NCBI GenBank assembly: GCA_021788015.1
Contig: JAJYLD010000005.1
Location: 349 to 64,348, forward strand
Source of the DNA: a bacterium
GTDB lineage: Bacteria > Patescibacteriota > Patescibacteriia > Patescibacteriales > JAKAJF01
Length of the DNA: 64,000 nucleotides
Direction: 5' to 3'
Part shown: positions 1 to 64,000 of the stretch, one piece after another
How positions within the stretch are numbered: the stretch's first letter is position 1
Layout: each line of letters begins with the position of its first letter
The notes under the pieces: generated by a model
What the model was told of the DNA's origin: nothing
What the model saw: the letters and a program-made list of their open reading frames with translations, nothing else
Database searches by the model: none
Program-made: the position numbers and the translations under genes

Positions 1-14
1 GCGACGTTGTTTAT

Positions 15-1169
15 TTGTTTCAAGGCCATCCCGGAACAGGAAAAACGACTTTGGCCAAACTGATGATAAGAAAGTTGATTCAGGAAAAAAAAGTCGATCC
101 CAAAAATATTTTTTATTATTCTTGCGCCAACATCGATTCTTATGAGGGCGTAAATGAGTTGATAAAAATTTTTATCAATTGGCGCAAACCGCTACGAAAA
201 AATCGCCTTTATATTCTCATCGATGAAATTTCTTTAATTAAAAACTGGCATCATGGCGTCGGGTGCCTTAAGCGCGCCGGAAAATTAAAAAACGCGACTT
301 TATTTTTGTTCGGCTCGATTTCGGAGAAAAGTATAAAGGCGGATTATTTTTTAAAAACTCTGGACTTTCCCGATTTTATCGATTTGATCAATCCGAAGCT
401 TTTGAAAGACGGCGTTAAAATAAGCAGACTCGATTATTATCTTGACATTTACTTTTTAACCGGAGGTTTTTTTGAAAACATAAACAATTACAAAGAAGAT
501 GGCCATATCGGCAGAAAAAATTACGAAGAATTTTTATGCCGGATTAATTCGGCCGTAACCAAATCGGGGCGTAACGCCATCTTGCTTCGGCAGATTTTGG
601 AGCAGGTTATTTTAAATTTGGGCGAGCCGGTCGGCTATCAAACGATCGCCAAAAAAACAAAAGCGAAATCGCATCTCACCATCGCTGAATATCTCGGATT
701 TTTGGAATCCATGTTTTACATCAAAACCATTTACCAAGAAGACAAAAATAAAGCGACCCAAAAAGCGAAAAAAATTTATTTTCCCGATCCGTTTCTTTTC
801 TGGCTTTTCTATTCTTACATCTACGGCGCCGTCGACCCTTGGCAATTCGGTCTGGAAAAATTGCGTGAACAAAGCATTTTTTCCGCCTTGATTAATAACA
901 TAATTTTTAGTCATCTCGACAAGAACGGTTTCGAAGTTTCTTACTGGCGTGACAGTTTGAAAAACTCGGAAATCGATTTCATCGCCAAAAAAAATAAAAA
1001 AATAACGCCTATTTTGGTGCGTTATCAAGGAATCGCAGAAAAGGATTTTAAAATTTTCGAGCAGGCGGGACTTAAAAACGGAATCATTATCAGTAAAAAC
1101 GAATCAAGCGAGCAAGGAAAAATTAAAGTTATTCCGTTGTTAAAATTTTTAATTTCCGGTTCCTCTTAA
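15..1169 (+). CDS. AAA+ ATPase with DUF4143-like C-terminal region; 5' end probably outside the window
   Basis: ORF is open to the window edge. P-loop GHPGTGKTT at residues 4-12. Length and layout resemble the common ATPase+DUF4143 family (recalled). Confidence 0.6.
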   Translation: MFQGHPGTGKTTLAKLMIRKLIQEKKVDPKNIFYYSCANIDSYEGVNELIKIFINWRKPLRKNRLYILIDEISLIKNWHHGVGCLKRAGKLKNATLFLFGSISEKSIKADYFLKTLDFPDFIDLINPKLLKDGVKISRLDYYLDIYFLTGGFFENINNYKEDGHIGRKNYEEFLCRINSAVTKSGRNAILLRQILEQVILNLGEPVGYQTIAKKTKAKSHLTIAEYLGFLESMFYIKTIYQEDKNKATQKAKKIYFPDPFLFWLFYSYIYGAVDPWQFGLEKLREQSIFSALINNIIFSHLDKNGFEVSYWRDSLKNSEIDFIAKKNKKITPILVRYQGIAEKDFKIFEQAGLKNGIIISKNESSEQGKIKVIPLLKFLISGSS

Positions 1170-1603
1170 AAAAATTTTTTGATTCCCATTAATTCATTGG
1201 ACTTCTTTAATTTTTTTAAACTTTCTTCTATATATTTAAGGATTTTTTTCTCCGTTTTGATATTTTTAAATTTAATCCATTTAAACTCGGTATGATCATT
1301 ATGATTCAGTTTGATTTTACCGCCGGAATAAATCCCTAGAAAAATCATCCGGACGAAACGCGTCTTCTTTTTTAAATCAAGATCGCAGGTAAAATTTATT
1401 AAGTGAAGCGATTGAAGTTTTAGGCCCGTTTCTTCAAAAATTTCTCGTAAAGCGGCTTTCTCCTGATTCTCGTTTTCTTTTGCCGCGCCGCCGGGGACAT
1501 CCCAAAAGCCGGGATAGATTTTTTCCGTATCCGCCCTTTTTATAATCAAAAATTCTCGATTCCGGTCGAATATAATTGTATGCGCTATCAGTTTTGTTTT
1601 CAT
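1166..1603 (-). CDS. NUDIX hydrolase
   Basis: Nudix box GAAKENENQEKAALREIFEETGL fits GX5EX7REUXEEXGU. The 4-nt overlap with the next gene suggests an operon. Confidence 0.85.
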   Translation of the reverse strand: MKTKLIAHTIIFDRNREFLIIKRADTEKIYPGFWDVPGGAAKENENQEKAALREIFEETGLKLQSLHLINFTCDLDLKKKTRFVRMIFLGIYSGGKIKLNHNDHTEFKWIKFKNIKTEKKILKYIEESLKKLKKSNELMGIKKFF

Positions 1604-2361
1604 TAATATTTTTTTAAAATCTCGGAAAGATTTTTAAACCGTTTTGTCGCTTTTATTTCTTCTTCAAAAAATTTTTTCTTTTTCCAAAAAACGCGGTATG
1701 CTTTGGCCTCTTTTTTCGCGGCGACGATTCTAAATTTTTCATCAACGACCTCAAGGGCGGCGGAATTGTCCAAGGCGATCGCGACGCTCGTCGCTTTTTT
1801 CATCATTTCTTTGAGCGATTTTTTTCTGCCTTTTTCCGTATGATAATGGGGGCAGTTTAAAGCGTCGATGAAACCGAGACCGCCGACTTTGATCAATTTG
1901 AATTCGGTTTTTTTATTTGCGAACTTGCGCGAATCGCTATTGCCATATTTGAACCAGCAGATCGAACCCGCGCTCAGGCCCGATAAAACGATTCCTTTTT
2001 TTAAAGCCGTTTTTAAAATTTTGTCGACACCGGTTTTTCGCCAGGCGTTCATCATTTTTAAAGTGTTTCCGCCACCGACGTAAATTATGTCCGCTCCGAA
2101 AATTTTCTTTTTTATTTCCGCTTGCACGGGTTTTTCGCGAATAAGATAAAGGACATCGATCTCGCAGCCGAGCCGTTTTCCAAAATGTTTTTTAACGGTT
2201 TCGACATAACCTTCGGAATCGGAGCTGGCCGTCGGAATAAAAAGCAGCTTGGGATTTTTCTTCCCGCTCAACTTGATGATTTCTTTATCGATTTTTGTTG
2301 TTTCGACAGGAAAGCCCGGTCGGCCGATTTCACCTCCGCCGATAGCGATGATTTTAGGCAT
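1603..2361 (-). CDS. Peptidase S51 / dipeptidase E-like (cyanophycinase family)
   Basis: N-terminal IIAIGGGEIG, GGGNT and LSGLSAGS (nucleophile Ser context) are typical of S51 peptidases. Confidence 0.65.
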   Translation of the reverse strand: MPKIIAIGGGEIGRPGFPVETTKIDKEIIKLSGKKNPKLLFIPTASSDSEGYVETVKKHFGKRLGCEIDVLYLIREKPVQAEIKKKIFGADIIYVGGGNTLKMMNAWRKTGVDKILKTALKKGIVLSGLSAGSICWFKYGNSDSRKFANKKTEFKLIKVGGLGFIDALNCPHYHTEKGRKKSLKEMMKKATSVAIALDNSAALEVVDEKFRIVAAKKEAKAYRVFWKKKKFFEEEIKATKRFKNLSEILKKY

Positions 2362-2584
2362 GGTTTAAGTTTAACATTTTTCAAGGGAAAGCTCTAGAAA
2401 TTTGGCGAAAACCAAGTAACTTGAGAGAAATATTAAGGAAATTATGCGAATATTGACAAAACTCCTAAAATTAGCTATTATAAAAGTGTTATTTAGAATA
2501 ACACTTTTTTGTTCTAATAACATTTTTGAACATTGAAAAACACTCCGCCTCGGCGGGGTAAAAATATAAATACGGAGGAAATCG

Positions 2585-2881
2585 ATGGAAAAAAAGTTTG
2601 GTTTTATAAGTTTTCTTGGATTGTCATGCAACCGATTGCCCTCCTTTTCTGGATTTTGGGGAAGAGGGTCTGTGGTCGGAATATTCGGTGAAGGCGGAAT
2701 TCATCGCGAGGGCCAGGTCATACCGGTTTTCGCTGTCCTGGCCAAGCGTTACAACGTTCCCGTACTGCCGGTAAAAATTGAGCCGGGCAGAATTATTTTC
2801 GGCAAGCCGGTCTTTATTAAAAAGGTTGGGGATTGGGAAGTGCAGGCAAAGAATGTAATGAATATAATATACGATTTATAA
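2585..2881 (+). pseudogene. C-terminal fragment of a lysophospholipid (PlsC-like) acyltransferase; truncated gene or remnant
   Basis: IFGEGGIHREGQV...VPVLPVKIE resembles the FPEGTR...P(I/V)VPV part of LPLAT enzymes. The N-terminal HX4D half is absent. Confidence 0.35.
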
Positions 2882-2897
2882 AGGGGGAATCGGAATA

Positions 2898-4004
2898 ATG
2901 AAAAGAAAGTTTGTTTTTTTAATTCATCCCCGGACCATCGATGATTTTTATCGCAGGCTCGGGAATATGCTTGGGTTAAGAGAAGCTGCGGGGATGAAAT
3001 TCTTACCGTATTTATTTCCAAAGCCCGTGGCAAAATGGGTCTTAAAGCGCTTAAGGGGTAGGGCGGGTTTTACCATCTGCTCCCATTTTCGGGCGGGTGA
3101 AGAAGTTGAAGGCTATATTATCGCAATTCTTTTAACCGGAGATCAGATGATTAATCTCCCCCACGCTTTCGTGAGAGATAGGATAATTGATGCGATCATC
3201 TATGCCCGAGATGTACTTGGGGTCGAGAGAGTGGGGTTGGGCGCCTATACTGCGCCTATGACTTTAGGCGGGTATGAAGTTTTCAGGGATAAACGATTTC
3301 ATTTTAACAAATCGAAAAAATCTTGCCGCATAACACACGGAGATTCCCTGACTTCGGTCGCCGCCGTAGAGGCTCTTAAAAAGGGCCTTACTTTAAAGGG
3401 TCGAATCTTTGGGGACAGCATTGTCGGGATTGTCGGAGCCTACGGCGTGGTGGGCAGGGCCGCTGCCATTCTTACTTCTGAGCTGGGTCCGAAGAAACTT
3501 ATTCTTACCGGGCCTAATGTCAGAAAGCTTCAGGAAGTAAGAAATGAAATCGCCAAGACTTTTCAAGGCGAGATACTCACTTCCCAGGATAATTCCACTG
3601 TTTCCGAAGCGGACGCTTTAATCCTGGCCACTTCCGCTCCCACTGACATCATTTCAGCTTCGATGCTCAAAGAGAACGCGGTGGTAGTGGACATGTCTCA
3701 GCCCGTGAATATGAGCAAGAGTGTTTGCGAGCAAAGACTAGATGTACTTCGGATAGACGGCGGATTTATGCACGTCCCCGGGGTTAATCTTGGTTTCGAA
3801 ATGGGTCCTCCGGCAGAAACAACCTTCGCCTGCCTGACCGAGACTATGGTATCTACTATAGTAGGCGATCAGGACAACCATATCGGCCAGGTGGATGTCA
3901 ATTTCGCAAAAAGAATTTTTACCGAGGGGCAGGAAAGGGGATTTGTTTTAGCCCCTTTAACCAACTTCTCGGAGTCCATTGAGAAAGGAGGGAAAAAATT
4001 ATAG
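2898..4004 (+). CDS. Acyl-ACP reductase (AAR)-like / shikimate-DH-like NAD(P)-binding oxidoreductase
   Basis: FLIHP N-terminus, GxxGxxG-like IVGAYGVVGRA and FACLTETMV (compare FACFAEAML of cyanobacterial AAR). Similarity judged from memory. GGGG SD-like run upstream. Confidence 0.5.
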   Translation: MKRKFVFLIHPRTIDDFYRRLGNMLGLREAAGMKFLPYLFPKPVAKWVLKRLRGRAGFTICSHFRAGEEVEGYIIAILLTGDQMINLPHAFVRDRIIDAIIYARDVLGVERVGLGAYTAPMTLGGYEVFRDKRFHFNKSKKSCRITHGDSLTSVAAVEALKKGLTLKGRIFGDSIVGIVGAYGVVGRAAAILTSELGPKKLILTGPNVRKLQEVRNEIAKTFQGEILTSQDNSTVSEADALILATSAPTDIISASMLKENAVVVDMSQPVNMSKSVCEQRLDVLRIDGGFMHVPGVNLGFEMGPPAETTFACLTETMVSTIVGDQDNHIGQVDVNFAKRIFTEGQERGFVLAPLTNFSESIEKGGKKL

Positions 4005-4063
4005 GGGAGATTTTTATCTCCCCTCTTTTTTTATGGTATAATAAAACTGAAAAAGATAAATTT

Positions 4064-6217
4064 ATGTATATAGTCATTCTTCCTTTATTAAGCGGAATTT
4101 TGGTTTTATATTTGGGCTTTTTTATTTTTTTAAAAAATAAAAGATCAAAACTTAATTTGATTTTTTTATTTTTTTCTTTTGCAACGTTTATTTGGTTTTT
4201 CGGCACCTTCATGATGTTTTTAAGCAAGGACAGTGAGAGGGCTTTATTTTGGGACAAATTTGTTTATATCGGCGTAATTTTTATACCCGTGCTGGTTTAC
4301 GATTTTGGAATGATTTTTATAAATCAGGAGCCCAAAAAGAGAAAAATAATATTTTACGGATATTTTTTTTCAACATTTTTTTTGATTTTGGATTTGTTCT
4401 CCCCATTTTTTATAAACGGTACTTTTAAATATGAATGGGGGTTTCATTCCAGGGCACAACTTTTTCATCACTTTTTTTTATTTTATTTCATTCTTTATCT
4501 GTTTTTGCTTTTTTACGAGCTTTACGTGGCATATAAAAGCAGCATCGGTTTAATAAAGGAACAACTTAAATATCTTTTTGTTGCTCTTCTGTTTTTAACA
4601 ACAGGTTCAATAGCTTTTTTGCCGGCTTACGGGATGGATGTTTATCCTTTCGCGTACATTTCCGGAGTTATTTTTACGGTCATCATGACCTACGCCATCG
4701 TCCGCCACCAGCTTATGGACATAAAATTGGTCATGCGGCGCTCTTCGGTTTATTTGTTCTCTCTCGTTTCCATCATTCTTCCCGCTTACGGCCTTGAAGT
4801 GGCCCTGGGCATCCTCGGTTTTAACAATTCAATTTTGATCGACTCTTCTATTTTAATCGGCAGCATCGCTCTTTTTCCGGTCATGAAAGATTATTATTAC
4901 CGGCTCGCGAATAAATATTTTTTCTCGTCTCTTTACGACACGAAAAAGATCATCTCCGATTTAAGCAATGAGTTGCGCCAAACTCTTTTCGCCTCAAAAA
5001 TTTACGATTTCATTTCCAGCGTTTTAATGAACGCTTTTCACGTCAAAGCGCTGGCGATTTTAACTTATGACAAAAAAAGCGGAAATTACAATCTTAAACA
5101 TGCAATCGGCTTTGACTTCGGCAAAGAAAAATTTATCGTCGAAAACAAGGATATCCAGGAAAAATATTTCAGCGAAAACAAAACCATTATTGTCGAAGAA
5201 TTGAAAATGGAAGCGCGCGAAGAATATAAAGATTTTATAAACAAACTTTTGCATTTAAAAATCGAAGTGTTGACCCCGCTTAATTTAAAAAACGAAACTG
5301 TTGGTGTTATCGTTCTCGGACCGAAAGAATCGGGAGACATGTTCAATGAAGAAGATTTTGAAGTGCTGAGAATCGTCGGAGCCCAAGCCGCCATGGCCCT
5401 GGAAAACGCCTTGCTTTACGAAAAAACGAGAAGATTCAACGTTAAATTGAGAAAGGAAGTGGAAATGGCGACGGCGGACTTAAGAGAGGCGAACGAAAGG
5501 CTGAAAAAGCTGGACGAAGCAAAGAGCGATTTTATTTCCATAGCTTCGCACCAATTGCGCACCCCCTTGACGGCGATCAAGGGTTATATTTCCATGATGC
5601 TCGAGGGTGATTTCGGACCCTTGACCGAAAAAGAAAAACAGGTCTTGGAATTGGTTTTTCGTTCGGCGGAAAGGCTTATCAATTTAGTTGAAGATTTGCT
5701 GAATTTATCCCGCATCGAATCGGGAAGAATGCAATTTGTTTTTTCCGAAATCGATCTTAAAAATATGGTAACGGCGGCGGTAAATCGCATGAAGAACGCG
5801 ACCGAGGCGAAGGGATTGGAATTGGATTTCGAATCTCCTTCCGATTTGCCGAAAGTAAAAATGGACGAAGAGAAAATAAAACAAATTATTTTAAATTTTA
5901 TAGACAACGCAATCAAACACACGGATAGGGGCAAAATTTCAGTCGGCTTGAAAAAGAATGTCGACGGAATCGAATTTTCCGTAGCCGACACGGGAGCGGG
6001 GATAGACCGGAAAGCGTTGCCCGATTTATTCAAAAGGTTCACTCGCAGACCGGGAATTCTTGTCGCCGAAGGGATGGGCCTCAGCCTATATTTGGCCAAA
6101 GAAATTCTAAAGGCTCACCGCGGCCGCGTCTGGGCGGAAAGCGAGGGCGAGGGCAAGGGTAGCGTCTTTCATTTTTTATTGCCTATAGATTTGGAATCAA
6201 ATAAAAAATCTGGATAG
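4064..6217 (+). CDS. Sensor histidine kinase (multi-TM N-terminus, GAF-like, HisKA, HATPase_c)
   Basis: H-box SIASHQLRTPLTAIKGY, N-box NFIDNAIKHT, G-boxes DTGAGI and GMGLSL. About 7 hydrophobic N-terminal segments. Confidence 0.9.
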   Translation: MYIVILPLLSGILVLYLGFFIFLKNKRSKLNLIFLFFSFATFIWFFGTFMMFLSKDSERALFWDKFVYIGVIFIPVLVYDFGMIFINQEPKKRKIIFYGYFFSTFFLILDLFSPFFINGTFKYEWGFHSRAQLFHHFFLFYFILYLFLLFYELYVAYKSSIGLIKEQLKYLFVALLFLTTGSIAFLPAYGMDVYPFAYISGVIFTVIMTYAIVRHQLMDIKLVMRRSSVYLFSLVSIILPAYGLEVALGILGFNNSILIDSSILIGSIALFPVMKDYYYRLANKYFFSSLYDTKKIISDLSNELRQTLFASKIYDFISSVLMNAFHVKALAILTYDKKSGNYNLKHAIGFDFGKEKFIVENKDIQEKYFSENKTIIVEELKMEAREEYKDFINKLLHLKIEVLTPLNLKNETVGVIVLGPKESGDMFNEEDFEVLRIVGAQAAMALENALLYEKTRRFNVKLRKEVEMATADLREANERLKKLDEAKSDFISIASHQLRTPLTAIKGYISMMLEGDFGPLTEKEKQVLELVFRSAERLINLVEDLLNLSRIESGRMQFVFSEIDLKNMVTAAVNRMKNATEAKGLELDFESPSDLPKVKMDEEKIKQIILNFIDNAIKHTDRGKISVGLKKNVDGIEFSVADTGAGIDRKALPDLFKRFTRRPGILVAEGMGLSLYLAKEILKAHRGRVWAESEGEGKGSVFHFLLPIDLESNKKSG

Positions 6218-6307
6218 AAGAGGCAATCTCAAAAATCAAAATTCATATTACACGCAATGTTTATAATTTAATGATTTTTATTGTTCGGTTTATGTTTATC
6301 TAAATTT

Positions 6308-8494
6308 ATGACTTTTTTCGCATTTTCAGCTTTAGTTAACGCTTTGATCAGCTTTTTTCTGGGCTCTTTAGTTTACGCGAGAGGCAAAAATTTCCTGAAT
6401 AAAAGTTTTAGCCAGCTTAACTTTGTTATAGCTTTTTGGAGTTTTGGCTATGTTCTTTGGCAGCTTAGCACTTCACAATATCTCGCTTTGGCTTTATTAA
6501 AGGCCATGATGATTTTTGGTCTCTTGGTCGCGCCCTTTGATTATCTTTTTACCATTTATTTTCTTGGAATCGAGAAAAAGCAAAAAATTTCGATTTATTT
6601 TACATATATCGCTTCCGCGCTGTTTGCTCTAATCGATATTTTCAGTAACGGAATCGTAAACGGAGTGGATAAAAAAATGGAATTTAAATTTTGGCCGAAT
6701 GCCGGCCCGTTGCTTTCAGTCTATTTGGTAATTTTCGCTTTTTGGCTTTTGAATTCTCTGTATTTTTTAATCAGAGAATACAAAAGGACGAAAAGCGGAA
6801 TCAAAAAAGAGCAGCTGAGATATATTTTAATCGGCAGTCTTTTGGGATACGCCGGAGGATCAACCAATTTTTTCCTTTGGTATAATATTCAAATTCCCCC
6901 ATATGGGAATATTTTTATTTCCCTTCTAATCATGATGATGTTTTACGCCGTTTTTACCCATCACATCATTGACATAAAAGTGGCTGCGCGTCGGTATTCG
7001 GTTTATCTTTTTTCTTTGCTCACGATCATTCTGCCGGCCTTGATCGTTAAAATATTTTTAAGCTCTCATTTTCAGAATTCGACTGTTTTAAATATCACCA
7101 TACTCATACTCGGCGTTTCTTTTTTTCCCGCGGTCAAAGATTTCTTCTATAAATTATCCAACAAGTATTTCTTTTCTTCTCTTTACAACCCGAAACAGGT
7201 TATCGCCGAACTTGGAGAAAATTTGAACATGTTTTTGGAAGCCGATAAAATTTATTATTTTATTTCCGACTTGATAATGAATTCTTTTCATTCCAAAGCA
7301 ATCGCTGTTTTGCTTTATGATAACGACAAAGAAACTTATTTTCATATAAAGTATAACAACGGTTTCGATCCGGATAATTTAATAAAAATAAACATTGAAA
7401 AAAATATTAAAAATGAATTTTTAGAAAATAAGATTATTTATTTTGAAGAATTGAGACATAACCATTACGCGGAATTTAAAGAATTTATTCGAAGCGTGAC
7501 TGATCTGGAAATGGCGGCTTTCGTGCCCATAAATTTAAAGAACAAAAGATTGGGCCTGATCGTGCTCGGGCCGAAAGAATCCGGAGATATTTATAACGAA
7601 GACGACGCCGACGTTTTGAAAATTATGAGCTCTCAAACCTCGATAGCTCTTGAAAATGCGTTTCTGTACGAAGAAACGGAAATGTTTAACGTCAAATTAA
7701 AAAAAGAGATAGATATGGCGGTGGCCGATTTAAAGAAAGCCAACGCGAAATTAAAAGAACTTGATGAAGCGAAGAGTGAATTCATTTCCATCGCCTCACA
7801 TCAATTGCGCACGCCTTTGACGGCGATAAAGGGCTATGTTTCAATGATGCTCGAAGGCGATTTTGGCAGGCTGGAACAGAAAAAAGAGGAATCTTTAAAG
7901 AAAGTGTTCGATTCGAATCAGAGATTAATCGGATTGATTGAAGATCTTTTGGACGTCTCTCGCATTGAGTCGGGGAAAATGGAATACAATTTTAAAGAAG
8001 CGCGACTTAACGGCATGGTTTTAAGCGTCATAGACGAGCTTGCAAATTATGCAAAAAATAAAAATTTGAATTTAGAATTTGAAAAACCGAACGAAGGATT
8101 GCCGGAAATAAGAATGGACGAAGAAAAAATCAGGCTGGTGATTATGAATCTGATTGATAATGCCATTAAGTATACGCAAAAAGGATTCGTGCGAGTCAGT
8201 TTAAAAGTAAATAACCCACCCTCCCTTACTAAAGGGGGCACAGTTGAGTTTTGCGTCAGTGATTCAGGGATGGGAGTAAGACCGGAAGATTTACCTAATC
8301 TTTTTCAAAAGTTTACCCGCGGCACCGGTACGTCTCTCGTTCATACCGAAGGCACGGGGCTCGGGCTTTATGTCGCTCGTCAAATGATCGAGGCTCATCA
8401 CGGTCATATTTGGGCGGAAAGCGACGGGGAAGGGAAGGGATCAAGGTTTTGTTTCAGTTTACCAATTAAATATACGGTAAAAGTGCAAAAATAA
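6308..8494 (+). CDS. Sensor histidine kinase, tandem paralog of 4064-6217
   Basis: Same architecture and near-identical H-box SIASHQLRTPLTAIKGY. ATG 6308 preferred over the TTG at 6281. Confidence 0.9.
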   Translation: MTFFAFSALVNALISFFLGSLVYARGKNFLNKSFSQLNFVIAFWSFGYVLWQLSTSQYLALALLKAMMIFGLLVAPFDYLFTIYFLGIEKKQKISIYFTYIASALFALIDIFSNGIVNGVDKKMEFKFWPNAGPLLSVYLVIFAFWLLNSLYFLIREYKRTKSGIKKEQLRYILIGSLLGYAGGSTNFFLWYNIQIPPYGNIFISLLIMMMFYAVFTHHIIDIKVAARRYSVYLFSLLTIILPALIVKIFLSSHFQNSTVLNITILILGVSFFPAVKDFFYKLSNKYFFSSLYNPKQVIAELGENLNMFLEADKIYYFISDLIMNSFHSKAIAVLLYDNDKETYFHIKYNNGFDPDNLIKINIEKNIKNEFLENKIIYFEELRHNHYAEFKEFIRSVTDLEMAAFVPINLKNKRLGLIVLGPKESGDIYNEDDADVLKIMSSQTSIALENAFLYEETEMFNVKLKKEIDMAVADLKKANAKLKELDEAKSEFISIASHQLRTPLTAIKGYVSMMLEGDFGRLEQKKEESLKKVFDSNQRLIGLIEDLLDVSRIESGKMEYNFKEARLNGMVLSVIDELANYAKNKNLNLEFEKPNEGLPEIRMDEEKIRLVIMNLIDNAIKYTQKGFVRVSLKVNNPPSLTKGGTVEFCVSDSGMGVRPEDLPNLFQKFTRGTGTSLVHTEGTGLGLYVARQMIEAHHGHIWAESDGEGKGSRFCFSLPIKYTVKVQK
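8213..8240 (+). repeat. GC-rich palindromic unit (family D) in frame in the kinase HATPase domain
   Basis: aacccaccctcccttactaaagggggcac encodes NPPSLTKGG. This segment is absent from the aligned position of the paralog at 4064-6217 (LKKNVDGIEF versus LKVNNPPSLTKGGTVEF). Confidence 0.6.
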
Positions 8495-8562
8495 ATGTTT
8501 AAATTTTCGATTTTTAAATAAACATAATTTTATAATTTTCAATAAAAAGTTTGGAAATTACA

Positions 8563-9042
8563 TCATTGAAAATTGTTTAAAAATTTAAAATTAGAAATTA
8601 AAAATTATAACTTGTAATTGCATTTGACCAATTTTCAAAGACGCATTATAATAATTTAGTAATACATTTATTTTAAAATTTATGATTAAAGTGGACAAAG
8701 ATTTATGCATCGGCTGCGGAACATGCGCGGCTTTGTGCCCGGATACTTTTCAAATCGGAGCCGACGGGAAATCCGAAGCTGTAAATCAAAACAATATGGA
8801 TTGCGCGAAGAAAGCGGCGGAAAGTTGCCCGGTACAGGCGATAAGCGCGGAGTAAAAAATAACGTGTTGAATAAAAACGGCCCGAAAGGGTTGTTTTTTA
8901 ATGGAGGAGATGGTAAAATAAAATTTCCAAATGAAATTTCTAGTTTTAAATTTTTAATTTTTAAACAATTTTCAATGAATCAATTTTTAAAATTTAAAAT
9001 TAAGATATTATTTAAAAATTATAAAATTAGAAATTAAAAATT
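8563..9042. repeat. Repeat bracket around the ferredoxin gene: 23-bp perfect inverted repeat plus 20-bp direct repeat
   Basis: IR is TCATTGAAAATTGTTTAAAAATT at 8563-8585, with its exact reverse complement at 8956-8978. DR is AAAATTAGAAATTAAAAATT at 8587-8606 and 9023-9042. Confidence 0.8.
8682..8855 (+). CDS. Small [4Fe-4S]/[3Fe-4S] ferredoxin (57 aa; below the ORF-track cutoff)
   Basis: MIKVDKDLCIGCGTCAALCP...CPVQAI carries the CxxCxxCxxxCP motif plus a distal CP. Confidence 0.8.
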   Translation: MIKVDKDLCIGCGTCAALCPDTFQIGADGKSEAVNQNNMDCAKKAAESCPVQAISAE

Positions 9043-9050
9043 TTTATATT

Positions 9051-10565
9051 ATGACTCTTGATGATTTAAAAAAATTAAACATCCCCGTTACTTCCGGTTC
9101 CTACCAATTCTATGATCAGGATGGAAAACTGTTATATGTCGGCAAGGCGGCCAATTTGAAAAACCGCGTTTTTTCATATTGGTCTAAAGGCGCGACGCAT
9201 ACGCCGGCGAAGTATTCCATGCTTAAAAAAATAGAAAAGATAAAATGGATCGAGACGGAAAGTGAAATCGAAGCCTTGCTTCTCGAATCCAATTTGATCA
9301 AAAAACATCAGCCGCCTTATAACGTCGCCATGCGCGATGATAAAAGATATTTGTACATAAAAATTTCTACCGAAGACGAGATTCCCGGGATTTTTGTGAC
9401 GCGAAAAATAGACAAGAGCGGAAAATATTTCGGGCCGTTCGTAAGCGCTTTGGCCGTTCGGGAAACACTTAAAGCCATCCGTAAACTTTGGCCGTATTGC
9501 AACATGCGCAAGACGCAAAAAAAGGCTTGCCTTTATTACCAAATAAATCTTTGTCTCGGAGTTTGCAAGGGGTTGATTTCGAAAAAAGAATACATGGACA
9601 GAGTGATTAAGCCGATAATTTTATTTCTTGAAGGGAAGAAAAGAAAAATAATAAAAAATTATGAAGCGAGAATCAAAAATTTAGAATCAAGAATTGGGAA
9701 TCAGGAATTATGGCTTGAGAAAAATAAAAAAGATAATTCAAAATTTCCGCCCAAGACGGATCAGTCCCAAGCTGACATGATTTATGATTCTAAAAAATTG
9801 GAAAATATGCAATCGGAATTGACGCGTTTAAAATTTCAACTTTCAAATATTCATCGCGTGCTTGAACACGCCAAAATTTTGGGTCTCGGCGAAAAATACG
9901 TAAATGATACGGTGGAATTGGCAAAACTTCTGGGTTTAAAGAGGGTGCCGGAAAGAATTGAGGGTTACGACATTGCCAATATTTTCGGTCGAGAAGCGGT
10001 TGGCTCAATGGTGGTTTTTCGGAATGGTGAACCGGACAAAAATGAATATCGAAAATTCAAAATCAAAATGGGCCAAGGAAAGGCGAATGATGTCGGCATG
10101 CTGAAAGAAATTTTGGAAAGAAGATTTAAACATACCTCATCCCCAACCCTTCTCCGCCCCTCCCCAACCCCTCTCCTAATTAGGAGAGGGATAAAGGGTG
10201 AGGCAGAGGAGAGGTGGCCCCTTCCCGATTTGATTATTATTGATGGCGGCAAAGGGCAATTGAATGCCGCTCTTTCCGTTTTTAAAAAAACAAAATTGGA
10301 TATTCCGGTGCTCGCCGTTTCCAAAGGTTCAGCCCGTGAAATCCCTTGGCTCAGGCCAAGGGAAGCGAAGCCTATTTCACGGGCCAGGGGACTAAGGTCG
10401 GCGATCGCTCCGGACAAATTATTTTTTCCAGGCGAGAAAAAACCGCTCGAATTGCCGCTCGCTTCGCCGGCTCTGCATCTTGTCAAAAGAGTGCGCGACG
10501 AGGCGCATCGCTTCGCTATCACTTATCATCGGAAGTTAAGAAGTAAAAATAGATTGTTGAATTAA
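9051..10565 (+). CDS. uvrC: Excinuclease ABC subunit C
   Basis: GIY-YIG N-terminus (YQFYD...LLYVGKAANLKNRV), DGGKGQLN, and a C-terminal RDEAHRFAITYHR motif. Confidence 0.9.
   Translation: MTLDDLKKLNIPVTSGSYQFYDQDGKLLYVGKAANLKNRVFSYWSKGATHTPAKYSMLKKIEKIKWIETESEIEALLLESNLIKKHQPPYNVAMRDDKRYLYIKISTEDEIPGIFVTRKIDKSGKYFGPFVSALAVRETLKAIRKLWPYCNMRKTQKKACLYYQINLCLGVCKGLISKKEYMDRVIKPIILFLEGKKRKIIKNYEARIKNLESRIGNQELWLEKNKKDNSKFPPKTDQSQADMIYDSKKLENMQSELTRLKFQLSNIHRVLEHAKILGLGEKYVNDTVELAKLLGLKRVPERIEGYDIANIFGREAVGSMVVFRNGEPDKNEYRKFKIKMGQGKANDVGMLKEILERRFKHTSSPTLLRPSPTPLLIRRGIKGEAEERWPLPDLIIIDGGKGQLNAALSVFKKTKLDIPVLAVSKGSAREIPWLRPREAKPISRARGLRSAIAPDKLFFPGEKKPLELPLASPALHLVKRVRDEAHRFAITYHRKLRSKNRLLN
10135..10217 (+). 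repeat. GC-rich palindromic unit (family C) in frame in uvrC
   Basis: cctcatccccaaccc...cccctctcctaattaggagaggg...gaggtgg encodes SSPTLLRPSPTPLLIRRGIKGEAEERW, just before the conserved PDLIIIDGGKGQ. Confidence 0.65.
10332..10384 (+). repeat. Second nested palindrome in frame in uvrC
   Basis: GCCCGTGAAAT CCCTTGGC tcag GCCAAGGG ...ATTTCACGGGC. It encodes AREIPWLRPREAKPISRA between VSKG and LFFPGE. Confidence 0.55.
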
Positions 10566-10623
10566 TCCCCGAGTCAAGGTATGATAAAAATAGGAAAATA
10601 AATATAACTTTTGGAGGTTTGCC

Positions 10624-10848
10624 GTGGCCATTAGTTTAAACAGAAGGATAGGTACGCTGAAGGGTTTTTGGGAAAAGGAAAAAGGAAAAGAAGGGAAAGG
10701 ATTTTTAAAAACGGTTTTGTCCATTCCGTGGGAAGTCGCGGACAGTCTTTCTGAAGATGAGTTACGGCTTGTGAAAATTATTTTTTTTCTCCCGCTTTTT
10801 TTGGTAACTTTGTTCTTTCATTTTATAGCCCCGCTTATTAATTTTTAG
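10624..10848 (+). CDS. Small protein with C-terminal TM segment (hypothetical)
   Basis: GGAGG SD then a GTG start. Hydrophobic tail IIFFLPLFLVTLFFHF. A stem-loop with T-run (CCCGC...GCGGGTTTTT) overlaps the stop. Confidence 0.3.
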   Translation: MAISLNRRIGTLKGFWEKEKGKEGKGFLKTVLSIPWEVADSLSEDELRLVKIIFFLPLFLVTLFFHFIAPLINF

Positions 10849-10866
10849 GCGGGTTTTTAATTGCTC

Positions 10867-10904
10867 TTGACATTTATTTTTTTTGTGATATTGTATTAAT
10901 ACAA
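10867..10904 (+). promoter_or_regulatory. Promoter-like TTGACA-16-TATTGT overlapping a 14-bp perfect palindrome TTGTATTAATACAA (candidate operator)
   Basis: -35 at 10867-72, -10 at 10889-94, palindrome at 10891-10904. It lies 20 nt upstream of the TrpR/YerC-like gene. Confidence 0.45.
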
Positions 10905-10924
10905 TAATACAGAAATCAAAATCT

Positions 10925-11230
10925 ATGAATAATAATAAACTGGAAAGTTTATACAAAGCCTTTTTATCCTTAAAATCGGTTTCGGAACTTAGGGCCTTTT
11001 CTCGCGATCTTTGCACGCTCGAAGAACTTAAGGAAATGGCGGAGCGATGGGAAATCGCGAGATTGCTGAACAAAGGCATGACTTATCGCGAAGTCGCGAA
11101 AAAGTTAAATGTTTCGACGACTACGGTGGCCCGGGTCGCTTTTTGGCTGAATAACGGCGAGGGGGGATACAAAATCGCTTTGCGAAAATCAGCCCGCCAT
11201 CACACATCTTCTTTTGAGAAGAGGTTGTGA
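10925..11230 (+). CDS. TrpR-related YerC/YecD-family DNA-binding protein
   Basis: LCTLEELKEMAERWEIARLL..GMTYREVAKKLNVSTTTVARV...NNGEGGY matches the B. subtilis YerC pattern as recalled. Confidence 0.75.
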   Translation: MNNNKLESLYKAFLSLKSVSELRAFSRDLCTLEELKEMAERWEIARLLNKGMTYREVAKKLNVSTTTVARVAFWLNNGEGGYKIALRKSARHHTSSFEKRL

Positions 11231-11325
11231 CGGTATTTGTGTTAAAAATATTTTTACGACTCCTTCTCGAAAAAGAAGGGGTTTTGTTTTACGAAACCAT
11301 TGTTCCTTGTAAAGGAGAAAAAGAC

Positions 11326-11739
11326 ATGAAAAAAGAAAAAAGATTGCTCGAAGAGGGGACGGAGTTGCGGATCGATCTTGGCAAGATAAAAAATATTCAA
11401 CACGAGGTCGTTCCGGCCGCGGTCCAGGATTGGCGAAGCAAAGAAGTGCTCATGATCGGATACATGAACGAGGCGGCGCTTAGAAAAAACTTGTCTGAAA
11501 AAATTCTGACTTTCTTTTCGACTTCGAGAAACAAGCCTTGGACAAAGGGGGCGACTTCCGGCAGCATGTTTCATGTTCACGAAATAAGAACAAACTGCGA
11601 ACAGAATTCTCTCCTTATAATAGCGGAAGCGACTGTTCCGGAAAAAGGAATTTGCCACACGAAAGCAAAAGGTCAATTCCGCCGGACCTGTTTTTATAGG
11701 AGGATTGATTTTAAAACGGGGAAGCTGGAAAAAATTTAA
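11326..11739 (+). CDS. hisI: Phosphoribosyl-AMP cyclohydrolase
   Basis: AAVQD...VLMIGYMNEAAL, SRNKPWTKGATSG, CEQNSLLI and CHT..RTCFYR motifs. AAAGGAG SD before ATG 11326. Confidence 0.75.
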   Translation: MKKEKRLLEEGTELRIDLGKIKNIQHEVVPAAVQDWRSKEVLMIGYMNEAALRKNLSEKILTFFSTSRNKPWTKGATSGSMFHVHEIRTNCEQNSLLIIAEATVPEKGICHTKAKGQFRRTCFYRRIDFKTGKLEKI

Positions 11740-11744
11740 GTATA

Positions 11745-11775
11745 AAGCCGAACGAATGACATTCGGCTTATTTTT
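11745..11775 (+). terminator. Intrinsic terminator after hisI
   Basis: AAGCCGAA cgaatgaca TTCGGCTT followed by a T-run. Confidence 0.75.
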
Positions 11776-11777
11776 AT

Positions 11778-11811
11778 ACCTCACCTCAGCCCTCTCCTAG
11801 ACAGGAGAGGG
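11778..11811. repeat. Family C palindromic unit, intergenic copy
   Basis: acctcacctcagCCCTCTCCTagacAGGAGAGGG. Confidence 0.7.
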
Positions 11812-11822
11812 TTTATTCTTAT

Positions 11823-11851
11823 TTGACATAAATTTCCAATTTTGGTTAAAT
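11823..11851 (+). promoter_or_regulatory. Promoter-like TTGACA-17-TTAAAT upstream of leuCD
   Basis: -35 at 11823-28, -10 at 11846-51. Confidence 0.45.
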
Positions 11852-11979
11852 AAAAAAATTCGGACTTTAAAAGGTCTGAAATTTTGGCCTTTGAAAATAT
11901 AAAATTCATCAGAAAAGAAAAAGGAGGAAAAACGAGAGCAGATTTTTTGAGAGTAAAAAATTTGGAAAAGGAGATGAAG

Positions 11980-14058
11980 ATGGCAGGAAAAACAGCTTTT
12001 CAGAAGATTATCGACGCGCATTGTGTAAAGGTTCTTCCGGCGGACGGAAGAATGGTTCTCAAGCCCGACCGGGTTTGGGGGCATGAGATTACCCCTCCGA
12101 TCGGCATCCTCGACGCGAAAGAGAAAGGGATCGATGTTGTCTTTAATCCAAACAAGATAAAGATGATGATCGATCATGTTAATCCCCCGAAAGATACGGA
12201 TTCAGCCGTACAAAGGAAGATTTGTTATGACTGGTCCGGAGAACATGGAACAGAATTTCTCGATACGGGACGAGGAGGGGTTTGCCACGTTGTTATACCG
12301 GAAAACGGATGGATACTGCCCGGCGAGATCGGTATCATGCCTGACAGCCATACTTGCACGCATGGCGCGTTTTGCGCTTTCACGGCAGGTATAGGTACGA
12401 CAGAGTTCGAAAATGCGTATATCACCGGACTCTGGGTCTGCCCGCCTCAAAAAGTCATTCGCGTCAACTTTACAGGCAAGTTGCCTGCGAACGTTTTCGC
12501 GAAAGATCTTATCCTGGCGCTGATCTCATATATCGGGGTCAGGGGCGCGACCAATGCCGTACTTGAATTTGGCGGCCCGGTTATTGAAGCCATGAGCATG
12601 GAAGCAAGGATGACGATGACTAACATGGCCGTCGAGGCAGGGGCAACCTCAGGGATGATGATGGTCGACAAGAAGACCGTTGCATATCTCAGAGAGGTTT
12701 TAAAAAACTTCTATAATGAGGATGCCCGCGATGACCAGATACTCGCCGACCTCGAAAGATGGAACAGCGACCCGGACGCCGAGTACGGCCAGGTGATTAA
12801 TATAAACGCGACCAACATGGTCCCGATGATCACTTATGGGCACTCTCCTGCCGAGGTTATCAGTACAAAAGGTTTCAACCCCGTCTATAAAACTTACGAA
12901 GGATCGATATTGGTCGGCACGGAGAAGGAGATTATAGAAACAAATATTTTTTCCCTGGAAGAGAAGAAGGTGGATCAGGTGTATATCGGCTCTTGCACGA
13001 ACGGCAGGATCGAAGACTTACGGATCGCGGCCGGCATTTTCGCCGAGACCAAAGGCAGAGTGGCGGATAGCCTCCGCTGCATTGTCGTTCCGGGCAGCCA
13101 GCGCGTTTACAACCAGGCGCTCGATGAAGGGCTTCTAAAAATTTTCGCGGAAGCGGATTGCTTTGTGGCCGGGCCTACCTGCGGCGCTTGTTTAGGCATG
13201 TCCTGCGGAGTGCTCGCTCCCGGAGAAGTCTGCGTTTCGACCACGAACCGTAACTTTCCCGGACGTATGGGCAAGGGCGGAATGGTTCATTTAGCTTCGC
13301 CGGCAACCGCTACTCTAACCGCAATCAAGGGCGCAGTCGTCGAACCGGATCTGGAGCTTTGCGCTTCCGTTCTTAAAAAATACGTGCATCCGTTTCCGTC
13401 GGCAGCGGCGCATCCGACCGGCTGGACCGATCACGAAGTTCCGGTTATCGACTATGCCAAGCTTGCGGCTAAAGTAGCGGAGATGGCGTCGTCATCGATG
13501 GATTTTTCCGGAGAGGTATTTTGTCTTCCGGTAGATAATGTTGACACCGACCAAATCATTCCGGCTCGGTGGTTAAACAAAGTCGAAAAAAAATTTTTCG
13601 GCGAGCATTTACTTGAGGACGCGCCGATTTCTCCGGAGGACAGGCCCAAACTTCAGCGGGTGCGGATACTGGTGGGCGGCGAAAATTTCGGTTGCGGATC
13701 TTCGCGGGAAATGGCGCCTATGGCCTTCGAAGCGGCCGAGATCAGATGCATAATCGCGCCGAGCTTTGCCCGCATCTTCGAGAACAACATGTTCGCGAGG
13801 GGATTGCTCTGTATTACGCTACCGAAAGCTGATACCGATGAGTTGATGAGAAAAAGACCTGATAGTTTGGGAGTTGATCTCAATGGAGATGGAAATAAAG
13901 GATATGTATGTTGGGCAGAAAACGCAGCAGGAATCTGCGTGTCTCAGGTATATGAATTCAACATTTCCGATTACCAGAAAGAGCTCATCCGCAAAGGCGG
14001 CAGTACGGGCGTAATGCTCGAGCTCGCGGCCGAGCTGCAGAAGGAAGGCAAACTGTAA
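11980..14058 (+). CDS. leuCD: Fused 3-isopropylmalate/citramalate dehydratase large+small subunit (aconitase family LeuC-LeuD fusion)
   Basis: N-terminal part has DSHTCTHGA and GSCTNGRIEDL. C-terminal part has DNVDTDQIIPA and GENFGCGSSRE (LeuD swivel). AAGGAG sits 6 nt before ATG 11980; ATG 11974 is also possible. Confidence 0.8.
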   Translation: MAGKTAFQKIIDAHCVKVLPADGRMVLKPDRVWGHEITPPIGILDAKEKGIDVVFNPNKIKMMIDHVNPPKDTDSAVQRKICYDWSGEHGTEFLDTGRGGVCHVVIPENGWILPGEIGIMPDSHTCTHGAFCAFTAGIGTTEFENAYITGLWVCPPQKVIRVNFTGKLPANVFAKDLILALISYIGVRGATNAVLEFGGPVIEAMSMEARMTMTNMAVEAGATSGMMMVDKKTVAYLREVLKNFYNEDARDDQILADLERWNSDPDAEYGQVININATNMVPMITYGHSPAEVISTKGFNPVYKTYEGSILVGTEKEIIETNIFSLEEKKVDQVYIGSCTNGRIEDLRIAAGIFAETKGRVADSLRCIVVPGSQRVYNQALDEGLLKIFAEADCFVAGPTCGACLGMSCGVLAPGEVCVSTTNRNFPGRMGKGGMVHLASPATATLTAIKGAVVEPDLELCASVLKKYVHPFPSAAAHPTGWTDHEVPVIDYAKLAAKVAEMASSSMDFSGEVFCLPVDNVDTDQIIPARWLNKVEKKFFGEHLLEDAPISPEDRPKLQRVRILVGGENFGCGSSREMAPMAFEAAEIRCIIAPSFARIFENNMFARGLLCITLPKADTDELMRKRPDSLGVDLNGDGNKGYVCWAENAAGICVSQVYEFNISDYQKELIRKGGSTGVMLELAAELQKEGKL

Positions 14059-14114
14059 AAATCACAAAAGGCCGTTTCGAGAGAGGCGGTCCAAAAAAAC
14101 ATGGAGGGCAGAGA

Positions 14115-15197
14115 ATGAACATTGCCGTGATCGAAGGAGACGGGACAGGACCGGAAGTCATAGCGGAAGCAAAAAAAGTAATGGAAGCTGCTTGTGAATC
14201 CAGTTCGGAAGGCAGGCTGGAATTTTTCCATTACGATCTGGGTGGAGCGAGGTATCTTAAAACCGGCGAGCTTTTGCCGGAAAGTGTTTTGCAGGAACTG
14301 AAAGAGTATGACGCCATTCTTCTCGGCGCAATCGGGCATCCGGACGTAAAGCCGGGTATTCTCGAAAAAGGTATACTGCTCGCAATCCGGTTTGGATTGG
14401 ACCAGTACATAAACCTGCGGCCGGTCAAGTTATACCCCGGCGTATATTGCCCGCTTAAAGACAAGGGGCCGGACGACATTGATTTCATAATCATCCGCGA
14501 GAACACGGGTGGCATCTATACGGGCCATGGCGGCGTAACGCATAAAGGTGAACCCGATGAAGTCGCCACTCAGGAAATGATTTATACGCGTCCCATGGTG
14601 GACCGCTGTCTTGAGTTTGCCTTCAGCCTGAAAGAGGACCGTAATAAAGAGAACCCCGCATGTTCTCAGAAACCCCTGCATCTCGTGCACAAGACAAATG
14701 TCCTGACCAACTGTGGTGACCTCTGGAATAGGGCGTTTGAAACCATGGGGGCAGACCTTTACCCTTCGGTCTGGCGCGTCTACGCCCATGTGGACGCGAC
14801 CACGATGTGGATGATAAAAAACCCGGAATGGTTCGACGTGATCGTGACCGAGAATCTTTTTGGAGACATCATTACCGATCTCGGCGCTATGATCCAGGGC
14901 GGCATGGGAATCGCCGCCGGTGGAAATATTAACCCGGGAGGCATTTCGATGTTCGAACCGATCGGGGGATCGGCGCCTAAGTATGCTGGCCAGAACATTA
15001 TTAATCCTTTGGCCGCCATTTGTGCTGGCGCGATGCTGCTCAGATATTCCGGCGCGGAGGTTGATACCGAAGCGGCCGATCGCATCGAGGCCGCAGTGAA
15101 AAAAGCGCTCGGCGAAGGCTATATAAGAAGCCTTGCCGCCGGGCAGATGGGAATGTCGACTTCCGAGGTTGGCGATCTCGTTTCCAAGTTCGTTTAA
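14115..15197 (+). CDS. leuB: 3-isopropylmalate dehydrogenase family (LeuB-like beta-decarboxylating dehydrogenase)
   Basis: IAVIEGDGTGPEV, NLRPVK, IIRENTGGIYTG, NLFGDIITDLGA and GSAP motifs. Confidence 0.8.
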   Translation: MNIAVIEGDGTGPEVIAEAKKVMEAACESSSEGRLEFFHYDLGGARYLKTGELLPESVLQELKEYDAILLGAIGHPDVKPGILEKGILLAIRFGLDQYINLRPVKLYPGVYCPLKDKGPDDIDFIIIRENTGGIYTGHGGVTHKGEPDEVATQEMIYTRPMVDRCLEFAFSLKEDRNKENPACSQKPLHLVHKTNVLTNCGDLWNRAFETMGADLYPSVWRVYAHVDATTMWMIKNPEWFDVIVTENLFGDIITDLGAMIQGGMGIAAGGNINPGGISMFEPIGGSAPKYAGQNIINPLAAICAGAMLLRYSGAEVDTEAADRIEAAVKKALGEGYIRSLAAGQMGMSTSEVGDLVSKFV

Positions 15198-15206
15198 AGA
15201 ACAACA

Positions 15207-15240
15207 AAGCCGAACGGTTTATCCGTCCGGCTTATTTTTT
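15207..15240 (+). terminator. Intrinsic terminator after leuB
   Basis: AAGCCGAACGG tttat CCGTCCGGCTT plus T-run. It begins AAAGCCGAACG, as does the hisI terminator. Confidence 0.75.
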
Positions 15241-15303
15241 TATCCAAAATTACTAGCGCGTACTTCAAAACATCATAAAAAGTACATAAGACGAAGATAA
15301 ATA

Positions 15304-15452
15304 AACGCTTCGCTAGGAGTTACTTTCTTGTAACCAAGAAAGTAACCAAAGAAGTTTCGGGGGCTCCAATTCGCTATCACATTGATTTATCTTTAAACTC
15401 TCTTGCTCTGACGCTCAATTTCGCCCCCAAACCCCATTGGTGTTTTGAATAC
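15304..15452. repeat. Family B repeat, copy 1 (about 150 nt)
   Basis: The first ~80 nt (aacgcttcgctaggagttactttcttgtaaccaagaaagtaacc...gggggctccaattcgc) are identical to 34465-34544. The remainder is similar but diverged. Confidence 0.8.
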
Positions 15453-15514
15453 GAAATATTTTTTTACGATCTATACCTGTCTGCTGGCAGTAGGCTGGAT
15501 TAGAGAGGAAATTT

Positions 15515-17386
15515 TTAAACGATGCTTTCATGTAGTTTCGCTTTGATTGTTTTCGGAGTGATGTTATGTTCTTTATTATAATCTTCCTGAATTTTTCGGC
15601 GTCGTTTCGTTTCATTGATAGCATAGCGCATGGCCGGCGTTATCATGTCCGCGTACATGATTACGTGTCCCTCGACATGGCGGGCGGCGCGACCCATTGT
15701 CTGAATAAGTGAAGTTTCATTACGTAAAAATCCGGACATGTCCGCGTCCAAAATGGCAACGAGTGAAACCTCCGGCAAATCGAGCCCTTCGCGCAGAAGA
15801 TTGACGCCGATCAAAACGTCGTATTTGCCTTCGCGCAGATCGCGGAGAATGTCGACGCGCAATAATGTTTCCACTTCGCTATGGAGATATTGCACTTTAA
15901 TATTCTGCTCGTTCAAAAAATCGGAAATTTCTTCGGCCATTCTTTTGGTCAAGGTCGTGACTAACACTCTTTGCTTTTTCGCGACGCGCAAATTTATTTC
16001 TTTAATCAAGTCCCGGATCTGATTCTGCGATGGCCTGATTTCGATTTCCGGATCGAGAAGTCCGGTCGGGCGAATGAGCTGCTCGACTACTTGCTTTGAA
16101 TTTCTAATTTCGTAATCCGACGGCGTGGCACTTACGTAAACAATCTGGTTTATTTTATCATTAAACTCTTCGAAATTGAGCGGGCGGTTGTCTTTTGCCG
16201 AGGGTAGGCGGAAACCGAAATCAACCAAAGTTTGTTTGCGCGATTGGTCGCCCGCGTACATGCCGCGAACTTGCGGAACGGTGACGTGCGATTCGTCGAT
16301 AAAGGTGATAAAATCTCCGGGCCCGCCTCGCGTCGACGAGCCTCTGCGAGTCGAGGCGGGAAAAAAATCAAGCAAGGTCGCGGGCGGAGAGCCGGCCGGC
16401 CGGCCAGAGAGATGGCGGGAATAGTTTTCAATGCCGTTGCAATACCCGACCTCTTCAATCATTTCCAAATCGTAATTCGTTTTTCTTTCAAGTCTTTCCG
16501 CTTCGACGATTTTATTTTGTTTTCTTAATTCATTCAGTCTGTCGCGCAATTCCTCTCGAATGGTTTTAAAAGCTTTTTTCATTCTCGCTTCCGGAGTCAT
16601 GTAGTGCTTTGCCGGGAGAATGGTAATGTCTTTGAGTTTATGAGCATGACCTTCTACGCCCCCCTTAATAAATGGGGGTAGGGGGGATTTATTCGAGGCG
16701 CCCGGATTAATCGAGTTAATATAAATTTTTTCAATATAATCTCCAAACATATTTATCCTGACAATGGCTTCGCCCGTCGCGAGATGAATATCGATATTTT
16801 CGCCGCGCACCATGAATGTGCCGCGCCTGAATTCGATTTCGTCGCGCGTATATTGGATTTTGACCAATTCTTTCAATAAGTCGTTACGTTTTATTTTTTG
16901 GCCGACTTGGTAATGTTTGCCCATGGCTTCGTAATCTTCCTTTTCGCCCAAGCCGTAGATACAGGAAACGCTGGCCACGATTAAAACGTCTTTGCGGTTG
17001 ATCAACGACTGGGTGGCGGCGTGACGGAGGCGATCGATTTCTTCATTGATAGTCGCTTCCTTTTCGATGTAAGTATCGGTCTGCGGAACGTAGGCTTCCG
17101 GCTGGTAATAATCATAGTAAGAGACAAAATAATGGACCGCGTTTTCCGGAAAGAATTGCCGGAACTCGCCGTAGAGCTGGGCGGCGAGAGTTTTGTTATG
17201 TGAAATCACCAATGTCGGTTTTTGGATTTTCTCGATTGTCTTGGCCATGGTGAAAGTTTTCCCCGAACCGGTTACGCCGAGAAGAGTTTGATCGCGATAG
17301 CCTTTTTTAATTCCTTCCACCAGTTTTTTGATGGCACCAGGTTGATCCCCTGTTGGCTTAAATTTTGAATGGAGTTTGAAATTCAT
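15515..17386 (-). CDS. uvrB: Excinuclease ABC subunit B
   Basis: [10 protein letters not shown] Walker [14 protein letters not shown], helicase motifs and C-terminal tail. Confidence 0.95.
16657..16700 (-). repeat. Family D palindromic unit in frame in uvrB
   Basis: + strand reads cgccccccttaataaatgggggtaggggggatttattcgagg. On the coding strand it encodes [17 protein letters not shown], in a loop that is about 15 aa shorter in E. coli UvrB (recalled). Confidence 0.6.
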
Positions 17387-17481
17387 GATTTTATTGAGGC
17401 TGACTTGCCCCGTAGCGGAGCAAAGCGACTGCTACTGGGGTCTCCCGTGGGTTTAAATTTTGAGTGAAGTTTGAACGGCAT
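17383..17481 (-). other. 32-codon upstream ORF duplicating the first 14 codons of uvrB; its TGA overlaps the uvrB ATG
   Basis: [14 protein letters not shown]... versus uvr[15 protein letters not shown]. Seven synonymous third-position differences. The stop is part of ATGA at 17383-17386. Confidence 0.35.
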
Positions 17482-17532
17482 ATTTGAAATAGTTTAACAC
17501 AAATTTAAAAATAAAAAAAGTGACCATTTTGA

Positions 17533-17913
17533 TCACTTAGGATTTTCCAATTCCTTTAATGCTCTAATTAAACTCGGTATGCTTCTGAATTCTCTGTAAT
17601 TATCGGTCGGAGGCTTGTAACCATCCGGCCAAACACAAAACCATATCGGAGTATTATGCCGCTTGCCAAAGAATTTGTAGCCGAATTGTGCCAAACGGGG
17701 ATCGCAGACTATTACTGCCGGTTTGCCGTGTTCAGATTCATATGGATCATCAAATTTTTCCGAGTAGAAAACCTCGAAAAGATTTAAGACTAATACGGCA
17801 TGCCCGGCCTTTTCGAGTTCGTTTTCGAACCATTTATCTTGAGCGGTATCCACTTTTACCAGCAAGGGATCTTTTTGAAGAGCCCCTCCGTCTACTATTA
17901 AAAGAACGTTCAT
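17533..17913 (-). CDS. Hypothetical protein (126 aa)
   Basis: Clean ORF. GAGGAGG SD-like sequence upstream of ATG 17913. No family recognised. Confidence 0.55.
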   Translation of the reverse strand: MNVLLIVDGGALQKDPLLVKVDTAQDKWFENELEKAGHAVLVLNLFEVFYSEKFDDPYESEHGKPAVIVCDPRLAQFGYKFFGKRHNTPIWFCVWPDGYKPPTDNYREFRSIPSLIRALKELENPK

Positions 17914-18031
17914 TGATTCCTCCTCGGATAATTAGATTGTTTACATATTTACATACATTTAAAATAAGTTCAATATTGACTATTTCCTAAAATATGCTAA
18001 TTATATGGTAAATACATTTGAGGAGGGGCGA

Positions 18032-18535
18032 ATGAAAAAGACCTTAATCGGTTTCGGCATAGCTTTTTGCATAGTTATCGCGGCCAGCCTGTTTCTGGTC
18101 TGGCGGGGAGGAAAAGAGATTCGGGAACAGATAAAAATCGCGGATGCCCGGAAGCAAGTCTGGGTTAACGCGGCCGGACATGTGGCCGAAGAAATCGGTT
18201 CGCCCGAAGCGGACGAAGCATTTGAATTGATAAAAAGCGCGGTGGCTTGCGTGTATGTAAATGACAAGACATACTGCAAGAATAACGACAACAAATCCTT
18301 AGGCATTGTTTTTTTAAAGACCACCAAAAAATTGCGGTCGGGGAAGGCGATCGGGATCGATTTTAAAGAGAACATAATCCTTATTCCCCCCGGAAAATAC
18401 TCGGAAACGAGAAAGGGAGTGCTTCTTCTTAAAGCGGCGCAGAGCTTGCTTTCCGGACCCCGAGGTCAATCTTTACGTAATTATCCAAAGCAGAGCGAAT
18501 GCCCTGCTTTTTCCTTTTTTGTTGACATTTTCTAA
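18032..18535 (+). CDS. Hypothetical membrane-anchored protein
   Basis: GAGGAGGGG SD before ATG 18032. N-terminal TM/signal MKKTLIGFGIAFCIVIAASLF. Confidence 0.55.
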   Translation: MKKTLIGFGIAFCIVIAASLFLVWRGGKEIREQIKIADARKQVWVNAAGHVAEEIGSPEADEAFELIKSAVACVYVNDKTYCKNNDNKSLGIVFLKTTKKLRSGKAIGIDFKENIILIPPGKYSETRKGVLLLKAAQSLLSGPRGQSLRNYPKQSECPAFSFFVDIF

Positions 18536-18579
18536 AAAACAACAAATAATCTTTGCAAGCTCTTTTATGGGAGGAATCC

Positions 18580-18831
18580 ATGAATAAAAAAGACCTTCTT
18601 CTTGCGATTTTTTTCCAATCCGGCGGAGGACTTTGCGCGAATGGTTTTTATATATTGGCGGATCCTCAAAATATCCACGAAGTCGAACAGGCCGAACTGG
18701 CCATGAAGATTCTTTGGGAAAAGTTTCCCGAGGATATGAAGCAATTGTATAAAAATTTTCTTGAGTGTAAAGTGGATATTAAGGGACAAAAAATAAAAAC
18801 TTTCAAAATTTTCGGCAGGCGGTCAATATAA
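18580..18831 (+). CDS. Hypothetical protein (83 aa)
   Basis: GGGAGGA SD before ATG 18580. No family recognised. Confidence 0.45.
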   Translation: MNKKDLLLAIFFQSGGGLCANGFYILADPQNIHEVEQAELAMKILWEKFPEDMKQLYKNFLECKVDIKGQKIKTFKIFGRRSI

Positions 18832-18843
18832 CCGCTTTTTCTT

Positions 18844-18872
18844 TTGACAAAAAGAGCATTTTAGTGTAAATT
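18844..18872 (+). promoter_or_regulatory. Promoter-like TTGACA-17-TAAATT upstream of ileS
   Basis: -35 at 18844-49, -10 at 18867-72. Confidence 0.45.
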
Positions 18873-18895
18873 TAAAAGGAAATTATCTAAATTTT

Positions 18896-21800
18896 ATGAC
18901 CGAAAATAAAGAAAAAAATGCAAACCCGACCGGTCCTTTTCCGGCTATGGAAGAGGAAGTTTTAAATTTTTGGGAAAAGGGAAAAATTTTTGAAAAATCC
19001 GTTCTAAAAAACGCGCCGCGGGGCGATTATGTTTTTTACGACGGCCCGCCGTTCGCGACCGGCACCCCGCACTACGGCCATATTGTCGCAAGCACGATGA
19101 AAGACGCCGTGCCCCGCTACTGGACGATGCGCGGTTACCGCGTGGAAAGAAAATGGGGGTGGGATTGCCATGGTCTCCCGATTGAAAATATCGCCGAAAA
19201 AGAATTGGGCATAACCCGAAAAAAAGAAATCGAGGAAAAACTCGGAGTGGAAAAATTCAATGAAATCTGCCGTTCGAAAGTTTTGGGCTATGTTGAAGAT
19301 TGGAAAAAAATAATTAAGCGTTTGGGTAGATGGGCGGACATGGAAAACCCTTATAAAACCATGGACATTTCTTTTATGGAATCGGTTTGGTGGGTTTTTA
19401 AAGAACTTTGGGATAAGGGTTTGATTTATGAAGGCTATCGCTCAATGCATATCTGTCCCAGATGCGAAACGACGTTATCGCAGCAAGAAGTCGCCGAGGG
19501 TTATAAAATAATTAAGGACATTTCCGCGATCGCGAAGTTTAAATTGGAAGGAGAGCGTAAAACAATTTACATTCTCGCCTGGACAACAACGCCTTGGACA
19601 TTAATCGCCAACGTCGCTTTGGCAATCGGCGAGGATATTGATTATGTCGAAATCGAACACGAAAAGGGCAATTTAATTCTGGCGAAGGCGAAAATTAACG
19701 ATGTCATCGATGGCGAATACAAAATTTTACGAGAATTCAAAGGCAAAGAATTAATTGGTAGAAAATATAAACCATTATTTCCTTATTATACAAAACAGAG
19801 AGACTCAGTTCCTTTGAAAGGAGCCGAGTTTCCGAATCTTGAAAACGGATGGAAAATTTATCCTGCCGATTTTGTAACTACGGAAGAAGGAACGGGAGTC
19901 GTTCATATTGCTCCGGCTTTCGGCGAAGACGATATGAACTTGGGCAAAAAATTCAACTTGCCTTTTGTTCAGCATGTCGGCATGGACGGACGGATTAAAG
20001 AAGAAGCGAAAGGATTCGCCGGCATGGACGTGAAACATATTGAAAACCATCAAAAAACGGATATTGAAATCATAAAATATTTAGCGCATCATCAATCATT
20101 GTTTGCCAAGGGCAAATATGAGCATAGTTATCCGCATTGCTGGCGTTGCGAAACCCCGCTTTTGAATTATGCGACTTCATCATGGTTTGTGAACGTGACG
20201 AAAATCAAGAAGCGAGCAATTGAGCTCGCGGAAAAAATAAATTGGTCGCCGACACATATCAAAGAAGGTCGTTTCGGTAATTGGCTCAAGGGCGCGCGCG
20301 ATTGGTCAATTTCAAGACAGAGATTTTGGGCAAGCGTGATACCAATTTGGAAGTGCGATCATTGCGGCGAAATGAAAGTTTTCGGGTCAGTAGCCGAATT
20401 GGAAAAAATAAGCGGAGAAAAAATTTCGGATTTGCATAAGCATGTCGTCGACAAAATAACTTTCAAGTGTGAAAAATGCGACGGCGAGATGAAGCGCGTT
20501 CCCGACGTTTTGGATACCTGGTTCGATTCCGGTTCGATGCCTTATGCGCAAATGCATTATCCTTTTGAGAACAAGAAAAGATTCGAGGAAAATTTTCCGG
20601 CCGAATTTATCGCCGAAGGTGTCGATCAAACGCGCGCTTGGTTTTATTATCTTCATGTTGTTTCGACAAGCGTCATGGACGCCGATGCTTATAAAAATGT
20701 CATCGTGAACGGCATTGTTTTGGCTGAAGACGGAAAAAAAATGTCAAAACGACTGCAAAATTATCCCGATCCCGCTTTAATGTTCGATAAATACGGAGCC
20801 GACTCCATGCGTTTTTATCTTTTGTCATCGCCGGTTATGTTTGCGGAAAATTTGAATTTTTCCGAAGAAGGTGTGAAAGAAATTTTGCGTAAGGACATTA
20901 TGATTCTTTGGAATGTCTATAAATTCTACGAAATGTTTGCCCTCATCCCCGACCAGGCCTCACCCCAACCCTCTCCTAGCCAGGAGAGGGAGAGTTTGGA
21001 GGCCGTTCCGGAAAATATTTTGGACAAATGGATTTTGGCGCGACTCGCCGAGCTCGAACGCGAAACGACGGCGAGCATGAACAATTACGATTTGCCTCGT
21101 GCAACCCGGCCGATTGAAAATTTTATCGATGATTTATCGACTTGGTATTTAAGAAGATCAAGGGAAAGATTTAAAACTGTAGAGACGCAAAATTCCGTGT
21201 CTCTACCGGCCGATAAACAAGCCGCACTCGCCACCTTAAAGTATGTTTTAACCGATCTCGCGCGAGCTATGGCGCCGTTCACACCTTTTATCGCCGAAAC
21301 TTTATGGCAGAAAGTCACGGGAAATAATTTTCAAGATGAAAACAAGAGTGTGCATCTCGAAAACTGGCCGGAAGCGGAAATCGAGGAGAACGAAGAAGAA
21401 AAAGAAATTTTGGAAAAAATGCGCCTGACTAGAAAAATCGTGGAATTGAGTTTGGCGAAACGCGACGAAGCCGGAATAAAAGTTCGACAACCGCTTCAAA
21501 AATTAAAAATTAAAAATTTAAAATTAAGAATTGAAGAGGAATATTTGAATTTAATCGAAGATGAAGTTAATGTGAAAGAAGTTGATTTTATAAAAGGCGA
21601 TAATGATATTCCTGTGGTTGAGATTGATACGAACATCACCGATGAATTGAAAGTTGAAGGCGTGAAGCGCGACCTGGTCCGTTTCATCAACGCTTTGCGC
21701 AAGGATGCGGGCATGACTATCCGGGATCGCGTCGAAGTTTTTTGGCAATCGGAAAGCGAGCTCGTGAAAAAAGTATTCGCCCAATTCGGAGAAGAAATTA

Positions 21801-21904
21801 TGCGAGACACCCTGAGCGATAAAATCGGCAAAGGCGAGGGCGGAGATTTTAAGAAAGAAGCGAAGATTGAAGGCGAGGCGGTGAAGTTGGGAATAAAGAA
21901 GTAA
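18896..21904 (+). CDS. ileS: Isoleucyl-tRNA synthetase (type 2-like)
   Basis: HYGH (HIGH) and KMSKRL (KMSKS) motifs, CP1 editing region, zinc-knuckle cysteines. Confidence 0.95.
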   Translation: MTENKEKNANPTGPFPAMEEEVLNFWEKGKIFEKSVLKNAPRGDYVFYDGPPFATGTPHYGHIVASTMKDAVPRYWTMRGYRVERKWGWDCHGLPIENIAEKELGITRKKEIEEKLGVEKFNEICRSKVLGYVEDWKKIIKRLGRWADMENPYKTMDISFMESVWWVFKELWDKGLIYEGYRSMHICPRCETTLSQQEVAEGYKIIKDISAIAKFKLEGERKTIYILAWTTTPWTLIANVALAIGEDIDYVEIEHEKGNLILAKAKINDVIDGEYKILREFKGKELIGRKYKPLFPYYTKQRDSVPLKGAEFPNLENGWKIYPADFVTTEEGTGVVHIAPAFGEDDMNLGKKFNLPFVQHVGMDGRIKEEAKGFAGMDVKHIENHQKTDIEIIKYLAHHQSLFAKGKYEHSYPHCWRCETPLLNYATSSWFVNVTKIKKRAIELAEKINWSPTHIKEGRFGNWLKGARDWSISRQRFWASVIPIWKCDHCGEMKVFGSVAELEKISGEKISDLHKHVVDKITFKCEKCDGEMKRVPDVLDTWFDSGSMPYAQMHYPFENKKRFEENFPAEFIAEGVDQTRAWFYYLHVVSTSVMDADAYKNVIVNGIVLAEDGKKMSKRLQNYPDPALMFDKYGADSMRFYLLSSPVMFAENLNFSEEGVKEILRKDIMILWNVYKFYEMFALIPDQASPQPSPSQERESLEAVPENILDKWILARLAELERETTASMNNYDLPRATRPIENFIDDLSTWYLRRSRERFKTVETQNSVSLPADKQAALATLKYVLTDLARAMAPFTPFIAETLWQKVTGNNFQDENKSVHLENWPEAEIEENEEEKEILEKMRLTRKIVELSLAKRDEAGIKVRQPLQKLKIKNLKLRIEEEYLNLIEDEVNVKEVDFIKGDNDIPVVEIDTNITDELKVEGVKRDLVRFINALRKDAGMTIRDRVEVFWQSESELVKKVFAQFGEEIMRDTLSDKIGKGEGGDFKKEAKIEGEAVKLGIKK
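20956..21005 (+). repeat. Family C palindromic unit in frame in ileS
   Basis: aGGCCTCaccccaaCCCTCTCCTagccAGGAGAGGGagagtttgGAGGCC encodes QASPQPSPSQERESLEA. It is preceded by cctcatccccgacc, as in the uvrC copy. Confidence 0.65.
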
Positions 21905-21940
21905 AACAGGAAACCAAGAAATAAAAATAAAAATTCAAAT

Positions 21941-22828
21941 ATGTTTGGAAAATTTGCAATTTTGTTCGCTTTTTTGGCCATGTTCTCTTGGGGCGTCGGT
22001 GACTTTTTAATTCAAAGGACGGTAAAAAAAATCGGCGAGTTTGAAACTTTGATTTGGATCAATCTGATTGGCGGTCTCGGGCTTCTGCCTTTTGTAATCG
22101 GGGATTTTTCGAAATTGCACTGGGGAAATGTTTGGCCTCTTATTTTACTCGGGGTCATTGATTTTTTTTACGGCATCACCCTTTTGAAAGCTTATGACAG
22201 GGGGAAATTGTCAGTGGTGGAAATTATTATGACCGTCGAACTCCCATTTACCGTTTTGTTGGGCATGTCTTTTTTTAAAGAAAAATTGACTTTGCCGCAG
22301 ACCCTTTTGATTTTATTGATTTTGTCGGGAATAATTTTTATTTCGAAAAGTCCGGCGACCTTGATGGACAAACTTGTAAAATTTTTTACGGGCAGAGCGC
22401 ATCGCCTGGAAAAAGGCGTTATTTTGGCGGTAATAGCGGCTTTTATAAGCGGTTTTTACAATTTTATGGTCGCTTTCAATGCAAGGGATATCTCGGCGGT
22501 AATGGCGATTTGGTTTCCGTGGACGATGAGTTTTTTATGCCTTTTCGTTTATGTTCTTTTCAAAAAAGGTTTTAAGACGTTTATAAATAAAAGTAAAAAA
22601 GAAAAAGGAATGATTTTGATAACAGGTTTAATTGATACTTTGGCCTGGATAAGTTTTTCCATAGCTTTGTCAAAAAATGAACTTTCGATTACTACGGCCA
22701 TAACCGAAAGTTATCCGGCGATCGCCATGTTTTTGGGGATAAAATATAATCGGGAAAAAATATCCGGTTCGCAATACTTTGGCGCGGTCGCGGCCTTGAT
22801 GGGAAGCGTAATCATCGGAATAATTTAG
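21941..22828 (+). CDS. EamA/DMT-family transporter
   Basis: About 10 TM segments in two EamA-like halves. Confidence 0.7.
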   Translation: MFGKFAILFAFLAMFSWGVGDFLIQRTVKKIGEFETLIWINLIGGLGLLPFVIGDFSKLHWGNVWPLILLGVIDFFYGITLLKAYDRGKLSVVEIIMTVELPFTVLLGMSFFKEKLTLPQTLLILLILSGIIFISKSPATLMDKLVKFFTGRAHRLEKGVILAVIAAFISGFYNFMVAFNARDISAVMAIWFPWTMSFLCLFVYVLFKKGFKTFINKSKKEKGMILITGLIDTLAWISFSIALSKNELSITTAITESYPAIAMFLGIKYNREKISGSQYFGAVAALMGSVIIGII

Positions 22829-22837
22829 ATTTCGGAT

Positions 22838-23434
22838 ATGAAAATAAATTCATTATACAAACTTTTAATTTCTTCTTACATTTTTTCGACTTTTTCCGAA
22901 GGAATCATTATGCCGATTTACGCGATCTTTGTGCAGAAAATCGGCGGGAATATTTTAGACGCCTCGGGAGCGATGGCGATCTTTTTCATAACCGAAGGCG
23001 TTTTTACGATTATCATTCATCGACCGAAATGGAGCAATTCGCATCGCGCGACTTTGCTTATCGGCGGCTGGGTAATTTGGCTATTGGGCATAATCGCTTA
23101 TCTTTTTATTTCGAACATGACCATGCTTTTCGTAACCCAGATTTTGACCGCTCTCGGAAACGCAATCGCCGATCCGGTTTTTTATCGGGAATTGTCCGAT
23201 CACACGGACAGGAAGAGCGAGGAATTCGAATGGGGGCTTTTTGACGGATCAAAAGTGATTTTGGACGGAATCGCCGCTCTACTCGGCGGCGTCATAGCGA
23301 GTTTGTACGGTTTTCGCCCTTTGATTTTTACCATGATCGGCGCGGCCACGATTTCGCTTTTGATAATTTTGTATTACATAAGGAAATTGAGAAAAATGGG
23401 TTTGGGAGAGAAAATGATTAATGCGTTTAATTGA
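22838..23434 (+). CDS. Integral membrane protein (about 6 TM, MFS-half-like)
   Basis: Hydrophobicity pattern only. Confidence 0.5.
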   Translation: MKINSLYKLLISSYIFSTFSEGIIMPIYAIFVQKIGGNILDASGAMAIFFITEGVFTIIIHRPKWSNSHRATLLIGGWVIWLLGIIAYLFISNMTMLFVTQILTALGNAIADPVFYRELSDHTDRKSEEFEWGLFDGSKVILDGIAALLGGVIASLYGFRPLIFTMIGAATISLLIILYYIRKLRKMGLGEKMINAFN

Positions 23435-23436
23435 TT

Positions 23437-23868
23437 ATGAAATTCAGATTGATAAAACAGAACGAAATTGGTTTGGCCGTAAATATTATCCAGGAAAACT
23501 ATTCGAAGAAATACAGGAAAGCGGCGTTTAAAGAAATGGAAGCGATGTTTAAAAATTATACGGCTCGGCCGAAATATATCGTCGCCGAAGAGAAAGGGGA
23601 AATAATCGGACTCGGCGGTTATATTCAGTCATGGATGGATTACAATATTTATCAAATTTTCTGGATAAATATAAAACCGGGATTTCAAAACAAAGGAATC
23701 GGCACAAAACTGATAGAAAGAATAATTCGGATATTAAAAAATAAAAAAGCCTCCATGATTTTATTGACCACTTCAAAACCGAGATTCTATTCGAAAAAAT
23801 TCAATTTTAAAACTTTGGCAAAGTTTAAAAATAAAAAATACGATTTGATGTGTTTAAAATTAAATTAA
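23437..23868 (+). CDS. GNAT-family N-acetyltransferase
   Basis: The acetyl-CoA motif is FQNKGIGTKLIERI. Confidence 0.75.
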   Translation: MKFRLIKQNEIGLAVNIIQENYSKKYRKAAFKEMEAMFKNYTARPKYIVAEEKGEIIGLGGYIQSWMDYNIYQIFWINIKPGFQNKGIGTKLIERIIRILKNKKASMILLTTSKPRFYSKKFNFKTLAKFKNKKYDLMCLKLN

Positions 23869-23869
23869 T

Positions 23870-24220
23870 ATGTCCATCCGAGACATCCGCGCGAATGATT
23901 TGCGCGAGTTGATAAAAAATAATAATGACAAAATTGAAATCATCGATGTGCGCGAGCCGGACGAATACGATATCATTCGCATCAAGGGATCGAAATTGAT
24001 TCCGATGAATAAGCTGCAAAATCGGCTACACGAAATCGATTGGTCGAAAGATGTCGTTTTCATCTGCCGCTCCGGATCGCGAAGCAAACTTATGGCTTAT
24101 AGGATCGGCGCGCAAGGAAAAGAAATAAAAAATTTAAGATACGGAATCTACGAATGTTATTCGGACGGAAAAGGCGAGAACCTGGAAGTGGACAAAAGCA
24201 TGATCGGGAGGTATTTTTAA
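23870..24220 (+). CDS. Rhodanese-domain sulfurtransferase
   Basis: Active-site loop CRSGSRS. IIDVREPDEY. Confidence 0.8.
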   Translation: MSIRDIRANDLRELIKNNNDKIEIIDVREPDEYDIIRIKGSKLIPMNKLQNRLHEIDWSKDVVFICRSGSRSKLMAYRIGAQGKEIKNLRYGIYECYSDGKGENLEVDKSMIGRYF

Positions 24221-24225
24221 GATTT

Positions 24226-24501
24226 ATGAAAATTACAAAAAAAGTGCAGGAAAAATATTTTAAAGCCATTCTTGAAGGCGAGAAAACATACGAAGTCCGT
24301 TTGGCGGATTTTGAATGCAAGCCGGGCGATGTTCTTGTTTTGCTTGAACAAAAAGACGGAACCCGGGAATTGACGGGAAGGAAAATGGAATGCGAAATTT
24401 CCATGGTTTTCAATACGAAAGATATGGAAAAATTTCACAGCAAAAATGAAATCGAAAAGTATGGATTATTGGTTATGGCCATAAAAAAGAAAGAAATATG
24501 A
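24226..24501 (+). CDS. ASCH/DUF3850-like PUA-fold protein
   Basis: KYFKAILEGEKTYEVRLADF...GD.L.L is typical of ASCH/DUF3850. The stop TGA lies in the ATGA at 24498-24501. Confidence 0.6.
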   Translation: MKITKKVQEKYFKAILEGEKTYEVRLADFECKPGDVLVLLEQKDGTRELTGRKMECEISMVFNTKDMEKFHSKNEIEKYGLLVMAIKKKEI

Positions 24502-24623
24502 ATCCCGTTAGAAGCCGCAATCGCTTTCGGCGGAGAATAAATAAAACGGAGTTTAAAAAATTGTAATTTACGCGGATGTGCAATCAAATATTCTTGATCG
24601 CGATCTGCTTCTAACGGGATGAA
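24498..24623 (+). repeat. Family A start-codon hairpin element, copy 1
   Basis: ATGAA+TCCCGTTAGAAGCCGCAATCGC ... GATCGCGATCTGCTTCTAACGGGATGAA. Perfect 14-bp IR at 24502-15/24607-20. The terminal AT is part of ATG 24619. Confidence 0.9.
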
Positions 24624-25155
24624 ACATATTTACATACCCGGTTTTCTCGATACGGCGAAATACAGAAAAATGATCCCGGGTTTAGAAATCTGGCTTGAAG
24701 ATATCGATCCAAAAGAAAAGATTGAAACCGAATATGTAGTCGGGCATAGCATGGGAGCCGATTTCGCCTTGATCAATTGGGACAAAAACAGAAATACAAA
24801 ATTGATTCTTTCCAATCCGATTTTGTTAAAAAGAAATTTTTTTGCATGGGTGGCGAGATGGGCGAAATATTTATTTACGGCGGAAGAAAAGTTTCCGATC
24901 GGCAGATGGCCGACTTTACTTCATCCTGTTCTTGCGATAAAAAGACTTTTTCAATTGATGAATCAAGATTTTGACAAAATTCTTTCCGAAGTTCCCAGAG
25001 GACATATAATTATCGTGAGAGGCAAAGAAGACAAATATTTATGCTGCGAAGAAACGGCCGAATTTATAAAAAATAAAGGCGTAAATTTGATTGAAGTAGA
25101 TGGAGCGAGCCATGATTGGGAAGACGTAAAAAATGAAGTTTTAAAGATTTTATGA
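24619..25155 (+). CDS. Alpha/beta hydrolase (serine hydrolase)
   Basis: GHSMG nucleophile elbow. C-terminal D...H (ASHDWE). Confidence 0.65.
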   Translation: MKHIYIPGFLDTAKYRKMIPGLEIWLEDIDPKEKIETEYVVGHSMGADFALINWDKNRNTKLILSNPILLKRNFFAWVARWAKYLFTAEEKFPIGRWPTLLHPVLAIKRLFQLMNQDFDKILSEVPRGHIIIVRGKEDKYLCCEETAEFIKNKGVNLIEVDGASHDWEDVKNEVLKIL

Positions 25156-25214
25156 ATCATATAGCCATACCGATAAAAATTTTAGATGAATCCGGATGGC
25201 TTGGCGATTGAATT

Positions 25215-25285
25215 GTTGGAGAATTAATTTAACAATTCCCCCATCCCTTTAATTCTCCAATCCCCTTAATAAAGGGGTGTATAAT
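25215..25285 (+). promoter_or_regulatory. Palindromic units (family D-like) followed by TGTATAAT, 5 nt before ATG 25291 (possible leaderless start)
   Basis: TTGGAGAATTAA...TTAATTCTCCAA (25215-26/25249-60) and CCCCTTaataAAGGGG. TATAAT at 25280-85. No SD. Confidence 0.4.
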
Positions 25286-25290
25286 AATGT

Positions 25291-26406
25291 ATGGCGAAGG
25301 CTTTAGTATTAATTTCAGGCGGGCTCGATTCGATGCTTGCGGCGCGAATTTTAATGGAACAAGGCGTCGAAGTTGTAGGCGTGAGTTTTAGAAGTTATTT
25401 TTTCGACACGGTCCGCGCGCGCAAAGCGGCGGAAGAGCTCGGGATAAAATTAATCGAAGTTGATTTTTCGGAAGAACATTTGCGGATGGTGAAAAATCCG
25501 GCACACGGATATGGAAAGAACATGAATCCCTGCATCGATTGCCACGGGATGATGTTAAAGAGGGCAGGGGAGTTTTTAAGAAACCCCCTTAATCCCCCTT
25601 TCGAAGGGGGACAAATTTGCCCTCCTTCAAAAGGAGAGTTGGGGGAGGTTTTCGATTTCATTGCGACCGGGGAAGTGCTCGGGCAAAGACCGATGTCGCA
25701 AAACAAAGAGGCTTTGAAAACGGTAGAAAAAATTTCCGAATTGGAAGGAAAATTGCTGCGTCCGCTTTCGGCAAAATTGCTCGCGGAAACGGAAGCGGAA
25801 AAGGACGGAAAAGTAACCCGAGGCGGGCTTTCGGCGATTAAAGGAAGAAAGCGCGACGAACAGATGGCACTCGCAGGAAAATTTGGCATTAAAGAATATC
25901 CAAGCCCGGCCGGCGGCTGTCTCTTGACCGATTCGGAATTCAGCCAGAGACTGATCAGGCTTTTCGATAACTGGTCGGAATGCGATGGTAATGACATCGA
26001 ACTGTTAAAGAATGGAAGAGTGTTTTGGCTCCGGACGCAGGCCAATGCGGAACAACCACCCCTATCCCCCCTTCACAAGGGGTGCAGCGATAAGGTTATG
26101 ATTGTAATGGGAAGAAATGAAAAAGAGTGCGAAAATTTAGAAAAACTGGCGCAAAAAAATGACATATTATTGGAACTGAAAGAAGAAACGGGACCGCTAA
26201 CTTTGATAAGAAGCAAGAATCAAGAATTAAGAATCATGAAAGAAATGGAATTGGAAATACCGAAAAATTTAAAATTGAGCGAGTTGAAATTGGGAGAAGA
26301 AAAATCGGAAGAAGAAATTTTAGAAATCGCCGAATTGTTGACCGGATATTACGCGTCGAAAGCGAGAGGGAAAAAAATGACAATAGAGTTAAGAATAGCG
26401 AATTAA
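25291..26406 (+). CDS. PP-loop ATP pyrophosphatase (MnmA/ThiI-like tRNA thiolation family)
   Basis: SGGLDS PP-loop, NPCIDCH, ATGEVLGQRPMSQ. Confidence 0.65.
   Translation: MAKALVLISGGLDSMLAARILMEQGVEVVGVSFRSYFFDTVRARKAAEELGIKLIEVDFSEEHLRMVKNPAHGYGKNMNPCIDCHGMMLKRAGEFLRNPLNPPFEGGQICPPSKGELGEVFDFIATGEVLGQRPMSQNKEALKTVEKISELEGKLLRPLSAKLLAETEAEKDGKVTRGGLSAIKGRKRDEQMALAGKFGIKEYPSPAGGCLLTDSEFSQRLIRLFDNWSECDGNDIELLKNGRVFWLRTQANAEQPPLSPLHKGCSDKVMIVMGRNEKECENLEKLAQKNDILLELKEETGPLTLIRSKNQELRIMKEMELEIPKNLKLSELKLGEEKSEEEILEIAELLTGYYASKARGKKMTIELRIAN
25581..25650 (+). repeat. Family D compound palindrome in frame in the PP-loop gene
   Basis: aaaCCCCCttaatCCCCCtttcgaaGGGGGacaaatttgCCCTCCttcaaaaGGAGAGttGGGGGagg encodes NPLNPPFEGGQICPPSKGELGEV. 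Confidence 0.65.
26056..26084 (+). repeat. Family D unit in frame in the PP-loop gene (second copy)
   Basis: ccacccctatCCCCCCTTcacAAGGGGtg encodes PPLSPLHKG. Confidence 0.55.
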
Positions 26407-26506
26407 GAAAATCAGATTTAAAGTCGCGGTTTTTAGCCCCTTGAAAATTATTTTGATTTTTTTTAATATTTAAATATACCGGCGCTCGAAAAAAGGAGGG
26501 AATACC

Positions 26507-26758
26507 ATGAAAGTTTTTTATTTCGTTGCCGTTTTGGTTTCAATCCAGTTCGGCGGATTCTTTCTGGTCGGCCTTTTCAATTTTGCGAGACTCGCAAAAG
26601 CCGAACGAAAAAACTGGCTCTCATTCCATTGTGATCGTTCGCAATGGTATTGGCGCATAGTTTTTCCCGTGACGGTCTGCGTTTACGGTTTCTTGTCGCT
26701 CTTATTTCGGTGCAATCCGGATAAAGAGTGCGAGCGGCCATCCGAGGATCAGACATGA
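26507..26758 (+). CDS. Small membrane protein (83 aa, hypothetical)
   Basis: AAAAGGAGGG SD 6 nt before the ATG. Two hydrophobic segments. Confidence 0.5.
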   Translation: MKVFYFVAVLVSIQFGGFFLVGLFNFARLAKAERKNWLSFHCDRSQWYWRIVFPVTVCVYGFLSLLFRCNPDKECERPSEDQT

Positions 26759-26808
26759 TCCTTTTTATTTTAAACCAAACAAGCATTTTGTTTCGTATTA
26801 TTAGGAAG

Positions 26809-26838
26809 TTGACTTTAAGGTGGAAAATCTTGTATACT
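26809..26838 (+). promoter_or_regulatory. Promoter-like TTGACT-18-TATACT upstream of lemA
   Basis: -35 at 26809-14, -10 at 26833-38. About 75-nt leader with two small hairpins. Confidence 0.45.
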
Positions 26839-26917
26839 TTATTAAAGCTTAGGGTGTTTGAGTAAAACTTAACCTAAAATAAAAACGGGAATTAACTCCC
26901 GATAAAATTAAAATAAT

Positions 26918-27472
26918 ATGGTAACAATCATCATCTTGGTCATAATTGCCGTTATAATCATCTGGCTTATCGCCATGTATAATGGCTTGGTCACATTAAA
27001 AAATCGAACCGACGAAGCCTGGTCGGATATCGACGTGCAACTGAAAAGAAGGCACGATCTGATTCCGAATTTGGTTGAAACCGTCAAGGGTTACGCGGCG
27101 CACGAAAAAGAAACATTCGAAAAGGTGGTTCAGGCTCGCAATGCGGCCATGAATGTTAATGGCAGCGCCGCGGACAGGGCGCAAGCGGAAAATGCCTTGT
27201 CTTCCGCTTTAAAATCGGTTTTCGCTTTGGCGGAAAATTATCCCGACCTGAAAGCGAGTCAAAACTTTTTGGAATTGCAAAGAGAATTGACCGACACCGA
27301 GGACAAGATTCAGGCGGCGCGCAGATTTTATAACGGCAATGTCCGCGATTTGAACATTAAAATCGAATCTTTCCCGACAAATATCATGGCCGATTCGCTC
27401 GGGTTTAAAAAGAGAGACTTTTTCGAACTGGCCGCGCCGGAAGAAAGAGAGAATGTCAAAGTCAGTTTTTAG
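26918..27472 (+). CDS. lemA: LemA family protein
   Basis: N-terminal TM, then YNGLV.L...W.DIDVQLKRRHDLIPNLV...RFYN. Confidence 0.9.
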   Translation: MVTIIILVIIAVIIIWLIAMYNGLVTLKNRTDEAWSDIDVQLKRRHDLIPNLVETVKGYAAHEKETFEKVVQARNAAMNVNGSAADRAQAENALSSALKSVFALAENYPDLKASQNFLELQRELTDTEDKIQAARRFYNGNVRDLNIKIESFPTNIMADSLGFKKRDFFELAAPEERENVKVSF

Positions 27473-27503
27473 ATTTATTAGGTTTTAGGCTGGAAATAAT
27501 CAT

Positions 27504-28427
27504 ATGGCATCACTATACACGAATATCGATTCAAATAAACGAAAAACCTGGGTTTTGATGTCCGGATTTTTCATCGCGATAATTTTAATCGGTTATGTCT
27601 TCAGTATAGCCCTGAACAACTCCGGCATTCTTTATTTCGCCGTTATTTTCAGTATCGTTTCTTCTTTTATCAGTTATTGGTATTCGGATAAAATAGTTTT
27701 GGCCATGAGCTCGGCGCAACCGGTCGATCCCGACTCCAATCGCGAGCTTTATCGTCTCGTCGAGAATTTGTGCATTACCGCCGGCTTGCCGGTTCCGAAA
27801 ATTTACGTTATTGACGATTCGTCTCCGAACGCGTTCGCGACCGGTCGCGATCCGAAGCACGCCGCCATCGCTCTTACCTCCGGCATTCTCGCCAAACTGA
27901 ATAAAACCGAACTGGAAGGCGTAATCGCCCACGAGCTTTCCCATGTCGGCAATCGCGATATTTTAATTTCCACTTTGGTGACGGTCATGGTCGGAGTGGT
28001 TGTGCTCCTCGCCGATTGGTTCTGGCGTTGGTCGTTTTTCGGAGGCTTCGGAAACAGAGACGACAAAGATGTCGATTCGCGCATAGCCGCCATTTTAACG
28101 ATTCTCGCCGTTATCCTCGCGATTCTTGCTCCGCTTTTCGCCTATCTGATGCAATTCGCCATTTCAAGAAAACGGGAATTCTTGGCCGACGCTGACGGGG
28201 CTTTACTTACCCGTTATCCCGAAGGCTTGATCGGCGCGCTTGAAAAAATATCTTCGGATCAAAAACCTTTGGAAACCGCCAATCGCGCCACCGCCCATCT
28301 TTATATCGCCTCTCCTTTCAAAGACGATACCGGCGAACCCAAAAAAATCAGTTTTTGGAGAAAATTGTTTTTGACCCATCCGCCGATCGAAGAAAGAATC
28401 GCCGCTCTAAGAGGAATGAAAATATAA
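27504..28427 (+). CDS. htpX: M48 zinc protease HtpX
   Basis: HELSHV zinc motif, 4 TM segments, EFLADADGA. Confidence 0.9.
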   Translation: MASLYTNIDSNKRKTWVLMSGFFIAIILIGYVFSIALNNSGILYFAVIFSIVSSFISYWYSDKIVLAMSSAQPVDPDSNRELYRLVENLCITAGLPVPKIYVIDDSSPNAFATGRDPKHAAIALTSGILAKLNKTELEGVIAHELSHVGNRDILISTLVTVMVGVVVLLADWFWRWSFFGGFGNRDDKDVDSRIAAILTILAVILAILAPLFAYLMQFAISRKREFLADADGALLTRYPEGLIGALEKISSDQKPLETANRATAHLYIASPFKDDTGEPKKISFWRKLFLTHPPIEERIAALRGMKI

Positions 28428-28445
28428 AAATTATAAAAAATAAAA

Positions 28446-29006
28446 ATGGAAAAACAAAATTACAAAAAAAATTTGATTCGCGATTCGGGCTTGGTTTTCA
28501 TAAGCATACTCGTTGCGATTATTATCGCCCAAACCGGAATTTTAAAAAATTTTTTATTTTCCATCAAGGATTATAAAGTCATAGGCAGTTTTGTCGCCGG
28601 CGCTTTTTGGGTTTCCGCTTTTACGGTCGCCCCGGCCGCCGTTGTTCTTCTTGAAATCGCCAAAACGAATTCGATTTATCTCGTCGCTTTTTTCGGCAGT
28701 CTCGGCGCTCTGTTCGGCGACTTGTTTATTTTTCATATCATTAAGGACGATCTTTCCATGGATTTGAAATACGTCATCAAAAATTCGCGGTTCAGAAAAC
28801 TGGCGATGCTTTTTAAAATAAAAGTAATCAAGTGGATTTTGTCCGGACTCGGCGCGCTGGTTATCGCTTCGCCTTTGCCGGACGATATCGGTTTGACTTT
28901 GATGGGCGTATCGCGAATAAGCATGTATTTGTTCGTTCCTCTTTCTTTCGGCTTAAATTTTTTGGGCATTTTGGCGACGAATTTTGTGGTTGGAAAATTA
29001 ATCTAG
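28446..29006 (+). CDS. Integral membrane protein (hypothetical)
   Basis: 5-6 hydrophobic segments. No family recognised. Confidence 0.5.
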   Translation: MEKQNYKKNLIRDSGLVFISILVAIIIAQTGILKNFLFSIKDYKVIGSFVAGAFWVSAFTVAPAAVVLLEIAKTNSIYLVAFFGSLGALFGDLFIFHIIKDDLSMDLKYVIKNSRFRKLAMLFKIKVIKWILSGLGALVIASPLPDDIGLTLMGVSRISMYLFVPLSFGLNFLGILATNFVVGKLI

Positions 29007-29081
29007 GGTGTAGCGTATAGCGTTTAGGGTTTAGTTTTATTATCTATACCCTATACGCTATGCCCTAAACCCTCAAAACAT

Positions 29082-30035
29082 ATGACAACAAAACAAATTT
29101 ACGAGTTGGCCGTGAAAATGGGCGTAAGGGCCGATTTGCGCGGTCCGGAAAAAGTTAAAAAATATTTGGAACGATCAAAAAGGAAATACGAAAAACTCGA
29201 TTCGGAATCTAAAAAAGAATTCGATAAAGAAAAAATGACGAATCCGTACAGCGATACGAGAATTCTTGTCGATTTTAACAAAAAACAAATCAAGAAAGTT
29301 TTGACCGGAATAGACATGGAAGGCGCCGAAGTTTTGCTCGGCGACAAGCTCGGAGCAGACTTGATCATTTCTCATCACCCGGAAGGAAAGGCCTTGGCCG
29401 ATCTGCACAGTGTCATGGATCTGCAGGCGGAAGTGCTGGCCGATTACGGCGTGCCGATCAATATCGCCGAATCGGTTTTACGACCGCGCATTTCCGAAGT
29501 GTCACGCGGCATTTCCCCGGTTAATCACAACCGCGCGATCGATATCGCCAAAGTTTTAAAAATAGATTTCATGTGCACGCATACCATCGCGGACAATCTC
29601 GGCGCCCGCTTCCTTTATGACATGATTAAAAAGAAAAAAAAGGAACTGGAAACGGTCGGCGACGTTTTAAACATGTTAAAATCCATTCCCGAATTCAAAG
29701 AAGCGGTAAGGTATAACGCCGGTCCGACTTTGTTTGTCGGCAGTCCGGATAATAGCGCAGGCAAAATCGTTGTTACCGAATTTACCGGCGGCACGAGCGG
29801 CTCAAAAGAAATCTATGAAAAAATGGCGAATGCCGGCATCGGCACGATTATCGGCATGCATATGGGAGAGGAACACAGGAAAGAAGCGGAGAAATATCAT
29901 ATTAATGTCGTTATCGCCGGGCACATGGCTTCCGATTCTTTGGGTATGAATTTGTTTTTGGATGAACTCGAAAAACAAAAAATCGAAGTCATTCCGGTTT
30001 CGGGATTAATCAGAGTGAAAAGATTTAAAAACTGA
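29082..30035 (+). CDS. NIF3-like dinuclear-metal-centre protein
   Basis: LIISHHP... and GMHMGEEH...AGHMASD are NIF3-type metal ligand motifs. Confidence 0.65.
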   Translation: MTTKQIYELAVKMGVRADLRGPEKVKKYLERSKRKYEKLDSESKKEFDKEKMTNPYSDTRILVDFNKKQIKKVLTGIDMEGAEVLLGDKLGADLIISHHPEGKALADLHSVMDLQAEVLADYGVPINIAESVLRPRISEVSRGISPVNHNRAIDIAKVLKIDFMCTHTIADNLGARFLYDMIKKKKKELETVGDVLNMLKSIPEFKEAVRYNAGPTLFVGSPDNSAGKIVVTEFTGGTSGSKEIYEKMANAGIGTIIGMHMGEEHRKEAEKYHINVVIAGHMASDSLGMNLFLDELEKQKIEVIPVSGLIRVKRFKN

Positions 30036-30089
30036 GGTATTTTGTTGAGATTTTTGGGATAATTGGGTCCCAATAATCACAATTATCCC

Positions 30090-30782
30090 ATGAACAATAC
30101 TTATATTATTTCTCTCGGCGGCTCTTTGGTTGCGCCTAAAGAAGGAAAAGGAAGAATCGATTGGAAATTTTTGAAAAATTTCAGAAATTTGATTTTGAAA
30201 CAGGTTAAAAGAGGAAAAAAGTTTTTTATCATTGTCGGCGGCGGCATGACAACGAGAAATTATATCGAAGCCGTTAAAAAAGTGGTGAAAATCTCCAACG
30301 AAGATTTGGATTGGCTGGGCATCCATTCTACGCGCTTGAACGCCCATCTTTTGCGAACCGTGCTTCGCGATGTCGCTCATCCGGAAATTATCAAAAATCC
30401 GACTTTTCGATTGATCAGCGACAAAAAGGTGATAGTCGCCGGCGGATGGAAACCGGGATTTTCGACCGATTACGGCGCTACCATGATTGCGCAGGAATAC
30501 GGGGTGAAAAAAGTGATCAATCTTTCCGATTTCGATCATGTTTGCGACAAAGATCCGCGGAAATACAAAGACGCGAAAAAATTCGACGAAATAAGCTGGA
30601 AAGATTTTCGAAAGTTGGTGGGATCGAAATGGATTCCCGGCATGAGCGCGCCCTTCGATCCGATCGCTTCGCAGAAAGGGGAACGGCTCGGCCTTGAAGT
30701 CGTAATCATGAACGGAAAGAATTTAAAAAATTTGGAGCGGTATCTCGAGACGGGGAAAATTAAGGGAACAAAAATTGTCTGA
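30090..30782 (+). CDS. pyrH: UMP kinase (archaeal-type)
   Basis: IISLGGSLV and IIVGGG in an amino-acid-kinase fold. Confidence 0.75.
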   Translation: MNNTYIISLGGSLVAPKEGKGRIDWKFLKNFRNLILKQVKRGKKFFIIVGGGMTTRNYIEAVKKVVKISNEDLDWLGIHSTRLNAHLLRTVLRDVAHPEIIKNPTFRLISDKKVIVAGGWKPGFSTDYGATMIAQEYGVKKVINLSDFDHVCDKDPRKYKDAKKFDEISWKDFRKLVGSKWIPGMSAPFDPIASQKGERLGLEVVIMNGKNLKNLERYLETGKIKGTKIV

Positions 30783-30888
30783 ACCACTGATTAATACTGA
30801 AAAAAGACTGATTACACTATAAACTTTTTAGAAATTCGAATCACAATTACGAAATTTAGTGAATAAAAAAATAACCGATGGTTTTTAA

Positions 30889-31092
30889 TCATCGGTTTTT
30901 TTTGTTTTTTTCTCGGGCATCTTTTGCCCATAAGTATCCCACCAGTCCCGCTAAGAACAGTCCAATGACCGCAAGGGGATATATCAGCCAAAGAACGTAA
31001 TTTTCGATTTGCGGATAATGGCGGAGGGCTATTTTCGCGATCAGCCCAATAATTATACATGCCAAAAGAACTTCAACTTCGATGTTTTTCAT
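30889..31092 (-). CDS. Small two-TM membrane protein
   Basis: 67 aa, two hydrophobic helices, basic tail. GGAGGATGAAACGG upstream (SD-like). Confidence 0.45.
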   Translation of the reverse strand: MKNIEVEVLLACIIIGLIAKIALRHYPQIENYVLWLIYPLAVIGLFLAGLVGYLWAKDAREKNKKNR

Positions 31093-31144
31093 TCCGTTTC
31101 ATCCTCCATAGATGATATTGTAATGAATTAAAATAAAAAGTCAA

Positions 31145-31227
31145 AACGCTTCGCTAGGAGTTGCTTTCTTCCGTTGCGTCAGAATCTCCTGGAAGGGATT
31201 CTGACGGAGGCCCGCGACGTGAATGTC
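31145..31227. repeat. Family B repeat, partial or variant copy
   Basis: Shares aacgcttcgctaggagtt(g)ctttctt, then carries a different hairpin: CGTCAGAATCtcctggaagGGATTCTGACG. Confidence 0.6.
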
Positions 31228-31324
31228 AAAAATTAATTAACCATTTTATAATCTTTTTATAAATTTTTTATTTCCTTCCGAGCTTCTCTGCTTATACTGA
31301 AATTATAAAAATTAAAATGAATTC

Positions 31325-33805
31325 ATGAAAAAAAATCTGAAAATACTTTTTTTGTTTGTTTCTCTTTTTATTTTAAATCACAGCGCGCGCGCAAGTTCGA
31401 CTTCGGTGGTGATCAATGAAATCGCCTGGATGGGAACGGAAGCGAGCGCGAGTGACGAATGGATGGAACTTTATAATAATAGTGCGGAGGAAGTTGATTT
31501 GACCGGATGGACACTGGCCAGTTCCGATGGGAATATAAAAATTACTTTGGCCGGCAAGGTGAGCGCGAACGGATATTTTTTACTTGAGCGGACGGACGAT
31601 AACGCGGTAAGCGATATTGCGGCCGACCAAATCTATACCGGCAGCCTTTCCAATTCGGGAACAAAACTGGAATTGGATGACGCTTCCGGAAACGTCATCG
31701 ATTTCGTCGATTGCGCAAGCGGCTGGTTCGCCGGCGATAACGAAACAAAAGCGAGCATGGAAAGAAAAGATTCGGCGCAAGCGGGGGATAAAGACAATTG
31801 GATTACGAATGACGGAATTACGATAAACGGAAAAGACGCGAAAGGAAATAATTTAAAAGCGACGCCAAAAAATAAAAACAGTGCGGGGGCTTTAAATGAA
31901 AATCAAGACGCATCGTCAACTGCAACCGGCACTTCGGAAAATATGGCCACAACCACGACTGCGGACACCAGCGGTTCCGCTTCTTCCGATGTGAGCACCG
32001 GTTCCGACAGTTATGATTACAGCAATGACATAAAAATTTGGGAACTTTTTCCCAACCCGAAAGGCAATGATCGCGATGGCGAATTTATCGAATTGTTTAA
32101 CAAGGGAAAACGCGAAGTCGATTTGACGGGCTGGGCGCTGGAAAACGAAAGAGGACAAAGATACGAGTTGGACAATAAAACCATAAAATCGGAAAAGTAT
32201 TTGGTAATTACGAGAAAGGAAAGTAATATGGCTCTAAATAATCATGAAGATGAAATTAAACTTTTTCAGCCTTTGCACAAAAAAGCATCCCAAGTCGTAA
32301 GTTATAAAGATGCCGACGAAGACGTAAGTTATGCGTTTGACACAAAGAAAAATGTCTGGACCTGGACGAAAAAACCGACGCCGGGCGCGGAGAATATAAT
32401 TAATCATCCGCCCGAAATAAGTATCGACACGCCCGCGGAAATTACGGCGAAAGAAGACGTAATTTTCGATGCCTCGGATACGATTGACCCGGATAACGAT
32501 CCGGTAACTTATGTTTGGGATTTTGGCGATGGTGTGAAAAGCGATTTGGAAACACCGGATCATATATATTTGAAACCGGGGATTTATAAACTGAAATTGA
32601 CCGCATCGGACGGCAAAGATGAGGGCGGAACAGAAATAGACATAAAAGTTGCGTCCGCACCCGAACCGGAATTAATCGACGAGAAGATCGAAACCGGAGA
32701 TATTGTTCTAAACGAAATTTTTCCCAATCCGGCGGGCAGCGACGAAAACAAAGAATGGATCGAAATTCTTAATCGCGGCGATTCCGAAATAAATTTGGGA
32801 AATTGGAAAATTGAAAACGGAGAAAAAAGAAAATATAATTATGTTTTTGAAAATTTAATTTTGAAACCCGGAGAATTTTATGTCTTAAACAGGGAAGCAA
32901 GCGGCCTGACTTTAAAAAATTCCGGCGATAACGTAAATCTGTATAATCCCTTGGGCGGTTTGAACGATCATGTCGGATATGCAGCCGCACCCGAAGCAGA
33001 ATCTTATGCAAGAAATAAAGATGGAACATGGACATGGACAAAAATTTTAACTCCGGGCAAAGAAAACGTTATTCAGGAAGCGGTGATAAAAACAAAAACA
33101 AGAACAGTCTCAACGAAAAAGAAAAAAACAAGCGAAAACCTGCAAATAGTGGAAGGAATCGTCGAAGTAAAACCCGGCATTTTCGGTTCGCAATATTTTT
33201 ATGTTGCCGGCGAAAGCGGAGGGACGCAGGTTTATAATTATAAAAAAGATTTTCCGAATCTGGCCGTCGGCGATTTAGTCTCGGTCGCGGGCGAAGAAAC
33301 GACCTACAATAAAGAACCGAGAATTAAAACGGCGAACGCGGCTGCGATAAAAGTTTTGGCGCATAATCAAAAAATCGAACCGCGGGTTTTAAGTTGCGAC
33401 GAATTGAATGAAGATTATTTGGGAAAAATGGTCACAGTCGCCGGAGAAATAACGGGTAAGAGCGGTTCCGAAGTTTATGTCGATGACGGCAAGAACGAGG
33501 CCTTGGTTTATATTAAAAAAGGCACGGGAATAAAAACGCAAATTTTTGAAAACGGGAAAAACGTTTCCGTAACCGGCATAGTCGCGAACGCGCAAAACGG
33601 CGTTCAGGTTTTGCCGCGTTCGATGGACGATATTAAATTCGCGGCCGGTAACGGCGAAGTTTTGGGAACCGCCATAGGGGGCAACGAATGGGCGCTGGCG
33701 CAGAGAGACAAGCAAAACGAGTTTATGAAATACATGCTTATTTTATCCGGCGGTGTAATTTTGATTTTGGGAGGGTGGATGGTGAAGTTAGGAAGTAGGA
33801 AGTAG
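31325..33805 (+). CDS. Secreted, C-terminally anchored protein with three lamin-tail (LTD) domains, a PKD domain and an OB-fold-like region
   Basis: Signal peptide. VVINEIAWMG / IWELFPNP / LNEIFPNP starts are typical of LTD. PKD-like YVWDFGDG. C-terminal TM LILSGGVILILGGWMV. Confidence 0.7.
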   Translation: MKKNLKILFLFVSLFILNHSARASSTSVVINEIAWMGTEASASDEWMELYNNSAEEVDLTGWTLASSDGNIKITLAGKVSANGYFLLERTDDNAVSDIAADQIYTGSLSNSGTKLELDDASGNVIDFVDCASGWFAGDNETKASMERKDSAQAGDKDNWITNDGITINGKDAKGNNLKATPKNKNSAGALNENQDASSTATGTSENMATTTTADTSGSASSDVSTGSDSYDYSNDIKIWELFPNPKGNDRDGEFIELFNKGKREVDLTGWALENERGQRYELDNKTIKSEKYLVITRKESNMALNNHEDEIKLFQPLHKKASQVVSYKDADEDVSYAFDTKKNVWTWTKKPTPGAENIINHPPEISIDTPAEITAKEDVIFDASDTIDPDNDPVTYVWDFGDGVKSDLETPDHIYLKPGIYKLKLTASDGKDEGGTEIDIKVASAPEPELIDEKIETGDIVLNEIFPNPAGSDENKEWIEILNRGDSEINLGNWKIENGEKRKYNYVFENLILKPGEFYVLNREASGLTLKNSGDNVNLYNPLGGLNDHVGYAAAPEAESYARNKDGTWTWTKILTPGKENVIQEAVIKTKTRTVSTKKKKTSENLQIVEGIVEVKPGIFGSQYFYVAGESGGTQVYNYKKDFPNLAVGDLVSVAGEETTYNKEPRIKTANAAAIKVLAHNQKIEPRVLSCDELNEDYLGKMVTVAGEITGKSGSEVYVDDGKNEALVYIKKGTGIKTQIFENGKNVSVTGIVANAQNGVQVLPRSMDDIKFAAGNGEVLGTAIGGNEWALAQRDKQNEFMKYMLILSGGVILILGGWMVKLGSRK

Positions 33806-33816
33806 GAGTTATTGCC

Positions 33817-33847
33817 GGCTCCATAGTCTCTTTAGAGCTATGGAGCC
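33817..33847 (+). repeat. REP-like hairpin upstream of the transposase
   Basis: GGCTCCATAG tctctttagag CTATGGAGCC. Confidence 0.8.
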
Positions 33848-33874
33848 ATAGTGCAAGATGTTTAATTAAAACAA

Positions 33875-34419
33875 ATGCCGACATTAAGAATAAACAAAGA
33901 AAATGAAAATTTGATTCATTTTTTAACTATAACGGTTATTGAATGGATCGATATATTTACCAAGCCGGAGTATTGCAAAATAATTACAGACAGTCTGAAA
34001 TTTTGCCGAGAAAATAAAGGGTTAATTTTATATGGATATGTAATTATGCCAAATCATATTCATCTGTTAGTTGGAGCAAGGGGAAGTTTTAATTTATCGC
34101 AAATTATCAGCGATTTTAAAAAACACACAACCAGAGAAATTTTGAAAACATTAAAAAAGATAACAGAAGGTATATTCTGAATCTAATTAAAAATAGCTTC
34201 GTCAGAAAAGAAAATTACAATGACCAAATTTGGCAGAGAGAAAATTATCCGGAAGTCATAACTAGTGAAAAGTTCTTCTTTGAAAAATTAAATTATATTC
34301 ATAATAATCCCGTTAAAAAAGAATTTGTAGAAAAACCGGAAGATTGGCTTTATTCATCAGCAAGAAATACAATTTTACACGGTAACAGCGTAATTGAAAT
34401 TGACGATTGGAGTGGATAA
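33875..34419 (+). mobile_element. RayT / IS200-like HUH (Y1) transposase in two frames joined at A_AAA_AAG (34153-34159)
   Basis: Frame 1 (33875-34180) has the HUH motif MPNHIHLLV. The -1 frame from 34159 reads DNRRYIL...IWQRENYPEVI...LNYIHNNPVKKEFV..PEDWLYSS up to TAA 34417-19. Confidence 0.75.
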
Positions 34420-34430
34420 GTCTGCATTTA

Positions 34431-34460
34431 GGCTCCACAGCCCTTCGGGACTATGGAGCC
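34431..34460 (+). repeat. REP-like hairpin downstream of the transposase
   Basis: GGCTCCACAG cccttcggga CTATGGAGCC. Same orientation as 33817-33847. Confidence 0.8.
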
Positions 34461-34464
34461 AGCC

Positions 34465-34611
34465 AACGCTTCGCTAGGAGTTACTTTCTTGTAACCAAGA
34501 AAGTAACCAAAGAAGTTTCGGGGGCTCCAATTCGCTATAACATTGATTAGAATTTTCGTCTCTCACCCTGGCGCTCAATTCCGCCCCCGAACCCTATTAG
34601 TGTTCTGAATA
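34465..34611. repeat. Family B repeat, copy 2
   Basis: The first ~80 nt are identical to 15304-15383. It directly abuts the right REP hairpin. Confidence 0.8.
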
Positions 34612-34749
34612 ATTTTAACAATTTAAAATTTCGCAATTTAACCAAATTTAAAAGGGAGTCAAAATGATTTCCCTTTTTTAAGTAGGAGAAGGGAGGAACA
34701 CGAAGTCCCTCCCCTTTGGAGTCATCCCCTTCCTTTCCGACTTTCTTTG

Positions 34750-35229
34750 TTAGACGCTGGCCCTGGCTGCTTTTGTGTCGGTTGTGAGCGCCATAATCGT
34801 CCCGGCACGCGCTACCGCATTGACCGTTCCGCCGGTGCCCAGGAGAGCCGTATATGCCGCGCCGTTGGTGCCGGCATTCGGGGTGGTCATCATAATAGCG
34901 AACATGGAGGTCCCACTAGGGGCGTACGCCATTGCCCTTGGTCCCGCCTTCAGAGAGGTAGAGGGAGCTACCGATATCGCCGCGTTTTCGGCCGCGTATA
35001 TGTCGTCGATCATCGGGGCCGTCGCGCCGCTGTTTTCCACTATCATTTCGCTTAAACTGGCCGTCATGCCGGGGCATGCGGGCATGTTGGCTTGATGTAC
35101 CAAGTTGAACACCGTGTTCGCCGGGGCCGCTGCCAAAGTCGGACCGGGTGGCGCGGTCGCGAACACGAAGGAGGCGAGACCGAGCACAAGAAGAACGGAC
35201 AGAATAGGAATTGCTACCCTTTTCATCAT
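34750..35229 (-). CDS. Secreted Ala/Gly/Thr/Met-rich protein in a strongly GC-rich patch (hypothetical)
   Basis: GGAGGG SD 5 nt before ATG 35229. Signal peptide MMKRVAIPILSVLLVLGLASFVFA. Composition is unlike the neighbouring genes. Confidence 0.6.
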   Translation of the reverse strand: MMKRVAIPILSVLLVLGLASFVFATAPPGPTLAAAPANTVFNLVHQANMPACPGMTASLSEMIVENSGATAPMIDDIYAAENAAISVAPSTSLKAGPRAMAYAPSGTSMFAIMMTTPNAGTNGAAYTALLGTGGTVNAVARAGTIMALTTDTKAARASV

Positions 35230-35294
35230 TTTGCCCTCCATTGAGTTATTTGCCGAACGTCTACCCTAACCGGCTGACCTTGCCCTTGGCGCAT
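35226..35294 (-). other. 22-codon upstream ORF coupled by ATGA to the GC-rich secreted-protein gene
   Basis: GAAAGGAGG SD, ATG 35294, MRQGQGQPVRVDVRQITQWRAK. The TGA overlaps the ATG at 35229. Confidence 0.35.
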
Positions 35295-35704
35295 ACCTCC
35301 TTTCTTTTCCGGTGTTGGATTATCTCAGTAATCCTCGACCGGTTTAACGAGCGCGGGAATTCCGCGCTTCTGGTTTATAAAGAACGTCTCAATGTCAATA
35401 ATTAAAATAATAAGGTAAATAAAAGATAGCGTCAAGAAATTTTATCCACAGTTAGAAAAAATAATATTGACTAAACTTTATGAATGTAAGATGATAAAAG
35501 AAAACTGGAAAGGCACGATCTTTAAAATACGTTTTTGTCGCGATTACGGGAGGTGGGAATGAGCCCAAAAGGGATTAAGGAAGCGGCCGAATTTTTCCCT
35601 TTGCTTTTTTTCATGATTTTTTTATTAAAGTTTCTTTTTAAAAAATGGCGGGCAAAGCCGCGGTACGGTTATCTCGCGGCGTTCAAAGACGCGCCTTGGG
35701 AGGC

Positions 35705-35842
35705 ATGGAACCTATGAGCATAATGGCGGAAGTCGCGGACGCAATAAACGCTATCGGGTATGAATATTTAATACCGGTTTTAGCGGTATTGCTTTTGGCC
35801 GTAATTTTCATTCAATGGCCAAGAACAAAAAAACGGCCTTAA
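35705..35842 (+). CDS. Small membrane protein (about 45 aa, hypothetical)
   Basis: GGGAGG SD. TM segment LIPVLAVLLLAVIFI. A clean terminator follows. ATG 35714 is also possible. Confidence 0.4.
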   Translation: MEPMSIMAEVADAINAIGYEYLIPVLAVLLLAVIFIQWPRTKKRP

Positions 35843-35876
35843 CCTGCTTTATACCTTCAAAGCAGGTCTTTTTTTT
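35842..35876 (+). terminator. Intrinsic terminator
   Basis: ACCTGCTTT ataccttc AAAGCAGGT plus T8. Confidence 0.8.
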
Positions 35877-35982
35877 GGGTTTGAGACATGGTATAATTTT
35901 AATTAGGAAGCAGGACATAGGATTGTAGGATGTAGTAATTTAAAATAAAAATTTTTAACCACAAACCTACATCCTAAATTAT

Positions 35983-38493
35983 ATGGCCAAACGAAAAAGA
36001 ATAAGAAGAGGCGACGGTAATCCTTTGGATTATATTTCTTTGCCTCGTATCGAGCTCGACCCTCAAATAAAAAGAGGTATTTTTATCGTTTTCATTTTAA
36101 CCGTCGGCGTCATTTCTCTTTTGAGTCTTTTTGACTCGGCCGGAGCGGTCGGCGTTTATCTTGCCAAAGGCTTGGCGTTTGTTTTCGGTTTGGGAAAATG
36201 GATTTTTCCGTTACTTCTTTTAAGTTTGGGCTATTCGCTTTACAAAGAAAAAAAACCGCGGAGCGCCGCTTACTTGGGAGTGTTCTTCTTTATTATTTCT
36301 TTTCAGGCCCTTTTGCATCTTTCTCTCGCTTTTAACATGGGCTATCCTTCCGATTCGCCGATTATGGGCGCGGAAATCGCCAACAACTGGAATCTAAGCG
36401 CGAGCTCCGGTTCGGGCGGGGGTTATCTCGGTTTTTATTTGGCTTCGACTTTCATAAATATTTTGGGCATTTGGGCGAGCTTTGCGGTAACGATCGCTTT
36501 ATTTTTAGTTTCCTTGATGCTCATGTTCAACACCACTCTTTCAAGATTAATCGGCCGAGAGAGTTGGTTTGCGAAAATAATTTATTTTATCAATTACATT
36601 TTTGCGAAAATTTTCCATAGCGAGAACGAAGAAGGCGATTACCAAGACGAACAAGGGCCCGAAGAAGCGCCGGAAGAAACCGAAGAGGGGGAAGAAGAGG
36701 AGGACGCAGGCGAAGGAATTGAATTCAGTTTGAAAAAAATAAAATCCGAACCGAGCAAACTTGCCAAAGAAATTAACAAGAAACAAAAAGCTGAAGAAGA
36801 AAAAAATTGGAAGCCGAGCAATGTCAAAATAGACATTCCTTTAGATTTACTTTCGGAGAAAGGCGGAAAGCCGACAAGCGGCGATATAAAAGCCAACATT
36901 GAAATCATAAAAAGAACTTTGGAAAATTTCGGCATACCGGTGGAAATGAGCGAGGTAAACGTAGGCCCCACCGTTACGCAATACACTTTCAAGCCGGCGG
37001 ACGGGGTAAAATTGTCTCGCATTACCACTTTAAACAACGATTTGGCTTTATCTTTGGCGGCGCATCCGATCAGAATCGAAGCTCCGATTCCGGGTAAATC
37101 ATTGGTCGGCATCGAAGTGCCGAACCAAACAAAGGCGATTGTAGGTTTGAAAGAAATTCTTTCCGACAAAGCTTTCTCGACCCGCAAAAGTAATCTTATG
37201 ATCGGGCTTGGGAAAGACGTGGGCGGTAAAGTTTGGCTTGACGACTTGGGGAAAATGCCGCATCTTCTCGTCGCCGGCGCGACCAATTCGGGGAAATCGG
37301 TTTGCCTTAATTCGATAATCGTCGGTTTGCTTTATCAGAACAATCCCGATGATTTGAAATTTATTTTGGTCGATCCGAAACGAGTCGAACTCCCGGTCTA
37401 TAACGGCATACCGCATCTTTTGACCCCGGTCATAACCGACGTGCCGAAAACCGTGAACGCTTTGAAATGGTGTTTGAACGAAATGGACCGTCGTTTCGAA
37501 CTTTTGGCCAAAGCGGGAAAGAGAAATATTCAGAGTTACAATCAAACTTTGAGAAAAGGCGAGCAAAAAATGCCGTATTTGATTTTCATAATCGATGAAT
37601 TGGCCGATTTGATGGTTGCGGCCGCCCGCGATGTCGAGCCGGGAATAATACGCCTCGCCCAGATGGCGCGCGCGGTCGGAATCCATTTGATTTTGGCGAC
37701 GCAAAGACCGAGCGTTGACGTTATCACCGGTCTTATCAAGGCGAATATGCCGGCGCGCATCGCCTTTTCCGTCGCTTCCGGAATCGACTCGCGCACAATC
37801 CTCGATTCACTCGGCGCGGAGAAGCTCTTGGGTCGGGGCGATATGCTTTTTTCGACGGCGGAATTACAAAAACCGAAAAGAATCCAGGGAGCCTTGATTG
37901 ATGACAATGAAATAAGACGCATAGTCAATTACATCAAAGAAAAATCCGAAGGCCCGAATTATGTCGAGGGCGTGACGGAAAGACAGAAAGTGAGCGGAAT
38001 CGGAGGAGTCGGCCTTGATGGAAATTTCGGCGACGAAGACGATTTGCTCGAGGAAGCGAAAGAAACGATCATCAATTCCGGCAAAGCCTCCGCTTCTTAT
38101 TTGCAGCGTCGATTAAGCATCGGTTACGCTCGCGCGGCGCGGCTGCTTGATCTGCTTGAAGAAGCCGGAGTTATCGGTCCGTCTAACGGCTCCAAGCCTC
38201 GTGATATTTTAATCACGAAAGAACAATATGAAAACATGATTTTCGGCGGAGGCATGAGCGGCGTCGCTTTGCACAACCGCGAAGAATCGACCCCTCCCGA
38301 TGAATATTTGGGCGGTTCCAAAGATGACGAAGGCGAAGAGGAGGATGAGGAAGAAATTAAGGAAACGGGAGAAGAACTCGGCGAAGAAGATGAAAAATTA
38401 AAAGAACTGGAAAGCGACGACATGCCGGTACATTCGGAAATAAAAAATGAAGACGATTTTGATGAAGACGACGGAAAATTTTTTTCAAGATAG
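35983..38493 (+). CDS. ftsK: DNA translocase FtsK
   Basis: N-terminal TMs, an acidic linker, GATNSGKS Walker A, a C-terminal gamma wHTH (ASYLQRRLSIGYARAARL) and an acidic tail. Confidence 0.95.
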   Translation: MAKRKRIRRGDGNPLDYISLPRIELDPQIKRGIFIVFILTVGVISLLSLFDSAGAVGVYLAKGLAFVFGLGKWIFPLLLLSLGYSLYKEKKPRSAAYLGVFFFIISFQALLHLSLAFNMGYPSDSPIMGAEIANNWNLSASSGSGGGYLGFYLASTFINILGIWASFAVTIALFLVSLMLMFNTTLSRLIGRESWFAKIIYFINYIFAKIFHSENEEGDYQDEQGPEEAPEETEEGEEEEDAGEGIEFSLKKIKSEPSKLAKEINKKQKAEEEKNWKPSNVKIDIPLDLLSEKGGKPTSGDIKANIEIIKRTLENFGIPVEMSEVNVGPTVTQYTFKPADGVKLSRITTLNNDLALSLAAHPIRIEAPIPGKSLVGIEVPNQTKAIVGLKEILSDKAFSTRKSNLMIGLGKDVGGKVWLDDLGKMPHLLVAGATNSGKSVCLNSIIVGLLYQNNPDDLKFILVDPKRVELPVYNGIPHLLTPVITDVPKTVNALKWCLNEMDRRFELLAKAGKRNIQSYNQTLRKGEQKMPYLIFIIDELADLMVAAARDVEPGIIRLAQMARAVGIHLILATQRPSVDVITGLIKANMPARIAFSVASGIDSRTILDSLGAEKLLGRGDMLFSTAELQKPKRIQGALIDDNEIRRIVNYIKEKSEGPNYVEGVTERQKVSGIGGVGLDGNFGDEDDLLEEAKETIINSGKASASYLQRRLSIGYARAARLLDLLEEAGVIGPSNGSKPRDILITKEQYENMIFGGGMSGVALHNREESTPPDEYLGGSKDDEGEEEDEEEIKETGEELGEEDEKLKELESDDMPVHSEIKNEDDFDEDDGKFFSR

Positions 38494-39198
38494 ATTTATA
38501 AATTAAAAAGACCCCATGCATATTTGAGTAGCTTTGTATTTTTTAAACTGTTTGGTTTTTTATCTTTTCTGAAAAATCTTTTTACCAATTATAAAAATTT
38601 CTCCGGTATCGATTTCGTCTCAAGACGCTTCGTTCGGGTCTCTCCGCGGAGGGTCGTTTTTTTAGACATCTGCCTGTCGGCAGGCGGGAAGAACCAAAAA
38701 GTCGCTCGCTTGAGAAAATTAAGGAATTTTTCGTTTTCGCTCGGGACGATTTCAAACTAGCTACACACAAACAGTGAAATCTTTTTTCTTCGCTTTCGGT
38801 AAAAAATTCCACTAAATTTTCTATGCTCGCATGGCTTGCATTTCTGGAAATTTTGCGTTAAAATAATAATAAATAAAGAGGCGAGAATTAGCGAAAAAAA
38901 ATAACTAATTTAAGCCTAAATAAGCCAGAACCCATCTCAAAAATAATCTCTAGCTCTTTTTCAGTCTTTTTCGGTTGCAAAATCCAAAAATCTCGTCGAA
39001 ATAGCTTAAATTATTACTCCTCAATTTTTGTATTTTTCCCTCGAAAAATCCTTGAAAAAGACTAAAAGCTATTTTCGAGACAGGTTTTAATAAAAATTGC
39101 TGATTATATGCATTTTTTATTTATTTTAGCGGGCAGTCCGGTCGACGAATAAAAAACCCATTAATCTACAAACAATAAAAAATATAACTTTAATTTTT

Positions 39199-39324
39199 AT
39201 GTATCCCGTTAGAAGCCGCGATCGCTTCGACAGGAAAAACATAAACAAGCAAAAAATCTAATTAATTATATTACACAGATCGAAATCAATATTCTTGATC
39301 GCGATCTGATTCTAATGGGATGTA
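39199..39324 (+). repeat. Family A start-codon hairpin element, copy 2
   Basis: ATGTA+TCCCGTTAGAAGCCGCGATCGC ... GATCGCGATCTGATTCTAATGGGATGTA. The terminal ATG is the start of 39320. Confidence 0.9.
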
Positions 39325-39964
39325 CATAACATGGTTGGGACAATCCTGCCTTAAACTTTCCGATAAAACCGGCTCCGATGCCGTAACTTTAATCACCGAT
39401 CCGTTTGACAAACAAATCGGCCTTCCGGTTCCGCATGTCGAAGCCGATATCGTAACCATAAGCCATGGTCATTTTGACCATAACAACAAAGACGCCGTGC
39501 GAGGCAACCCTTTTGTAATAGATGCGGCGGGCGAATACGACGTGAAGGGAGTGCAAATCGTTGGGATAGATTCCTATCACGATGACAAAGAAGGGAAAGA
39601 GCGGGGCAAAAATGTAATTTATCGCATAACCATGGACGATCTTTCCGTCGTTCATTTGGGCGATCTGGGTCACACGCTCGATGATAAGCAGCTTGAAAAA
39701 ATAAACGGCACGGATATTTTATTTATTCCTGTCGGCGGCGTGTATACCATCGACGCAAGAAGGGCGGTCGAAGTGATAGCGCAAATCGAACCGAGAATCG
39801 TCATGCCCATGCACTATAAAATCAAAGATTTGAAAGTAGAGCTCGATGGAGTCGATAAATTTATAAAAGAAATCGGGTTGACGCCGAAATATGAAGATAA
39901 ATTTAAAATTTCGAAAAAAGATTTGCCGCAGGAAGAGATGGAACTGGTGATACTAAACCTGTAA
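39320..39964 (+). CDS. Metallo-beta-lactamase-fold hydrolase (UPF0173-like)
   Basis: ITWLGQSC...SHGHFDHN...HLGDLGH. Confidence 0.75.
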   Translation: MYITWLGQSCLKLSDKTGSDAVTLITDPFDKQIGLPVPHVEADIVTISHGHFDHNNKDAVRGNPFVIDAAGEYDVKGVQIVGIDSYHDDKEGKERGKNVIYRITMDDLSVVHLGDLGHTLDDKQLEKINGTDILFIPVGGVYTIDARRAVEVIAQIEPRIVMPMHYKIKDLKVELDGVDKFIKEIGLTPKYEDKFKISKKDLPQEEMELVILNL

Positions 39965-39999
39965 TTTGTTAAAGTATAAATTATAAATATAAAAACCTT

Positions 40000-40106
40000 A
40001 TTAATCCCGTTAGATATCCTGATTATTCAAATGTAAATCGGTATGCCTGATGGGATCGTAAAAAAATTTTTATGTCAACAAAACAACAAATATCTAACGG
40101 GATGAA
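40000..40106 (+). repeat. Family A element, divergent short copy 3
   Basis: Perfect 14-bp IR ATCCCGTTAGATAT (40004-17) / ATATCTAACGGGAT (40090-103). The terminal ATG at 40102 starts a signal peptide. Confidence 0.8.
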
Positions 40107-41010
40107 AACAACAAAGATTTTTTTAAGCTTGATTTTTTGCCTTAGTCTGGCCGTGCCGGCGGGGTACATAAAAGCCGACGATTCGGCCGCTCAGACGGCG
40201 TCTTCGACCGCTTCAACCACGACCGAGATAACGATCGGAACCGACGCGTCGAGCACTTCCGTTACCGTCAACCAACAAGAAGAGAGTGAAGGAGTCGAAA
40301 GCGAATCAAAAAATGACAACGAAGAGGCCGAAACCGATACCGGGACCAGCACGGAAATAAGCACGAGCACAGAAGAAGGCGTAAACGAAGAAGCGAGTTC
40401 GACCGAAGATTTAAATTTGTCGGATTACGGAAATGTGGCGAAATTTTTAATTAACGGTCACGCGAATTTAATTTTGATCCAGATAAAGCAAAAAATAAAC
40501 GAAAAGAAAGAAAAAGAAGCGGAAGACAAATTCGCGAAAATTTTACAAACTAACGGAACGGCAAGCTCAACCTTGAAAGATGTCATTACGCAATTCATCA
40601 CTTACGGTTTTAACAATGACACGGAAAAATTGGGCGAAGGCGAAAGAGCGGCCGTAGTCAGTTCTTTCAAGGCGGCGTTCAACAGATTGCCGGAAACGCA
40701 AAACGATTTGACCGATCTCATTAAAATCGCCAACGGAAGATTCCCGTCCGAACACAGCGCGAGCTCCGAAAAAAGAGCGGAAGAAATTTTTACGGAAATT
40801 TATCGCCGCGCGCCCGACATGAGCAATCAGCATGACAAGGCGGCCATAGAAATCATGGCTTACGGATTAAGACAAACGGCCGGGCACAGGAATTTGGATA
40901 GCGAAAAAGCGGGTATAAATATATTCAAGAACATATTCAAACATTTACCGACATCAACGGAAGACTGGAATGCGATGCAAGCCATCACTTACTCCGGAGC
41001 GCAAAGATGA
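40102..41010 (+). CDS. Secreted protein: Ser/Thr/Glu-rich N-terminal region plus a conserved-looking C-terminal domain (hypothetical)
   Basis: MKTTKIFLSLIFCLSLAVPAG signal peptide starts at ATG 40102. The upstream ATG 40072 lies inside the repeat. Confidence 0.6.
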   Translation: MKTTKIFLSLIFCLSLAVPAGYIKADDSAAQTASSTASTTTEITIGTDASSTSVTVNQQEESEGVESESKNDNEEAETDTGTSTEISTSTEEGVNEEASSTEDLNLSDYGNVAKFLINGHANLILIQIKQKINEKKEKEAEDKFAKILQTNGTASSTLKDVITQFITYGFNNDTEKLGEGERAAVVSSFKAAFNRLPETQNDLTDLIKIANGRFPSEHSASSEKRAEEIFTEIYRRAPDMSNQHDKAAIEIMAYGLRQTAGHRNLDSEKAGINIFKNIFKHLPTSTEDWNAMQAITYSGAQR

Positions 41011-41070
41011 TTTTGTTTTTTCTTCGATTGCCCCTTTAAAAAAGGGGCAATCTGTAGAAAAAATAATAAT

Positions 41071-41475
41071 ATGAAAACAAAAAAAGAAAAACCGAAAAGA
41101 AACACGAAGGCCGAACGAAAACAGAAAACGAGCGCTTACGCCAAGATGGAAACGGAAAAAGAATTGCGTAGCAAAAAGATGATTATGTGGAGCGGCGTCA
41201 GTTTTTTTATGGTTTTCATCGCGATCGTTTGGATCGTGAACATGAAAAACATTTTTAAGAATAATTCATTGCTGTTTGCGGCAAAGCAAGAAAATGGTGT
41301 AAGTGCCGATGATTTTTCAAAAAATTTGACCAAGTCGTTTTCCGAATTGAGAGCGGGGCTGAACCAGCTGAAAAATTTACAAAACGAAAATCAGACAGCC
41401 TCGACCCAAACTCAGAATGCGACAGACGAAAAAATACAGGAATTAAAAAACAAACTGGAACAAAGTGCAAAATAA
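41071..41475 (+). CDS. Membrane-anchored coiled-coil protein (hypothetical)
   Basis: Basic N-terminus, one TM (WSGVSFFMVFIAIVWIV), Q/N-rich tail. Confidence 0.5.
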   Translation: MKTKKEKPKRNTKAERKQKTSAYAKMETEKELRSKKMIMWSGVSFFMVFIAIVWIVNMKNIFKNNSLLFAAKQENGVSADDFSKNLTKSFSELRAGLNQLKNLQNENQTASTQTQNATDEKIQELKNKLEQSAK

Positions 41476-41621
41476 TACAAAAATTAATTAAAAATGCAAA
41501 ATTACAATGCAAAATGTAAAACGCAAATGAATTTGAAAAACACATTAAACGATGCAGAGTAATTTGAATTTTTATTTGTCATTTTTAATTTTGATTTTTA
41601 CACTTTAATTTTTTTTATAAC

Positions 41622-44279
41622 ATGAAGAAGAATAATAAAAAAATGAAACCGCAGGCTAAAAAAGAACCGAAAAGGAATATCGTTAAGAAGGAGTCGTCAA
41701 AGAAAAAAATCGCCAAAGAAGAAACAGGAAAAGAAATTGAGACAATTAAAAAACAAGAACTCCAGGAAGAAATGATTCAGAATGAAGAGGGAATGATGGC
41801 GAAGAGTCAGCTTGTTAACGGGAAAACCGATACTCCTTTCGGCATGGTTTTGTCGCAGCCGATTATCGACGAGATGCGCAAATCATATTTGGATTACGCG
41901 ATGAGCGTAATAGTCGCGCGCGCTCTTCCCGACGTTCGCGACGGACTCAAGCCCGTTCACAGAAGAATACTTTACGCCATGTGGGATATCGGATTGAAGC
42001 CGACCGCCAAATTCAGAAAATCGGCGACCGTTGTCGGCGAAGTGTTGGGCAAATATCATCCGCACGGCGATACGGCGGTTTATGATTCCATGGTGCGCAT
42101 GGCGCAAGATTTTTCTATGCGTTACCCGTTGGTCAACGGCCAGGGAAACTTCGGTTCTATGGACGGCGACAACGCCGCCGCCATGCGTTACACGGAGGCG
42201 AAACTCGCCGCGATCGCCGAGGAAATGCTTTTTGACATTGACAAAAATACGGTCGATTTTATCCCGAATTTCGACGGTTCGCAAAAAGAACCGCGCGTGC
42301 TTCCGGCAAAACTGCCCAATCTTCTTTTGAACGGAACCATGGGTATCGCGGTTGGCATGGCGACGAATATTCCACCGCATAATTTGGGCGAACTGTCGGA
42401 AGCGATTATGCATTTAATCGATAATCCCGACGCAACAATCGAGGATTTGATGCGATTTGTCAAAGGTCCGGATTTTCCGACCGGCGGAATTATTTATAAC
42501 AATAAAGACATTCTTCAGGCTTACGCCACCGGCAAGGGCGGCATTGTTATGCGCGGACGAGCGGAAACGGTTGAAACGAAAAGCGGCAATATGCAGATTA
42601 TAGTTACGGAAATTCCGTTCCAGGTAAACAAAGCGGCTTTGGTCGAAAAAATCGCCGATCTTGTGAAGAACAAAAAGCTGGACGGAATCAAAGATCTCCG
42701 CGACGAATCGGATAAAGAAGGTGTGCGCATCGTCATCGAATTGAAAAAAGACGCCTATCCGAAAAAGATTTTAAACGGTTTGTACAAGCAGACGCAGCTT
42801 CAAGAAACTTTTCATGTCAACACGCTCGCTTTAATCGACGGCATCCAGCCGAAAGTTTTGACTTTAAAAATGGTTCTAGAAGAATTTATCAAACATCGCG
42901 AAGAAGTGGTCAGGCGCAGGACGCAATTCGATTTGGACAAAGCGAAGGACAGGGCTCATATTTTGGAAGGTTTGATGATCGCGTTGAATAATATCGACGC
43001 GGTCATAAAAACAATCAAGGCTTCGAAAGACAGAGATATGGCCAAAGAAAATTTGATGAAGAAGTTCAAATTGTCAGAACGTCAAGCCGTGGCAATTTTG
43101 GAAATGCGTCTTCAAAATCTCGCCAACCTCGAAAGATTAAAAATCGAAAACGAACTTAAGGAGAAACGGTCCTTGATCAAAGAATTGGAATCGATTTTAA
43201 AATCGTCGGCCAAGATTAAGGACATAATCAAAAATGAAACTAAGGCTTTGGCGGAAAAATTTTCGAGCCCGAGAAAAACGCAAATTATGGTCCATGGCAT
43301 AAAAGATTTTTCCATGGAAGATCTCGTGCCGAACGAAGAAGCCATGGTTCTGATGACTCGCGACGGCTATATCAAACGCATCGCTCCGGACACTTTTAAA
43401 GTGCAAAGTCGCGGCGGGAAAGGCGTTATCGGCTTGACCACAAAAGAAGAAGATACGGTCGAGTTCATGTTTACGACCGTAACTCACAGCGATATTTTGT
43501 TTTTTACAACCCGCGGTCGGGTCTTTCAACTCAAAGCCTACGAGATTCCGCAAGCGACCAGAACCGCAAAGGGTCAGGCGATTGTAAACTTTTTGCAACT
43601 GCCGCAAAACGAAAAAGTAACTTCGGTTTTGCCTTTGGACAAAATCAACAATAATAAATACCTTTTCTTCGCGACCGAAAAAGGTTTGGTGAAAAAAGTG
43701 GAAATCGGCGCTTTCGCGAATGTCCGCCGTTCCGGTTTGATCGCGATTAAAATAAAAGAAGACGATAAATTAATCTGGGCGAAACCGACTTCGGGAGAGG
43801 ATCATATCCTTCTGGTAACCGCCGGCGGCCAGGCGATCCGTTTTAAAGAAAAAGACGTTCGCGATATGGGGAGAAACGCGGCCGGAGTCAGGGGCATGCG
43901 TTTAAAAAAGGACGATGTTATCGTCGGCATGGGCGTGATTAAAACCGACAAAGAAAAATTAAAAAAATACCAAGTCCTTTGTGTTATGGAACAGGGTTTC
44001 GGCAAACGCACGACTTTGGGTTTGTATAAGGTTCAGGGCCGTGGCGGGTCCGGAGTGAAAACCGCGAAAGTGACCGCGAAAACCGGAAAAATAATCAACG
44101 CCTTCGTGGTCAATTCCGAAAGCATGACCGAAAAAGATTTGATCATTATTTCCGAAAAAGGCCAAGTCATAAGATTACCGTTCAAGTCCGTCAACGAGCT
44201 GGGGCGCGATACCCAGGGCGTGCGCTTGATGCGCTTTAAGGAAACGGGCGATAAAGTCGCCGGAGTGACTTGGGCATAA
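41622..44279 (+). CDS. gyrA: DNA gyrase subunit A with a roughly 60-aa Lys-rich N-terminal extension
   Basis: [32 protein letters not shown] (catalytic Tyr), C-terminal beta-pinwheel repeats. Confidence 0.95.
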
Positions 44280-44349
44280 AAATTTAAAAAATAAAAAATA
44301 AAATATAAAAAATAACCCCGCGTTTTACAGGGTTGTTTGGAGAAGTTGT

Positions 44350-44547
44350 TTACAGCTTGCCTTCCAGGCGTAAGCGAGAAAGAGTTTCTTTATAAGGTTC
44401 ATCGGGACGCGATGTCAGTTCTTCTTGGACAAATTCCAGGTCTGTCGAACTGGCGTTACCAAGGACTTCTCTTCGCCAATCTCCATCGCATCCATCCAAA
44501 CTGCTATTGCAAGTCAAAGCGTCAAAGATTTCTTTTCTTGATGACAT
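44350..44547 (-). CDS. Small acidic Cys-containing protein (65 aa, hypothetical)
   Basis: AGGAGGAGATATATG SD and start. Shares a hairpin with the gyrA 3' end. Confidence 0.5.
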   Translation of the reverse strand: MSSRKEIFDALTCNSSLDGCDGDWRREVLGNASSTDLEFVQEELTSRPDEPYKETLSRLRLEGKL

Positions 44548-44721
44548 ATATCTCCTCCTGTTTTTATTTTGTTTGTTTCAGGCCATATTAGCATTATTAA
44601 TAATGCGTGTCAATTCGGTGAAATGTTGAAATGATTTGCTTTAAATATTTTTTTCGGATAAAATAGATATAAATAATTTATAAAATAAAATATGCCAATT
44701 GAACAAAAAAAGTCCGTCGGG

Positions 44722-45711
44722 ATGAAAAAAATCGTATTTTTGGGCCTGGCTTCGGTTTTTCTTGTAACCGGCTGCAGTTTAAAATCAAACGCGAATGCCG
44801 TCAAAACAATTACTCCCGATGAAGCGAAAATAAAAGCGGAAAATTATATCAACGCCAACTTGATGACCGGCGGAAACAAGGTCGCGATCAAAGACATTGC
44901 GGAAGAAGAGGGACTATATAAAATTGATGTAGTTTTGCCGAATGGTCAATCAATAACTTCTTACTTAACCGAAGATGGAACAAAATTTTTCCCGCAAGCT
45001 TTGGATACGAATCAAAACCTGAATACGCAAAATAATAATGCCCAGAGCGACAATGCCGCGCCGCAACAGCAGTCGATCCCGAAAACTGATAGGCCTAATG
45101 TGGAATTATTCGTCATGGCCTATTGTCCTTACGGCACCCAAATGGAAAAGGGAATTTTGCCGGTCGTCGATGCTTTAAAAAACAAAATCAATTTTGAAAT
45201 TAAATTCTGCGATTATTCCATGCACGGAGAAGGAGAAATTAACGAAGAATTAAGACAGGTTTGTATAAAAAAAGACGCCCCGGACAAATACGAGACTTAT
45301 TTGAAATGTTTTTTGAAGGCGGGAGCGGACCAATCCGATCAGTGCTTAAAGACGGCCGGGATCGATAAAAATAAAATCGATTCATGCTCGGCTCAGGTCG
45401 ACAAACAATATCAGGTCAAAGCGAAATTCGCGGACAAGAGCCGATGGCCGAACGGGAGCTTCCCTCCTTTTGACGTTTATAAAGCCGATAATGAAAAGTA
45501 CGGAGTGCAAGGTTCGCCCACTTTGGTCATCAATGGCGTCCAGGCGAATACCAATCGCGATTCGGAAAGCTTGTTAAAAACGATTTGTTCGGCCTTTACA
45601 AAAGAACCGGCCGAATGTAAAACAACTTTACCAAGCGTCACCCCCTCTACGGGTTTCGGAGACGGCAATGCGACCGATTCGGGGTCGGGGGCCAATTGCG
45701 CGACCAATTAA
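44722..45711 (+). CDS. Lipoprotein with thioredoxin-fold-like domain
   Basis: Lipobox LVTGC after MKKIVFLGLASVF. CPYG motif in FVMAYCPYGTQ. ATG 44692 is also possible. Confidence 0.55.
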   Translation: MKKIVFLGLASVFLVTGCSLKSNANAVKTITPDEAKIKAENYINANLMTGGNKVAIKDIAEEEGLYKIDVVLPNGQSITSYLTEDGTKFFPQALDTNQNLNTQNNNAQSDNAAPQQQSIPKTDRPNVELFVMAYCPYGTQMEKGILPVVDALKNKINFEIKFCDYSMHGEGEINEELRQVCIKKDAPDKYETYLKCFLKAGADQSDQCLKTAGIDKNKIDSCSAQVDKQYQVKAKFADKSRWPNGSFPPFDVYKADNEKYGVQGSPTLVINGVQANTNRDSESLLKTICSAFTKEPAECKTTLPSVTPSTGFGDGNATDSGSGANCATN

Positions 45712-45713
45712 AC

Positions 45714-45955
45714 ACGAATCCCGTTAGGAGCAGCGATCGTTTTTTACGGGAGCGGACAAAAACATAGAATAAAAAACCATAATTTACGCAAATGCGCAAT
45801 TTAAGATTTTGATCGCGATCCCGATACCGCAAATCCTATCGGATTCGGCCACGGGACAAGTTCTGCCGCGCAAAACTTATTATTAACCACGTCTCGCCCC
45901 CGTAGTCACCGAATTTACGAGGTGCACTACAGGGGTCTGCTTTTAACGGAATGAA
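45714..45955 (+). repeat. Family A element, long copy 4, with an extra ~117-nt structured module (45821-45937)
   Basis: The 5' arm is aatcccgttaggagcagcgatcg. The module is ATCCCGATACC...CCCCGTAGTCACCgaatttacgaGGTGcACTACaGGGGTC. The 3' arm TGCTTTTAACGGAATGAA ends in ATG 45951. Confidence 0.85.
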
Positions 45956-46325
45956 TAAAAAATATAAAGTCCTTGTTGTCGAAGATGACGATCTCATCAG
46001 TTCGATGTACAAAATCAAATTTGAAAACGAAGGGTTCGAAGTAACCGTTGCCGGAAACGGCGCCGAGGGATTGGATAACGCCAAAAAGGGAGACTTTGAT
46101 TTAATTCTTCTGGATGTAATTTTGCCGCAATTGGACGGATTTTCGATTTTGTCGGAAATAAAAAAGGACAAAAAAGCGAAAGACATACCCGTAATCATGC
46201 TGACCAATCTCGGAACGGACGAAGATATTCAGAAGGGGAAAAATTTGGGAGCGATTGACTATATAATCAAATCGAGCTTTACGCCTTCGCAAGTGAGCGA
46301 GAAAATTAAGACTTACTTAAAGTAA
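45951..46325 (+). CDS. Receiver-only response regulator (CheY-like)
   Basis: VEDD, the phospho-acceptor D in LILLDVILP, and T/K motifs (MLTNLG, IIKS). Confidence 0.9.
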   Translation: MNKKYKVLVVEDDDLISSMYKIKFENEGFEVTVAGNGAEGLDNAKKGDFDLILLDVILPQLDGFSILSEIKKDKKAKDIPVIMLTNLGTDEDIQKGKNLGAIDYIIKSSFTPSQVSEKIKTYLK

Positions 46326-46437
46326 ATTAAAATACAAATATACTAATGGATGCGAATAATACGAATGAATACTAATTTTTGTTATTCGTGTTTATTTGTA
46401 TAATTAGTATGCATTCGTATATTAGTATCTTATTGTT

Positions 46438-47046
46438 ATGAAACAACATCAAAGCAAAGAAAGAACTTTGGTAATCATAAAACCGGACGGAATTCAGAGA
46501 TCTCTGATCGGAGAAATCATAAAACGCTACGAAAGAGTCGGCCTTAAATTGGTCGCCGCGAAAATGCTGGTTCCCACGCCCGAGCATATCGAGAAGCATT
46601 ATACTTTGGATCCGGAGTGGCGCAGAATCACCGGCGAGAAAACCATAAAAGGATATAAAGATAAGGGCTTGACTCCGCCCTCGGAAGATCCGTACGAAAT
46701 TACCGCAAAAATTTTGGAAAACGGAAAAAAATTCATGACCGCCGGTCCGGTTATCGCCATGGTTTGGCAAGGAGCGCACGCGGTTAAGATAGTAAGAAAA
46801 ATTACGGGGAGCACTGAACCGCTGACTTCGGACATGGGTACGATCAGAGGCGATTTTGTTTTAGATTCATACGAGATGAGCGATCAGGACGATCGCTTTG
46901 TCAGAAACCTCGTTCACGCTTCCGGGTCGGTAAACGAAGCGGAAATGGAAATAAAGCACTGGTTTAAAGACGAGGAAATTATCAATTACAATTTGGTTCA
47001 GGAAAAAATTCTTTACGATGTGAATTTGGATGGGATATTGGAATGA
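46438..47046 (+). CDS. ndk: Nucleoside diphosphate kinase (long form)
   Basis: ERTLVIIKPDG and NLVHASGS (active-site His). Confidence 0.85.
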   Translation: MKQHQSKERTLVIIKPDGIQRSLIGEIIKRYERVGLKLVAAKMLVPTPEHIEKHYTLDPEWRRITGEKTIKGYKDKGLTPPSEDPYEITAKILENGKKFMTAGPVIAMVWQGAHAVKIVRKITGSTEPLTSDMGTIRGDFVLDSYEMSDQDDRFVRNLVHASGSVNEAEMEIKHWFKDEEIINYNLVQEKILYDVNLDGILE

Positions 47047-47070
47047 TTTTAAAAGATTTAAAATTTATTT

Positions 47071-47102
47071 GTAGACACATGATTAATCATGTGTCTACTT
47101 TT
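47071..47102 (+). terminator. Terminator hairpin after ndk
   Basis: GTAGACACATGATTAATCATGTGTCTAC plus TTTT. The core ACATGATTAATCATGT recurs at 63710-63735. Confidence 0.75.
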
Positions 47103-47209
47103 ATGTGGAAAACTCTAAAATGGTTTTAAACCGCTCAAAAATTTAATCTTATTTTAAAGAAAAAAAATCATGTTGACTTTTGCCGGGATTTTAGCTAAAT
47201 TAAAAAAGT

Positions 47210-47329
47210 ATGATAAAAGCCGTAATGACAACTGAAAAAATGATTAAGAATATTATTGCTCTCTTCGTAGGCATTTTTGTCATTGCCCATGAAGTTTTGG
47301 CGGCCAGGAATCATATGATAACGGAATAA
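47210..47329 (+). CDS. 39-aa single-TM peptide (hypothetical, near-leaderless)
   Basis: TTGACT(47173)-17-TAAATT(47196), then ATG 8 nt later. IIALFVGIFVIA TM. Terminator GGCCGCCgaaaaatcaGCGGTCtttt follows. Confidence 0.4.
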   Translation: MIKAVMTTEKMIKNIIALFVGIFVIAHEVLAARNHMITE

Positions 47330-47450
47330 AAATAATTTACATAGATTCGAAAGGCCGCCGAAAAATCAGCGGTCTTTTAAATTGATCTTTACAATTTTTA
47401 TTCAGGCAAGGGCGGATTTATCGATATAAATTCTAAGAATTGGAGGATGT

Positions 47451-47615
47451 ATGGCCGAAAAGAGCGGAGACTCGAACGAAGTAGTTGACCCGGTTGATAT
47501 CGGGACAATGGAATTTTCAGAATTTGCCGGAGAAGAAGTGCTGAGAAATCTGGCAAAAAGTGCGGTCCGAGACCAAAAAAAAGATAGATACAAGGAGGGA
47601 ATCGGTGAGTATTGA
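47451..47615 (+). CDS. 54-aa acidic protein (hypothetical), first gene of a 3-gene cluster
   Basis: GGAGGA SD 4 nt before the ATG. Overlaps the next gene start by 11 nt. Confidence 0.5.
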   Translation: MAEKSGDSNEVVDPVDIGTMEFSEFAGEEVLRNLAKSAVRDQKKDRYKEGIGEY

Positions 47616-48210
47616 AACAATGGGCGACGGGACTAAAGCGGCTAGGCTTTCGGATTGGTCTGTAGCGGATGAAAAGCGGGAGCGTCGCCAAAAGCAGTGC
47701 GAAATCTTGCTGAACAGCATCAAGGAATTTGCTGTCCATTTAAAGGTTTTAAACAGTAACGGCGGTGACAAAAATTTAGCCTTGTATCGCGGAGCCGATC
47801 TGGTCTCGCGCATCATACCGATTCAGGTAATCGAGCTTAGAAGGTTCATGGATGACAATGTTGTAAATATGGTTGTGAAAACGATGTACAAGGAGCTGGC
47901 TCGCTCACTCGAAACCGCCTCCGTTTCTCTGTTTACGGAAACGGCTCAATTACTAATGGGCGAACCGGCAAGAAAAAAAGTTACCCTCGATCCGGGCAAA
48001 ATTTTCAGGAGCATTCGGCACGTCCGGAGTGCTCTAAAAACGGGGCATATCATCGCTGTCCGGAAACAGGAAAAAGGGTTCATTATAATAATGGGCCCCG
48101 TACACGAAGGCAAAAAAGACGAATTAATAAACGAATTGATAAAAAACCCAGAAACAAAAGAGTTCGTCTTGGTGCATAACGGAAAAAAACGAAAGCCGGC
48201 CGAGGTTTAG
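47605..48210 (+). CDS. Hypothetical protein (about 201 aa)
   Basis: AAGGAGGG SD 5 nt before GTG 47605. The C-terminal ~60 aa resemble the downstream 84-aa protein. Confidence 0.55.
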   Translation: MSIETMGDGTKAARLSDWSVADEKRERRQKQCEILLNSIKEFAVHLKVLNSNGGDKNLALYRGADLVSRIIPIQVIELRRFMDDNVVNMVVKTMYKELARSLETASVSLFTETAQLLMGEPARKKVTLDPGKIFRSIRHVRSALKTGHIIAVRKQEKGFIIIMGPVHEGKKDELINELIKNPETKEFVLVHNGKKRKPAEV

Positions 48211-48219
48211 GGGGAGTAA

Positions 48220-48474
48220 ATGCTACCGATAGGAAAGCCGATCGATCTGGACAATATCATGGGGATGCTTAGAAAGGGCCGAGCTGTTGTGGTTGCCAAA
48301 GTCTTCGAGAACGACTCTTCATGGTTCGAAGTTTGTTCCAAAGAGGTTACCACCCTTAAGGGCATAACTCAAGCTTTGGCTTCAGCCGGAAAGAAATATT
48401 CCGAGACCCAGATTTTCGTAATCGGGAACTACGGAAAAACAGAGAAGCGTAAGCCTGAAACGGAAAAGATTTAA
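48220..48474 (+). CDS. Hypothetical protein (84 aa), related to the C-terminus of 47605-48210
   Basis: GGGGGAG SD. Pattern L.KG..V.V.K......F.........L...L.......E..IFV..N.GK..KRKP is shared with the upstream protein. Confidence 0.5.
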   Translation: MLPIGKPIDLDNIMGMLRKGRAVVVAKVFENDSSWFEVCSKEVTTLKGITQALASAGKKYSETQIFVIGNYGKTEKRKPETEKI

Positions 48475-48521
48475 TCTTTTCCTCTTTTTTCAAATCACAA
48501 AATTATATATATAAATAAGAT

Positions 48522-48648
48522 ATGAATCCCGTTAGAAGCCGCGATCGCTTTTAGGGGGAGTCAAAAAACAAAAATAAAAAAATAAATAATTTTAAAATAT
48601 CATGCAGATCAAAAATTTTTGATCGCGATCTGCTTCTAACGGGATGAA
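48522..48648 (+). repeat. Family A start-codon hairpin element, copy 5
   Basis: ATGAA+TCCCGTTAGAAGCCGCGATCGC ... GATCGCGATCTGCTTCTAACGGGATGAA. The terminal ATG 48644 opens the Ile-rich leader ORF. Confidence 0.9.
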
Positions 48649-48721
48649 TTTATTTCAAAGCGCGAAAATTATTTCGATTATTGAGATCATCATTATTGAT
48701 GACCATTTTTGCGCGCTTTGA
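48644..48721 (+). promoter_or_regulatory. Ile-rich leader peptide ORF (25 codons, 8 Ile)
   Basis: MNLFQSAKIISIIEIIIIDDHFCAL. The stop lies inside the candidate antiterminator strand 48714-48726. Confidence 0.7.
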
Positions 48722-48747
48722 AGACGAAAACATAAAAATAAAAGGAG

Positions 48748-48775
48748 CCGTCTTCGAAGCGAGAAGACGGTTTTT
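48748..48775 (+). terminator. Attenuator terminator upstream of cimA
   Basis: CCGTCTTC gaagcga GAAGACGG plus TTTTT. The 5' arm can alternatively pair 13 bp with 48714-48726. Confidence 0.75.
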
Positions 48776-48824
48776 GTATGGATCTTTCAAAACAAAATCG
48801 TTAGAAGATAAAGGAGAACATGAG

Positions 48825-50396
48825 ATGACCGAAATTTATGACACGACTCTTAGGGACGGGGCGCAGACTGAAAATATTTCTTTTTCAGTCCGGGATAAAC
48901 TGAAAATCGCTTGGCGTCTTAAGGAATTCGGCATTCCTTTTGTCGAAGGCGGTTGGCCGAGCGCGAATCCGAAAGACACGGAATTTTTCCAAAAAGCGGT
49001 CGCAACGGATTTAAAAGATGTTTTAGTCGCGTTTGGGAGCACTTTTCATCCGAAGTCGAGAAACGCCGGCGACGACAAGGGGTTGAAAGCTTTGATTCTG
49101 AGTGGAGCGAAGGCGGTTGCAATTTTCGGAAAGACATGGGATTTTCACGTCAGCGACGCTTTGAGAATACCGCTTGAGGAAAATCTTAGAATCATTTTCG
49201 AGTCGGTGAAGTTTTTAAAAAGCCGGCTTGAAAAAGTTTTCTTCGACGCCGAGCATTTCTTCGATGGCTATAAAGCGAATCCGGGATATGCGCTGGAATG
49301 TCTCAAGGCCGCGGAACGGGCGGGAGCGGACACGATCATTCTTTGCGATACCAACGGCGGCGCCCTTCCGGCTGAAGTCGAATCCGTTTTTCGAGACATA
49401 AAGAGAGTCGGCGTTTCGGTCGCTTTGGGCATTCACGCCCATAACGACTGCGAGTTGGCGGTTGCCAATTCTTTGGCCGCGGTAAAAGCCGGCGCCATCC
49501 AGGTGCAAGGCACCATCAACGGTCTCGGAGAAAGGTGCGGTAACGCGAATCTCGTTTCGATAATCCCCACGCTTGAACTCAAACTCGGTGAAAAATGCCT
49601 GCCGCCCGAGAAATTGAACGAACTTCGCGAAACCTCCCTTTTTATAAGTGAAGTTGCCAATGTCGCGCATTCAAAAAGGCAAGCTTATGTCGGTGACAGC
49701 GCCTTTGCGCATAAGGCGGGAATGCATGTAAGCGCGGTGAATCGCAACCCCGAAACTTACGAGCATATTAATCCCGCTTCGGTCGGCAACAAGCGCAGAA
49801 TACTCGTCTCGGATTTATCCGGTAGAAGCAATATCTTGCGCAAGGCCGGAGAAATCGGGATGAAATTGGAGGAAAAATCTCCGCGCGTGCAAGCGATTCT
49901 CGATGAAATCAAGTCGCTGGAAAACCAGGGTTACGCGTTTGAGGCGGCGGACGCTTCTTTCGAGCTTTTGGTCAAAAAAGCGTTTGGCTTTTATCAACCT
50001 TTCTTCGAACTCGTCAGCTCCAGGATCGTTAATTCAAAGAACGGCGGACTTTCCCGGAATGAAGCGACAGTAATGCTTCGAGTCGGGGAGCGCGAGGAGC
50101 ATACCGCCGGAAAAGGAGACGGCCCTATCAATGCCGTTGACGAGGCGTTAAGAAAAGCTCTCGAACGTTATTACCCGATTCTCAAAAAGGTCAGACTCGT
50201 AGACTATAAAGTCACCGTGCTTTCCGAAATTGAAGGCACGTCGGCAAAGGTTCGAGTTTTGATAGAATCGGAAAGCGACGGAGAAAGATGGACCACAATC
50301 GGCGTTTCCACCGATGTCATCGAAGCGTCCCGCCAGGCCTTGATCGACGGAATAGAATATTTTCTTCTTAAAAAAGATGTGAAAGCCCTAATTTAA
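48825..50396 (+). CDS. cimA: Citramalate synthase-like (LeuA/CimA family with C-terminal regulatory domain)
   Basis: IYDTTLRDGAQTENISFSVRDKL.IA..L.EFG..FVEGGWPSANPKD.EFF matches the CimA-type N-terminus as recalled. AAGGAG 8 nt before ATG 48825. Confidence 0.65.
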   Translation: MTEIYDTTLRDGAQTENISFSVRDKLKIAWRLKEFGIPFVEGGWPSANPKDTEFFQKAVATDLKDVLVAFGSTFHPKSRNAGDDKGLKALILSGAKAVAIFGKTWDFHVSDALRIPLEENLRIIFESVKFLKSRLEKVFFDAEHFFDGYKANPGYALECLKAAERAGADTIILCDTNGGALPAEVESVFRDIKRVGVSVALGIHAHNDCELAVANSLAAVKAGAIQVQGTINGLGERCGNANLVSIIPTLELKLGEKCLPPEKLNELRETSLFISEVANVAHSKRQAYVGDSAFAHKAGMHVSAVNRNPETYEHINPASVGNKRRILVSDLSGRSNILRKAGEIGMKLEEKSPRVQAILDEIKSLENQGYAFEAADASFELLVKKAFGFYQPFFELVSSRIVNSKNGGLSRNEATVMLRVGEREEHTAGKGDGPINAVDEALRKALERYYPILKKVRLVDYKVTVLSEIEGTSAKVRVLIESESDGERWTTIGVSTDVIEASRQALIDGIEYFLLKKDVKALI

Positions 50397-50418
50397 TTAG
50401 GGCTTGTTTTTTTTCGCA
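50383..50418 (+). terminator. Terminator after cimA
   Basis: AAGCCCTAATT ta ATTAGGGCTT plus T-run. The stop codon lies inside the stem. Confidence 0.75.
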
Positions 50419-50440
50419 AGTATGATACAATGTGGTCATT

Positions 50441-50521
50441 ATGAGACAAGCCGCACAAAATTTACTACTCGCTTTGTTGCTTTTATCGCCTCGTCGGGTG
50501 GCTTGTTTTCATGCGTTTTAA
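50441..50521 (+). promoter_or_regulatory. Leu-rich leader peptide ORF (26 codons, 7 Leu)
   Basis: MRQAAQNLLLALLLLSPRRVACFHAF, using TTA CTA CTC .. TTG TTG CTT TTA. Confidence 0.65.
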
Positions 50522-50548
50522 GAAAATAGATAAAAATAAAACAGCAAG

Positions 50549-50570
50549 ACCGCCCCAAAAGGCGGTTTTT
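50549..50570 (+). terminator. Attenuator terminator upstream of leuA
   Basis: ACCGCC ccaaaa GGCGGT plus TTTT, 48 nt before ATG 50618. Confidence 0.65.
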
Positions 50571-50617
50571 AAATTGTATAGACCTTTTGAAATTTGAAAA
50601 TTGACAAGGAGGGCGCG

Positions 50618-52225
50618 ATGAATAATTTGATTTTGAACGACGTATCTTTGCGGGAGTCCGGTCAGGTCGAGGGAGGAATGATGAATCCCTCGGATCAAAT
50701 TCGGTATGTTCAGTATCTGCTCGAAGGAGGAATAAATCGAATAGAGATCGGTTTTCCGGGAAGTTCGGAAGAGCAGAAAAGGCAGTGCCAAAGAATAGCG
50801 GAACATGTTCACAAATGGGATGGTACAAAACCGAATCTTTCCGGATTGGCCAGGGCGCACAAAAATGACATCCTGGCGGTCAAAGAAGCGGGCTGCGATA
50901 TGTGCCATATTTACATTCCGGCAAGCGACGAGTTGATGTTGGCCCAATTTCACGCGGAGAAATACGGAACCACAAAAGACGAGAAGCGGAAGCGCATCAC
51001 CGAGACTGCAAAAGAGGCGATCGTTTTTGCCAAATCTCTCGGATTCGCCCATATCGAATATTCTCCGGAAGACGCGGCAAGGGCCGGCAAAGAATTTTTA
51101 AGCTTTCTAGTCCAAGAAGTCGTTGAAGTGGGAGCGGATATCGTAAACATTCCGGACACCACGGGGCTGCGTATCGGCTCGGAATTCGGCGACCTCATCG
51201 CCTATCTCTTCGCCAATGTGGCCGACATAAACAGATCCACGATTTCGGTCCATTGCCATAATGATAGCGATCACTCGACCCATAACGCTCTTCAAGCCGT
51301 TCTGGCGGGAGCAAGACAAGTCGAAGGAGCCTTTTACGGACTGGGAGAACGCAGTGGAATGACAAAATTCGAAGCCCTGCTGATGAACATAAACACAAGA
51401 AGAGATATTTTTAAAAACGTTGAAACAGATTTCGACAAAAGTGTTTGCGTTAAGATCGTCAATTTCGTGGGGCAAGTCTTGGGCATGCCGGTTCCCAGAC
51501 ATTGGGTTGTGGCGGGATCCCAGAATGGCATTGTCAGTTCTGGAACGCATCAGGCGATCGAAGCGCGGGCGGAAGAGCAGGGAAAGGAAAGTCCGTATTA
51601 CAGCTGGAACCCCGGTGAGTACGGGCACAAAGGGGTCGAAGTGGTCGTAACTCAATCTTCGGGTAAGGCCGGTTTGAAAAAAAGACTCGAAAAACTTGGC
51701 TATAATGTTTCCGATATTCAACTCGCAAAAATAAGCGAGCGAGTAAAACAAATTTCGGAAGCAAAATCCGGCACGGCTCTCAAAGATGTCGAGCTTACCG
51801 CCATCGTCCAAGAAGCGATAACGGAAATTCCTTTCCCCATTATGATTAAAAGATGCCAAACCACGGGTGGAAAAGGAACGATCCCGAGCGCGACGGTTGT
51901 TCTCGAAGCGGACAGTCGAATATTTACCGATATCGCCACCGGAGACGGACCTTTCGACGCCGTTATGAAGGCGGTGAAAAGCGCGATCGGAAAAGCGTAT
52001 CCGGAAGTTAAAGAAGCGCAAATTTCTCTTGTCCATTGGCACGCCTCTGCGTTAACTCCGGGCACTAATGCGGTAGCCGACGCTTACGCCCAGATCAAGG
52101 TTGTAAACGGAGGAGATCGAATTTTCTCCGGGAAAGGCGCCGATCCCGACACTATTCAGGCTTCGGCGCAAGCCTTCGCCAATTGTTTCAGTTGGTATCT
52201 GGCCTCCATCAATCAAGCGGATTAA
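50618..52225 (+). CDS. leuA: 2-isopropylmalate synthase-like (LeuA family)
   Basis: DVSLRESGQ (DRE-TIM), HCHNDSDH, C-terminal LeuA dimer/regulatory-like domain. AAGGAGGG SD. Confidence 0.6.
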   Translation: MNNLILNDVSLRESGQVEGGMMNPSDQIRYVQYLLEGGINRIEIGFPGSSEEQKRQCQRIAEHVHKWDGTKPNLSGLARAHKNDILAVKEAGCDMCHIYIPASDELMLAQFHAEKYGTTKDEKRKRITETAKEAIVFAKSLGFAHIEYSPEDAARAGKEFLSFLVQEVVEVGADIVNIPDTTGLRIGSEFGDLIAYLFANVADINRSTISVHCHNDSDHSTHNALQAVLAGARQVEGAFYGLGERSGMTKFEALLMNINTRRDIFKNVETDFDKSVCVKIVNFVGQVLGMPVPRHWVVAGSQNGIVSSGTHQAIEARAEEQGKESPYYSWNPGEYGHKGVEVVVTQSSGKAGLKKRLEKLGYNVSDIQLAKISERVKQISEAKSGTALKDVELTAIVQEAITEIPFPIMIKRCQTTGGKGTIPSATVVLEADSRIFTDIATGDGPFDAVMKAVKSAIGKAYPEVKEAQISLVHWHASALTPGTNAVADAYAQIKVVNGGDRIFSGKGADPDTIQASAQAFANCFSWYLASINQAD

Positions 52226-52240
52226 AAAATCCGCTTTTTC
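52217..52240 (+). terminator. Terminator after leuA
   Basis: GCGGATT aaaaa AATCCGC plus TTTTT. Confidence 0.75.
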
Positions 52241-52483
52241 TTTTTCATTTCAAAAACTTGCAATTTTGCATGCATATGCTATAATTATCCACATATGATA
52301 AGTAAAACAACGCAAAAAATTCATTTCTGGTTTAGATTTAGCTACTTCTTTAGCTCTGATCGGAGATCGGTTTTTTGTGGTGTTTTATATAGGTAGTAAA
52401 ACTCACAAGGGAAAACGAAACTGGCTCCGATCAAAAATCGGAGCCAGTTTTTAAATGTGATCATTTGAAAAAGGAGGGCAGTA

Positions 52484-52639
52484 ATGGACGAGGAGGTGCA
52501 AAATGACGACATTTTATCGGACAAAACAAAAAAAGGAGCGTATTTTTTCGTAAAAACAGCAGGGCTTGATATAAGGCCGGGAGATATGGGAAAAATCGAA
52601 GAAGGAGATAACGACGATGTCGAAAAAACAGGCAATTGA
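52484..52639 (+). CDS. 51-aa acidic protein (hypothetical; below the ORF-track cutoff)
   Basis: AAAAGGAGGG SD 5 nt before the ATG. Overlaps the next gene. Confidence 0.45.
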   Translation: MDEEVQNDDILSDKTKKGAYFFVKTAGLDIRPGDMGKIEEGDNDDVEKTGN

Positions 52640-52793
52640 TTCCAGGCCAAAAGAAGAAAGATTAATAGAAGAGTATACTGAGGCTATCGGGACTGACGCC
52701 AGCAAGGCGCAAGCTGCAAAAGAAGCTCTGAAAAAAGCGGGATTGGGCGACCTAGCGACTTTAATTGAAAATAAGGTTGCCGGCCAAGTTTAA
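52617..52793 (+). CDS. 58-aa protein (hypothetical; below the ORF-track cutoff)
   Basis: GAAGGAG SD. Followed by terminator GCCGTTAcaaatagTAACGGC plus T-run (52794-52821). Confidence 0.45.
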   Translation: MSKKQAIDSRPKEERLIEEYTEAIGTDASKAQAAKEALKKAGLGDLATLIENKVAGQV

Positions 52794-52828
52794 GCCGTTA
52801 CAAATAGTAACGGCTCTTTTTATCGCAG

Positions 52829-52880
52829 AACCTCACCCCAACTCCTCTCCTAGTTCAAGAGAGGGGCCTGACTTGAACAG
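52829..52880. repeat. Family C palindromic unit, intergenic variant
   Basis: aacctcaccccaactCCTCTCctagttcaaGAGAGGggcctgacttgaac. Confidence 0.6.
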
Positions 52881-52911
52881 TTTTTTAATATTTGTTAGAA
52901 TGTAAGCAGAT

Positions 52912-53115
52912 ATGAATCCCGTTAGAAGCCGCGATCGCTTCAACGGGAGTAAAAATTAAAATATAATATTCGCAGAGTGATCCCGATACCACCAATCCTA
53001 TCGGATTTGGCTATGGGACAAGTCCATTGCAAGTAATTTATTATTAATTACGCCTCGCCCCGTAGTCACCGAGTTTACGAGGTGCACTACCGGGGTCTGC
53101 TTCTAACGGGATGAA
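52912..53115 (+). repeat. Family A element, long copy 6, with the structured module (52982-53097)
   Basis: ATGAA+TCCCGTTAGAAGCCGCGATCGC; the module is homologous to 45821-45937; the 3' arm is TGCTTCTAACGGGATGAA. The terminal ATG 53111 opens a 26-codon ORF. Confidence 0.9.
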
Positions 53116-53191
53116 AAGATACTGTGCACAAATGAATAATAACAATAATAACTGGCTCAAGACCGGTTTCTTTTCATGTGTTAAAAAGTAA
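53111..53191 (+). promoter_or_regulatory. Candidate leader peptide with six consecutive Asn codons
   Basis: MKRYCAQMNNNNNNWLKTGFFSCVKK. GACCGGTT (53161-68) inside the ORF is the exact complement of the terminator 5' arm AACCGGTC (53214-21). Confidence 0.4.
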
Positions 53192-53213
53192 GTTAAAAAA
53201 TCACATAAAAAAG

Positions 53214-53242
53214 AACCGGTCGGGCAAAAGGCCGGTTTTTTT
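53214..53242 (+). terminator. Terminator-like hairpin between the Asn-run ORF and the 57-aa gene
   Basis: AACCGGTC gggcaaaa GGCCGGTT plus T7. Confidence 0.6.
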
Positions 53243-53302
53243 GTTTGATCTTTTGGAAAAAAGTTGGGAAATTTTATAAACCGTTTTTTAAAGGAGGGCG
53301 TC

Positions 53303-53476
53303 ATGACGGTAAGAACAGTTAAAGTCAGGGACGAGTTAACCGGACAGAAGGTAGTGGCCAGTATTGAAGAAGTGGGCGGAAGGAGACTTTTGGTTCTGCC
53401 CGGACTTAGGAAAGTGGAACAGCCATTTCCTCCGAAAGAGGAGCCAGCTAAACCGGAAGACGAGCCAAGCAACTAG
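53303..53476 (+). CDS. 57-aa protein (hypothetical)
   Basis: AAAGGAGGG SD 4 nt before the ATG. Terminator GGCAAGCaaaaacaGCTTGCC plus T-run at 53476-53506. Confidence 0.5.
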   Translation: MTVRTVKVRDELTGQKVVASIEEVGGRRLLVLPGLRKVEQPFPPKEEPAKPEDEPSN

Positions 53477-53517
53477 GCAAGCAAAAACAGCTTGCCTTTT
53501 TTATTTGCGGAGCACGA

Positions 53518-53546
53518 TTGCAATTTATGAAATAAAAATGTAAGAT
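53518..53546 (+). promoter_or_regulatory. Promoter-like TTGCAA-17-TAAGAT upstream of the tRNA locus
   Basis: -35 at 53518-23, -10 at 53541-46, about 35 nt before 53582. Confidence 0.4.
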
Positions 53547-53581
53547 ATGTCTAGATATTTTAATTTAAAATCGAATAATTT

Positions 53582-53762
53582 CGGAGTATAGTATAAGTGG
53601 CAGTACGCGCCCGCTTGCTCCGTTACTCAATTACCGGGGTGTAGTATAACGGTAGTACGCGAGCATGGGGTGCTTGTAGCCGGGGTTCAATTCCCCGCAC
53701 CCCGAAAGATGAGTAACGGGGTGAAGGCGGGGGTAGTTCCGGTTCGATTCCGGATACTCCGA
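53582..53762 (+). ncRNA. tRNA-shaped outer gene whose anticodon arm is replaced by a long helix carrying an embedded tRNA-Pro
   Basis: Acceptor CGGAGTA/TACTCCG plus A73. D arm GTAT-AAGTGGCA-GTAC. T arm TCCGG-TTCGATT-CCGGA. Helix CCGTTACTCA (53620-29)/TGAGTAACGG (53710-19) is extendable to about 15 bp and stacks on CCCGC/GCGGG. No 7-nt anticodon loop. Confidence 0.5.
53635..53705 (+). tRNA. tRNA-Pro (anticodon GGG), CCA not encoded
   Basis: Manual cloverleaf: CGGGGTG TA GTAT AACGGTA GTAC G CGAGC AT-GGG-GT GCTTG TAGC CGGGG TTCAATT CCCCG CACCCCG A. C1:G72, A73 and G37 fit Pro identity. Confidence 0.85.
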
Positions 53763-54129
53763 CAATTAGTATATGGTATTTTTATGTTTTAGAAAGTTTA
53801 AAAGGTAAAAATTTTTATAAAGGCTATTCTGATAATTTAAAAAGACATTTTTTCGATGTCCTTGAAAGAAAGGATAAAATGCTCTTCCCGGCGCGTACAT
53901 GCGTTATCTGGTCGCGAAAATGGATATAAAAACTTTCCTCGCCTTAAATGACAACCCCAGTTTAATTTTAGATAAAAATCTATTGATTGCTTTTCTGAAA
54001 TGGGAAAGTTTAAGAAATGGACTGAATCGCTGGCAAGGGGGGATAAAAATAGACTTCGGATAATTCAGGGGTTTTTATTTCGTTAAAAAGTGCTAAAATA
54101 AAAATAGGTTTTAAAACAAGGAGGGAAAT

Positions 54130-54366
54130 ATGGCTTGCGAAAATACAAATTGTCAGTACACTTCAATTTGTTCTCTAAGTCCGCAATGCCCAAAAGAAAC
54201 AACGGAAGATTTCAGAAAAAAAACGTCGACGGAAGTGGCGAATCAAGCGGGTTTGCCGGCCTATGCGCGTATTTCTTTATCAAGCCTTCTTGAGCGAGGA
54301 GACGTTTTGGAACAGTACATCAGGAAAAACGGCGGACCCGATTGCTATAAGTCGCCATACCATTAG
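54130..54366 (+). CDS. 78-aa Cys-rich protein (hypothetical)
   Basis: AAGGAGGG SD 4 nt before the ATG. Five Cys, four of them in the first 20 residues. Confidence 0.5.
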   Translation: MACENTNCQYTSICSLSPQCPKETTEDFRKKTSTEVANQAGLPAYARISLSSLLERGDVLEQYIRKNGGPDCYKSPYH

Positions 54367-54440
54367 AGCCGATAAAAGGCTCTTTTATTTTGGAATAAAA
54401 AAGAGACGCATTTTTTAGCGTCTCTTTTCGGATATTCGAT

Positions 54441-55277
54441 TTATTGCAGGAAATAACAGCTTACGAGCAAAGTTCCGTTCGGATTTCTTTCGACGCCCAC
54501 TCCGGCTTCGGCGAAAGAGGAAGAAAGAATAGCTTCTCTATGCGGAGCGCTGTTCATCCAGGCGGTGACAACGCCGTCCGCGGAAGTGAAGCCCGTAGCT
54601 ATGTTCTCGCCGATGCGCGAATAGGTAATTCCCAACTCGGTGGCGAAGTCATAGAAATTTTTTCCGGGACGATTGTGCGCGAAATAATGCAAAGCGAGCA
54701 TATCCAAGTCATGGTTTTCCCCGGCCTTTGCCAAAAGCGGATTGTATTTTAAGTCGGGCAAACCATTGGCTTCCCTTTGTTTATTCATTAAATTAAAAAT
54801 TTCCATTCCGATTGTTTGCGTATCGGTCCCGAGTTGAACAGTCGCCGTTGTCGTCGCGCCGGTCGTCGTGGTATCGGTCGGCGTCGATGTCGGTACGGGA
54901 GTCGACGCGGATGTTTGAGCTGACGGAGAAGCGGGAACCGGCGTTTGGATCAAGGGATTTAACGGGCCGGTCGGAGCGGGAGGAATTGTCGAGGTCGGCG
55001 TCTCCCGCGGGGTCGAAGTCGGAAACAAAAGATTTTTGTGAATTATTTTCGGAAACGAGAACGCGAGATCGCGATTTATGTATGTTTCTATTTTTTCCAT
55101 TATCCGCAGGGCGTCATTTGCGACCACCCCCGAATTTAAAAACGGTTTTGCCGAATTGTTTGTTTGCGCGCTATTGCCAAAAAACGAATTTGTTCCGCAG
55201 GCGAAAGCGGGTTTAAAAAAGAACAGAGAAAAAAGAGCCAAAGTTAAACCAAGAAAAAATTTTTTGTCTTTTCTCAT
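54441..55277 (-). CDS. Secreted CAP/SCP/PR-1 domain protein (YkwD-like) with Pro/Thr-rich linker
   Basis: Signal peptide. C-terminal CAP motifs: N..R...GL..L......L...A..H...M.......H and GENIA...W..S..HR..IL. Confidence 0.8.
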   Translation of the reverse strand: MRKDKKFFLGLTLALFSLFFFKPAFACGTNSFFGNSAQTNNSAKPFLNSGVVANDALRIMEKIETYINRDLAFSFPKIIHKNLLFPTSTPRETPTSTIPPAPTGPLNPLIQTPVPASPSAQTSASTPVPTSTPTDTTTTGATTTATVQLGTDTQTIGMEIFNLMNKQREANGLPDLKYNPLLAKAGENHDLDMLALHYFAHNRPGKNFYDFATELGITYSRIGENIATGFTSADGVVTAWMNSAPHREAILSSSFAEAGVGVERNPNGTLLVSCYFLQ

Positions 55278-55560
55278 AACTTTTCGATTTTAATTGTTAA
55301 ATTTTCCTCCGGTGCGGTTATTATATACAAACAAAAAAAAGCTGTCCATAAAAAATCGAATTTTTTCCAAGGTAAAAGGAAATAATTTCTTATTAATCTT
55401 TTTATTTTTAAAAAACCTTCTTGATTTATGAGTTTAAAAAATTTTTTAATCGAAAATTAGGCTTAACGCTTGGGGAAAAGTGATTTTTTGCGCCATTTTT
55501 ACGCATGGCGATTAAAAAATTCGCGAAGCGGACTAGTGTTTGTTGTGCTATAATTAAGCA

Positions 55561-56115
55561 ATGCGAAAGATAAAAATAAAAGATCGGGAAATTGAATATA
55601 AAATAAGGCGCAGTCGGCGAGCGAAAAATTTGAGAATCGCGGTTTACTCGGACGCAAGAGTGGTTGTAAGTTTGCCTTGGCGGATGAGCGAAAGTTTTGC
55701 GGAAAAATTTATTCGAGAAAAATCGTCTTGGATTTTGGATAAAATTTTCCATTTTAAAAAATTTGGCAAAACTTCTCTTTTGCGCACCGGCAGCCGTGAT
55801 GATTTTTTAAAAAATAAAAAAGCGGCCTCGGAGCTCGCTGAAGAAAGAGTCAAATTTTATAATCGCGTTTATGGTTTCAAATACGAAAAAATCGCGGTAA
55901 AAAATCAGACGACAAGATGGGGAAGCTGCTCAAAAAAGGGAAATTTGAATTTTAATTACAGGATTTTATTTTTGCCGAAGCCGCTCGCCGATTACCTTGT
56001 CGTTCATGAACTCTGCCATCTTAAGGAATTTAACCATTCGAAAAGATTCTGGGATTTGGTCGGGAAAACGATTCCGGAGTATAATAAGATCAGGAAAGAA
56101 TTAAAAGTTTTGTAA
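55561..56115 (+). CDS. YgjP/DUF45 (M48-like, SprT-like) metal-dependent hydrolase
   Basis: RWGSCS and HELCHLKEFNHSKRFW. Confidence 0.8.
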   Translation: MRKIKIKDREIEYKIRRSRRAKNLRIAVYSDARVVVSLPWRMSESFAEKFIREKSSWILDKIFHFKKFGKTSLLRTGSRDDFLKNKKAASELAEERVKFYNRVYGFKYEKIAVKNQTTRWGSCSKKGNLNFNYRILFLPKPLADYLVVHELCHLKEFNHSKRFWDLVGKTIPEYNKIRKELKVL

Positions 56116-56121
56116 GATTAT

Positions 56122-56679
56122 ATGGAAAAACGAGCATATATAATTCACGGCTGGGGCGGAAATCCGGAAAGCAATTGGTTTCCTTGGTTAAAAAAAGAAT
56201 TGGAAGCCAAGAACATTAAAACTGCCATTTTAGCTATGCCCGATTCCGATTTGCCAAAAATGAACGCATGGCTGTCGCGCATGCAAAAAGAAATTTTTAA
56301 TCCGGATGAAAATGTTTATCTCGTCGGGCACAGTCTCGGAGGCATCGCGATTTTGCGCTATCTTGAAGCCTTGCCCGAGGGTAAACAAATCGGCGGAGCA
56401 GTTTTGGCGGCGGGATTTTCCGAATCGATAGGGACAAAAGAAATTGACAATTTTTTCGACAAGCCGGTTGATTATGGAAAAATTAAAAAATCGGCGAAGA
56501 AAATTACGGCCATAAATTCTGATAACGATCCTTTTGTTCCGATCAAGCAAGGAGAAATTTTAAGAGACAGGCTTAATGCGAAACTGGTAATTTTAAAAAA
56601 CGCTTATCATATGAACTGGCGGAATAACTTTTTTAAAATGCCGGAAGTGCTGGATGAATTATTGGAGTTGATGAAATAA
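56122..56679 (+). CDS. YdeN/RBBP9-like serine hydrolase
   Basis: IIHGWGGNPESNWFPWL, GHSLGG, D...H (AYHMN). Confidence 0.75.
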   Translation: MEKRAYIIHGWGGNPESNWFPWLKKELEAKNIKTAILAMPDSDLPKMNAWLSRMQKEIFNPDENVYLVGHSLGGIAILRYLEALPEGKQIGGAVLAAGFSESIGTKEIDNFFDKPVDYGKIKKSAKKITAINSDNDPFVPIKQGEILRDRLNAKLVILKNAYHMNWRNNFFKMPEVLDELLELMK

Positions 56680-56728
56680 TTTGCTAATTTTTTCTGGATT
56701 TCCGCTTTCGCGGGGATGACATTTATTC

Positions 56729-57004
56729 ATGAAAAAACATCTTGAAATAAATTTTTACGGAAAGCTGAAGGGATTGGGAATTATGCAGTTCGCTTTTGAT
56801 AATGCGAGAAAATTAAATCTGTCCGGCTACGTGAAAAGGTTGCCGACGGGAACGATTCATGTTGAAATTGAAGGTGAAGAAGAAAATCTAAATGCGTTTT
56901 TAAAACTATGCCGAGAGCGCGAAGAGTGGAGAAATGAAAATGATTTTTTCTGGAGCGATAAGGTGGTCGGGATGGACAGATTTTTTATAAGGAAGTTTGG
57001 ATAG
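56729..57004 (+). CDS. Acylphosphatase-like protein
   Basis: Y G K L K G L G I...YVKRLPTGTIHVEIEGEEENLNAFL fits the acylphosphatase fold pattern. Confidence 0.6.
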   Translation: MKKHLEINFYGKLKGLGIMQFAFDNARKLNLSGYVKRLPTGTIHVEIEGEEENLNAFLKLCREREEWRNENDFFWSDKVVGMDRFFIRKFG

Positions 57005-57184
57005 AGATGCTCCGCAGGGCCCTGCGCGGGCGGCACCCTCTTTTTCTAAGAAAAAGAGGGATAAAAAGTCGCTCCCACTGAAAAATTGCTAAATTTTTCC
57101 GGCATGCCTAACAAAATTTCAAACTCACCCGCCCCCGGTGTACCGGGAGCGGGTTCAAACAGTGAAATTTTGTAACGGCATCTC
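57004..57184. ncRNA. Candidate structured RNA (multi-hairpin, GC-rich in an AT-rich spacer); class unknown
   Basis: Closing stem GAGATGC (57004-10)/GCATCTC (57178-84). Hairpins: CGCAGGGCCCTGCG; CCCTCTTTTTctaaGAAAAAGAGGG; GAAAAATTgctaAATTTTTC; ACAAAATTTCA...ACCCGCcCCCGGtgtaCCGGGaGCGGGT...TGAAATTTTGT. Confidence 0.4.
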
Positions 57185-57334
57185 GAAAAAATTTTTAACG
57201 CAATTTTCCAAAGGTCGCAGATTAATTATTTTTTAATCGGATTTAGGTGAATTTTTTAAAAAAGAATTGTGTCGTGGTTACTCTTTTTATTCTGCTATTC
57301 ATGTTACGCGTTGAGCGATATGCGTTATGTGTAT

Positions 57335-57363
57335 TTGAATTAATTCTCTATTTGTGCTATACT
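57335..57363 (+). promoter_or_regulatory. Promoter-like TTGAAT-17-TATACT
   Basis: -35 at 57335-40, -10 at 57358-63. ATG 57384 follows after about 20 nt with no SD. Confidence 0.5.
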
Positions 57364-57383
57364 TTTTGACTAGCGTAAATCAT

Positions 57384-57596
57384 ATGCCGCGAAGAAAGAA
57401 AAATATTCCACTTCCGAAAAAAGAAATTATCCATTCCTTCGATCCTTTGGATGAAATCGAAAGCGGCGAGCCGGAACTTCCGGAAAGGATGCATGAACTT
57501 GCGGAAAAACCTTCTTCTTGGCCGAAAAAAATTAGGGGGAGACCCAAGGAATCGTATCATCCCATGCGCGGCGGCAAAAGAAAACTTCATAGATGA
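57384..57596 (+). CDS. 70-aa basic protein (hypothetical)
   Basis: MPRRKKNIPLPKK... The stop lies in the ATGA at 57593-96. Confidence 0.45.
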   Translation: MPRRKKNIPLPKKEIIHSFDPLDEIESGEPELPERMHELAEKPSSWPKKIRGRPKESYHPMRGGKRKLHR

Positions 57597-57621
57597 CCCC
57601 ATGCCTCTTAACGGGGTATGA
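57593..57621 (+). repeat. Mini hairpin between duplicated ATGA (stop of 57384 gene / start of exonuclease gene)
   Basis: ATGA CCCC atgcctcttaac GGGG T ATGA. The 3' part cttaacggggtATGAA resembles the family A 3' arm cttctaacgggATGAA. Confidence 0.5.
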
Positions 57622-58127
57622 AAAAATTCAAACCATTTTCAAAGAACATAATTTTTTTTGATACGGAATTTTCCCTTCTTGATCCTTGCGACGGAGAAAT
57701 GCTGTCGATCGGCATGATAAAGCTAAAGGGAGACGAGCTCTACCTTGAACTCGAATATAAAGGAGCGGTAAGCGAATTCGCGAAGAAAAATGTTTTACCA
57801 AATTTAAACGGGAACAAAATAACGCACGATGAAGCGCGTTTTGAAATTCTAAAATTCGTGGGGAAACGGGAACCGCGGCTAATTTCTTATATTACCACCT
57901 TCGATCTCGCTTTGATGCGCAGATTGTTCAGCCGTGACGCTTGGCCGTTTTATTGGATTCCGGTTGATTTCAGTTCGGTGATGTTCGGCATGGGAATAAA
58001 TCCGGATGATTTCGACAGTCGCGAATTTTTGGACAGTTTGGGAATCAATTTGAGCGATTACCGGCGCCATCACGCCATGGACGACGCGAAACTTCTCCGA
58101 GACGTTTATTTAAAATTAAGCGAGTGA
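57618..58127 (+). CDS. DEDDh 3'-5' exonuclease (DnaQ-like)
   Basis: IFFDTEFS (Exo I) and HHAMDDAKLL (Exo III, H-x4-D). Confidence 0.7.
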   Translation: MKKFKPFSKNIIFFDTEFSLLDPCDGEMLSIGMIKLKGDELYLELEYKGAVSEFAKKNVLPNLNGNKITHDEARFEILKFVGKREPRLISYITTFDLALMRRLFSRDAWPFYWIPVDFSSVMFGMGINPDDFDSREFLDSLGINLSDYRRHHAMDDAKLLRDVYLKLSE

Positions 58128-58128
58128 T

Positions 58129-58401
58129 ATGATAATGCATCTTGATGTAAAAATTTACGGCAAAGTGCAGGGCGTGGGTTTCAGGTACGCCGCTTGGCAA
58201 AAAGCGGAAGAACTCGGAATTAACGGTGTTGCCAGAAATACTGATGACGGCGCGGTTTATATCGAAGCGGAAGGAGAAAAAAGCGATTTAAAAAAATTTT
58301 TGGATTGGTGCTATCACGGTCCGGACACGGCGGAAGTAAAAAAGGTGGGAGCGGACTTTAGTCGCGAACTCGCCAATTATAATGAATTCGGTTTGATTTG
58401 A
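58129..58401 (+). CDS. Acylphosphatase
   Basis: KIYGKVQGVGFRY...GV.G.ARN..DG.V.IEAEGE...L..F is the canonical acylphosphatase signature. Second paralog in the window. Confidence 0.8.
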   Translation: MIMHLDVKIYGKVQGVGFRYAAWQKAEELGINGVARNTDDGAVYIEAEGEKSDLKKFLDWCYHGPDTAEVKKVGADFSRELANYNEFGLI

Positions 58402-58472
58402 CATTTTGCTCGCGAATTGATAATCTTAAAAAAATTCTTCTTTTCAAAATAAAACTCTAAGGAGATCGGAAC

Positions 58473-58976
58473 ATGAGAAAGAACGAAGACGTTTTAGTCG
58501 ATTATTCGAAAATGGAAGTCCTTCCGAATTATAGGTGTCGCAAATGCGGCGCGACCGGCGTTAAACTTTGGCGCAAACCTCTTACTTCCTCTTCTCCGGA
58601 TCAGGATCTTTTTTGCGTAAAATGCGCCACACAAACACAGGGGCTTAATATGGGCAGTATAAAAGTCGACAGGGCAATCGCAAGCGCTTTGGGGCGCTAC
58701 GATATTATCGGCTTTTATGTTCCCGCGATACCGGGTGAGAATGGCGATTTCCAGAGTTGCATTTATGCCACGGAAGCCGGTATCATGTGGTGGCGGAACT
58801 TGTCGACTTTTCCGACGAAAGCCTTTAGCGCCCCCAAAGCCGCCAGACCGATTACGAAGACAACCTTCACGCCTCTTAAGAGAGGATGGTTTCAGTGCAA
58901 TCAAACCAAAAAAAGGATAAAAAGAGCTCAGATTAAAAGCTACGCCAGGCGGCGCGCAAACGGAGAAAATATTTAA
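58473..58976 (+). CDS. Hypothetical protein with N-terminal zinc-ribbon-like CxxC...CxxC
   Basis: AAGGAG SD. CRKCG...CVKCA. Confidence 0.5.
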   Translation: MRKNEDVLVDYSKMEVLPNYRCRKCGATGVKLWRKPLTSSSPDQDLFCVKCATQTQGLNMGSIKVDRAIASALGRYDIIGFYVPAIPGENGDFQSCIYATEAGIMWWRNLSTFPTKAFSAPKAARPITKTTFTPLKRGWFQCNQTKKRIKRAQIKSYARRRANGENI

Positions 58977-59073
58977 TAAAGACCATCTGCCAAGAAGGTC
59001 TTTTTATTTATAAAAGTAAAGACGCGCCATAACGCGTCTCCGCAAAATGTAGAGCTTTAAAAATAGCAACAAA

Positions 59074-59574
59074 TTACAACGTTTCTATTTCCGGACTGGT
59101 GTAGAGGCCGATCAATTCCGCTTTTTCGATAATATGTCTTTCCATCGCTTCTTCGAGCGCGTCTCGGTCCGCGTCTTCGGACAGGGTCAAAGTCGAATCG
59201 AGCGCATAGAGTTTGAAAATGTATCTATGCGTTCCGGTCGGAGGGCATGGCCCTTCGTAGCCGTTACTCCCGGAACTGTTTAAGCCTTCCACGGCTCCCG
59301 GCGGAATTTCGTTTTCGTTCAGTTCGGCAATCTCGGGCGTAATGTTCCAGATTGTCCAATGCACCCATGCCCCGCCCTGCGCGTCCGGATCTTCCATGAT
59401 CAAAGCGAGACTTTCCGCGTCGTCGGGCACATTGACAAAAGAAAGGGGCGGATTGACGTCTTCGCCGTCGCAGGAATATTTTGCCGGGATGATTTCGCGA
59501 TTTTTAAATTGTGAGCTGATAATGTCCATATATTTTTGAGCCTCTATTGTAGCAAATTTTTGTTTGTCGGTCAA
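59074..59574 (-). CDS. PEBP (YbhB/YbcL) family protein
   Basis: DPDAQGGAWVHW and GTHRYIFKLYALD. Confidence 0.85.
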   Translation of the reverse strand: MTDKQKFATIEAQKYMDIISSQFKNREIIPAKYSCDGEDVNPPLSFVNVPDDAESLALIMEDPDAQGGAWVHWTIWNITPEIAELNENEIPPGAVEGLNSSGSNGYEGPCPPTGTHRYIFKLYALDSTLTLSEDADRDALEEAMERHIIEKAELIGLYTSPEIETL

Positions 59575-59613
59575 TTGAAAAAAAGGATAAAATATGTTAA
59601 AATGGAATAAAAT

Positions 59614-59835
59614 TTAGTCCCAGGACTTCTTAATGGAACCTCGCCATCGGTTTTTTAAATTTTTTTCCATTATGTTTTTAAGTCCGGTGGGTTCGTTCCG
59701 AAGGTTTGTTTCGATAATTTCCGGATGCGCGGTCTTGACATGATTCATCATTCTTCCGAGAATTTCGTCTTCCGTGCCGCCGCCGGCCCGGAACGCGCAT
59801 TTAACAGGGTTTATGTCATCGCAACATAAATACAT
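59614..59835 (-). CDS. DUF1059 small protein
   Basis: C..I....C.F......E.E.L..M..HV...H pattern. Confidence 0.65.
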   Translation of the reverse strand: MYLCCDDINPVKCAFRAGGGTEDEILGRMMNHVKTAHPEIIETNLRNEPTGLKNIMEKNLKNRWRGSIKKSWD

Positions 59836-59914
59836 ATGTATAAGAAGAAAAAAACAGCTCTAAAAAAACATCGCAAAAAACGGGGTAAAAAAATTACTTC
59901 CGCAAGATATTAAA

Positions 59915-60100
59915 TTATTGTTGACTGATTTTTTTGCGCCATTTGTCTTTCATTTCATTCACATCCGTTCCCTGGACGATATCTTTGTGCGTAGCTTGAA
60001 CGTGTTGCGCCATTTTATTCAACACTTCTTCTTCGTTGTTGCCCGTCGCTTCGTAACCGCAATTGGCTTCCGGGTATATGTCCTTACATTTTAACGTCAT
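59915..60100 (-). CDS. DUF1059 small protein (paralog)
   Basis: MTLKCKDIYPEANCGYEATGNNEEEVLNKMAQHVQATH. Same pattern as 59614-59835. Confidence 0.65.
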   Translation of the reverse strand: MTLKCKDIYPEANCGYEATGNNEEEVLNKMAQHVQATHKDIVQGTDVNEMKDKWRKKISQQ

Positions 60101-60125
60101 AAGTTTAATTTAATTTTAATAATAA

Positions 60126-60221
60126 ATTAATTTACCATTGGGAGCATTCTTCCTTGCGATTCTTTTTTTGTCCCTGAGTTTGTTTCTTCGGTTTATTTTT
60201 GCTTCCTTTTCTTCTTGCCAT
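60126..60221 (-). CDS. 31-aa highly basic peptide (hypothetical)
   Basis: AAAGGAGGTGAGAAAAATG. MARRKGSKNKPKKQNSGTKKESQGRMLPMVN. Confidence 0.3.
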
Positions 60222-60350
60222 TTTTCTCACCTCCTTTCTTTATGGAGGGGTAGTATAGCACATTTCGAGTATTATGTAAATGGTAAACGTAAAAAAAGGA
60301 AAAAATTTCTAATTTCTAAATTTTTGTATTAGACATTTTATTTTCTGTTT

Positions 60351-60773
60351 ATGGCGAATAAACTCGATTTATTAAAACCGAGAGTAAAAAGATTGACCTT
60401 AAAACTGCTTGAAGAATGTAAATCAAACGGAATCGGCATCATTATAACGCAAACCTTAAGGACGACAGAGGAGCAGAATCGGCTATACGCTTCGGGTCGA
60501 ACGCGGCCGGGAAAAATCGTCACCAACGCCCGCGGCGGTTATTCTTTTCATAATTTTGGCGTGGCGTTCGATTTTTGTCCGGTCGTTCGCGGCGAGGCCG
60601 TTTGGAACGACTTGAAACTTTTTGAGAAAGTGGGTAAGATGGGAAAATCTTTGGGACTTGAATGGGGAGGGGATTGGAAGAGTTTCCCCGACCGGCCCCA
60701 TTTTCAATTCACGGCCGGATATTCGCTCGAAGATTTTCGAAAAAATAAAATCGATCAAAATAAATTTATATAG
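60351..60773 (+). CDS. M15-family peptidoglycan peptidase (CwlK/VanY-like, endolysin-like)
   Basis: RT.EEQ..LY..GRT.PG..VTNA..G.S.HNFG.A.D and EWGGDW..F.D.PHFQ. Confidence 0.8.
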   Translation: MANKLDLLKPRVKRLTLKLLEECKSNGIGIIITQTLRTTEEQNRLYASGRTRPGKIVTNARGGYSFHNFGVAFDFCPVVRGEAVWNDLKLFEKVGKMGKSLGLEWGGDWKSFPDRPHFQFTAGYSLEDFRKNKIDQNKFI

Positions 60774-60783
60774 AGGGAGCAAA

Positions 60784-61209
60784 TTGCGAGAGAATGGTTT
60801 TGATCTTTTAAAAGGGTTGAGCTTTAAAGGAGTAAGGGGAATCATGATAATTGGAACAGGCATGTCTAATCAACCGATAAGCATTTTGTGCGAGGATGGA
60901 AGAATGTCGATTCCTCTTGTTGTGCCAGCACCCAGGAGTGTGATCGGACCCGCGCCTCTTGTCCGTGTTCGTCTTAAAGAAATTCCCGAGCTCCTAACAT
61001 TGGATGAACATTTAGAATCGGAAAGGTTCAGACTGCGGATAACAGAGGAACATGAACGCGGATTAAGAGAAAAAATGAGAAAAGTTGTTAATGAAATATT
61101 ATCCTTCCAAAAATTATCCATGAAAGCCGAACGGAGGTCTTTTCGCCCGGAAAAGAGAAAAATAAAACCGATAAAGTGTTTCACCCGAAAGGTCAGCCGT
61201 AGATGCTGA
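60784..61209 (+). CDS. Hypothetical protein (about 141 aa from TTG 60784, or 121 aa from ATG 60844)
   Basis: GAGGGAG SD 4 nt before the TTG. Basic C-terminus. GC-richer by eye. Confidence 0.4.
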   Translation: MRENGFDLLKGLSFKGVRGIMIIGTGMSNQPISILCEDGRMSIPLVVPAPRSVIGPAPLVRVRLKEIPELLTLDEHLESERFRLRITEEHERGLREKMRKVVNEILSFQKLSMKAERRSFRPEKRKIKPIKCFTRKVSRRC

Positions 61210-61235
61210 CCCGTTTTTATGTTAAAATAAAAAAT

Positions 61236-62021
61236 ATGACCAGATTTTTAAAATTCGCTTTGGAAACATCGAAGCAGGCAGGTAACGTTTTATACAAATC
61301 ATTTCGTAAAGGCGATCCGGTCAAGCGCGGAACAAGCAAGGAAGTAAAAAGCGTTTACGACATCATCTCCGACGAAATCATAAAAAAGGCGATCGAAAAA
61401 AATTTTCCGACCCATTCTTATGTTACGGAAGAAACGGGCTGGGTAAAAAAAGATAAAAAATATTTATGGGTGATAGACCCGATGGACGGAACGAGTAATT
61501 TGGAAAACCATAATCCGTTTTTTTCCGTGAGCATCGCTTTGTGGGTCGACGGCAAACCGGCTTTGGGGGTAATTGAAGCGCCGGCTTTGGGCGAACGCTA
61601 TTACGCCATTTCCGGGAAGGGAGCTTATCGCATCGATCTGCTCCGTCATAAAAAAGTGAAAGCGAAAGTTTCCGAGAATAAAAACATAAGCAAATCGTTT
61701 TTCGTTTTTTGCGAGGGCGGAGAGAAGAAGAAAGAACGAACCAAGAAAATTTTTGACAGCATGTATCCGAAGATGAAAGAGTTTAGAAAGCTGGGTTCGG
61801 CCGCGCTCGAGCTGGCCTGGGTCGGAACGGGACGGGCGGAAGGATATGTTACGACCGGCATAAATTTTTGGGATATCGGCGCCGGGCTGATTTTTGTCAA
61901 AGAAGCGGGCGGAAAAATTTTGAAATTCAACGGCAAGCAGTACGATTTAAGCGAGTTCGAACCGCTCGGTAAATATGATTTGGCGGCGACGAATGGGAAA
62001 ATTAAGATGGGGAAACTATAG
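61236..62021 (+). CDS. suhB: Inositol monophosphatase family protein
   Basis: EETG, WVIDPMDGTSN, WDIGAG. Confidence 0.85.
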   Translation: MTRFLKFALETSKQAGNVLYKSFRKGDPVKRGTSKEVKSVYDIISDEIIKKAIEKNFPTHSYVTEETGWVKKDKKYLWVIDPMDGTSNLENHNPFFSVSIALWVDGKPALGVIEAPALGERYYAISGKGAYRIDLLRHKKVKAKVSENKNISKSFFVFCEGGEKKKERTKKIFDSMYPKMKEFRKLGSAALELAWVGTGRAEGYVTTGINFWDIGAGLIFVKEAGGKILKFNGKQYDLSEFEPLGKYDLAATNGKIKMGKL

Positions 62022-62602
62022 AATAGAAAAAGGTCAGCAAGATTGCTGGCCTTGTTTTTTTCCGTGCGGGTTTTTTTCTTTAGCGTTTCTTCGACCGAAT
62101 AAAATTTTATAAAGAACACTTCATCCCGAGATATGCAGACACCCTCAATGTCTTTGAGCGGTTCGGGATTTTTTAAAATGGCCTGTTTGTCAATCTCTTC
62201 TTTTGGCCTGATATATCGAAGCAAATGTTTTTCTTTCAACTCCTCGATGATTTTCTTCTCGGATTTTTTTAATTCCACTCTGTAAGGATTGAATCCCCAG
62301 CCGAATTCGCCGTTCATCAGATTGATTATTTTTTTTCCTTTTGTAAGCTCTTTGCGATTCAGAGTGGCGTATTTGAAAAGGGCGGCGAAAATTCCTTCGA
62401 CGTCGCGGTCCATGCGGTTTACGTCTTTGAGCATGTTCTTTTTTAAATCTTCGATTATATCCGCAACCGCTTTGTTAAAACTGGCGAGAAGTTCCGATTG
62501 TTCAAGCATTATTTGTTGCAATTGGGTCATTAAAGCATCTGCCTCGTTTATGTCTTCGGGAACGGAAAATTTAGTTTTTTTCAAAGACCTATTTTTTGGC
62601 AT
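61646..62602 (-). CDS. Mu Gam-like host-nuclease inhibitor. Only the first ~180 codons (62602 to about 62060) look genuine. The ORF then runs antisense into suhB with no stop.
   Basis: LTKGKK..NL..G...W...P..V.......II..L......RYIR.KEEIDKQAIL..P aligns by eye with Mu Gam (recalled). A bidirectional hairpin at 62033-62052 lies inside the ORF. Confidence 0.55.
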   Translation of the reverse strand: MPKNRSLKKTKFSVPEDINEADALMTQLQQIMLEQSELLASFNKAVADIIEDLKKNMLKDVNRMDRDVEGIFAALFKYATLNRKELTKGKKIINLMNGEFGWGFNPYRVELKKSEKKIIEELKEKHLLRYIRPKEEIDKQAILKNPEPLKDIEGVCISRDEVFFIKFYSVEETLKKKTRTEKNKASNLADLFLFYSFPILIFPFVAAKSYLPSGSNSLKSYCLPLNFKIFPPASLTKISPAPISQKFMPVVTYPSARPVPTQASSSAAEPSFLNSFIFGYMLSKIFLVRSFFFSPPSQKTKNDLLMFLFSETFAFTFL

Positions 62603-62732
62603 TGTCTCTGCCCTCCTTTTTTGATTTTTGGTGCGTATATTATGCGCCTTTTTTGTACAAAAATCAAGATTACGGTTTACAATTTTGCTTATTTTTGCTA
62701 TAATTCATGGCCTAAATAACATTTGTTAATTT

Positions 62733-63704
62733 ATGAAACTGCTTTTTGTCGGAGACGTTATGCTCGGGAGATTAGTGAACGAAGTTTTAAAAACGGAACC
62801 GCCGGAATATATTTTCGGAGACACTCTGCCGATTTTTAAAGATGCGGATTGGCGCGCCTGCAATTTAGAATGCGTTCTATCCGATAAAGGCGAGCCTTTT
62901 TCTCAAAAAGCTTTTCATTTTCGTTCGGACGCGAAAAATGTAAAATCGCTTGCAACGGCGGAAATTAATTTTATTTCTCTCGCGAACAATCATTCTTTAG
63001 ATTTTGGACACGAAGCCATGCTCGACATGATAAAAATTTTAAATAAAGTCCGTATCGATCATGCCGGAGCCGGAAGAAATTACCGCGAAGCTTTGAAGCC
63101 GGCGATTATGGAGCTGCCCAATAGAGAGAAAATCGGCGTTATCGCTTTTACCGACAATGAACCGGATTGGGAAGCGAAAGAATTTCAACCCGGAATTAGC
63201 TATCTGCCGGTTGATTTGGAAGACGAGCGCGCGGAAGAAATGTTCGATACGATTCGGGAAACAAAAAAGAAAGTTGACATTTTAGTCGTTTCGGCGCATT
63301 GGGGTCCGAATTGGGGAGATCGTCCGCCCGGTCATCATCTCCCTTTCGGACGGGGGTTGATCGAGGCCGGGGCCGATATTGTTTTCGGTCATTCTTCGCA
63401 CGTGTTTCGCGGCGTAGAAGTGTATAAAGGCAGGCCCATAATTTACGGAGCGGGAGATTTTATCGATGATTACGCGGTCGATCCGATCGCCCGCAACGAC
63501 CAGTCGTTTATTTATGTCGTCGAAATGGAAAAAAATATTATTAAGGATATGTTTTTGTACCCGGTTCTTATTCGCGATTTCCAGGCGCGCCTAGCCCGCG
63601 GCGAAGAAGCGAGAGAAACGGTTTTAAAAATGAAAACGCTTTGTTTGGAGTTCGGGGTTGTGATAAAATGGAATTTAAGAGAAAACAGATTGGAAATACA
63701 TTAA
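62733..63704 (+). CDS. CapA/PgsA-like metallophosphatase (PGA_cap family)
   Basis: LLFVGDVMLGR, NLE.V, LANNHSLDFG, SAHWGPNW. Confidence 0.8.
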   Translation: MKLLFVGDVMLGRLVNEVLKTEPPEYIFGDTLPIFKDADWRACNLECVLSDKGEPFSQKAFHFRSDAKNVKSLATAEINFISLANNHSLDFGHEAMLDMIKILNKVRIDHAGAGRNYREALKPAIMELPNREKIGVIAFTDNEPDWEAKEFQPGISYLPVDLEDERAEEMFDTIRETKKKVDILVVSAHWGPNWGDRPPGHHLPFGRGLIEAGADIVFGHSSHVFRGVEVYKGRPIIYGAGDFIDDYAVDPIARNDQSFIYVVEMEKNIIKDMFLYPVLIRDFQARLARGEEARETVLKMKTLCLEFGVVIKWNLRENRLEIH

Positions 63705-63744
63705 ATTCATAGGAACATGATTAATCATGTTCCTACTAAAAAAT

Positions 63745-64000
63745 ATGGAATTCAAAAAAGTTTTAGAAAAAAGACAAACAATCCGAAGATTCAAAAATAA
63801 AAATATTCCCGAAGAAACTATTCGAGAAATACTCGAGCTTGCCAATTTAGCGCCCTCGGCCGGCAATTTGCAAGCGTTCAAAATAATCATCATCAAAAAC
63901 GATGAAATTAAAAAAAGGATTCCCGAGTTTACGTTTTCCTCACAGGATTTTATCGCGGAAGCGCCGGTTGTTTTTATAATTTTTGCCGATCTCGGAGTAT
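63745..64000 (+). CDS. Nitroreductase family protein (3' end outside the window)
   Basis: KRQTIRRF......IPEE.I.EILELANLAPSAGNLQ. ORF is open to the window end. Confidence 0.7.
   Translation, partial: MEFKKVLEKRQTIRRFKNKNIPEETIREILELANLAPSAGNLQAFKIIIIKNDEIKKRIPEFTFSSQDFIAEAPVVFIIFADLGV

Follow-up and report, generated by a model that had tools for sequence, protein, structure and literature searches.

The locus analyzed here raises the question of what kind of repeat DNA can lie, in frame, inside the genes of two core enzymes, and how it came to be there. The window, by which we mean the whole stretch of 64,000 nucleotides under study, belongs to a Falkowbacteria-like CPR bacterium, a Patescibacteria MAG. 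In this window, uvrC (9051..10565, + strand) encodes a protein of 504 aa of the short CPR form, which ends after the RNase H-like endonuclease domain and carries the Pfam domains GIY-YIG, UvrC_M and UvrC_RNaseH_dom, while ileS (18896..21904, + strand) encodes a type 2/eukaryote-like IleRS of 1002 aa (Pfam tRNA-synt_1, Anticodon_1 and DUF5915) whose best PDB matches are cytoplasmic IleRS. A preliminary description of this DNA had reported four copies of a palindromic unit, one in each of these genes and two intergenic, and all four were recovered at the same positions. A search of both strands with the pattern CCCTCNCCC-N2-4-CCCTCNCCC-N3-8-GGGNGAGGG, with up to five substitutions allowed, returned exactly four sites, at 10156, 11778, 20957 and 52830, all on the + strand, and not a single site in 40 first-order Markov simulations of the window. 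The 19-mer CCTCACCCCAACCCTCTCC, with at most three mismatches, was matched twice in the window and never in 100 dinucleotide shuffles.

The units are 34-83 nt long and share an architecture in which a hairpin comes after two C-blocks, CCCTCACCC-N3-CCCTCTCCC-loop-GGGAGAGGG. The gene uvrC hosts two in-frame repeat inserts (aa 362-388 and aa 428-446), the first of which is the unit considered here. This copy (10134..10214, + strand; 27 codons, peptide TSSPTLLRPSPTPLLIRRGIKGEAEER; core three blocks at 10158-10190) is a composite in which several C-blocks and G-blocks form one long imperfect hairpin, with the block order CCTCATCCC-CAA-CCCTTCTCC-GCC-CCTCCCC-AA-CCCCTCTCC-TAATTA-GGAGAGGG-ATAAA-GGGTGAGG-CAGA-GGAGAGG and a DNA hairpin z of -2.96 (+ strand) and -2.88 (- strand). 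The ileS copy (20941..21004, + strand) opens with the partial block CCTCATCCCCGACC at 20941-20954, continues with the core GCCTCACCC-CAA-CCCTCTCCT-AGCC-AGGAGAGGG at 20957-20990 (hairpin z = -3.74) and accounts for the peptide QASPQPSPSQERESLEA (aa 687-703, nt 20954-21004). An additional CCTCATCCCCRACC upstream of both intragenic copies, as described before, was found at 10135 and 20941, and the peptides quoted earlier for the two units are correct. Both ORFs are open across the units, so that the reading frame is preserved. The sense strand is in both cases the C-rich strand, which is free of stops in the frame used (TCA CCC CAA CCC TCT CCT = SPQPSP), and the intact ORFs predict that the units are translated, with the junction peptides FKHTSSPTLLR and ALIPDQASPQPSPSQER. 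Outside genes, the unit ACCTCACCT-CAG-CCCTCTCCT-AGAC-AGGAGAGGG at 11778..11811 (+ strand) matches the 19-mer with two mismatches and has a hairpin z of -4.35; it lies directly 3' of a putative terminator-like hairpin, recognized by eye, and 5' of a TTGACA box that may belong to a promoter. The last copy, ACCTCACCC-CAAC-TCCTCTCCT-AGTTC-AAGAGAGGG at 52830..52865 (+ strand), is degenerate and folds no better than shuffled sequences (z = +0.29); it, too, lies directly 3' of a terminator-like hairpin.

The units had been named family C, but this family is not a local one. Judged by their sequence, all four appear to belong to the BoxC, PIT or "triplex motif" family, whose dispersed repeats are short and G/C-rich and whose motif (TMECO; PMC4666352) is known and widespread across bacterial phyla. 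TMECO is defined on one strand as CCCTCNCCC-N3-6-GGGNGAGGG-N3-GGGNGAGGG, with one mismatch tolerated (Holder et al., 2015; PMC4666352), and the reverse complement of each window copy matches its block order and loop lengths. Over the 24 specified bases, for which the strict definition allows one mismatch, the uvrC core and the ileS copy have three each, the copy at 11778 has four and that at 52830 has five; these mismatches lie mostly at block ends, so that the blocks are effectively of 8 nt in the window copies. The ileS copy contains the exact 19-mer, which is common to canonical copies with 9-nt blocks in other phyla and occurs in at least 125 places, on at least 120 stretches from more than 10 phyla, in GTDB species genomes. 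Among the matches listed, 105 of 125 (84%) have the complementary GGNGAGGG arm, which was no part of the 19-mer query, at most 22 nt downstream.

Previous studies of the BoxC/PIT repeats (Bergler, 1992; Hoyne and Maher, 2000; Holder et al., 2015, PMC4666352) allow the comparison to be taken further. The window units share with them the same three-block architecture, with near-identical blocks CCCTCNCCC / GGGNGAGGG and loops of 3 and 3-6 nt, a dispersed and multi-copy character (four copies in the 64 kb window, two in the 19.7 kb locus L005), now and then an arrangement in inverted pairs, extreme conservation across taxa and, as far as known, the lack of a transposase. They differ in the second loop, which is TTG/CAA here and of the TTA or CCG type in E. 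coli, in their host, a CPR bacterium of 42% GC, and in their location: the E. coli members are reported to be always intergenic and unassociated with mobile elements, whereas two of the four window copies lie within ORFs, in frame. The TMECO pattern was reported from 262 proteobacterial genomes, and related G/C-rich motifs from cyanobacteria (Holder et al., 2015; PMC4666352). Long ORFs from low-GC genomes in other phyla also contain the unit, and their translations, judged by eye, resemble real proteins, for example HsdR-like, PriA-like and asparagine-synthase-like ones; we regard the intergenic-only location as peculiar to the E. coli members and not as part of the family definition.

What the uvrC unit means for its host protein was approached by comparison with 120 orthologs of 417-511 aa, which, where named, are from Candidatus Falkowbacteria/Patescibacteria. 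About 30 of the 120 have no segment at the position of the first insert, with a minimal ERRFNNDWPLPDL there, and the remaining ones are longer there by 6 to 56 residues, which make up unrelated peptides of a repeat-like kind, of the types SPQPSPYKGEG, SPPTPLLIRRGE, IPLTPFVKGG, VILRPQAEES..LRSAQDD and IQNPKSK. At least five unrelated repeat families were found at this one site, and T. maritima UvrC reads RRYSKHPLPNL at the loop, with no insert. By this alignment the uvrC unit is a surplus in-frame segment and not conserved protein sequence. The phmmer alignment to solved UvrC structures is interrupted at residues 360 and 382/387; in the AF2 model the first insert falls between the helix 347-360 and the strand 394-398, with pLDDT below 50 at 367-371 and 373-384. 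In the AF2 model of an IleRS fragment, the ileS unit has a pLDDT of about 60 and lies between two helices, at fragment residues 157-182 and 208-229. The proposal that both intragenic units occupy loops thus agrees with the models, in which low-confidence stretches lie between confident elements. It could be argued that such segments, Pro/Ser-rich plus acidic or basic, are functional loops on which selection acts through the protein, with the palindromic DNA as a by-product, as their retention in intact ORFs of essential or repair genes would allow; but the ortholog alignments, in which protein-level conservation is absent and many members lack the segment, largely refute this reading, and the low model confidence at the segments and the presence of the same DNA in intergenic copies and across phyla make it very improbable.

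An error of assembly or binning, by which repeats were wrongly joined into genes, would be in keeping with the MAG source, with the tendency of repeats to break assemblies and with the short length (<3 kb) of many of the DUF559/TM contigs discussed below. We give this explanation hardly any credence: the independent Logan assembly SRR13170411 is identical to the window over its full length of 5,484 nt, although it may stem from the same reads as the MAG, the frames are intact, and the same kind of insert occurs at the same sites in orthologs from other samples and projects.

The preliminary description spoke of units that were inserted. This is supported by the absence of the uvrC segment from many orthologs, but not by ileS, where the loop is universal, and the mobility of the units is something that we infer. 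The ileS unit sits in a length-variable loop, with 34-53 aa between anchors in 120 orthologs and 48 here, and yeast IleRS has this loop at nearly equal length. Since every ortholog has it, the ileS unit amounts to a net gain of about 9-14 residues and not to a clean insertion at a loop-less site. No target-site duplication was visible at the junctions of uvrC in the window and in the related loci L004 and L005, of ileS or of the intergenic copies, a comparison made without a closely related empty site, and neither an insertion event nor a mobilizing enzyme was identified for the units.

More can be learned from the relatives in which the uvrC site is filled. In L005, which has one further, intergenic copy of the unit, ACCTCACCCCAACCCTCTCC-TTATAA-GGAGAGGG follows directly on a His codon of uvrC, which is also the arrangement in the window; directly after the same codon, uvrC of L004 holds a closely similar version of this unit. 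The three uvrC genes share only 63-67% of their aligned residues, and the third positions of their conserved four-fold codons are 43-45% identical. By these comparisons, the element is conserved at the nucleotide level despite near-saturated synonymous sites of its host gene. In a neighbor-joining tree of UvrC, whose deep nodes are unreliable since it was built from proteins of about 60% identity, filled and empty sites are intermingled, BoxC-type inserts appear in at least seven places and some sister pairs consist of one filled and one empty member; a large clade (P0014-P0042) has a single identical insert, and in nested cases, P0004 among them, the hairpin of the unit is interrupted by another segment. 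The best reading of this distribution is that the uvrC loop is a hotspot, which CPR lineages filled repeatedly with unrelated families of hairpin repeats.

These findings can also be read as a single ancestral acquisition in the uvrC and ileS loops, followed by vertical descent, many losses and gene conversion that keeps the consensus. The residues before the insert are K/A/R-H/R in every filled uvrC site and N-N in the empty ones, a difference that hints at two old allele classes and not at simple insertion into an empty site, and T. maritima has KH there too; the insert shared throughout P0014-P0042 and the universal ileS loop fit the same account. On the other hand, the five or more unrelated families at the uvrC site, the filled and empty alleles that are sister taxa in several places and the exact 19-mer common to distant phyla are hard to reconcile with it, and we consider a single acquisition unlikely. 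Moreover, gene conversion needs multiple dispersed donor copies, so that a spreading repeat family is implied even here.

We therefore favor, as the probable explanation, that the units are non-autonomous selfish or neutral repeats, which persist as translated passengers in loops that can accommodate them. Repeat DNA would land widely and would survive in essential genes only if its length is a multiple of three, its frame is free of stops and the loop tolerates extra residues. The units would then be translated into Pro/Ser-rich and then Gly/Glu/Arg-rich segments, which may behave as disordered surface loops, and the uvrC loop that precedes strand 394-398 would be one such permissive site. 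The units would have arisen by insertion, recently and repeatedly, and would presumably be neutral. Against this passenger reading speak the points made above on insertion events and a mobilizing enzyme, on the intergenic E. coli members, on the residues before the uvrC insert, on the deep nodes of the tree and on the universal ileS loop; in addition, the occupancy of the same site could reflect vertical descent with homogenization by gene conversion, and there are only four copies in 64 kb.

Another possibility is that the units are kept for a local nucleic acid structure, the coding consequence being a side effect. Either the hairpin or a structure of the G-rich antisense strand, namely a triplex or G-quadruplex, could act as a pause site for transcription or replication, and the unit could also serve as an mRNA stabilizer or processing site or as a programmed instability hotspot. 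In agreement with this, the nucleotides of the unit are far better conserved than the synonymous sites of the host gene, the identical site is filled in three genomes, the four window copies have one orientation and both intergenic copies adjoin terminator-like hairpins. The G-rich strand of the motif folds in vitro into an intrastrand triplex that is stable, demonstrated by CD or NMR (Holder et al., 2015), and in E. coli the motif is a marker of regions that vary; for the window units, Watson-Crick hairpin folding was computed. In the fabI-ycjD region of E. coli, homology breaks off about 40 nt ahead of the BoxC copy in about 38% of 5,426 genomes, and in TCM3e1, the one genome inspected, an unrelated TetR/RND island replaces the ycjD region. 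Nevertheless, the E. coli elements showed neither promoter or terminator activity, nor an in vivo triplex footprint, nor a link to gene function, many uvrC orthologs have no insert or have unrelated repeat families at the site, and the strand bias of the four window copies is not significant (p about 0.12). At the gathering threshold, a scan of the whole window with Rfam returned only a tRNA and none of the units, and under permissive settings 10050-10450 yielded nothing but sub-threshold matches to eukaryotic miRNA precursors, that is, generic hairpins. A structural role as the reason for retention has, in our judgment, a small probability.

The second insert in uvrC (10332..10388, + strand; 57 nt, 19 codons, peptide AREIPWLRPREAKPISRAR) is a real, nested and in-frame palindrome, as had been described. 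It forms a three-way hairpin with the outer stem GCCCGTGAAAT/ATTTCACGGGC, the inner hairpin CCCTTGGC-TCAG-GCCAAGGG and a GCGAAGC mini-hairpin, and its DNA fold reaches -21.3 kcal/mol (z = -7.5). Its site is occupied in only six other orthologs of the 120-sequence alignment, and the AF2 model places the insert, with a pLDDT of 49-60, in a low-confidence loop flanked by confident elements. A comparison of six uvrC genes shows a conserved outer stem and covariation in the inner hairpins, with three pairs changed on both sides, and the inserts measure 57, 54 or 51 nt, always multiples of three. A ribozyme or other known RNA was considered and rejected, since conserved unpaired junction nucleotides are absent and Rfam gave no match; the palindrome is treated as another repeat family. 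It is unrelated to the BoxC-type units, as first proposed, yet itself part of a widely dispersed family: in metagenomes, the matches listed for its outer-stem pattern lie in varied contexts. The apparent repeat of GGCTTG in L127, a candidate for its target-site duplication, turned out to be native coding sequence (GL-GL). Under the passenger reading, this palindrome would be a separate family caught in the next permissive loop.

The behavior of the intragenic units had been likened to that of the Rickettsia palindromic elements (RPEs), which are likewise palindromic repeats in frame within unrelated housekeeping genes, coding for peptides at fold-compatible positions (Ogata et al., 2000; reviewed in PMC10969869). 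In behavior the resemblance stands: the frames are intact, the loops have low pLDDT and the alignments to PDB structures break at the inserts. In ancestry it does not: the units measure 34-83 nt (against some 150 bp), are pan-bacterial and were found in a Patescibacteria MAG, whereas RPEs, of about 100-150 bp, form ten Rickettsia-specific families (RPE-1 to RPE-10). The comparison, made by size, host and behavior, therefore supports an analogy and not membership. REP/BIME elements are also short G/C-rich hairpins, mostly intergenic and frequently beside terminators, and the window contains a frameshifted, hairpin-flanked IS200/RAYT-like Y1 transposase gene (33875-34418, + strand; Pfam Y1_Tnp, E = 5.4e-9). 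Its hairpins, GGCTCCATAG-N11-CTATGGAGCC (33817-33847) and GGCTCCACAG-N10-CTATGGAGCC (34431-34460), which delimit the region 33817..34460 on the + strand, differ in sequence from the BoxC-type units and show no dispersal across the window, and a RAYT was rejected as the mobilizer of the units on these grounds and because the gene is frameshifted. A conserved GTAG or CGTC tetranucleotide is described at one end of the REP hairpin (Di Nocera, 2013; PMC3733652); neither tag was found at the ends of the uvrC, ileS and 11778 copies on either strand, and BoxC has a third block that REPs do not. Small non-autonomous repeats that extend or interrupt ORFs in frame are known as well among MITEs, such as the Coxiella QMITE, intragenic ERIC and the Anabaena MITEs (PMC10969869; PMC5896051), but the units are much shorter and no IS-derived terminal inverted repeats were seen in them. 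We found no paper on in-frame repeats of this kind in CPR/Patescibacteria, in line with the initial impression that they were undescribed for such genomes.

As to what might move the units, a lead comes from DUF559, a Vsr-like PD-(D/E)XK endonuclease. A genome of Candidatus Levybacteria has a DUF559 ORF exactly between two complete inverted units (L271, 2955-2992 and 3345-3380), and in a Gastranaerophilales MAG a unit-DUF559-unit cassette is in frame in a PriA-like ORF, directly upstream of the Walker A motif. The E. coli DUF559 gene, ycjD, adjoins the BoxC copy TMECO 9, beside fabI, and BoxC was reportedly first described at fabI/envM. Around DUF559 genes picked from IMG/VR, which were chosen independently of the units, strict unit hairpins reach 1.4 per kb within 250 nt and none occur beyond, against a background of 0.011 per kb, and in 13 of 120 DUF559 homologs the reading frame runs on into peptides derived from the unit. 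It is possible, as a tentative hypothesis, that BoxC/TM units either form the ends of a compact selfish cassette, pan-bacterial in range and encoding this endonuclease, or serve as its homing target; solo and paired units, including those in CPR uvrC and ileS and the 23 BoxC copies of E. coli, would then be non-autonomous derivatives or empty sites. A tblastn search for DUF559 (E <= 10) in the window and related uvrC loci returned only noise, and the loss of the ycjD region in E. coli is consistent with the reported instability and uninformative on the ends of a cassette.

BoxC/PIT elements have been on record since the 1990s without an assigned function or origin and without an account of why their sequence is conserved. 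The present work places this pan-bacterial motif in a new context, that of CPR reading frames, with an exact 19-mer in more than 10 phyla, and identifies permissive loops in UvrC and IleRS. It suggests that streamlined CPR genomes tolerate, and probably translate, selfish hairpin repeats in core enzymes. The uvrC loop, which aligns well and of which nature provides many filled and many empty examples, offers material for how such elements move, and the association with DUF559, if true, would provide a concrete hypothesis for a mobilizing or targeting enzyme. It also calls for caution, as differences in length and unusual stretches rich in Pro, Ser and Gly can, in CPR proteins, stem from repeat DNA and not from adaptation.

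A search of both strands of the window (42% GC, from a Patescibacteria MAG) with the three-block pattern, allowing up to 5 substitutions, returned exactly four family C units, all on the + strand: in uvrC (10135-10217), in ileS (20941-21005) and in two intergenic positions (11778-11811 and 52830-52865). The pattern gave 0 matches in 40 first-order Markov simulations, which bears out the four copies claimed in the preliminary description, and the 19-mer of the unit, with up to 3 mismatches, matched twice in the window and never in 100 shuffles. Both the uvrC (9051-10565) and the ileS (18896-21904) ORF read through their copies, so that the frame is kept as previously proposed, and the peptides quoted for them were correct. 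The independently assembled Logan contig SRR13170411 is identical to the window over 5,484 nt. Folded as single-stranded DNA, three units were better than shuffles (z −3.0 to −4.4) and the copy at 52830 was no better (z = +0.3). GC skew is positive in nearly all 2-kb bins of the window and long ORFs lie mostly on the + strand; the C-rich strand of the unit is on + in 4/4 cases, an orientation bias that is not significant with n = 4.

The identity of family C was traced through its 19-mer, CCTCACCCCAACCCTCTCC, which was looked for in a single genome of each GTDB species. It occurred in at least 120 stretches, the estimated number of chance matches being about 4 for the whole 596-Gb collection, both strands, at uniform base composition. 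The matches listed came from Alpha-, Beta- and Gammaproteobacteria, Bacteroidota, Planctomycetota, Verrucomicrobiota, Chloroflexota, Cyanobacteria, Melainabacteria, Myxococcota, Acidobacteriota, Desulfobacterota and one Parcubacteria genome, and in 105 of the 125 listed the complementary arm GGNGAGGG, which was outside the query, followed within 22 nt. Searching full texts for the arm sequences pointed to an element named BoxC, then PIT and then TMECO, with the pattern CCCTCNCCC-N3-6-GGGNGAGGG-N3-GGGNGAGGG (Holder et al., 2015; PMC4666352). According to these authors, TMECO has 3,610 copies in 262 proteobacterial genomes, cyanobacteria are rich in related G/C-rich motifs, and the 23 copies of E. 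coli K-12 are "always located intergenically"; its G-rich strand folds in vitro into a stable triplex, a footprint in vivo is absent, and the element has neither promoter nor terminator activity and is associated with locally variable regions, not with mobile elements (PMC4666352). Taken in reverse complement, the window copies correspond to this pattern with 3-5 mismatches among its 24 specified bases, for the most part at the ends of blocks, so that their blocks are effectively of 8 nt. The uvrC copy combines four C-blocks with three G-blocks, arranged about a single central hairpin, like the inverted-pair arrangement reported for BoxC/TMECO in E. coli. The window units work like BoxC/PIT/TMECO and belong with it by sequence; their blocks are not strictly of 9 nt and, unlike the E. 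coli copies, they are not all intergenic. They lack a REP tag and a cognate RAYT (an IS200-like Y1 transposase), and a MITE-type duplication was not seen. The proposed resemblance to Rickettsia palindromic elements held in that the copies are in frame and in tolerated surface positions, but size, host and family are all different; the observation was confirmed and its interpretation borne out in part. Family C represents a repeat family already known, here in a setting that is new for it: a CPR genome, intragenic and presumably translated. By eye, exact 19-mer units also lie within long ORFs resembling real enzymes in low-GC genomes of other phyla (loci L016, HsdR-like with the unit at aa 303-315, L049, L074, L097, L115 and L040); in the HsdR-like and PriA-like ORFs, so identified by eye, the unit precedes the Walker A motif by about 10 residues.

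In the window UvrC, whose nearest relatives are Candidatus Falkowbacteria proteins, the family C segment (aa 362-388) is flanked by the conserved MLKEILERRF and WPLPDLIIIDGG. Among 120 aligned orthologs (417-511 aa), about 30 have a minimal FNNDW link at this site and the remainder carry 6 to 56 additional residues, either of family C type (SPQPSPYKGEG and SPPTPLLIRRGE) or of unrelated types such as IPLTPFVKGG/PLKKGGEGG, VILRPQAEES...LRSAQDD, IQNPKSKI and further ones, making the uvrC loop a clear multi-family hotspot. The phmmer alignments to the UvrC structures of T. maritima (2nrr) and D. radiodurans (8b0q) break exactly at this insert and at that of a second palindrome, and T. maritima reads RRYSKHPLPNL with no intervening residues at the first site; the uvrC copy is a clear-cut insert. 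The suggestion that the uvrC copy falls in a surface loop agrees with the AlphaFold2 model (mean pLDDT 84), which places it between helix 347-360 and strand 394-398 (pLDDT <50 at 367-371 and 373-384); the insert of the second palindrome is placed between strands 420-424 and 456-458 (pLDDT 49-60). The linker at aa 219-246 is a third variable region, also with repeat-like peptides. At the equivalents of aa 360-361 (nt 10128-10133), K/A/R-H or K-R precedes the insert in every filled ortholog, whichever the repeat family, and empty orthologs always have N-N (occasionally K-N or A-N), and T. maritima has K-H and no insert; the explanation may lie in two old classes of allele, in convergent optimisation of the turn or in a target preference.

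Two other genomes with the element at the same codon bear on whether these copies were gained or anciently inherited: the uvrC of locus L005 has AAGCAT-ACCTCACCCCAACCCTCTCC-TTATAA-GGAGAGGG and that of L004 a close variant; L005 bears a further intergenic copy 2.5 kb away. The three uvrC genes have 63-67% of aligned residues in common and third positions at conserved four-fold codons are 43-45% identical, close to saturation, and still the element agrees with the pan-bacterial consensus at 19/19 positions. Since a freely drifting loop would not do so, either the copies are recent and independent, or the DNA itself is acted on, for example by conversion from other copies or by structural selection. 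On a rough neighbour-joining tree of conserved UvrC columns, sites with and without an insert interleave, inserts of family C type occupy at least 7 places, and several sister pairs have one filled and one empty member (P0043/P0051 and P0057/P0112, and P0038 placed among empties); nested cases also occur, as in ortholog P0004, where a hairpin is split by another segment. Taken together, these patterns favour a permissive loop in which inserts have been gained and replaced repeatedly. The constant difference in the residues at aa 360-361 between filled and empty sites calls for caution here. In the related Falkowbacteria-like contigs L005/L006, the GyrA gene (4207-8160) harbours an intein that includes a LAGLIDADG endonuclease (Pfam Intein_splicing, LAGLIDADG_3); this group of genomes therefore has in-frame selfish elements of a second, distinct kind.

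The second palindrome of uvrC, a nested hairpin at 10332-10388 (aa 428-446), folds very stably as DNA (z = −7.5) and is present once in the window; it is absent from 113/120 orthologs and found at the same site in six others. Six uvrC genes (window, L003 and L127-L130) preserve the outer stem GCCCGTGAAAT/ATTTCACGGGC, one pair occurring as G-C, C-G or U-A, and the two inner hairpins vary in sequence and keep their form, with insert lengths of 57, 54 or 51 nt, each a multiple of three. Because CCCGTGAAAT-N20-45-ATTTCACGGG is found in metagenome contigs in many unrelated contexts, within long ORFs and between genes, with uvrC accounting for only two of the matches listed, it belongs to a further hairpin-repeat family of wide dispersal, lodged in the next loop along that tolerates inserts.

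The ileS unit lies between FYEMFA and NILDKWI, in a loop that the IleRS model places between two long confident helices (pLDDT ~60), as predicted. As an insertion it is less clear-cut than that of uvrC, since 120/120 orthologs have the loop, its span between anchors varying from 34 to 53 residues (48 in the window), and it is just five residues shorter in yeast-type IleRS; a few orthologs have similar peptides, PPRPSPCKGEG...IPLLTKEGLGEV and PTPGPSPAPIVTGEG. In ileS, then, a loop of variable length has been moderately expanded.

Other repeats accompany these units. AT-rich repeats of 14-nt period (TCAAGAATTnnGAAT-like), typical of intergenic regions of the window (8054-8619, 9005-9055), stand in frame in uvrC (9659-9709, aa ~204-220, IKNLESRIGNQEL), where orthologs have the related peptides IRNQELG and IKNYELR in the same linker, and in the C-terminal part of ileS (21496-21552, LKIKNLKLRIEEE). 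An element of 125-240 nt has five copies (24497-24623, 39198-39324, 45713-45955, 48521-48648 and 52911-53115) with inverted ends ATGAATCCCGTTAGAAGC(C)GCGATCGC ... GATCGCGATCTGCTTCTAACGGGATGAA; in at least 2 cases (24619, 39320) the ATG of the ORF that follows lies within its right end, Rfam gave no match at the gathering threshold, and the element may represent a leader RNA or else a MITE providing translation signals. An 84-nt repeat with the hairpin GTTACTTTCTTG-TAAC-CAAGAAAGTAAC has two copies, 99% identical (15304-15387 and 34465-34548), the second directly 3' of a RAYT-like Y1 transposase gene (33875-34418). In that region (33817-34460) the gene is broken by a frameshift close to an A-run (~34165) and flanked on both sides by GGCTCC(A/C)(T/C)AG...CTATGGAGCC hairpins in a classic REP-RAYT-REP layout, with no copies of this hairpin family elsewhere in the window. 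As a mover of family C it was rejected, being frameshifted and flanked by a different, non-dispersed hairpin.

A candidate partner emerged while asking whether pan-bacterial copies fall within genes. In a Gastranaerophilales MAG (L043, 2407-2840), a PriA-like ORF holds, immediately upstream of Walker A, an in-frame cassette of a unit, a DUF559 (Vsr-like) endonuclease domain and an inverted unit. A DUF559 gene lies within about 150 nt of the unit in two more of the 120 unit-anchored loci listed, and E. coli ycjD (DUF559; L252, 1205-1761 in K-12) lies ~170 nt away from TMECO copy 9 and has at its 3' end a degenerate hairpin of the unit. Around DUF559 ORFs fetched independently from IMG/VR, strict unit hairpins numbered 14 in 10 kb within 250 nt and 0 in 17.6 kb beyond, with a background of 8 in 709 kb of unrelated metagenome DNA, an enrichment of ~100-fold within 250 nt; 13/120 DUF559 homologs read through into unit peptides, e.g., PHPNPLP, LTPTLSP and SPSPKGEG. 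Inverted units surround DUF559 ORFs in several phyla (besides L043 and L252, also L009, 820-1350; L113, 335-800; L253, L257, L259 and L261), and in Candidatus Levybacteria GCA_016188975.1 (L271, 2955-3380) two complete ones bracket the ORF exactly; their relative orientation differs from that in the Gastranaerophilales example. This adjacency and enrichment suggest, tentatively, that a DUF559 cassette may have the units as its ends or as its homing target. The window has no DUF559 gene, and our literature search found no paper connecting DUF559 with BoxC/TM repeats. Among 5,426 complete E. coli genomes, K-12 homology in the fabI-ycjD region (L252, L273) stops ~40 nt before TMECO 9 in ~38%; in TCM3e1, the sole genome examined, a TetR/RND efflux island replaces the ycjD side and the junction has no unit.

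The C-rich strand of the unit is open in all three frames, and a TGA closes just one frame of the G-rich strand, so that survival inside genes should be easy. We hypothesize that the units are probably selfish or neutral non-autonomous repeats, of which the only copies to survive in essential genes would be those in frame, stop-free and located in loops, where they would be translated into disordered segments.

Follow-up and report, generated by a model that had tools for sequence, protein, structure and literature searches.

Relation to described repeat families

Bacterial MITEs, such as Correia/NEMIS of Neisseria, RUP, Nezha and ERIC, are small elements which lack a transposase, end in terminal inverted repeats (TIRs) able to form a hairpin and are flanked by a target-site duplication. 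They are present in many copies per genome, have an AT-rich variable core and can provide expression signals for the neighbouring gene; Correia elements carry promoters. The family described here, found in the window (the whole stretch of 64,000 nucleotides that was analysed), has all these features in common with them and can be classified as a MITE: it has TIRs, a target-site duplication with empty sites, a small size (50–240 nt), no transposase ORF and multiple copies. However, Correia elements target TA, whereas the CPR element targets, in one orientation only, the ATGNR that begins an ORF (its first 5 nt). It is also distinct from these MITEs in its presence at the start codons of essential genes, including within a ribosomal-protein operon, in the stop codon located 4 nt before the regenerated ATG, in the mini-ORF that runs through an arm, and in its distribution, with ends that hardly vary, over an entire radiation of candidate phyla, no cognate IS being known. 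Membership of the Correia/NEMIS family was rejected, since the duplication is ATGNR (5 bp) and not TA, and the arms are unrelated to the 26-bp Correia TIRs.

REP2 of Neisseria and IR-A/IR-B of Borrelia lie directly upstream of unrelated genes, and the 3′ end of the repeat supplies the ATG that is used, together with a 5′-UTR and an RBS-like sequence (PMC3184786). They lack terminal inverted repeats; neither a target duplication nor a mechanism of spread is known for them, and according to their description they contribute a promoter, an RBS and an ATG (PMC3184786). The CPR element, in contrast, has TIRs and a 5-bp duplication, and its ATG comes from the target itself. A promoter of the REP2/IR type within it could not be demonstrated by consensus scans or in the family alignment.

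The Rickettsia palindromic elements (RPE; Ogata et al. 2000, reviewed in PMC10969869) lie within ORFs in the reading frame, and their translation product is included in the host protein. The likeness is that of palindromic mobile elements of reduced genomes which survive in gene bodies or at gene boundaries through compatibility with the translation of the host gene. The CPR element differs in that it sits at codon 1–2, where stops usually close it and the host protein is not altered. It precedes the ORF, most copies are closed by a stop before the ATG of the gene, and the N-termini of the host proteins match those of element-free orthologues.

REP/REPIN-RAYT systems share with this family the conserved inverted units, a hairpin of about 100 nt, a variable spacer and the absence of a transposase within the element, but REPINs are extragenic, RAYT-dependent and without target duplication, whereas a 5-bp duplication is demonstrated here. 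Translational coupling at close stop and start codons, such as the ATGA overlaps of operons, has the same geometry of a stop 4 nt from a start, and one of the copies (c1) lies in a former ATGA overlap. The unmasking of the MS2 replicase start by translation of the coat gene also has in common a start codon buried in a stem, which an upstream translating ribosome would open. What sets the CPR device apart from classical coupling is that it forms part of a mobile element, which has placed it at numerous unrelated genes.

The six copies in the window

A profile built from 51 family members detects exactly six loci in the 64-kb window and no further match, with scores on the + strand far above those on the − strand; blastn of each copy against the window also recovers the family. 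The density is thus 6 copies per 64 kb, or roughly one per 10 kb. The initial annotation, made from the sequence alone, had listed six copies, and all six hold with their boundaries, all on the + strand, as are all the features located below.

Copy c1 is flanked by ATGAA at 24498–24502, which contains the TGA stop (24499–24501) of the upstream ASCH-domain gene. Its body of 116 nt (TCCCG...CGGG, 24503–24618) has a 5′ arm at about 24503–24524 and a 3′ arm at about 24596–24618, with a TAA at 24612–24614. An ORF which starts at the 5′ ATG, called ORF-A (24498–24566, MNPVRSRNRFRRRINKTEFKKL and a stop), reads through the 5′ arm, and an internal mini-ORF (24576–24614, MCNQIFLIAICF and a stop) runs through the 3′ arm and ends at this TAA, 4 nt before the ATG of the host gene. 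The latter encodes a hydrolase-like protein of 178 residues (24619–25155) and begins with the 5-nt ATGAA that represents the 3′ copy of the duplication.

Copy c2 (39199–39324) consists of ATGTA (39199–39203), a body (39204–39319) with a degraded 3′ arm (CTGATTCTAATGGG), and ATGTA (39320–39324), at which the gene of an MBL-fold hydrolase starts (39320–39964); its ORF-A is at 39199–39261. Copy c3 (40000–40106) is short and diverged, with a decayed 5′ repeat ATTAA (40000–40004), a body at 40005–40101 and ATGAA at 40102, the start of a gene for a secreted protein of 302 residues. Its mini-ORF (40043–40105, MPDGIVKKFLCQQNNKYLTG and a stop) has a terminal TGA that overlaps the ATG of the gene.

Copies c4 and c6 are long forms. 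In c4 (45714–45955), a decayed 5′ repeat ACGAA (45714–45718) and a body (45719–45950) precede ATGAA at 45951, where a response regulator gene begins (45951–46325). In c6 (52912–53115), ATGAA (52912–52916), the body (52917–53110) and ATGAA (53111–53115) are followed by a 26-codon ORF with an Asn run (53111–53191), opened by the 3′ ATG, and then by a terminator (53209–53242). ORF-A of c6 spans 52912–52959, and a site that resembles an extended −10 promoter lies upstream, with its end (52901) 11 nt from the 5′ ATG. Both copies contain the same extra module of about 115 nt (45821–45937 in c4 and 52983–53097 in c6) at the same point of the 3′ arm; in c4 this GC-richer, structured module lies between GATCGCGATC and TGCTTTTAACGG. 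No covariation was found in it, with only five sequences available, and a search of c4, extra module included, against Rfam at E ≤ 10 gave nothing.

Copy c5 (48522–48648) is made of ATGAA (48522–48526), a body (48527–48643) and ATGAA (48644–48648). Its ORF-A (48522–48554) encodes MNPVRSRDRF and a stop, and its 3′ ATG opens an Ile-rich leader of 25 codons (48644–48721), upstream of leuA/cimA-like genes.

Most of what had been proposed for these copies in the initial annotation is confirmed. The 14 bp of the terminal inverted repeat pair perfectly in c1, c5 and c6, and the altered but still complementary 14-bp repeat of c3 is also correct (CCCGTTAGATATC/GATATCTAACGGG); the repeats of c2 and c4 are slightly degraded. 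The predicted RNA folds of the copies consist of 14 bp, a small internal loop and about 6 bp more, with z-scores of −3.2 to −6.2. The flanking direct repeats hold as ATGAA/ATGAA in c1, c5 and c6 and ATGTA/ATGTA in c2, and are imperfect in c4 (ACGAA/ATGAA) and c3 (ATTAA/ATGAA). The 3′ ATG opens an ORF in all six (178, 214, 302, 124, 25 and 26 codons from c1 to c6), and the proposal that c1 is a stop/start ATGA overlap which was split and duplicated is right. The argument drawn from the lack of a Shine-Dalgarno (SD) sequence between stem and ATG is the one that carries no weight: the absence is not distinctive in an SD-poor lineage, an SD-like 4-mer being present in only 7 of the 49 long ORFs of the window, and such a 4-mer at only 12% of the gene starts in other CPR loci.

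Structure and distribution of the family

The arms CCCGTTAGAAGC/GCTTCTAACGGG recur as paired hairpins of 50–240 nt in dozens of CPR lineages, at about 75 loci belonging to more than 12 candidate phyla. These counts are lower bounds from a biased sample, since the genomes were scanned with a 14-mer containing the AT next to CCCG. In non-CPR genomes, every arm match was unpaired and is taken as a chance occurrence. A phage vector was rejected: the 14-mer matches in 83 viral contigs, none of which has the partner arm.

The element extends from TCCCGTTAGAAGC to GCTTCTAACGGG (TCCCG...CGGG without the duplication). It usually measures about 110–120 nt, with short forms of 50–80 nt and long forms of 190–240 nt. 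In all copies the arms form 12–14 perfect or near-perfect base pairs, extended to about 20 bp, and each arm has its own small palindrome (GCGATCGC and GATCGCGATC). The ends are nearly invariant across many candidate phyla, while the core is AT-rich and variable apart from a central atATGA motif, which is conserved in the family alignment. The arms have remained complementary through compensatory changes (GC to AT in 8 copies, CG to TA in 9), and the mismatches show no RNA-strand bias, with 19 G.T against 18 A.C when the position of the duplication is left out.

The only Rfam match in the whole window at gathering thresholds is a tRNA-Pro. No published report of the element was found in the literature searched by sequence string and by CPR taxon combined with MITE, REPIN or palindromic terms. 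The family is a small mobile DNA hairpin, widespread in Patescibacteria (CPR) and apparently undescribed.

Mobility and target duplication

One MAG contains four near-identical copies whose flanking repeats differ (ATGAA for three, ATGCG for one). Three of the four are in the ribosomal-protein operon, one each where L29, L24 and adk start. These junctions are filled in sequence L058 and empty, with a single ATGAA, in sequences L124 and L126; at the L16/L29 junction of L126 the flanks are alignable on both sides. The L16/L29, L14/L24 and SecY/adk junctions are compact and empty in genomes whose L24 is 91% and 82% identical. It follows from these filled and empty sites that the target duplication is made of the first 5 nt of the ORF (ATGNR). 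The two flanking repeats covary across about 70 copies. The apparent length of the duplication deviates in some copies (4 nt in about 6, 6–7 nt in about 4), and its 5′ copy has often decayed (ACG, GTG, TTG or none) without loss of the gene.

The family is therefore mobile, with a 5-bp duplication and empty sites. The first of two readings in the initial annotation, a MITE-like element with a 4–5 bp target duplication at ATGAA gene starts, is supported by the filled and empty sites, which it had proposed to look for in relatives and which are found at the L29, L24 and adk junctions, and by the covariation of the flanking repeats. No empty site is available for the copies of the window itself: the nearest relatives of the MBL hydrolase are 72–74% identical and without the element, but their upstream flanks cannot be aligned. 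One of these element-free relatives starts with ATGTA, like c2. No autonomous partner or transposase with these ends was detected in about 600 kb of CPR flanks, which do not cover whole genomes, and no arms more than 300 nt apart occur in the roughly 75 CPR loci of 8 kb.

Polarity and position at gene starts

Of 97 elements, 78 have an ATG after one arm only and none has it after both, and the internal asymmetry of the element agrees with the side of the ATG at 44:1. Across the family, the 3′ ATG opens diverse ORFs of 100–700 codons. The genes concerned are often essential and include those of aminoacyl-tRNA synthetases, topoisomerase I, ClpP, trigger factor, RuvC, SSB and a release factor, among others. 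Orthologues of the MBL hydrolase, L24, L29 and Adk start at the same residue; those of the c2 MBL hydrolase begin with MYITW or MIITW and have no element upstream. The element is thus located, with a single polarity, at the true starts of essential genes.

The fifth position of the target is a purine in 97% of the copies, compared to 54% of control gene starts, and positions 6–9 are similar to those of the controls. Gene starts represent only about 17% of the non-coding ATGNR sites of the window, so that non-start intergenic sites outnumber them by about 5:1, yet 4–6 of the 6 copies are at starts. A targeting of leaderless genes was rejected: −10-like boxes are present 6–7 nt before the 5′ ATG in 28% of the cases, against 22% at control starts, and are not specific to the element.

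Translation signals within the element

The 3′ arm carries a TAA 4 nt before the regenerated ATG. An internal ORF of at least 10 codons, with an ATG start and ending at this TAA, is present in 27 of 55 full-size copies, compared to 5.8 ± 2.4 expected from shuffles of the interior (0 of 500 shuffles reach the observed number). This excess is clear for the TAA frame; the two other frames through the 3′ arm are at chance level in the same test, and either stop at a GGA-TGA that overlaps ATGA or continue in frame into the gene. In young copies, which occur for example in MAG FK_Sedi_B_Bin.322, JAMCZC01, 19 codons lead from GGGAG-N7-ATG to the TAA. Where the duplication has its usual 5 bp, the ORF that begins at the 5′ ATG (MNPVRSRDR...) passes through the 5′ arm, and in about 10 copies a single ORF goes from the 5′ ATG through the entire element to a stop beside the ATG of the gene. 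The copies are related by descent, so the excess of mini-ORFs may partly result from inheritance from a master copy and not from selection.

An internal sigma-70 promoter was rejected, as consensus scans and the family alignment show no consistently placed −35/−10 pair; a start or a stop–start overlap is a better interpretation of the conserved central atATGA than a promoter.

About half of the copies, including c2, c4, c5 and c6, have no mini-ORF reaching the TAA. Their genes are presumably still expressed, and the relay proposed below therefore cannot be obligatory. Independent initiation at the 3′ ATG is possible, since initiation without an SD is the norm in these genomes. The copies of the window are old. 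Among them, c1 and c3 are still compatible with a relay, the sole remnant in c2, c5 and c6 is the ORF reading through the 5′ arm, and c4 keeps neither ORF, its 5′ start codon having decayed to ACG.

The second of the two earlier readings, a portable translation-control hairpin, thus holds only in part and in a different sense: the TAA and the mini-ORF resemble a device that keeps the host gene translated. There is no evidence for processing by RNase III or for regulation.

A proposed translationally transparent MITE

The reading which seems to account best for these data, and which we consider fairly likely, is that of a non-autonomous DNA transposon (MITE), specific to CPR, made translationally transparent by termination–reinitiation and melting of its hairpin. 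The steps that involve translation are inferred, without transcript, ribosome-profiling or protein data. The element inserts with a fixed orientation within the first five bases of an ORF, whose consensus is ATG-N-purine, and these bases are duplicated. The original start codon is left behind with the initiation signals of the gene, and an identical second start codon opens the intact gene right behind the 3′ arm. Ribosomes translating the ORF from the 5′ ATG would melt the hairpin that otherwise buries the downstream AUG. The internal mini-ORF of about 20 codons, kept in about half of the full-size copies and preceded in the youngest by its own GGGAG Shine-Dalgarno, would bring ribosomes through the 3′ arm to the TAA, where they would terminate beside the AUG of the gene and reinitiate (translational coupling). 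The host gene would still be expressed because the element is built to pass ribosomes on. The excess of mini-ORFs in the TAA frame is established, while the relay itself is an inference. The specificity for start codons might come from the insertion machinery or from the survival of harmless insertions; both are possible.

A bolder version, which we would sooner doubt than accept, is that the insertion machinery itself recognises, in one orientation, the ATG-N-purine with which ORFs begin, possibly via DNA states associated with transcription or translation, and that the element is an obligate translational relay cassette. In this case, ribosomes would load at the left-behind start codon, or at the SD of the element, and pass to the duplicated start codon through melting of the hairpin and termination–reinitiation. 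If true, this would be the first transposon family to be specialised for start codons, ribosomal-protein genes included, throughout an entire bacterial radiation.

Patescibacterial genomes are tiny, gene-dense and thought to be poor in mobile DNA. The repeat family of CPR described here has nearly invariant ends and is located precisely on start codons of essential genes. If the relay model is correct, a transposon colonises genomes with almost no intergenic space by being invisible to translation, and the family would offer natural, portable modules of translational coupling. The 5′ ATG and the mini-ORFs can mislead gene callers, which affects start-site calls and small-ORF predictions in CPR MAGs. 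Insertion polymorphisms are potential strain markers, and the family gives a handle on the poorly understood initiation of CPR, which is SD-poor and possibly leaderless.

Alternative explanations

The alternative that survives best, although we consider it unlikely, is a purely selfish MITE. It would insert at any ATGNR, and only the insertions that regenerate an ORF would survive in gene-dense genomes; the TAA and the mini-ORF would be accidents of the terminal-repeat sequence and of the AT-rich core, and initiation at the 3′ ATG would be SD-independent. Consistent with this, SD-less starts are the norm, the TAA-frame mini-ORF is missing from half of the copies, the degenerate c2, c4, c5 and c6 still precede conserved or plausible genes, and the arms have no RNA-strand-specific wobble bias. 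However, the excess of mini-ORFs is large and specific to the TAA frame (27 against 5.8, 0 of 500), and the 44:1 polarity is not needed for the mere regeneration of an ORF, since the arms are nearly palindromic. In addition, the copies of the window are at starts despite the surplus of about 5:1 in non-start intergenic ATGNR sites, and the AUG is buried in a predicted stem of 14–20 bp, which would block independent initiation unless the stem is opened.

A domesticated cis-regulatory RNA hairpin is very improbable. The stem would sequester the start codon, and expression would be conditioned by translation upstream, by temperature, by RNase III or by a protein binding the stem, as a phylum-wide layer of control. 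Indeed, hairpins of very high stability that take in the AU of the AUG are predicted, the arm sequences are strongly conserved from one candidate phylum to another, and compensatory changes maintain the complementarity of the arms. But the downstream genes are functionally unrelated housekeeping genes, the same genes lack the element in close relatives, there is no Rfam match and no sense-strand G.U bias, and transposon ends equally predict the conservation and co-variation of the arms.

Even less likely is a REPIN-like element, in which two inverted REP-type units would be moved as single-stranded DNA by a host HUH/Y1 (RAYT-like) enzyme and not by a DDE transposase. The conserved ends, the variable core, the size of about 100 nt, the small palindrome of each arm (GCGATCGC, GATCGCGATC) and the lack of an autonomous IS in the CPR flanks are in its favour. 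The clear 5-bp duplication with matching empty sites speaks against it, as IS200/IS605-type and RAYT chemistry leaves none.

A bypass at the initiation stage is also very doubtful. A complex would form on the 5′ AUG, and the initiator tRNA and the ribosome would cross the base of the stem to the identical 3′ AUGNR, skipping the insert, by analogy with gene 60 of phage T4. Identical take-off and landing sequences do stand at the two feet of one hairpin, and genes are functional even where no coupling ORF survives (c2, c4, c5, c6). But the target duplication fully accounts for the sequence identity, the 5′ copy is often decayed with the gene retained, no stop follows the take-off codon (next to the 5′ ATG stands AAT, which encodes an amino acid), and there is no nascent peptide at this stage.

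Integron attC sites were rejected because the core order is inverted (GTTAGAA...TTCTAAC compared to RYYYAAC...GTTRRRY) and the copies are scattered among housekeeping genes. Cyanobacterial HIP1 was also set aside, the lineage being CPR and not cyanobacteria: the GCGATCGC octamer shows a mild enrichment (8 sites where about 2 are expected), but three of the eight lie inside elements.

Copies of the repeat in the window

Direct reading of the six + strand intervals (c1, 24498-24623; c2, 39199-39324; c3, 40000-40106; c4, 45714-45955; c5, 48522-48648; c6, 52912-53115) shows that the arms of the repeat are ATCCCGTTAGAAGC(C)GCGATCGC and GATCGCGATCTGCTTCTAACGGGAT, that the core is variable and AT-rich, and that the 3' arm runs into an ATG without a gap. 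In blastn comparisons of each copy with the window, c1, c2, c4, c5 and c6 are joined along both arms, and c3 is joined to the others via its outermost 12-14 nt. A profile HMM based on 51 members of the family matches the window at exactly these six loci, with much higher scores on the + strand than on the − strand, and the stability of the predicted hairpins far exceeds that of shuffled sequences (z from -3.2 to -6.2).

The initial annotation had claimed six copies at these intervals, a 3' arm abutting in each an ATG that opens an ORF, and a stop codon within the 5' ATGA of c1; all three claims held, and this stop belongs to an upstream ASCH-domain gene. The direct repeat that flanks the element (5'/3') is ATGAA/ATGAA in c1, c5 and c6, ATGTA/ATGTA in c2, ACGAA/ATGAA in c4 and ATTAA/ATGAA in c3. 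The 3' ATG opens a hydrolase-like gene (c1), an MBL-fold hydrolase (c2), a secreted protein (c3), a response regulator (c4), an Ile-rich 25-codon ORF followed by two leuA/cimA-like genes (c5) and a 26-codon Asn-run ORF (c6).

Mobility and target duplication

The metagenome-assembled genome FK_Sedi_B_Bin.322 (locus L058) contains four near-identical 110-nt copies. Three are located in the ribosomal-protein operon, one each precisely at the start codon of rpmC (L29), rplX (L24) and adk, with ATGAA as the flanking repeat; the fourth has ATGCG instead. Empty sites exist: relatives of this genome, with L24 identities of 91% and 82%, show compact junctions that contain a single ATGAA. The flanks of the L29 junction can be aligned on both sides, the empty one (L126) reading ...caaaggaagaaaactaga ATGAA aacaaaag and the filled one (L058) ...caaaggaagagaattaa ATGAA[TCCCG...CGGG]ATGAA aactaaag. 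The element is mobile, and its target duplication consists of the first 5 nt of the ORF.

The 5' and 3' flanking repeats covary across loci (ATGAA 40, ATGGA 11, ATGAG 6, ATGCG 5, ATGCA 3, ATGTA 2). The fifth position is a purine in 97% of copies, versus 54% of control gene starts (crude ORF calls), and the composition at positions 6-9 is that of ordinary gene starts. These data fit a 5-bp target, ATG-N-R; the apparent repeat is 4 nt or 6-7 nt in a minority of copies. The 5' ATG has often decayed to ACG, GTG or TTG, or is lost; the persistence of the 3' copy is what selection on it alone would produce. No autonomous element was found in the sampled loci from CPR (Patescibacteria candidate phyla) genomes.

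In L058, the SD-containing spacers of about 18 nt that precede L24 and adk in the relatives L124 and L126 are missing, and the upstream gene stops 1 nt before the 5' ATG of L24; this loss may be a secondary compaction after insertion. Three loci (L012, L071, L085) carry tandem pairs of elements with a common ATGA(A) junction (...CGGGATGAATCCCG...), which could represent a second insertion into the duplicated start codon of the first copy.

Distribution

The window was assigned to contig DAHWTJ010000004.1 of a Patescibacteria MAG, GCA_027328865.1. A search of one genome per species (596 Gb) for the 14-mer ATCCCGTTAGAAGC, which includes the AT next to CCCG, gives at least 116 loci; the counts across genomes come from this partial sample seeded with the 14-mer. 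Thousands of chance occurrences are expected in 596 Gb. A partner arm lies 30-300 nt away in all the matches in CPR genomes, and in none of roughly 40 matches in non-CPR genomes or of 83 matches in viral contigs. The element family is therefore Patescibacteria-wide and not a peculiarity of the window genome. Paired arms occur in Saccharibacteria and in Nomura-, Pacei-, Levyi-, Moran-, Kerfeld-, Jorgensen-, Kaiser-, Zambryski-, Yanofsky-, Sungii-, Lipton- and Campbellbacteria; they are also present in a few MAGs labelled Omnitrophota, Planctomycetota or Gammaproteobacteria.

Polarity and position at gene starts

An ATG follows exactly one arm in 78 of 97 paired-arm elements, neither arm in 19, and both arms in none. 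The internal asymmetry of the element (a C after GAAGC in the 5' arm, opposite an A in the 3' arm), which is an independent marker of polarity, agrees with the side of the ATG 44:1. In the cases that can be checked, the ATG after the 3' arm is the true gene start: the orthologues of the MBL-fold hydrolase of c2 are all 214 aa long and start with MYITW or MIITW, and L24, L29 and Adk have the same first residues in genomes without the element.

The ORFs opened by the 3' ATG mostly have 100-700 codons. Their Pfam functions are unrelated and largely essential (six aminoacyl-tRNA synthetases, topoisomerase I, ClpP, trigger factor, RuvC, SSB, a release factor and prephenate dehydratase are among them), and the genes do not make up a regulon. 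Outside the elements, the window has 626 ATGNR sites in coding sequence, 163 in non-coding sequence other than called starts, and 29 at gene starts. If insertion were random and coding hits were then purged, only ~17% of the survivors would thus be expected at gene starts; the observed proportion is 4-6 of six in the window and roughly 60-80% in the broader sample, with a single orientation throughout.

Translation signals within the element

The 3' arm, GCTTCTAACGGG, contains a TAA located exactly 4 nt upstream of the regenerated ATG. In 27 of 55 copies of the 100-135-nt class, an internal ATG opens an ORF of 10 or more codons that crosses the 3' arm and ends at this TAA; 5.8 ± 2.4 are expected from shuffles of the interior, and 27 was reached in 0 of 500. 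The copies are phylogenetically related, so that these statistics overstate independence. ORF counts in the two remaining frames are at chance; one of them stops in a GGA-TGA overlapping the ATGA start and the other continues in frame into the gene. The mini-ORF typically has 19-25 codons and encodes a C-terminus in LIAICF or TATCF.

With the usual 5-bp duplication, the frame of the 5' ATG (ATG NRT CCC GTT AGA AGC) misses the TAG of the arm and spans the entire 5' arm. The family alignment has a conserved central atATGA, often a stop/start overlap between the ORF of the 5' ATG (MNPVRSRDR...) and the mini-ORF. Young copies read: 5' ATG, 12 codons, TAA; CGGGAG, a good SD, and 7 nt; ATG, 19 codons and the TAA in the arm; 4 nt and the gene ATG. 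In about ten copies, a single ORF runs from the 5' ATG across the entire element to a stop adjoining the gene ATG.

Two variants were observed. In one subfamily (L011, L020, L024, L035; 5' junction ACTTGT|CCCG), the 5' end ACTTGTCCCG replaces the duplicated ATGNR and would pair with the AUG, lengthening the stem. A minimal, terminator-like 31-nt hairpin at L061:7452-7482 consists of the two arms only, followed by a T-run.

Proposed mechanism

Termination-reinitiation at closely spaced stop and start codons is established in bacteria, as is the exposure of a structured start site when ribosomes translate the sequence upstream of it. It is proposed that the element persists at start codons because it is translationally transparent, although there are no expression data for any copy. 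Ribosomes would load at the left-behind ATG, using the original signals of the host gene, or at the element's own SD; they would open the hairpin as they translate across an arm, terminate a few nt from the duplicated ATG and reinitiate there.

This relay is completely matched by c1, where the stop of the upstream gene overlaps the 5' ATG; the ORF from that ATG (24498-24566, +) is followed by the mini-ORF (24576-24614, +), which ends at TAA, and by the gene start (24619, +). In c3, a 20-codon ORF has its TGA overlapping the gene ATG. The sole part that remains in c2, c5 and c6 is the ORF from the 5' ATG across the 5' arm, and c4 has lost its 5' ATG. The window copies are old and partly degenerate, so the relay cannot be strictly required.

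The alternative is that initiation at the gene ATG is independent or of a leaderless type, which remains possible. In its favor, the lineage is SD-poor (in the window, only 7 of 49 long ORFs have an upstream SD-like motif; in the other CPR loci, L001-L116, about 12% of starts do) and a -10-like TANNNT box peaks 6-7 nt before many ATGs. These two features may point to widespread SD-independent or leaderless initiation in these bacteria.

Comparison with known elements

No Rfam family matches the element. An attC site is excluded by the wrong order of the cores and the lack of a cassette array, a Correia-like element by a duplication other than TA, and a strict REPIN by the presence of a target duplication. 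An RPE would be translated within the host protein, which this element is not. Functionally, it comes closest to the Neisseria REP2 and Borrelia IR-A/B repeats, which lie directly upstream of genes and supply promoter, RBS and ATG, but lack terminal inverted repeats and have no known way of spreading (PMC3184786). A further analogue is the Rickettsia palindromic elements, which survive inside ORFs via in-frame translation (PMC10969869). Searches of full-text literature by arm sequence and by topic found no description of the family, which is classed as a MITE, but one that has a start-codon target, fixed polarity, a built-in stop and mini-ORF, and a phylum-scale distribution.

Compensatory double changes keep the arms paired (GC to AT 8 times, CG to TA 9 times). 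Arm mismatches show no excess of sense-strand G.U (19 vs 18), so that the complementary arms could function in DNA-level transposition, in RNA folding or in both.

Neighbouring features

A GC-richer module of about 115 nt with a strong fold is present in c4 (45821-45937) and c6 (52983-53097). It is inserted into the 3' arm at a constant position, with GATCGCGATC on one side and TGCTTCTAACGGG on the other. It occurs at the same point in a Parcubacteria genome (L100:1-115) and six metagenome contigs (L211-L216), where it precedes three unrelated genes, typA/bipA among them. Rfam has no match for this module, and five sequences reveal no covariation; it might mark a "long-form" subfamily, or else be a nested element or a structured RNA of unknown type.

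In the stretches 48644-48800 and 48681-52225, the ORF after c5, which encodes MNLFQSAKIISIIEIIIIDDHFCAL, is followed by a terminator-like hairpin and then by two tandem HMGL-like/LeuA_dimer genes. This region resembles, tentatively, an isoleucine-type leader-peptide attenuator in a CPR genome, and the element sits at the start codon of the putative leader itself. In the region 53111-53477, the Asn-run ORF after c6 (26 codons) leads to a strong terminator (53209-53242); whether this ORF is a real leader peptide is uncertain. Beyond the terminator, a 57-aa ORF without Pfam match starts at an ATG at 53304, with a textbook AAAGGAGGG Shine-Dalgarno, and precedes a tRNA-Pro (53635-53705).

The octamer GCGATCGC, the cyanobacterial HIP1 palindrome, has 8 sites in the window versus about 2 expected. 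Three of the 8 are inside elements and the others are at 1775, 10401, 19526, 22718 and 42210.

Follow-up and report, generated by a model that had tools for sequence, protein, structure and literature searches.

The window analysed here is a stretch of 64,000 nucleotides from a Patescibacteria-like genome. It contains one copy of a rayT gene, which is distributed over two overlapping reading frames and is bracketed by two inverted, hairpin-forming repeat units. The following features make up the locus:

33811–33857, plus strand: upstream REP unit, consisting of the 5' foot GCC, the hairpin at 33817–33847, a 4-nt spacer and TGCA (33852–33855) directed toward the gene
33875–34159, plus strand: zero-frame part of rayT, codons 1–95 (translation, Pfam Y1_Tnp, gapless alignment with 181-aa orthologs)
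34153–34159, plus strand: heptamer A_AAA_AAG, the site of a one-base loss relative to TTA GAA AAA GAT in orthologs (sequence and ortholog DNA)
34160–34180, plus strand: tail of the zero frame, ITEGIF and TGA, without counterpart in orthologs (translation, alignment)
34159–34419, plus strand: minus-one part of rayT, codons 96–181 and TAA, with Y141 at 34294–34296 and SS as residues 161–162
34421–34466, minus strand: downstream REP unit, inverted, with the hairpin at 34431–34460, TGCA (34423–34426) directed toward the gene 3 nt past the stop codon, and a GCT foot on the outside

Reading frames and identity of the rayT gene

The zero frame is initiated by an ATG, extends from 33875 to 34180 and is translated into 101 aa. 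It contains the HUH motif (H61-I62-H63, at 34055–34063) and closes with TLKKITEGIF followed by the TGA at 34178–34180, seven codons past the TTA AAA AAG at 34151–34159. Within this sequence, the heptamer A_AAA_AAG is in the X_XXY_YYZ phase of the zero frame. The minus-one frame is open from 34120 to the TAA at 34417–34419, comprises 86 codons counted from G34159 and overlaps with the zero frame by 61 nt (34120–34180). When the minus-one frame was scanned for a start of its own, neither ATG, GTG nor TTG was found. It encodes the WQ motif (34231–34236) and the catalytic Tyr motif YIHNNP (34294–34311), and the active site is thereby divided into a metal-binding half in the zero frame and a nucleophile half in the minus-one frame. 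Joining the frames at the heptamer leads to a fused protein of 181 aa with the junction peptide LKKDNRR (junction stretch ...EILKTLKKDNRRYILNL...). A preliminary description made from the sequence alone had already given these two frames, the HUH motif, the distance to the stop codon and the heptamer at the frame junction, and translation bears out all of these coordinates. It had also expected the catalytic Tyr region in the C-terminal part, which does hold it, as YIHNNP with Y141 aligns with the Tyr region of the structure 4ER8.

The gene is a TnpA-REP-type HUH/Y1 rayT with the signature of Quentin subclass 2.6, which corresponds to Bertels RAYT group 5, and the initial designation as a RayT/IS200-like HUH transposase is supported by profile and fold matches. 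The NCBIfam model NF047646 for REP-associated tyrosine transposases is matched with 107.7 bits at a cutoff of 80 (model positions 7–146 of 146), and this cutoff is passed by the two-frame fusion only. Pfam Y1_Tnp (PF01797) is matched by residues 36–100 with 35.3 bits at a cutoff of 23. A transposase of an IS200/IS605 insertion sequence was rejected as an identity for the gene, since the match to NF033573 remained below the cutoff (27.9 bits versus 55) and the Tyr motif is YIHNNP and not Y[IV]ENQ. An AlphaFold model of the fused protein, built with 17 homologs, reached a pLDDT of 80.6 and a pTM of 0.81. Its best match in the PDB is 4ER8, the TnpA-REP of E. coli bound to a REP hairpin (E = 1e-6, TM 0.65/0.70), and the top 30 fold matches are all TnpA-REP, ISDra2, IS608 or IS200 transposases. 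The same structure is the best match by sequence (E = 4e-4). In this sequence alignment, residues 118–179, all of which are encoded in the minus-one frame, correspond to residues 92–150 of 4ER8, including the Tyr motif.

Subclass 2.6 of TnpA-Y1 (Quentin et al. 2018, PMC6006769), equivalent to RAYT group 5 (Bertels et al. 2017, PMC5581495), has been defined by the signature NH[LIV]H, WQ, YIH[QN]NP and a C-terminal SS at a mean length of 179 aa. It has been described as occurring mostly in Bacteroidetes and as having 'atypical' flanking structures (PMC6006769). The rayT of the window agrees with this subclass in motifs (NHIH, WQ, YIHNNP, SS) and in length (181 aa), an assignment that refers to the published motif table (PMC6006769, Table 1) and not to the authors' HMMs. 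In contrast to the mostly Bacteroidetes distribution described for the subclass, the clade of the window rayT is abundant in metagenome-assembled genomes (MAGs) of Patescibacteria; homologs from Bacteroidota share 37–48% identity. One copy per genome is typical of rayT, and the window has one; some related MAGs harbor at least two rayT copies (loci L005 and L024, L013 and L022, and two within L027).

REP elements at the locus and in related genomes

The hairpins that had been noted at 33817–33847 and 34431–34460 are both present, and a covariance model of the repeat (R1) recovers both units over all of its 47 positions. The upstream unit scores 58.0 bits (E = 9e-19) and the downstream unit, on the minus strand, 64.1 bits (E = 5e-21), each of these scores applying to a copy that is itself part of the training set. 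The upstream hairpin consists of a 10-bp outer stem, a bulged T, a 3-bp inner stem (CTC/GAG) and the loop TTTA. The outer stem of the downstream hairpin also comprises 10 bp; it contains one C/A mismatch, while that of the upstream hairpin is perfect. The downstream unit is nearly identical to the family consensus. In general, the repeat unit is about 47 nt long and has a foot of the form G[CT][TC]. The outer stem comprises 10 bp and includes a T-G mismatch; next come a bulged T and an inner stem of 3 bp, which is closed by a short loop. TGC(A) follows after a spacer of 4 nt, on the gene-facing side.

The same hairpin flanks orthologous genes, as was found in a set of 70 related genomic loci, and the upstream and downstream copies are reverse complementary to each other. 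The two hairpins of the window are inverted copies of a repeat that accompanies the orthologs, in agreement with the REPtron layout proposed in the preliminary description. In an alignment of 43 REP copies, pairing is kept in 99.3% of the cells, a value in which the outer six pairs do not prove pairing because they had been chosen for complementarity. The inner stem was not chosen in this way; double compensatory changes number 16 and 19 there, and in each case a single cell is unpaired. Judged from these sequence comparisons, the flanking hairpins are cognate REPs and not chance palindromes.

Repeats away from the gene are likewise indicated by sequence for relatives, in whose metagenome contigs REP is dispersed. 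A scan of these contigs for the outer stem yielded at least 120 loci. Among the matches listed, 152 hairpins were evaluated: 22 adjoin a rayT, another 61 lie too near to a contig end to be judged, and 69 are clear orphans; some of the orphans among these matches are unrelated terminator-like palindromes. TGC(A) is located 4 nt beyond the hairpin in 84 of 123 distinct oriented copies, again among the matches listed. Closely spaced REP pairs in relatives are mostly convergent (20 of 24), with the TGC sides pointing inward and often 22–24 nt apart. The rayT gene takes the equivalent position between a convergent REP pair, and 10 of 16 REP pairs that enclose a rayT-sized interval in relatives are inverted around it. 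In the 64-kb window, pattern searches and an unfiltered scan with the covariance model revealed the two flanking REPs only, the next match having an E-value of 3.1. A variant of the hairpin had also been reported at 52423–52445. A hairpin does exist at this position, but its membership in the REP family is rejected by the covariance model, which gives no match there; it has a 15-pair stem followed by a T-rich tail, which is the layout of a terminator. Target-site duplications were considered as a general feature of these units and set aside, as they were significant only in the window and at locus L003, out of 13 loci.

The closest characterized system is TnpA-REP of E. coli (4ER8; PMC3479197; PMC8266576), which has the HUH/Y1 fold and is the best match in sequence and in fold, although the identity is only 18%. 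The layout is also alike: a single gene lies between inverted imperfect palindromes, and in related genomes the repeats occur away from the gene as well. In contrast to the E. coli REPtron, the host is not a member of the Proteobacteria, the rayT gene is frameshifted and no dispersed REP is found within the 64 kb. The repeats themselves differ, too. A 5' GTAG-type tetranucleotide, as in E. coli REP, is absent from the foot, which is G[CT][TC]; instead, GCT forms the foot on one side, N4-TGCA is located on the opposite side, and the hairpin has a bulged T and a T-G mismatch. Such a non-GTAG foot agrees with the 'atypical' structures described for subclass 2.6. The convergent REP pairs with TGC inward and the position of rayT between such a pair further resemble the REPIN doublets described by Bertels and Rainey (2011, PMC3116915); the repeat belongs to a different sequence family, and the likeness rests on the layout.

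The locus can accordingly be described as a REPtron, with a single rayT between two inverted copies of its cognate REP. By analogy with the complex of TnpA-REP and REP in E. coli, an intact version of the protein would be a TnpA-REP-type HUH/Y1 single-strand DNA endonuclease that recognizes the imperfect hairpin in single-stranded form. Cleavage and rejoining of the DNA beside the hairpin would be carried out by Tyr141, with a metal ion held by the histidines of the HUH motif. Candidate guide or cleavage sites are GCT at the foot and N4-TGCA, both of which are conserved. As a system, REP and RayT are of a known kind here. What is added is a well-defined example in Patescibacteria-like genomes, with a unit of about 47 nt, REPIN-like doublets and copies away from the gene, which extends a RAYT subclass known mostly from Bacteroidetes. 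A literature search for REP elements and RAYTs in these phyla yielded incidental mentions only and no paper that links them.

Origin of the split reading frame

A homolog search returned 1,674 homologs, of which the best 120 are all encoded in a single frame, are mostly 181 aa long and show at most 74% identity. The fused protein aligns without gaps with more than 100 single-frame orthologs, also across K95/D96, between which the protein alignment places the join of the frames, and it keeps all columns that are invariant among orthologs. At this site, the commonest ortholog DNA is TTAGAAAAAGAT and the window has TTAAAAAAGAT. Thus, TTA GAA AAA GAT AAC AGA of the orthologs is found as TTA AAA AAG ATA ACA GA in the window, which is the same sequence minus one base. 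Single-frame orthologs that differ by one A had been named beforehand as an outcome that would refute the two-frame reading. This outcome was obtained: each close ortholog is encoded in one frame here, and the window differs from the ortholog sequence by a single missing base. The alternative of an indel or a decaying gene, which had been mentioned along with the two-frame reading, is the better explanation.

The 101-aa ORF is found in this genome only, as a cluster of one in an exact look-up, and no copy of the fused sequence is present in the collection of 15 billion proteins in which it was looked up. A database search with the 101-aa ORF revealed no relative with more than 76% identity and none with the two-frame layout; other short matches are fragments at contig ends or genes that are broken at other sites. 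For identity to orthologs, the C-terminal to N-terminal ratio amounts to 0.96, which is within the range of intact genes (0.88–1.11). Relaxed constraint on the C-terminal half was considered and dropped, as this ratio gives no signal of it. By its sequence, the lesion looks young, as would be expected of a mutation that is recent, of a read error or of a gene whose expression continues through slippage.

From this evidence, rayT probably carries a real, non-programmed one-base lesion that has turned it into a young, possibly leaky pseudogene. A one-base deletion at codons 94–95 would have parted the HUH half from the Tyr half, either by loss of the G of TTA GAA AAA GAT or by a G to A exchange and subsequent loss of one A from the resulting A7. 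The heptamer is in phase because one base has been deleted from a sequence of the ortholog type, so that its phase is not independent evidence of frameshifting. A_AAA_AAG would then be a by-product of the deletion in a Lys-rich and A-rich context and not a selected recoding signal, and at most, occasional unprogrammed −1 slippage would lead to traces of the 181-aa enzyme.

The preliminary description had proposed a programmed −1 frameshift at A_AAA_AAG. Under this reading, ribosomes would slip at a set frequency and form both a HUH-only product of 101 aa and the 181-aa enzyme; if true, Y1/HUH transposases would thereby have their first example. In its favor are the correct phase of the heptamer and the 61-nt overlap of the frames. 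The downstream frame has no start codon and is not translatable alone, and it is perfectly intact; a functional frameshift gene would look the same, which stands as a counterpoint to a pseudogene. In addition, no heptamer is known to shift more readily in E. coli than A_AAA_AAG where both Lys codons are read by a single tRNA-Lys (PMC5009743); the 64-kb window contains no tRNA-Lys gene, and its only tRNA gene, tRNA-Pro, is also the only match in an Rfam scan of the window. The −1 frameshifting of the dnaX/IS1/IS3 type (PMC5009743) resembles the locus in heptamer, phase and possible fusion product, whereas an upstream Shine-Dalgarno sequence, a stem-loop beyond chance and conservation of the split are all missing here. 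More than 120 homologous proteins and 25 closely related DNA loci were compared, none of which has this layout, and the heptamer is the exact product of a one-base deletion from the ancestral sequence. No Shine-Dalgarno-like sequence was found upstream of the heptamer. A downstream stimulatory structure, which had been suggested as a check, was sought by folding four segments at or after the heptamer; compared with shuffled sequence, z was −0.94, −0.57, +0.20 and −0.25, and none of them stands out. Locally, a hairpin of 5 bp (−4.4 kcal/mol), located 4 nt downstream of the heptamer, is the sole structure. Ordinary genes of the window contain the same heptamer as well: its 49 other long ORFs have 13 in-phase copies, along with 187 A-runs of at least 6. 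Finally, IS200 is mentioned 0 times in the frameshifting review PMC5009743. With the layout unconserved, the heptamer explained as a by-product of a deletion and stimulators lacking, the idea of a programmed frameshift is not supported, and it is regarded as very improbable. The frameshift itself matters little, the heptamer being the footprint of a one-base deletion in a Lys-rich coding sequence. It calls for caution, as an in-phase A_AAA_AAG arises automatically whenever "A AAA AAA G" loses one A.

Two further explanations concern the status of the missing base. It could have been lost during read generation or polishing, in which case the real gene would be intact with A7 or GAAAAA at this site. 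Such a sequencing or consensus artefact would account for a single-base lesion in or beside a homopolymer and for the fact that the fused gene has no other signs of decay. The sole two assemblies with the lesion, the NCBI MAG contig DAHWTJ010000004.1 (77 kb, GCA_027328865.1), of which the window is a part, and the Logan assembly of SRR13170411, are identical over 3,620 nt and probably go back to this one read set, which leaves some probability for a systematic read error; one-base losses in A-runs are also found in other metagenome-derived relatives. However, two different assembly pipelines agree, an A6 run is short for an Illumina homopolymer error, and the 187 other A-runs of 6–8 in the window are located inside uninterrupted ORFs. 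The same-strand pair 23870–24220/24154–24501 was considered as a possible second frameshift, which would have pointed to an error-prone assembly, and rejected: this single suspicious ORF overlap consists of two separate genes, encoding a Rhodanese and a DUF3850/ASCH protein. An artefact is thus unlikely. The agreement of the two assemblies over 3,620 nt and the intact long ORFs across the 187 A-runs indicate that the lesion is probably not caused by the assembler, and we infer that it is real and not a read error. Alternatively, the A-run could act as a reversible homopolymer switch, changing its length by one base through replication slippage; as with phase-variable genes, RayT would then be switched off in the majority of cells and switched on in a minority. 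The A6 run is one step from an in-frame A7, relatives with frame-breaking changes of an A-run at a second site exist (A9 in L027, A6 in L193), and a mostly-off state is plausible for a potentially genotoxic nuclease. Against this, slippage at A6 and A7 is rare relative to known phase-variable tracts, the site reads GAAAAA and has no long run in most orthologs, and a plain mutational bias of homopolymers predicts the pattern equally well; a switch is accordingly considered very unlikely.

Damaged rayT copies and possible residual expression

Among 26 close genomic loci, 6 rayT copies are damaged, each in a different way. These are listed below, followed by four copies from beyond the 26:

L009: TAG in place of the invariant W120
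L023: TAA in place of Q118
L027: −1 shift at about codon 112, where an A9 run lacks one A
L053: two frameshifts
L051: truncated at both ends
L055: truncated
L058 (beyond the 26, more distant with about 41% identity): one-base loss at a non-slippery site
L114 (metagenome, beyond the 26): truncated
L193 (metagenome, beyond the 26): AGA AAA AAG GCA, A6, one A short at about codon 112
L194 (metagenome, beyond the 26): one-base loss at a non-slippery site and loss of a conserved Tyr

These rayT genes normally end up with a single inactivating lesion, and A-runs are the expected hot spots of indels.

A one-base lesion beside a slippery run does not necessarily abolish the full-length product. From one-base-deletion constructs in E. 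coli, 25–60% of the product was rescued at an unaided C_AAA_AAA (PMC1851650). By this comparison, appreciable amounts of full-length RayT may still arise. The pDEST17 case of C_AAA_AAA rescue (PMC1851650) and the 'corrective/savior indel' (PMC5009743) are similar to the rayT lesion in that a one-base deletion lies beside a slippery run of the A6 type; the published cases come from measurements in E. coli or a virus. Any such residual full-length expression would appear to be adventitious and not programmed.

As a counterpoint, the reading frames of L027 and L193 would likewise be restored by a −1 shift on in-phase A...AAG runs, located at a site different from that of the window, so that three independent breaks at runs of the A_AAA_AAG type are known (codon 95 in the window, about codon 112 in L027 and L193). 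Such −1-shift alleles could be tolerated or selected. Broken rayT alleles might then persist preferentially at these runs, with slippage supplying a trickle of the full-length nuclease, an explanation to which very little credence is given. If true, unaided −1 slippage, or slippage of the RNA polymerase on the A9 run, would provide full-length nuclease and would constitute a recurrent expression throttle on a domesticated HUH endonuclease as well as the first recoding in the Y1 transposase family. For the window, the preferred reading remains a non-programmed lesion in a possibly leaky pseudogene. About a quarter of the examined rayT copies are damaged, and streamlined genomes both retain and often lose such elements.

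Damaged rayT copies in related loci

Two relatives, the genomic locus L027 and the metagenome locus L193, require a -1 correction of the same kind in rayT, located at a second A-rich site around codon 112, where the slippery heptamer A_AAA_AAG lies in phase in both.

L027, 1292-1821 and 3081-3320: rayT locus; the site reads TCA AAA AAA AAG ATT (A9 run)
L193, 106-640: rayT; the site reads AGA AAA AAG GCA

The start of another rayT copy, with its own upstream REP, lies 1.8 kb from this one on the L027 contig. Damage of other kinds was found in two further genomic loci with an otherwise intact rayT: in L009, the WQ motif has lost its invariant Trp to an in-frame TAG at codon 120, and in L023, an in-frame TAA at codon 118 replaces a conserved Gln two residues before this Trp position. 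In the metagenome relative L114, rayT is truncated.

L114, about 440-1000, reverse strand: truncated rayT, ending after ...KHTTREMFEI at a TGCA

Beyond this break lie unrelated sequence and a cluster of REP copies, some of them partial. DNA may have been deleted or rearranged here at a site associated with REP.

A-rich coding sequence and a neighbouring ORF in the window

In the 49 long ORFs of the window, lysine is encoded by 1,175 AAA versus 324 AAG codons. The same ORFs contain 187 runs of six to eight A inside coding sequence and, in ordinary genes, 13 in-phase copies of A_AAA_AAG. Thus, the motif is widely tolerated in this genome. The rayT unit is neighboured by an ORF on the reverse strand.

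34750-35241 (-): ORF of 163 aa

The predicted product, which had no match in Pfam, has an N-terminus resembling a signal peptide and a high content of Ala, Thr, Pro, and Gly. Long ORFs on both strands and in several frames overlap this ORF, which suggests a local G+C-rich island; the window overall has 42% G+C.

Boundaries of the REP-rayT-REP unit

The entire unit in the window is flanked by a short direct repeat, and a perfect palindrome is located 20 nt past the downstream REP.

33803-33811 and 34475-34483: 9-nt direct repeat, TAGGAGTTA
34480-34507: perfect palindrome with a 12-bp stem, GTTACTTTCTTG-TAAC-CAAGAAAGTAAC

The left copy of the repeat opens with the upstream gene's stop codon, and the right copy extends into the palindrome. 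A match of this length was obtained in none of 200 shuffles. Among 13 loci compared, only the genomic locus L003 besides the window has a comparable repeat (15 nt, AT-rich). The repeat could be a trace of the REP-rayT-REP unit inserting en bloc, which is not expected of IS200-type single-strand transposition, or it could have arisen by chance. The palindrome, which is without a T-tail, may be the former terminator of the upstream gene, pushed away by the insertion. The Logan contig of the rayT region, assembled independently from run SRR13170411, stops within this palindrome at about 34494.

REP doublets and a terminator-like hairpin

A hairpin at 52423 had been regarded as a REP variant in the preliminary description, but the REP covariance model gives no match there and its layout is terminator-like.

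52418-52450: terminator-like hairpin; the 15-pair stem is flanked by an A-tract and, on the opposite side, by a T-rich tail

REPIN-like doublets are present in the related metagenome loci L078, L088, L101, L110, L112, L119, L122, L136, L138, L147, and others. Among the matches listed, 20 of the 24 REP pairs at most 120 nt apart are convergent with their TGC sides inwards, and the spacer in close pairs is frequently 22-24 nt. The matches listed also include many loci from metagenome Ga0180732 that carry REPs with no rayT close by, which suggests a genome in which REP has proliferated.
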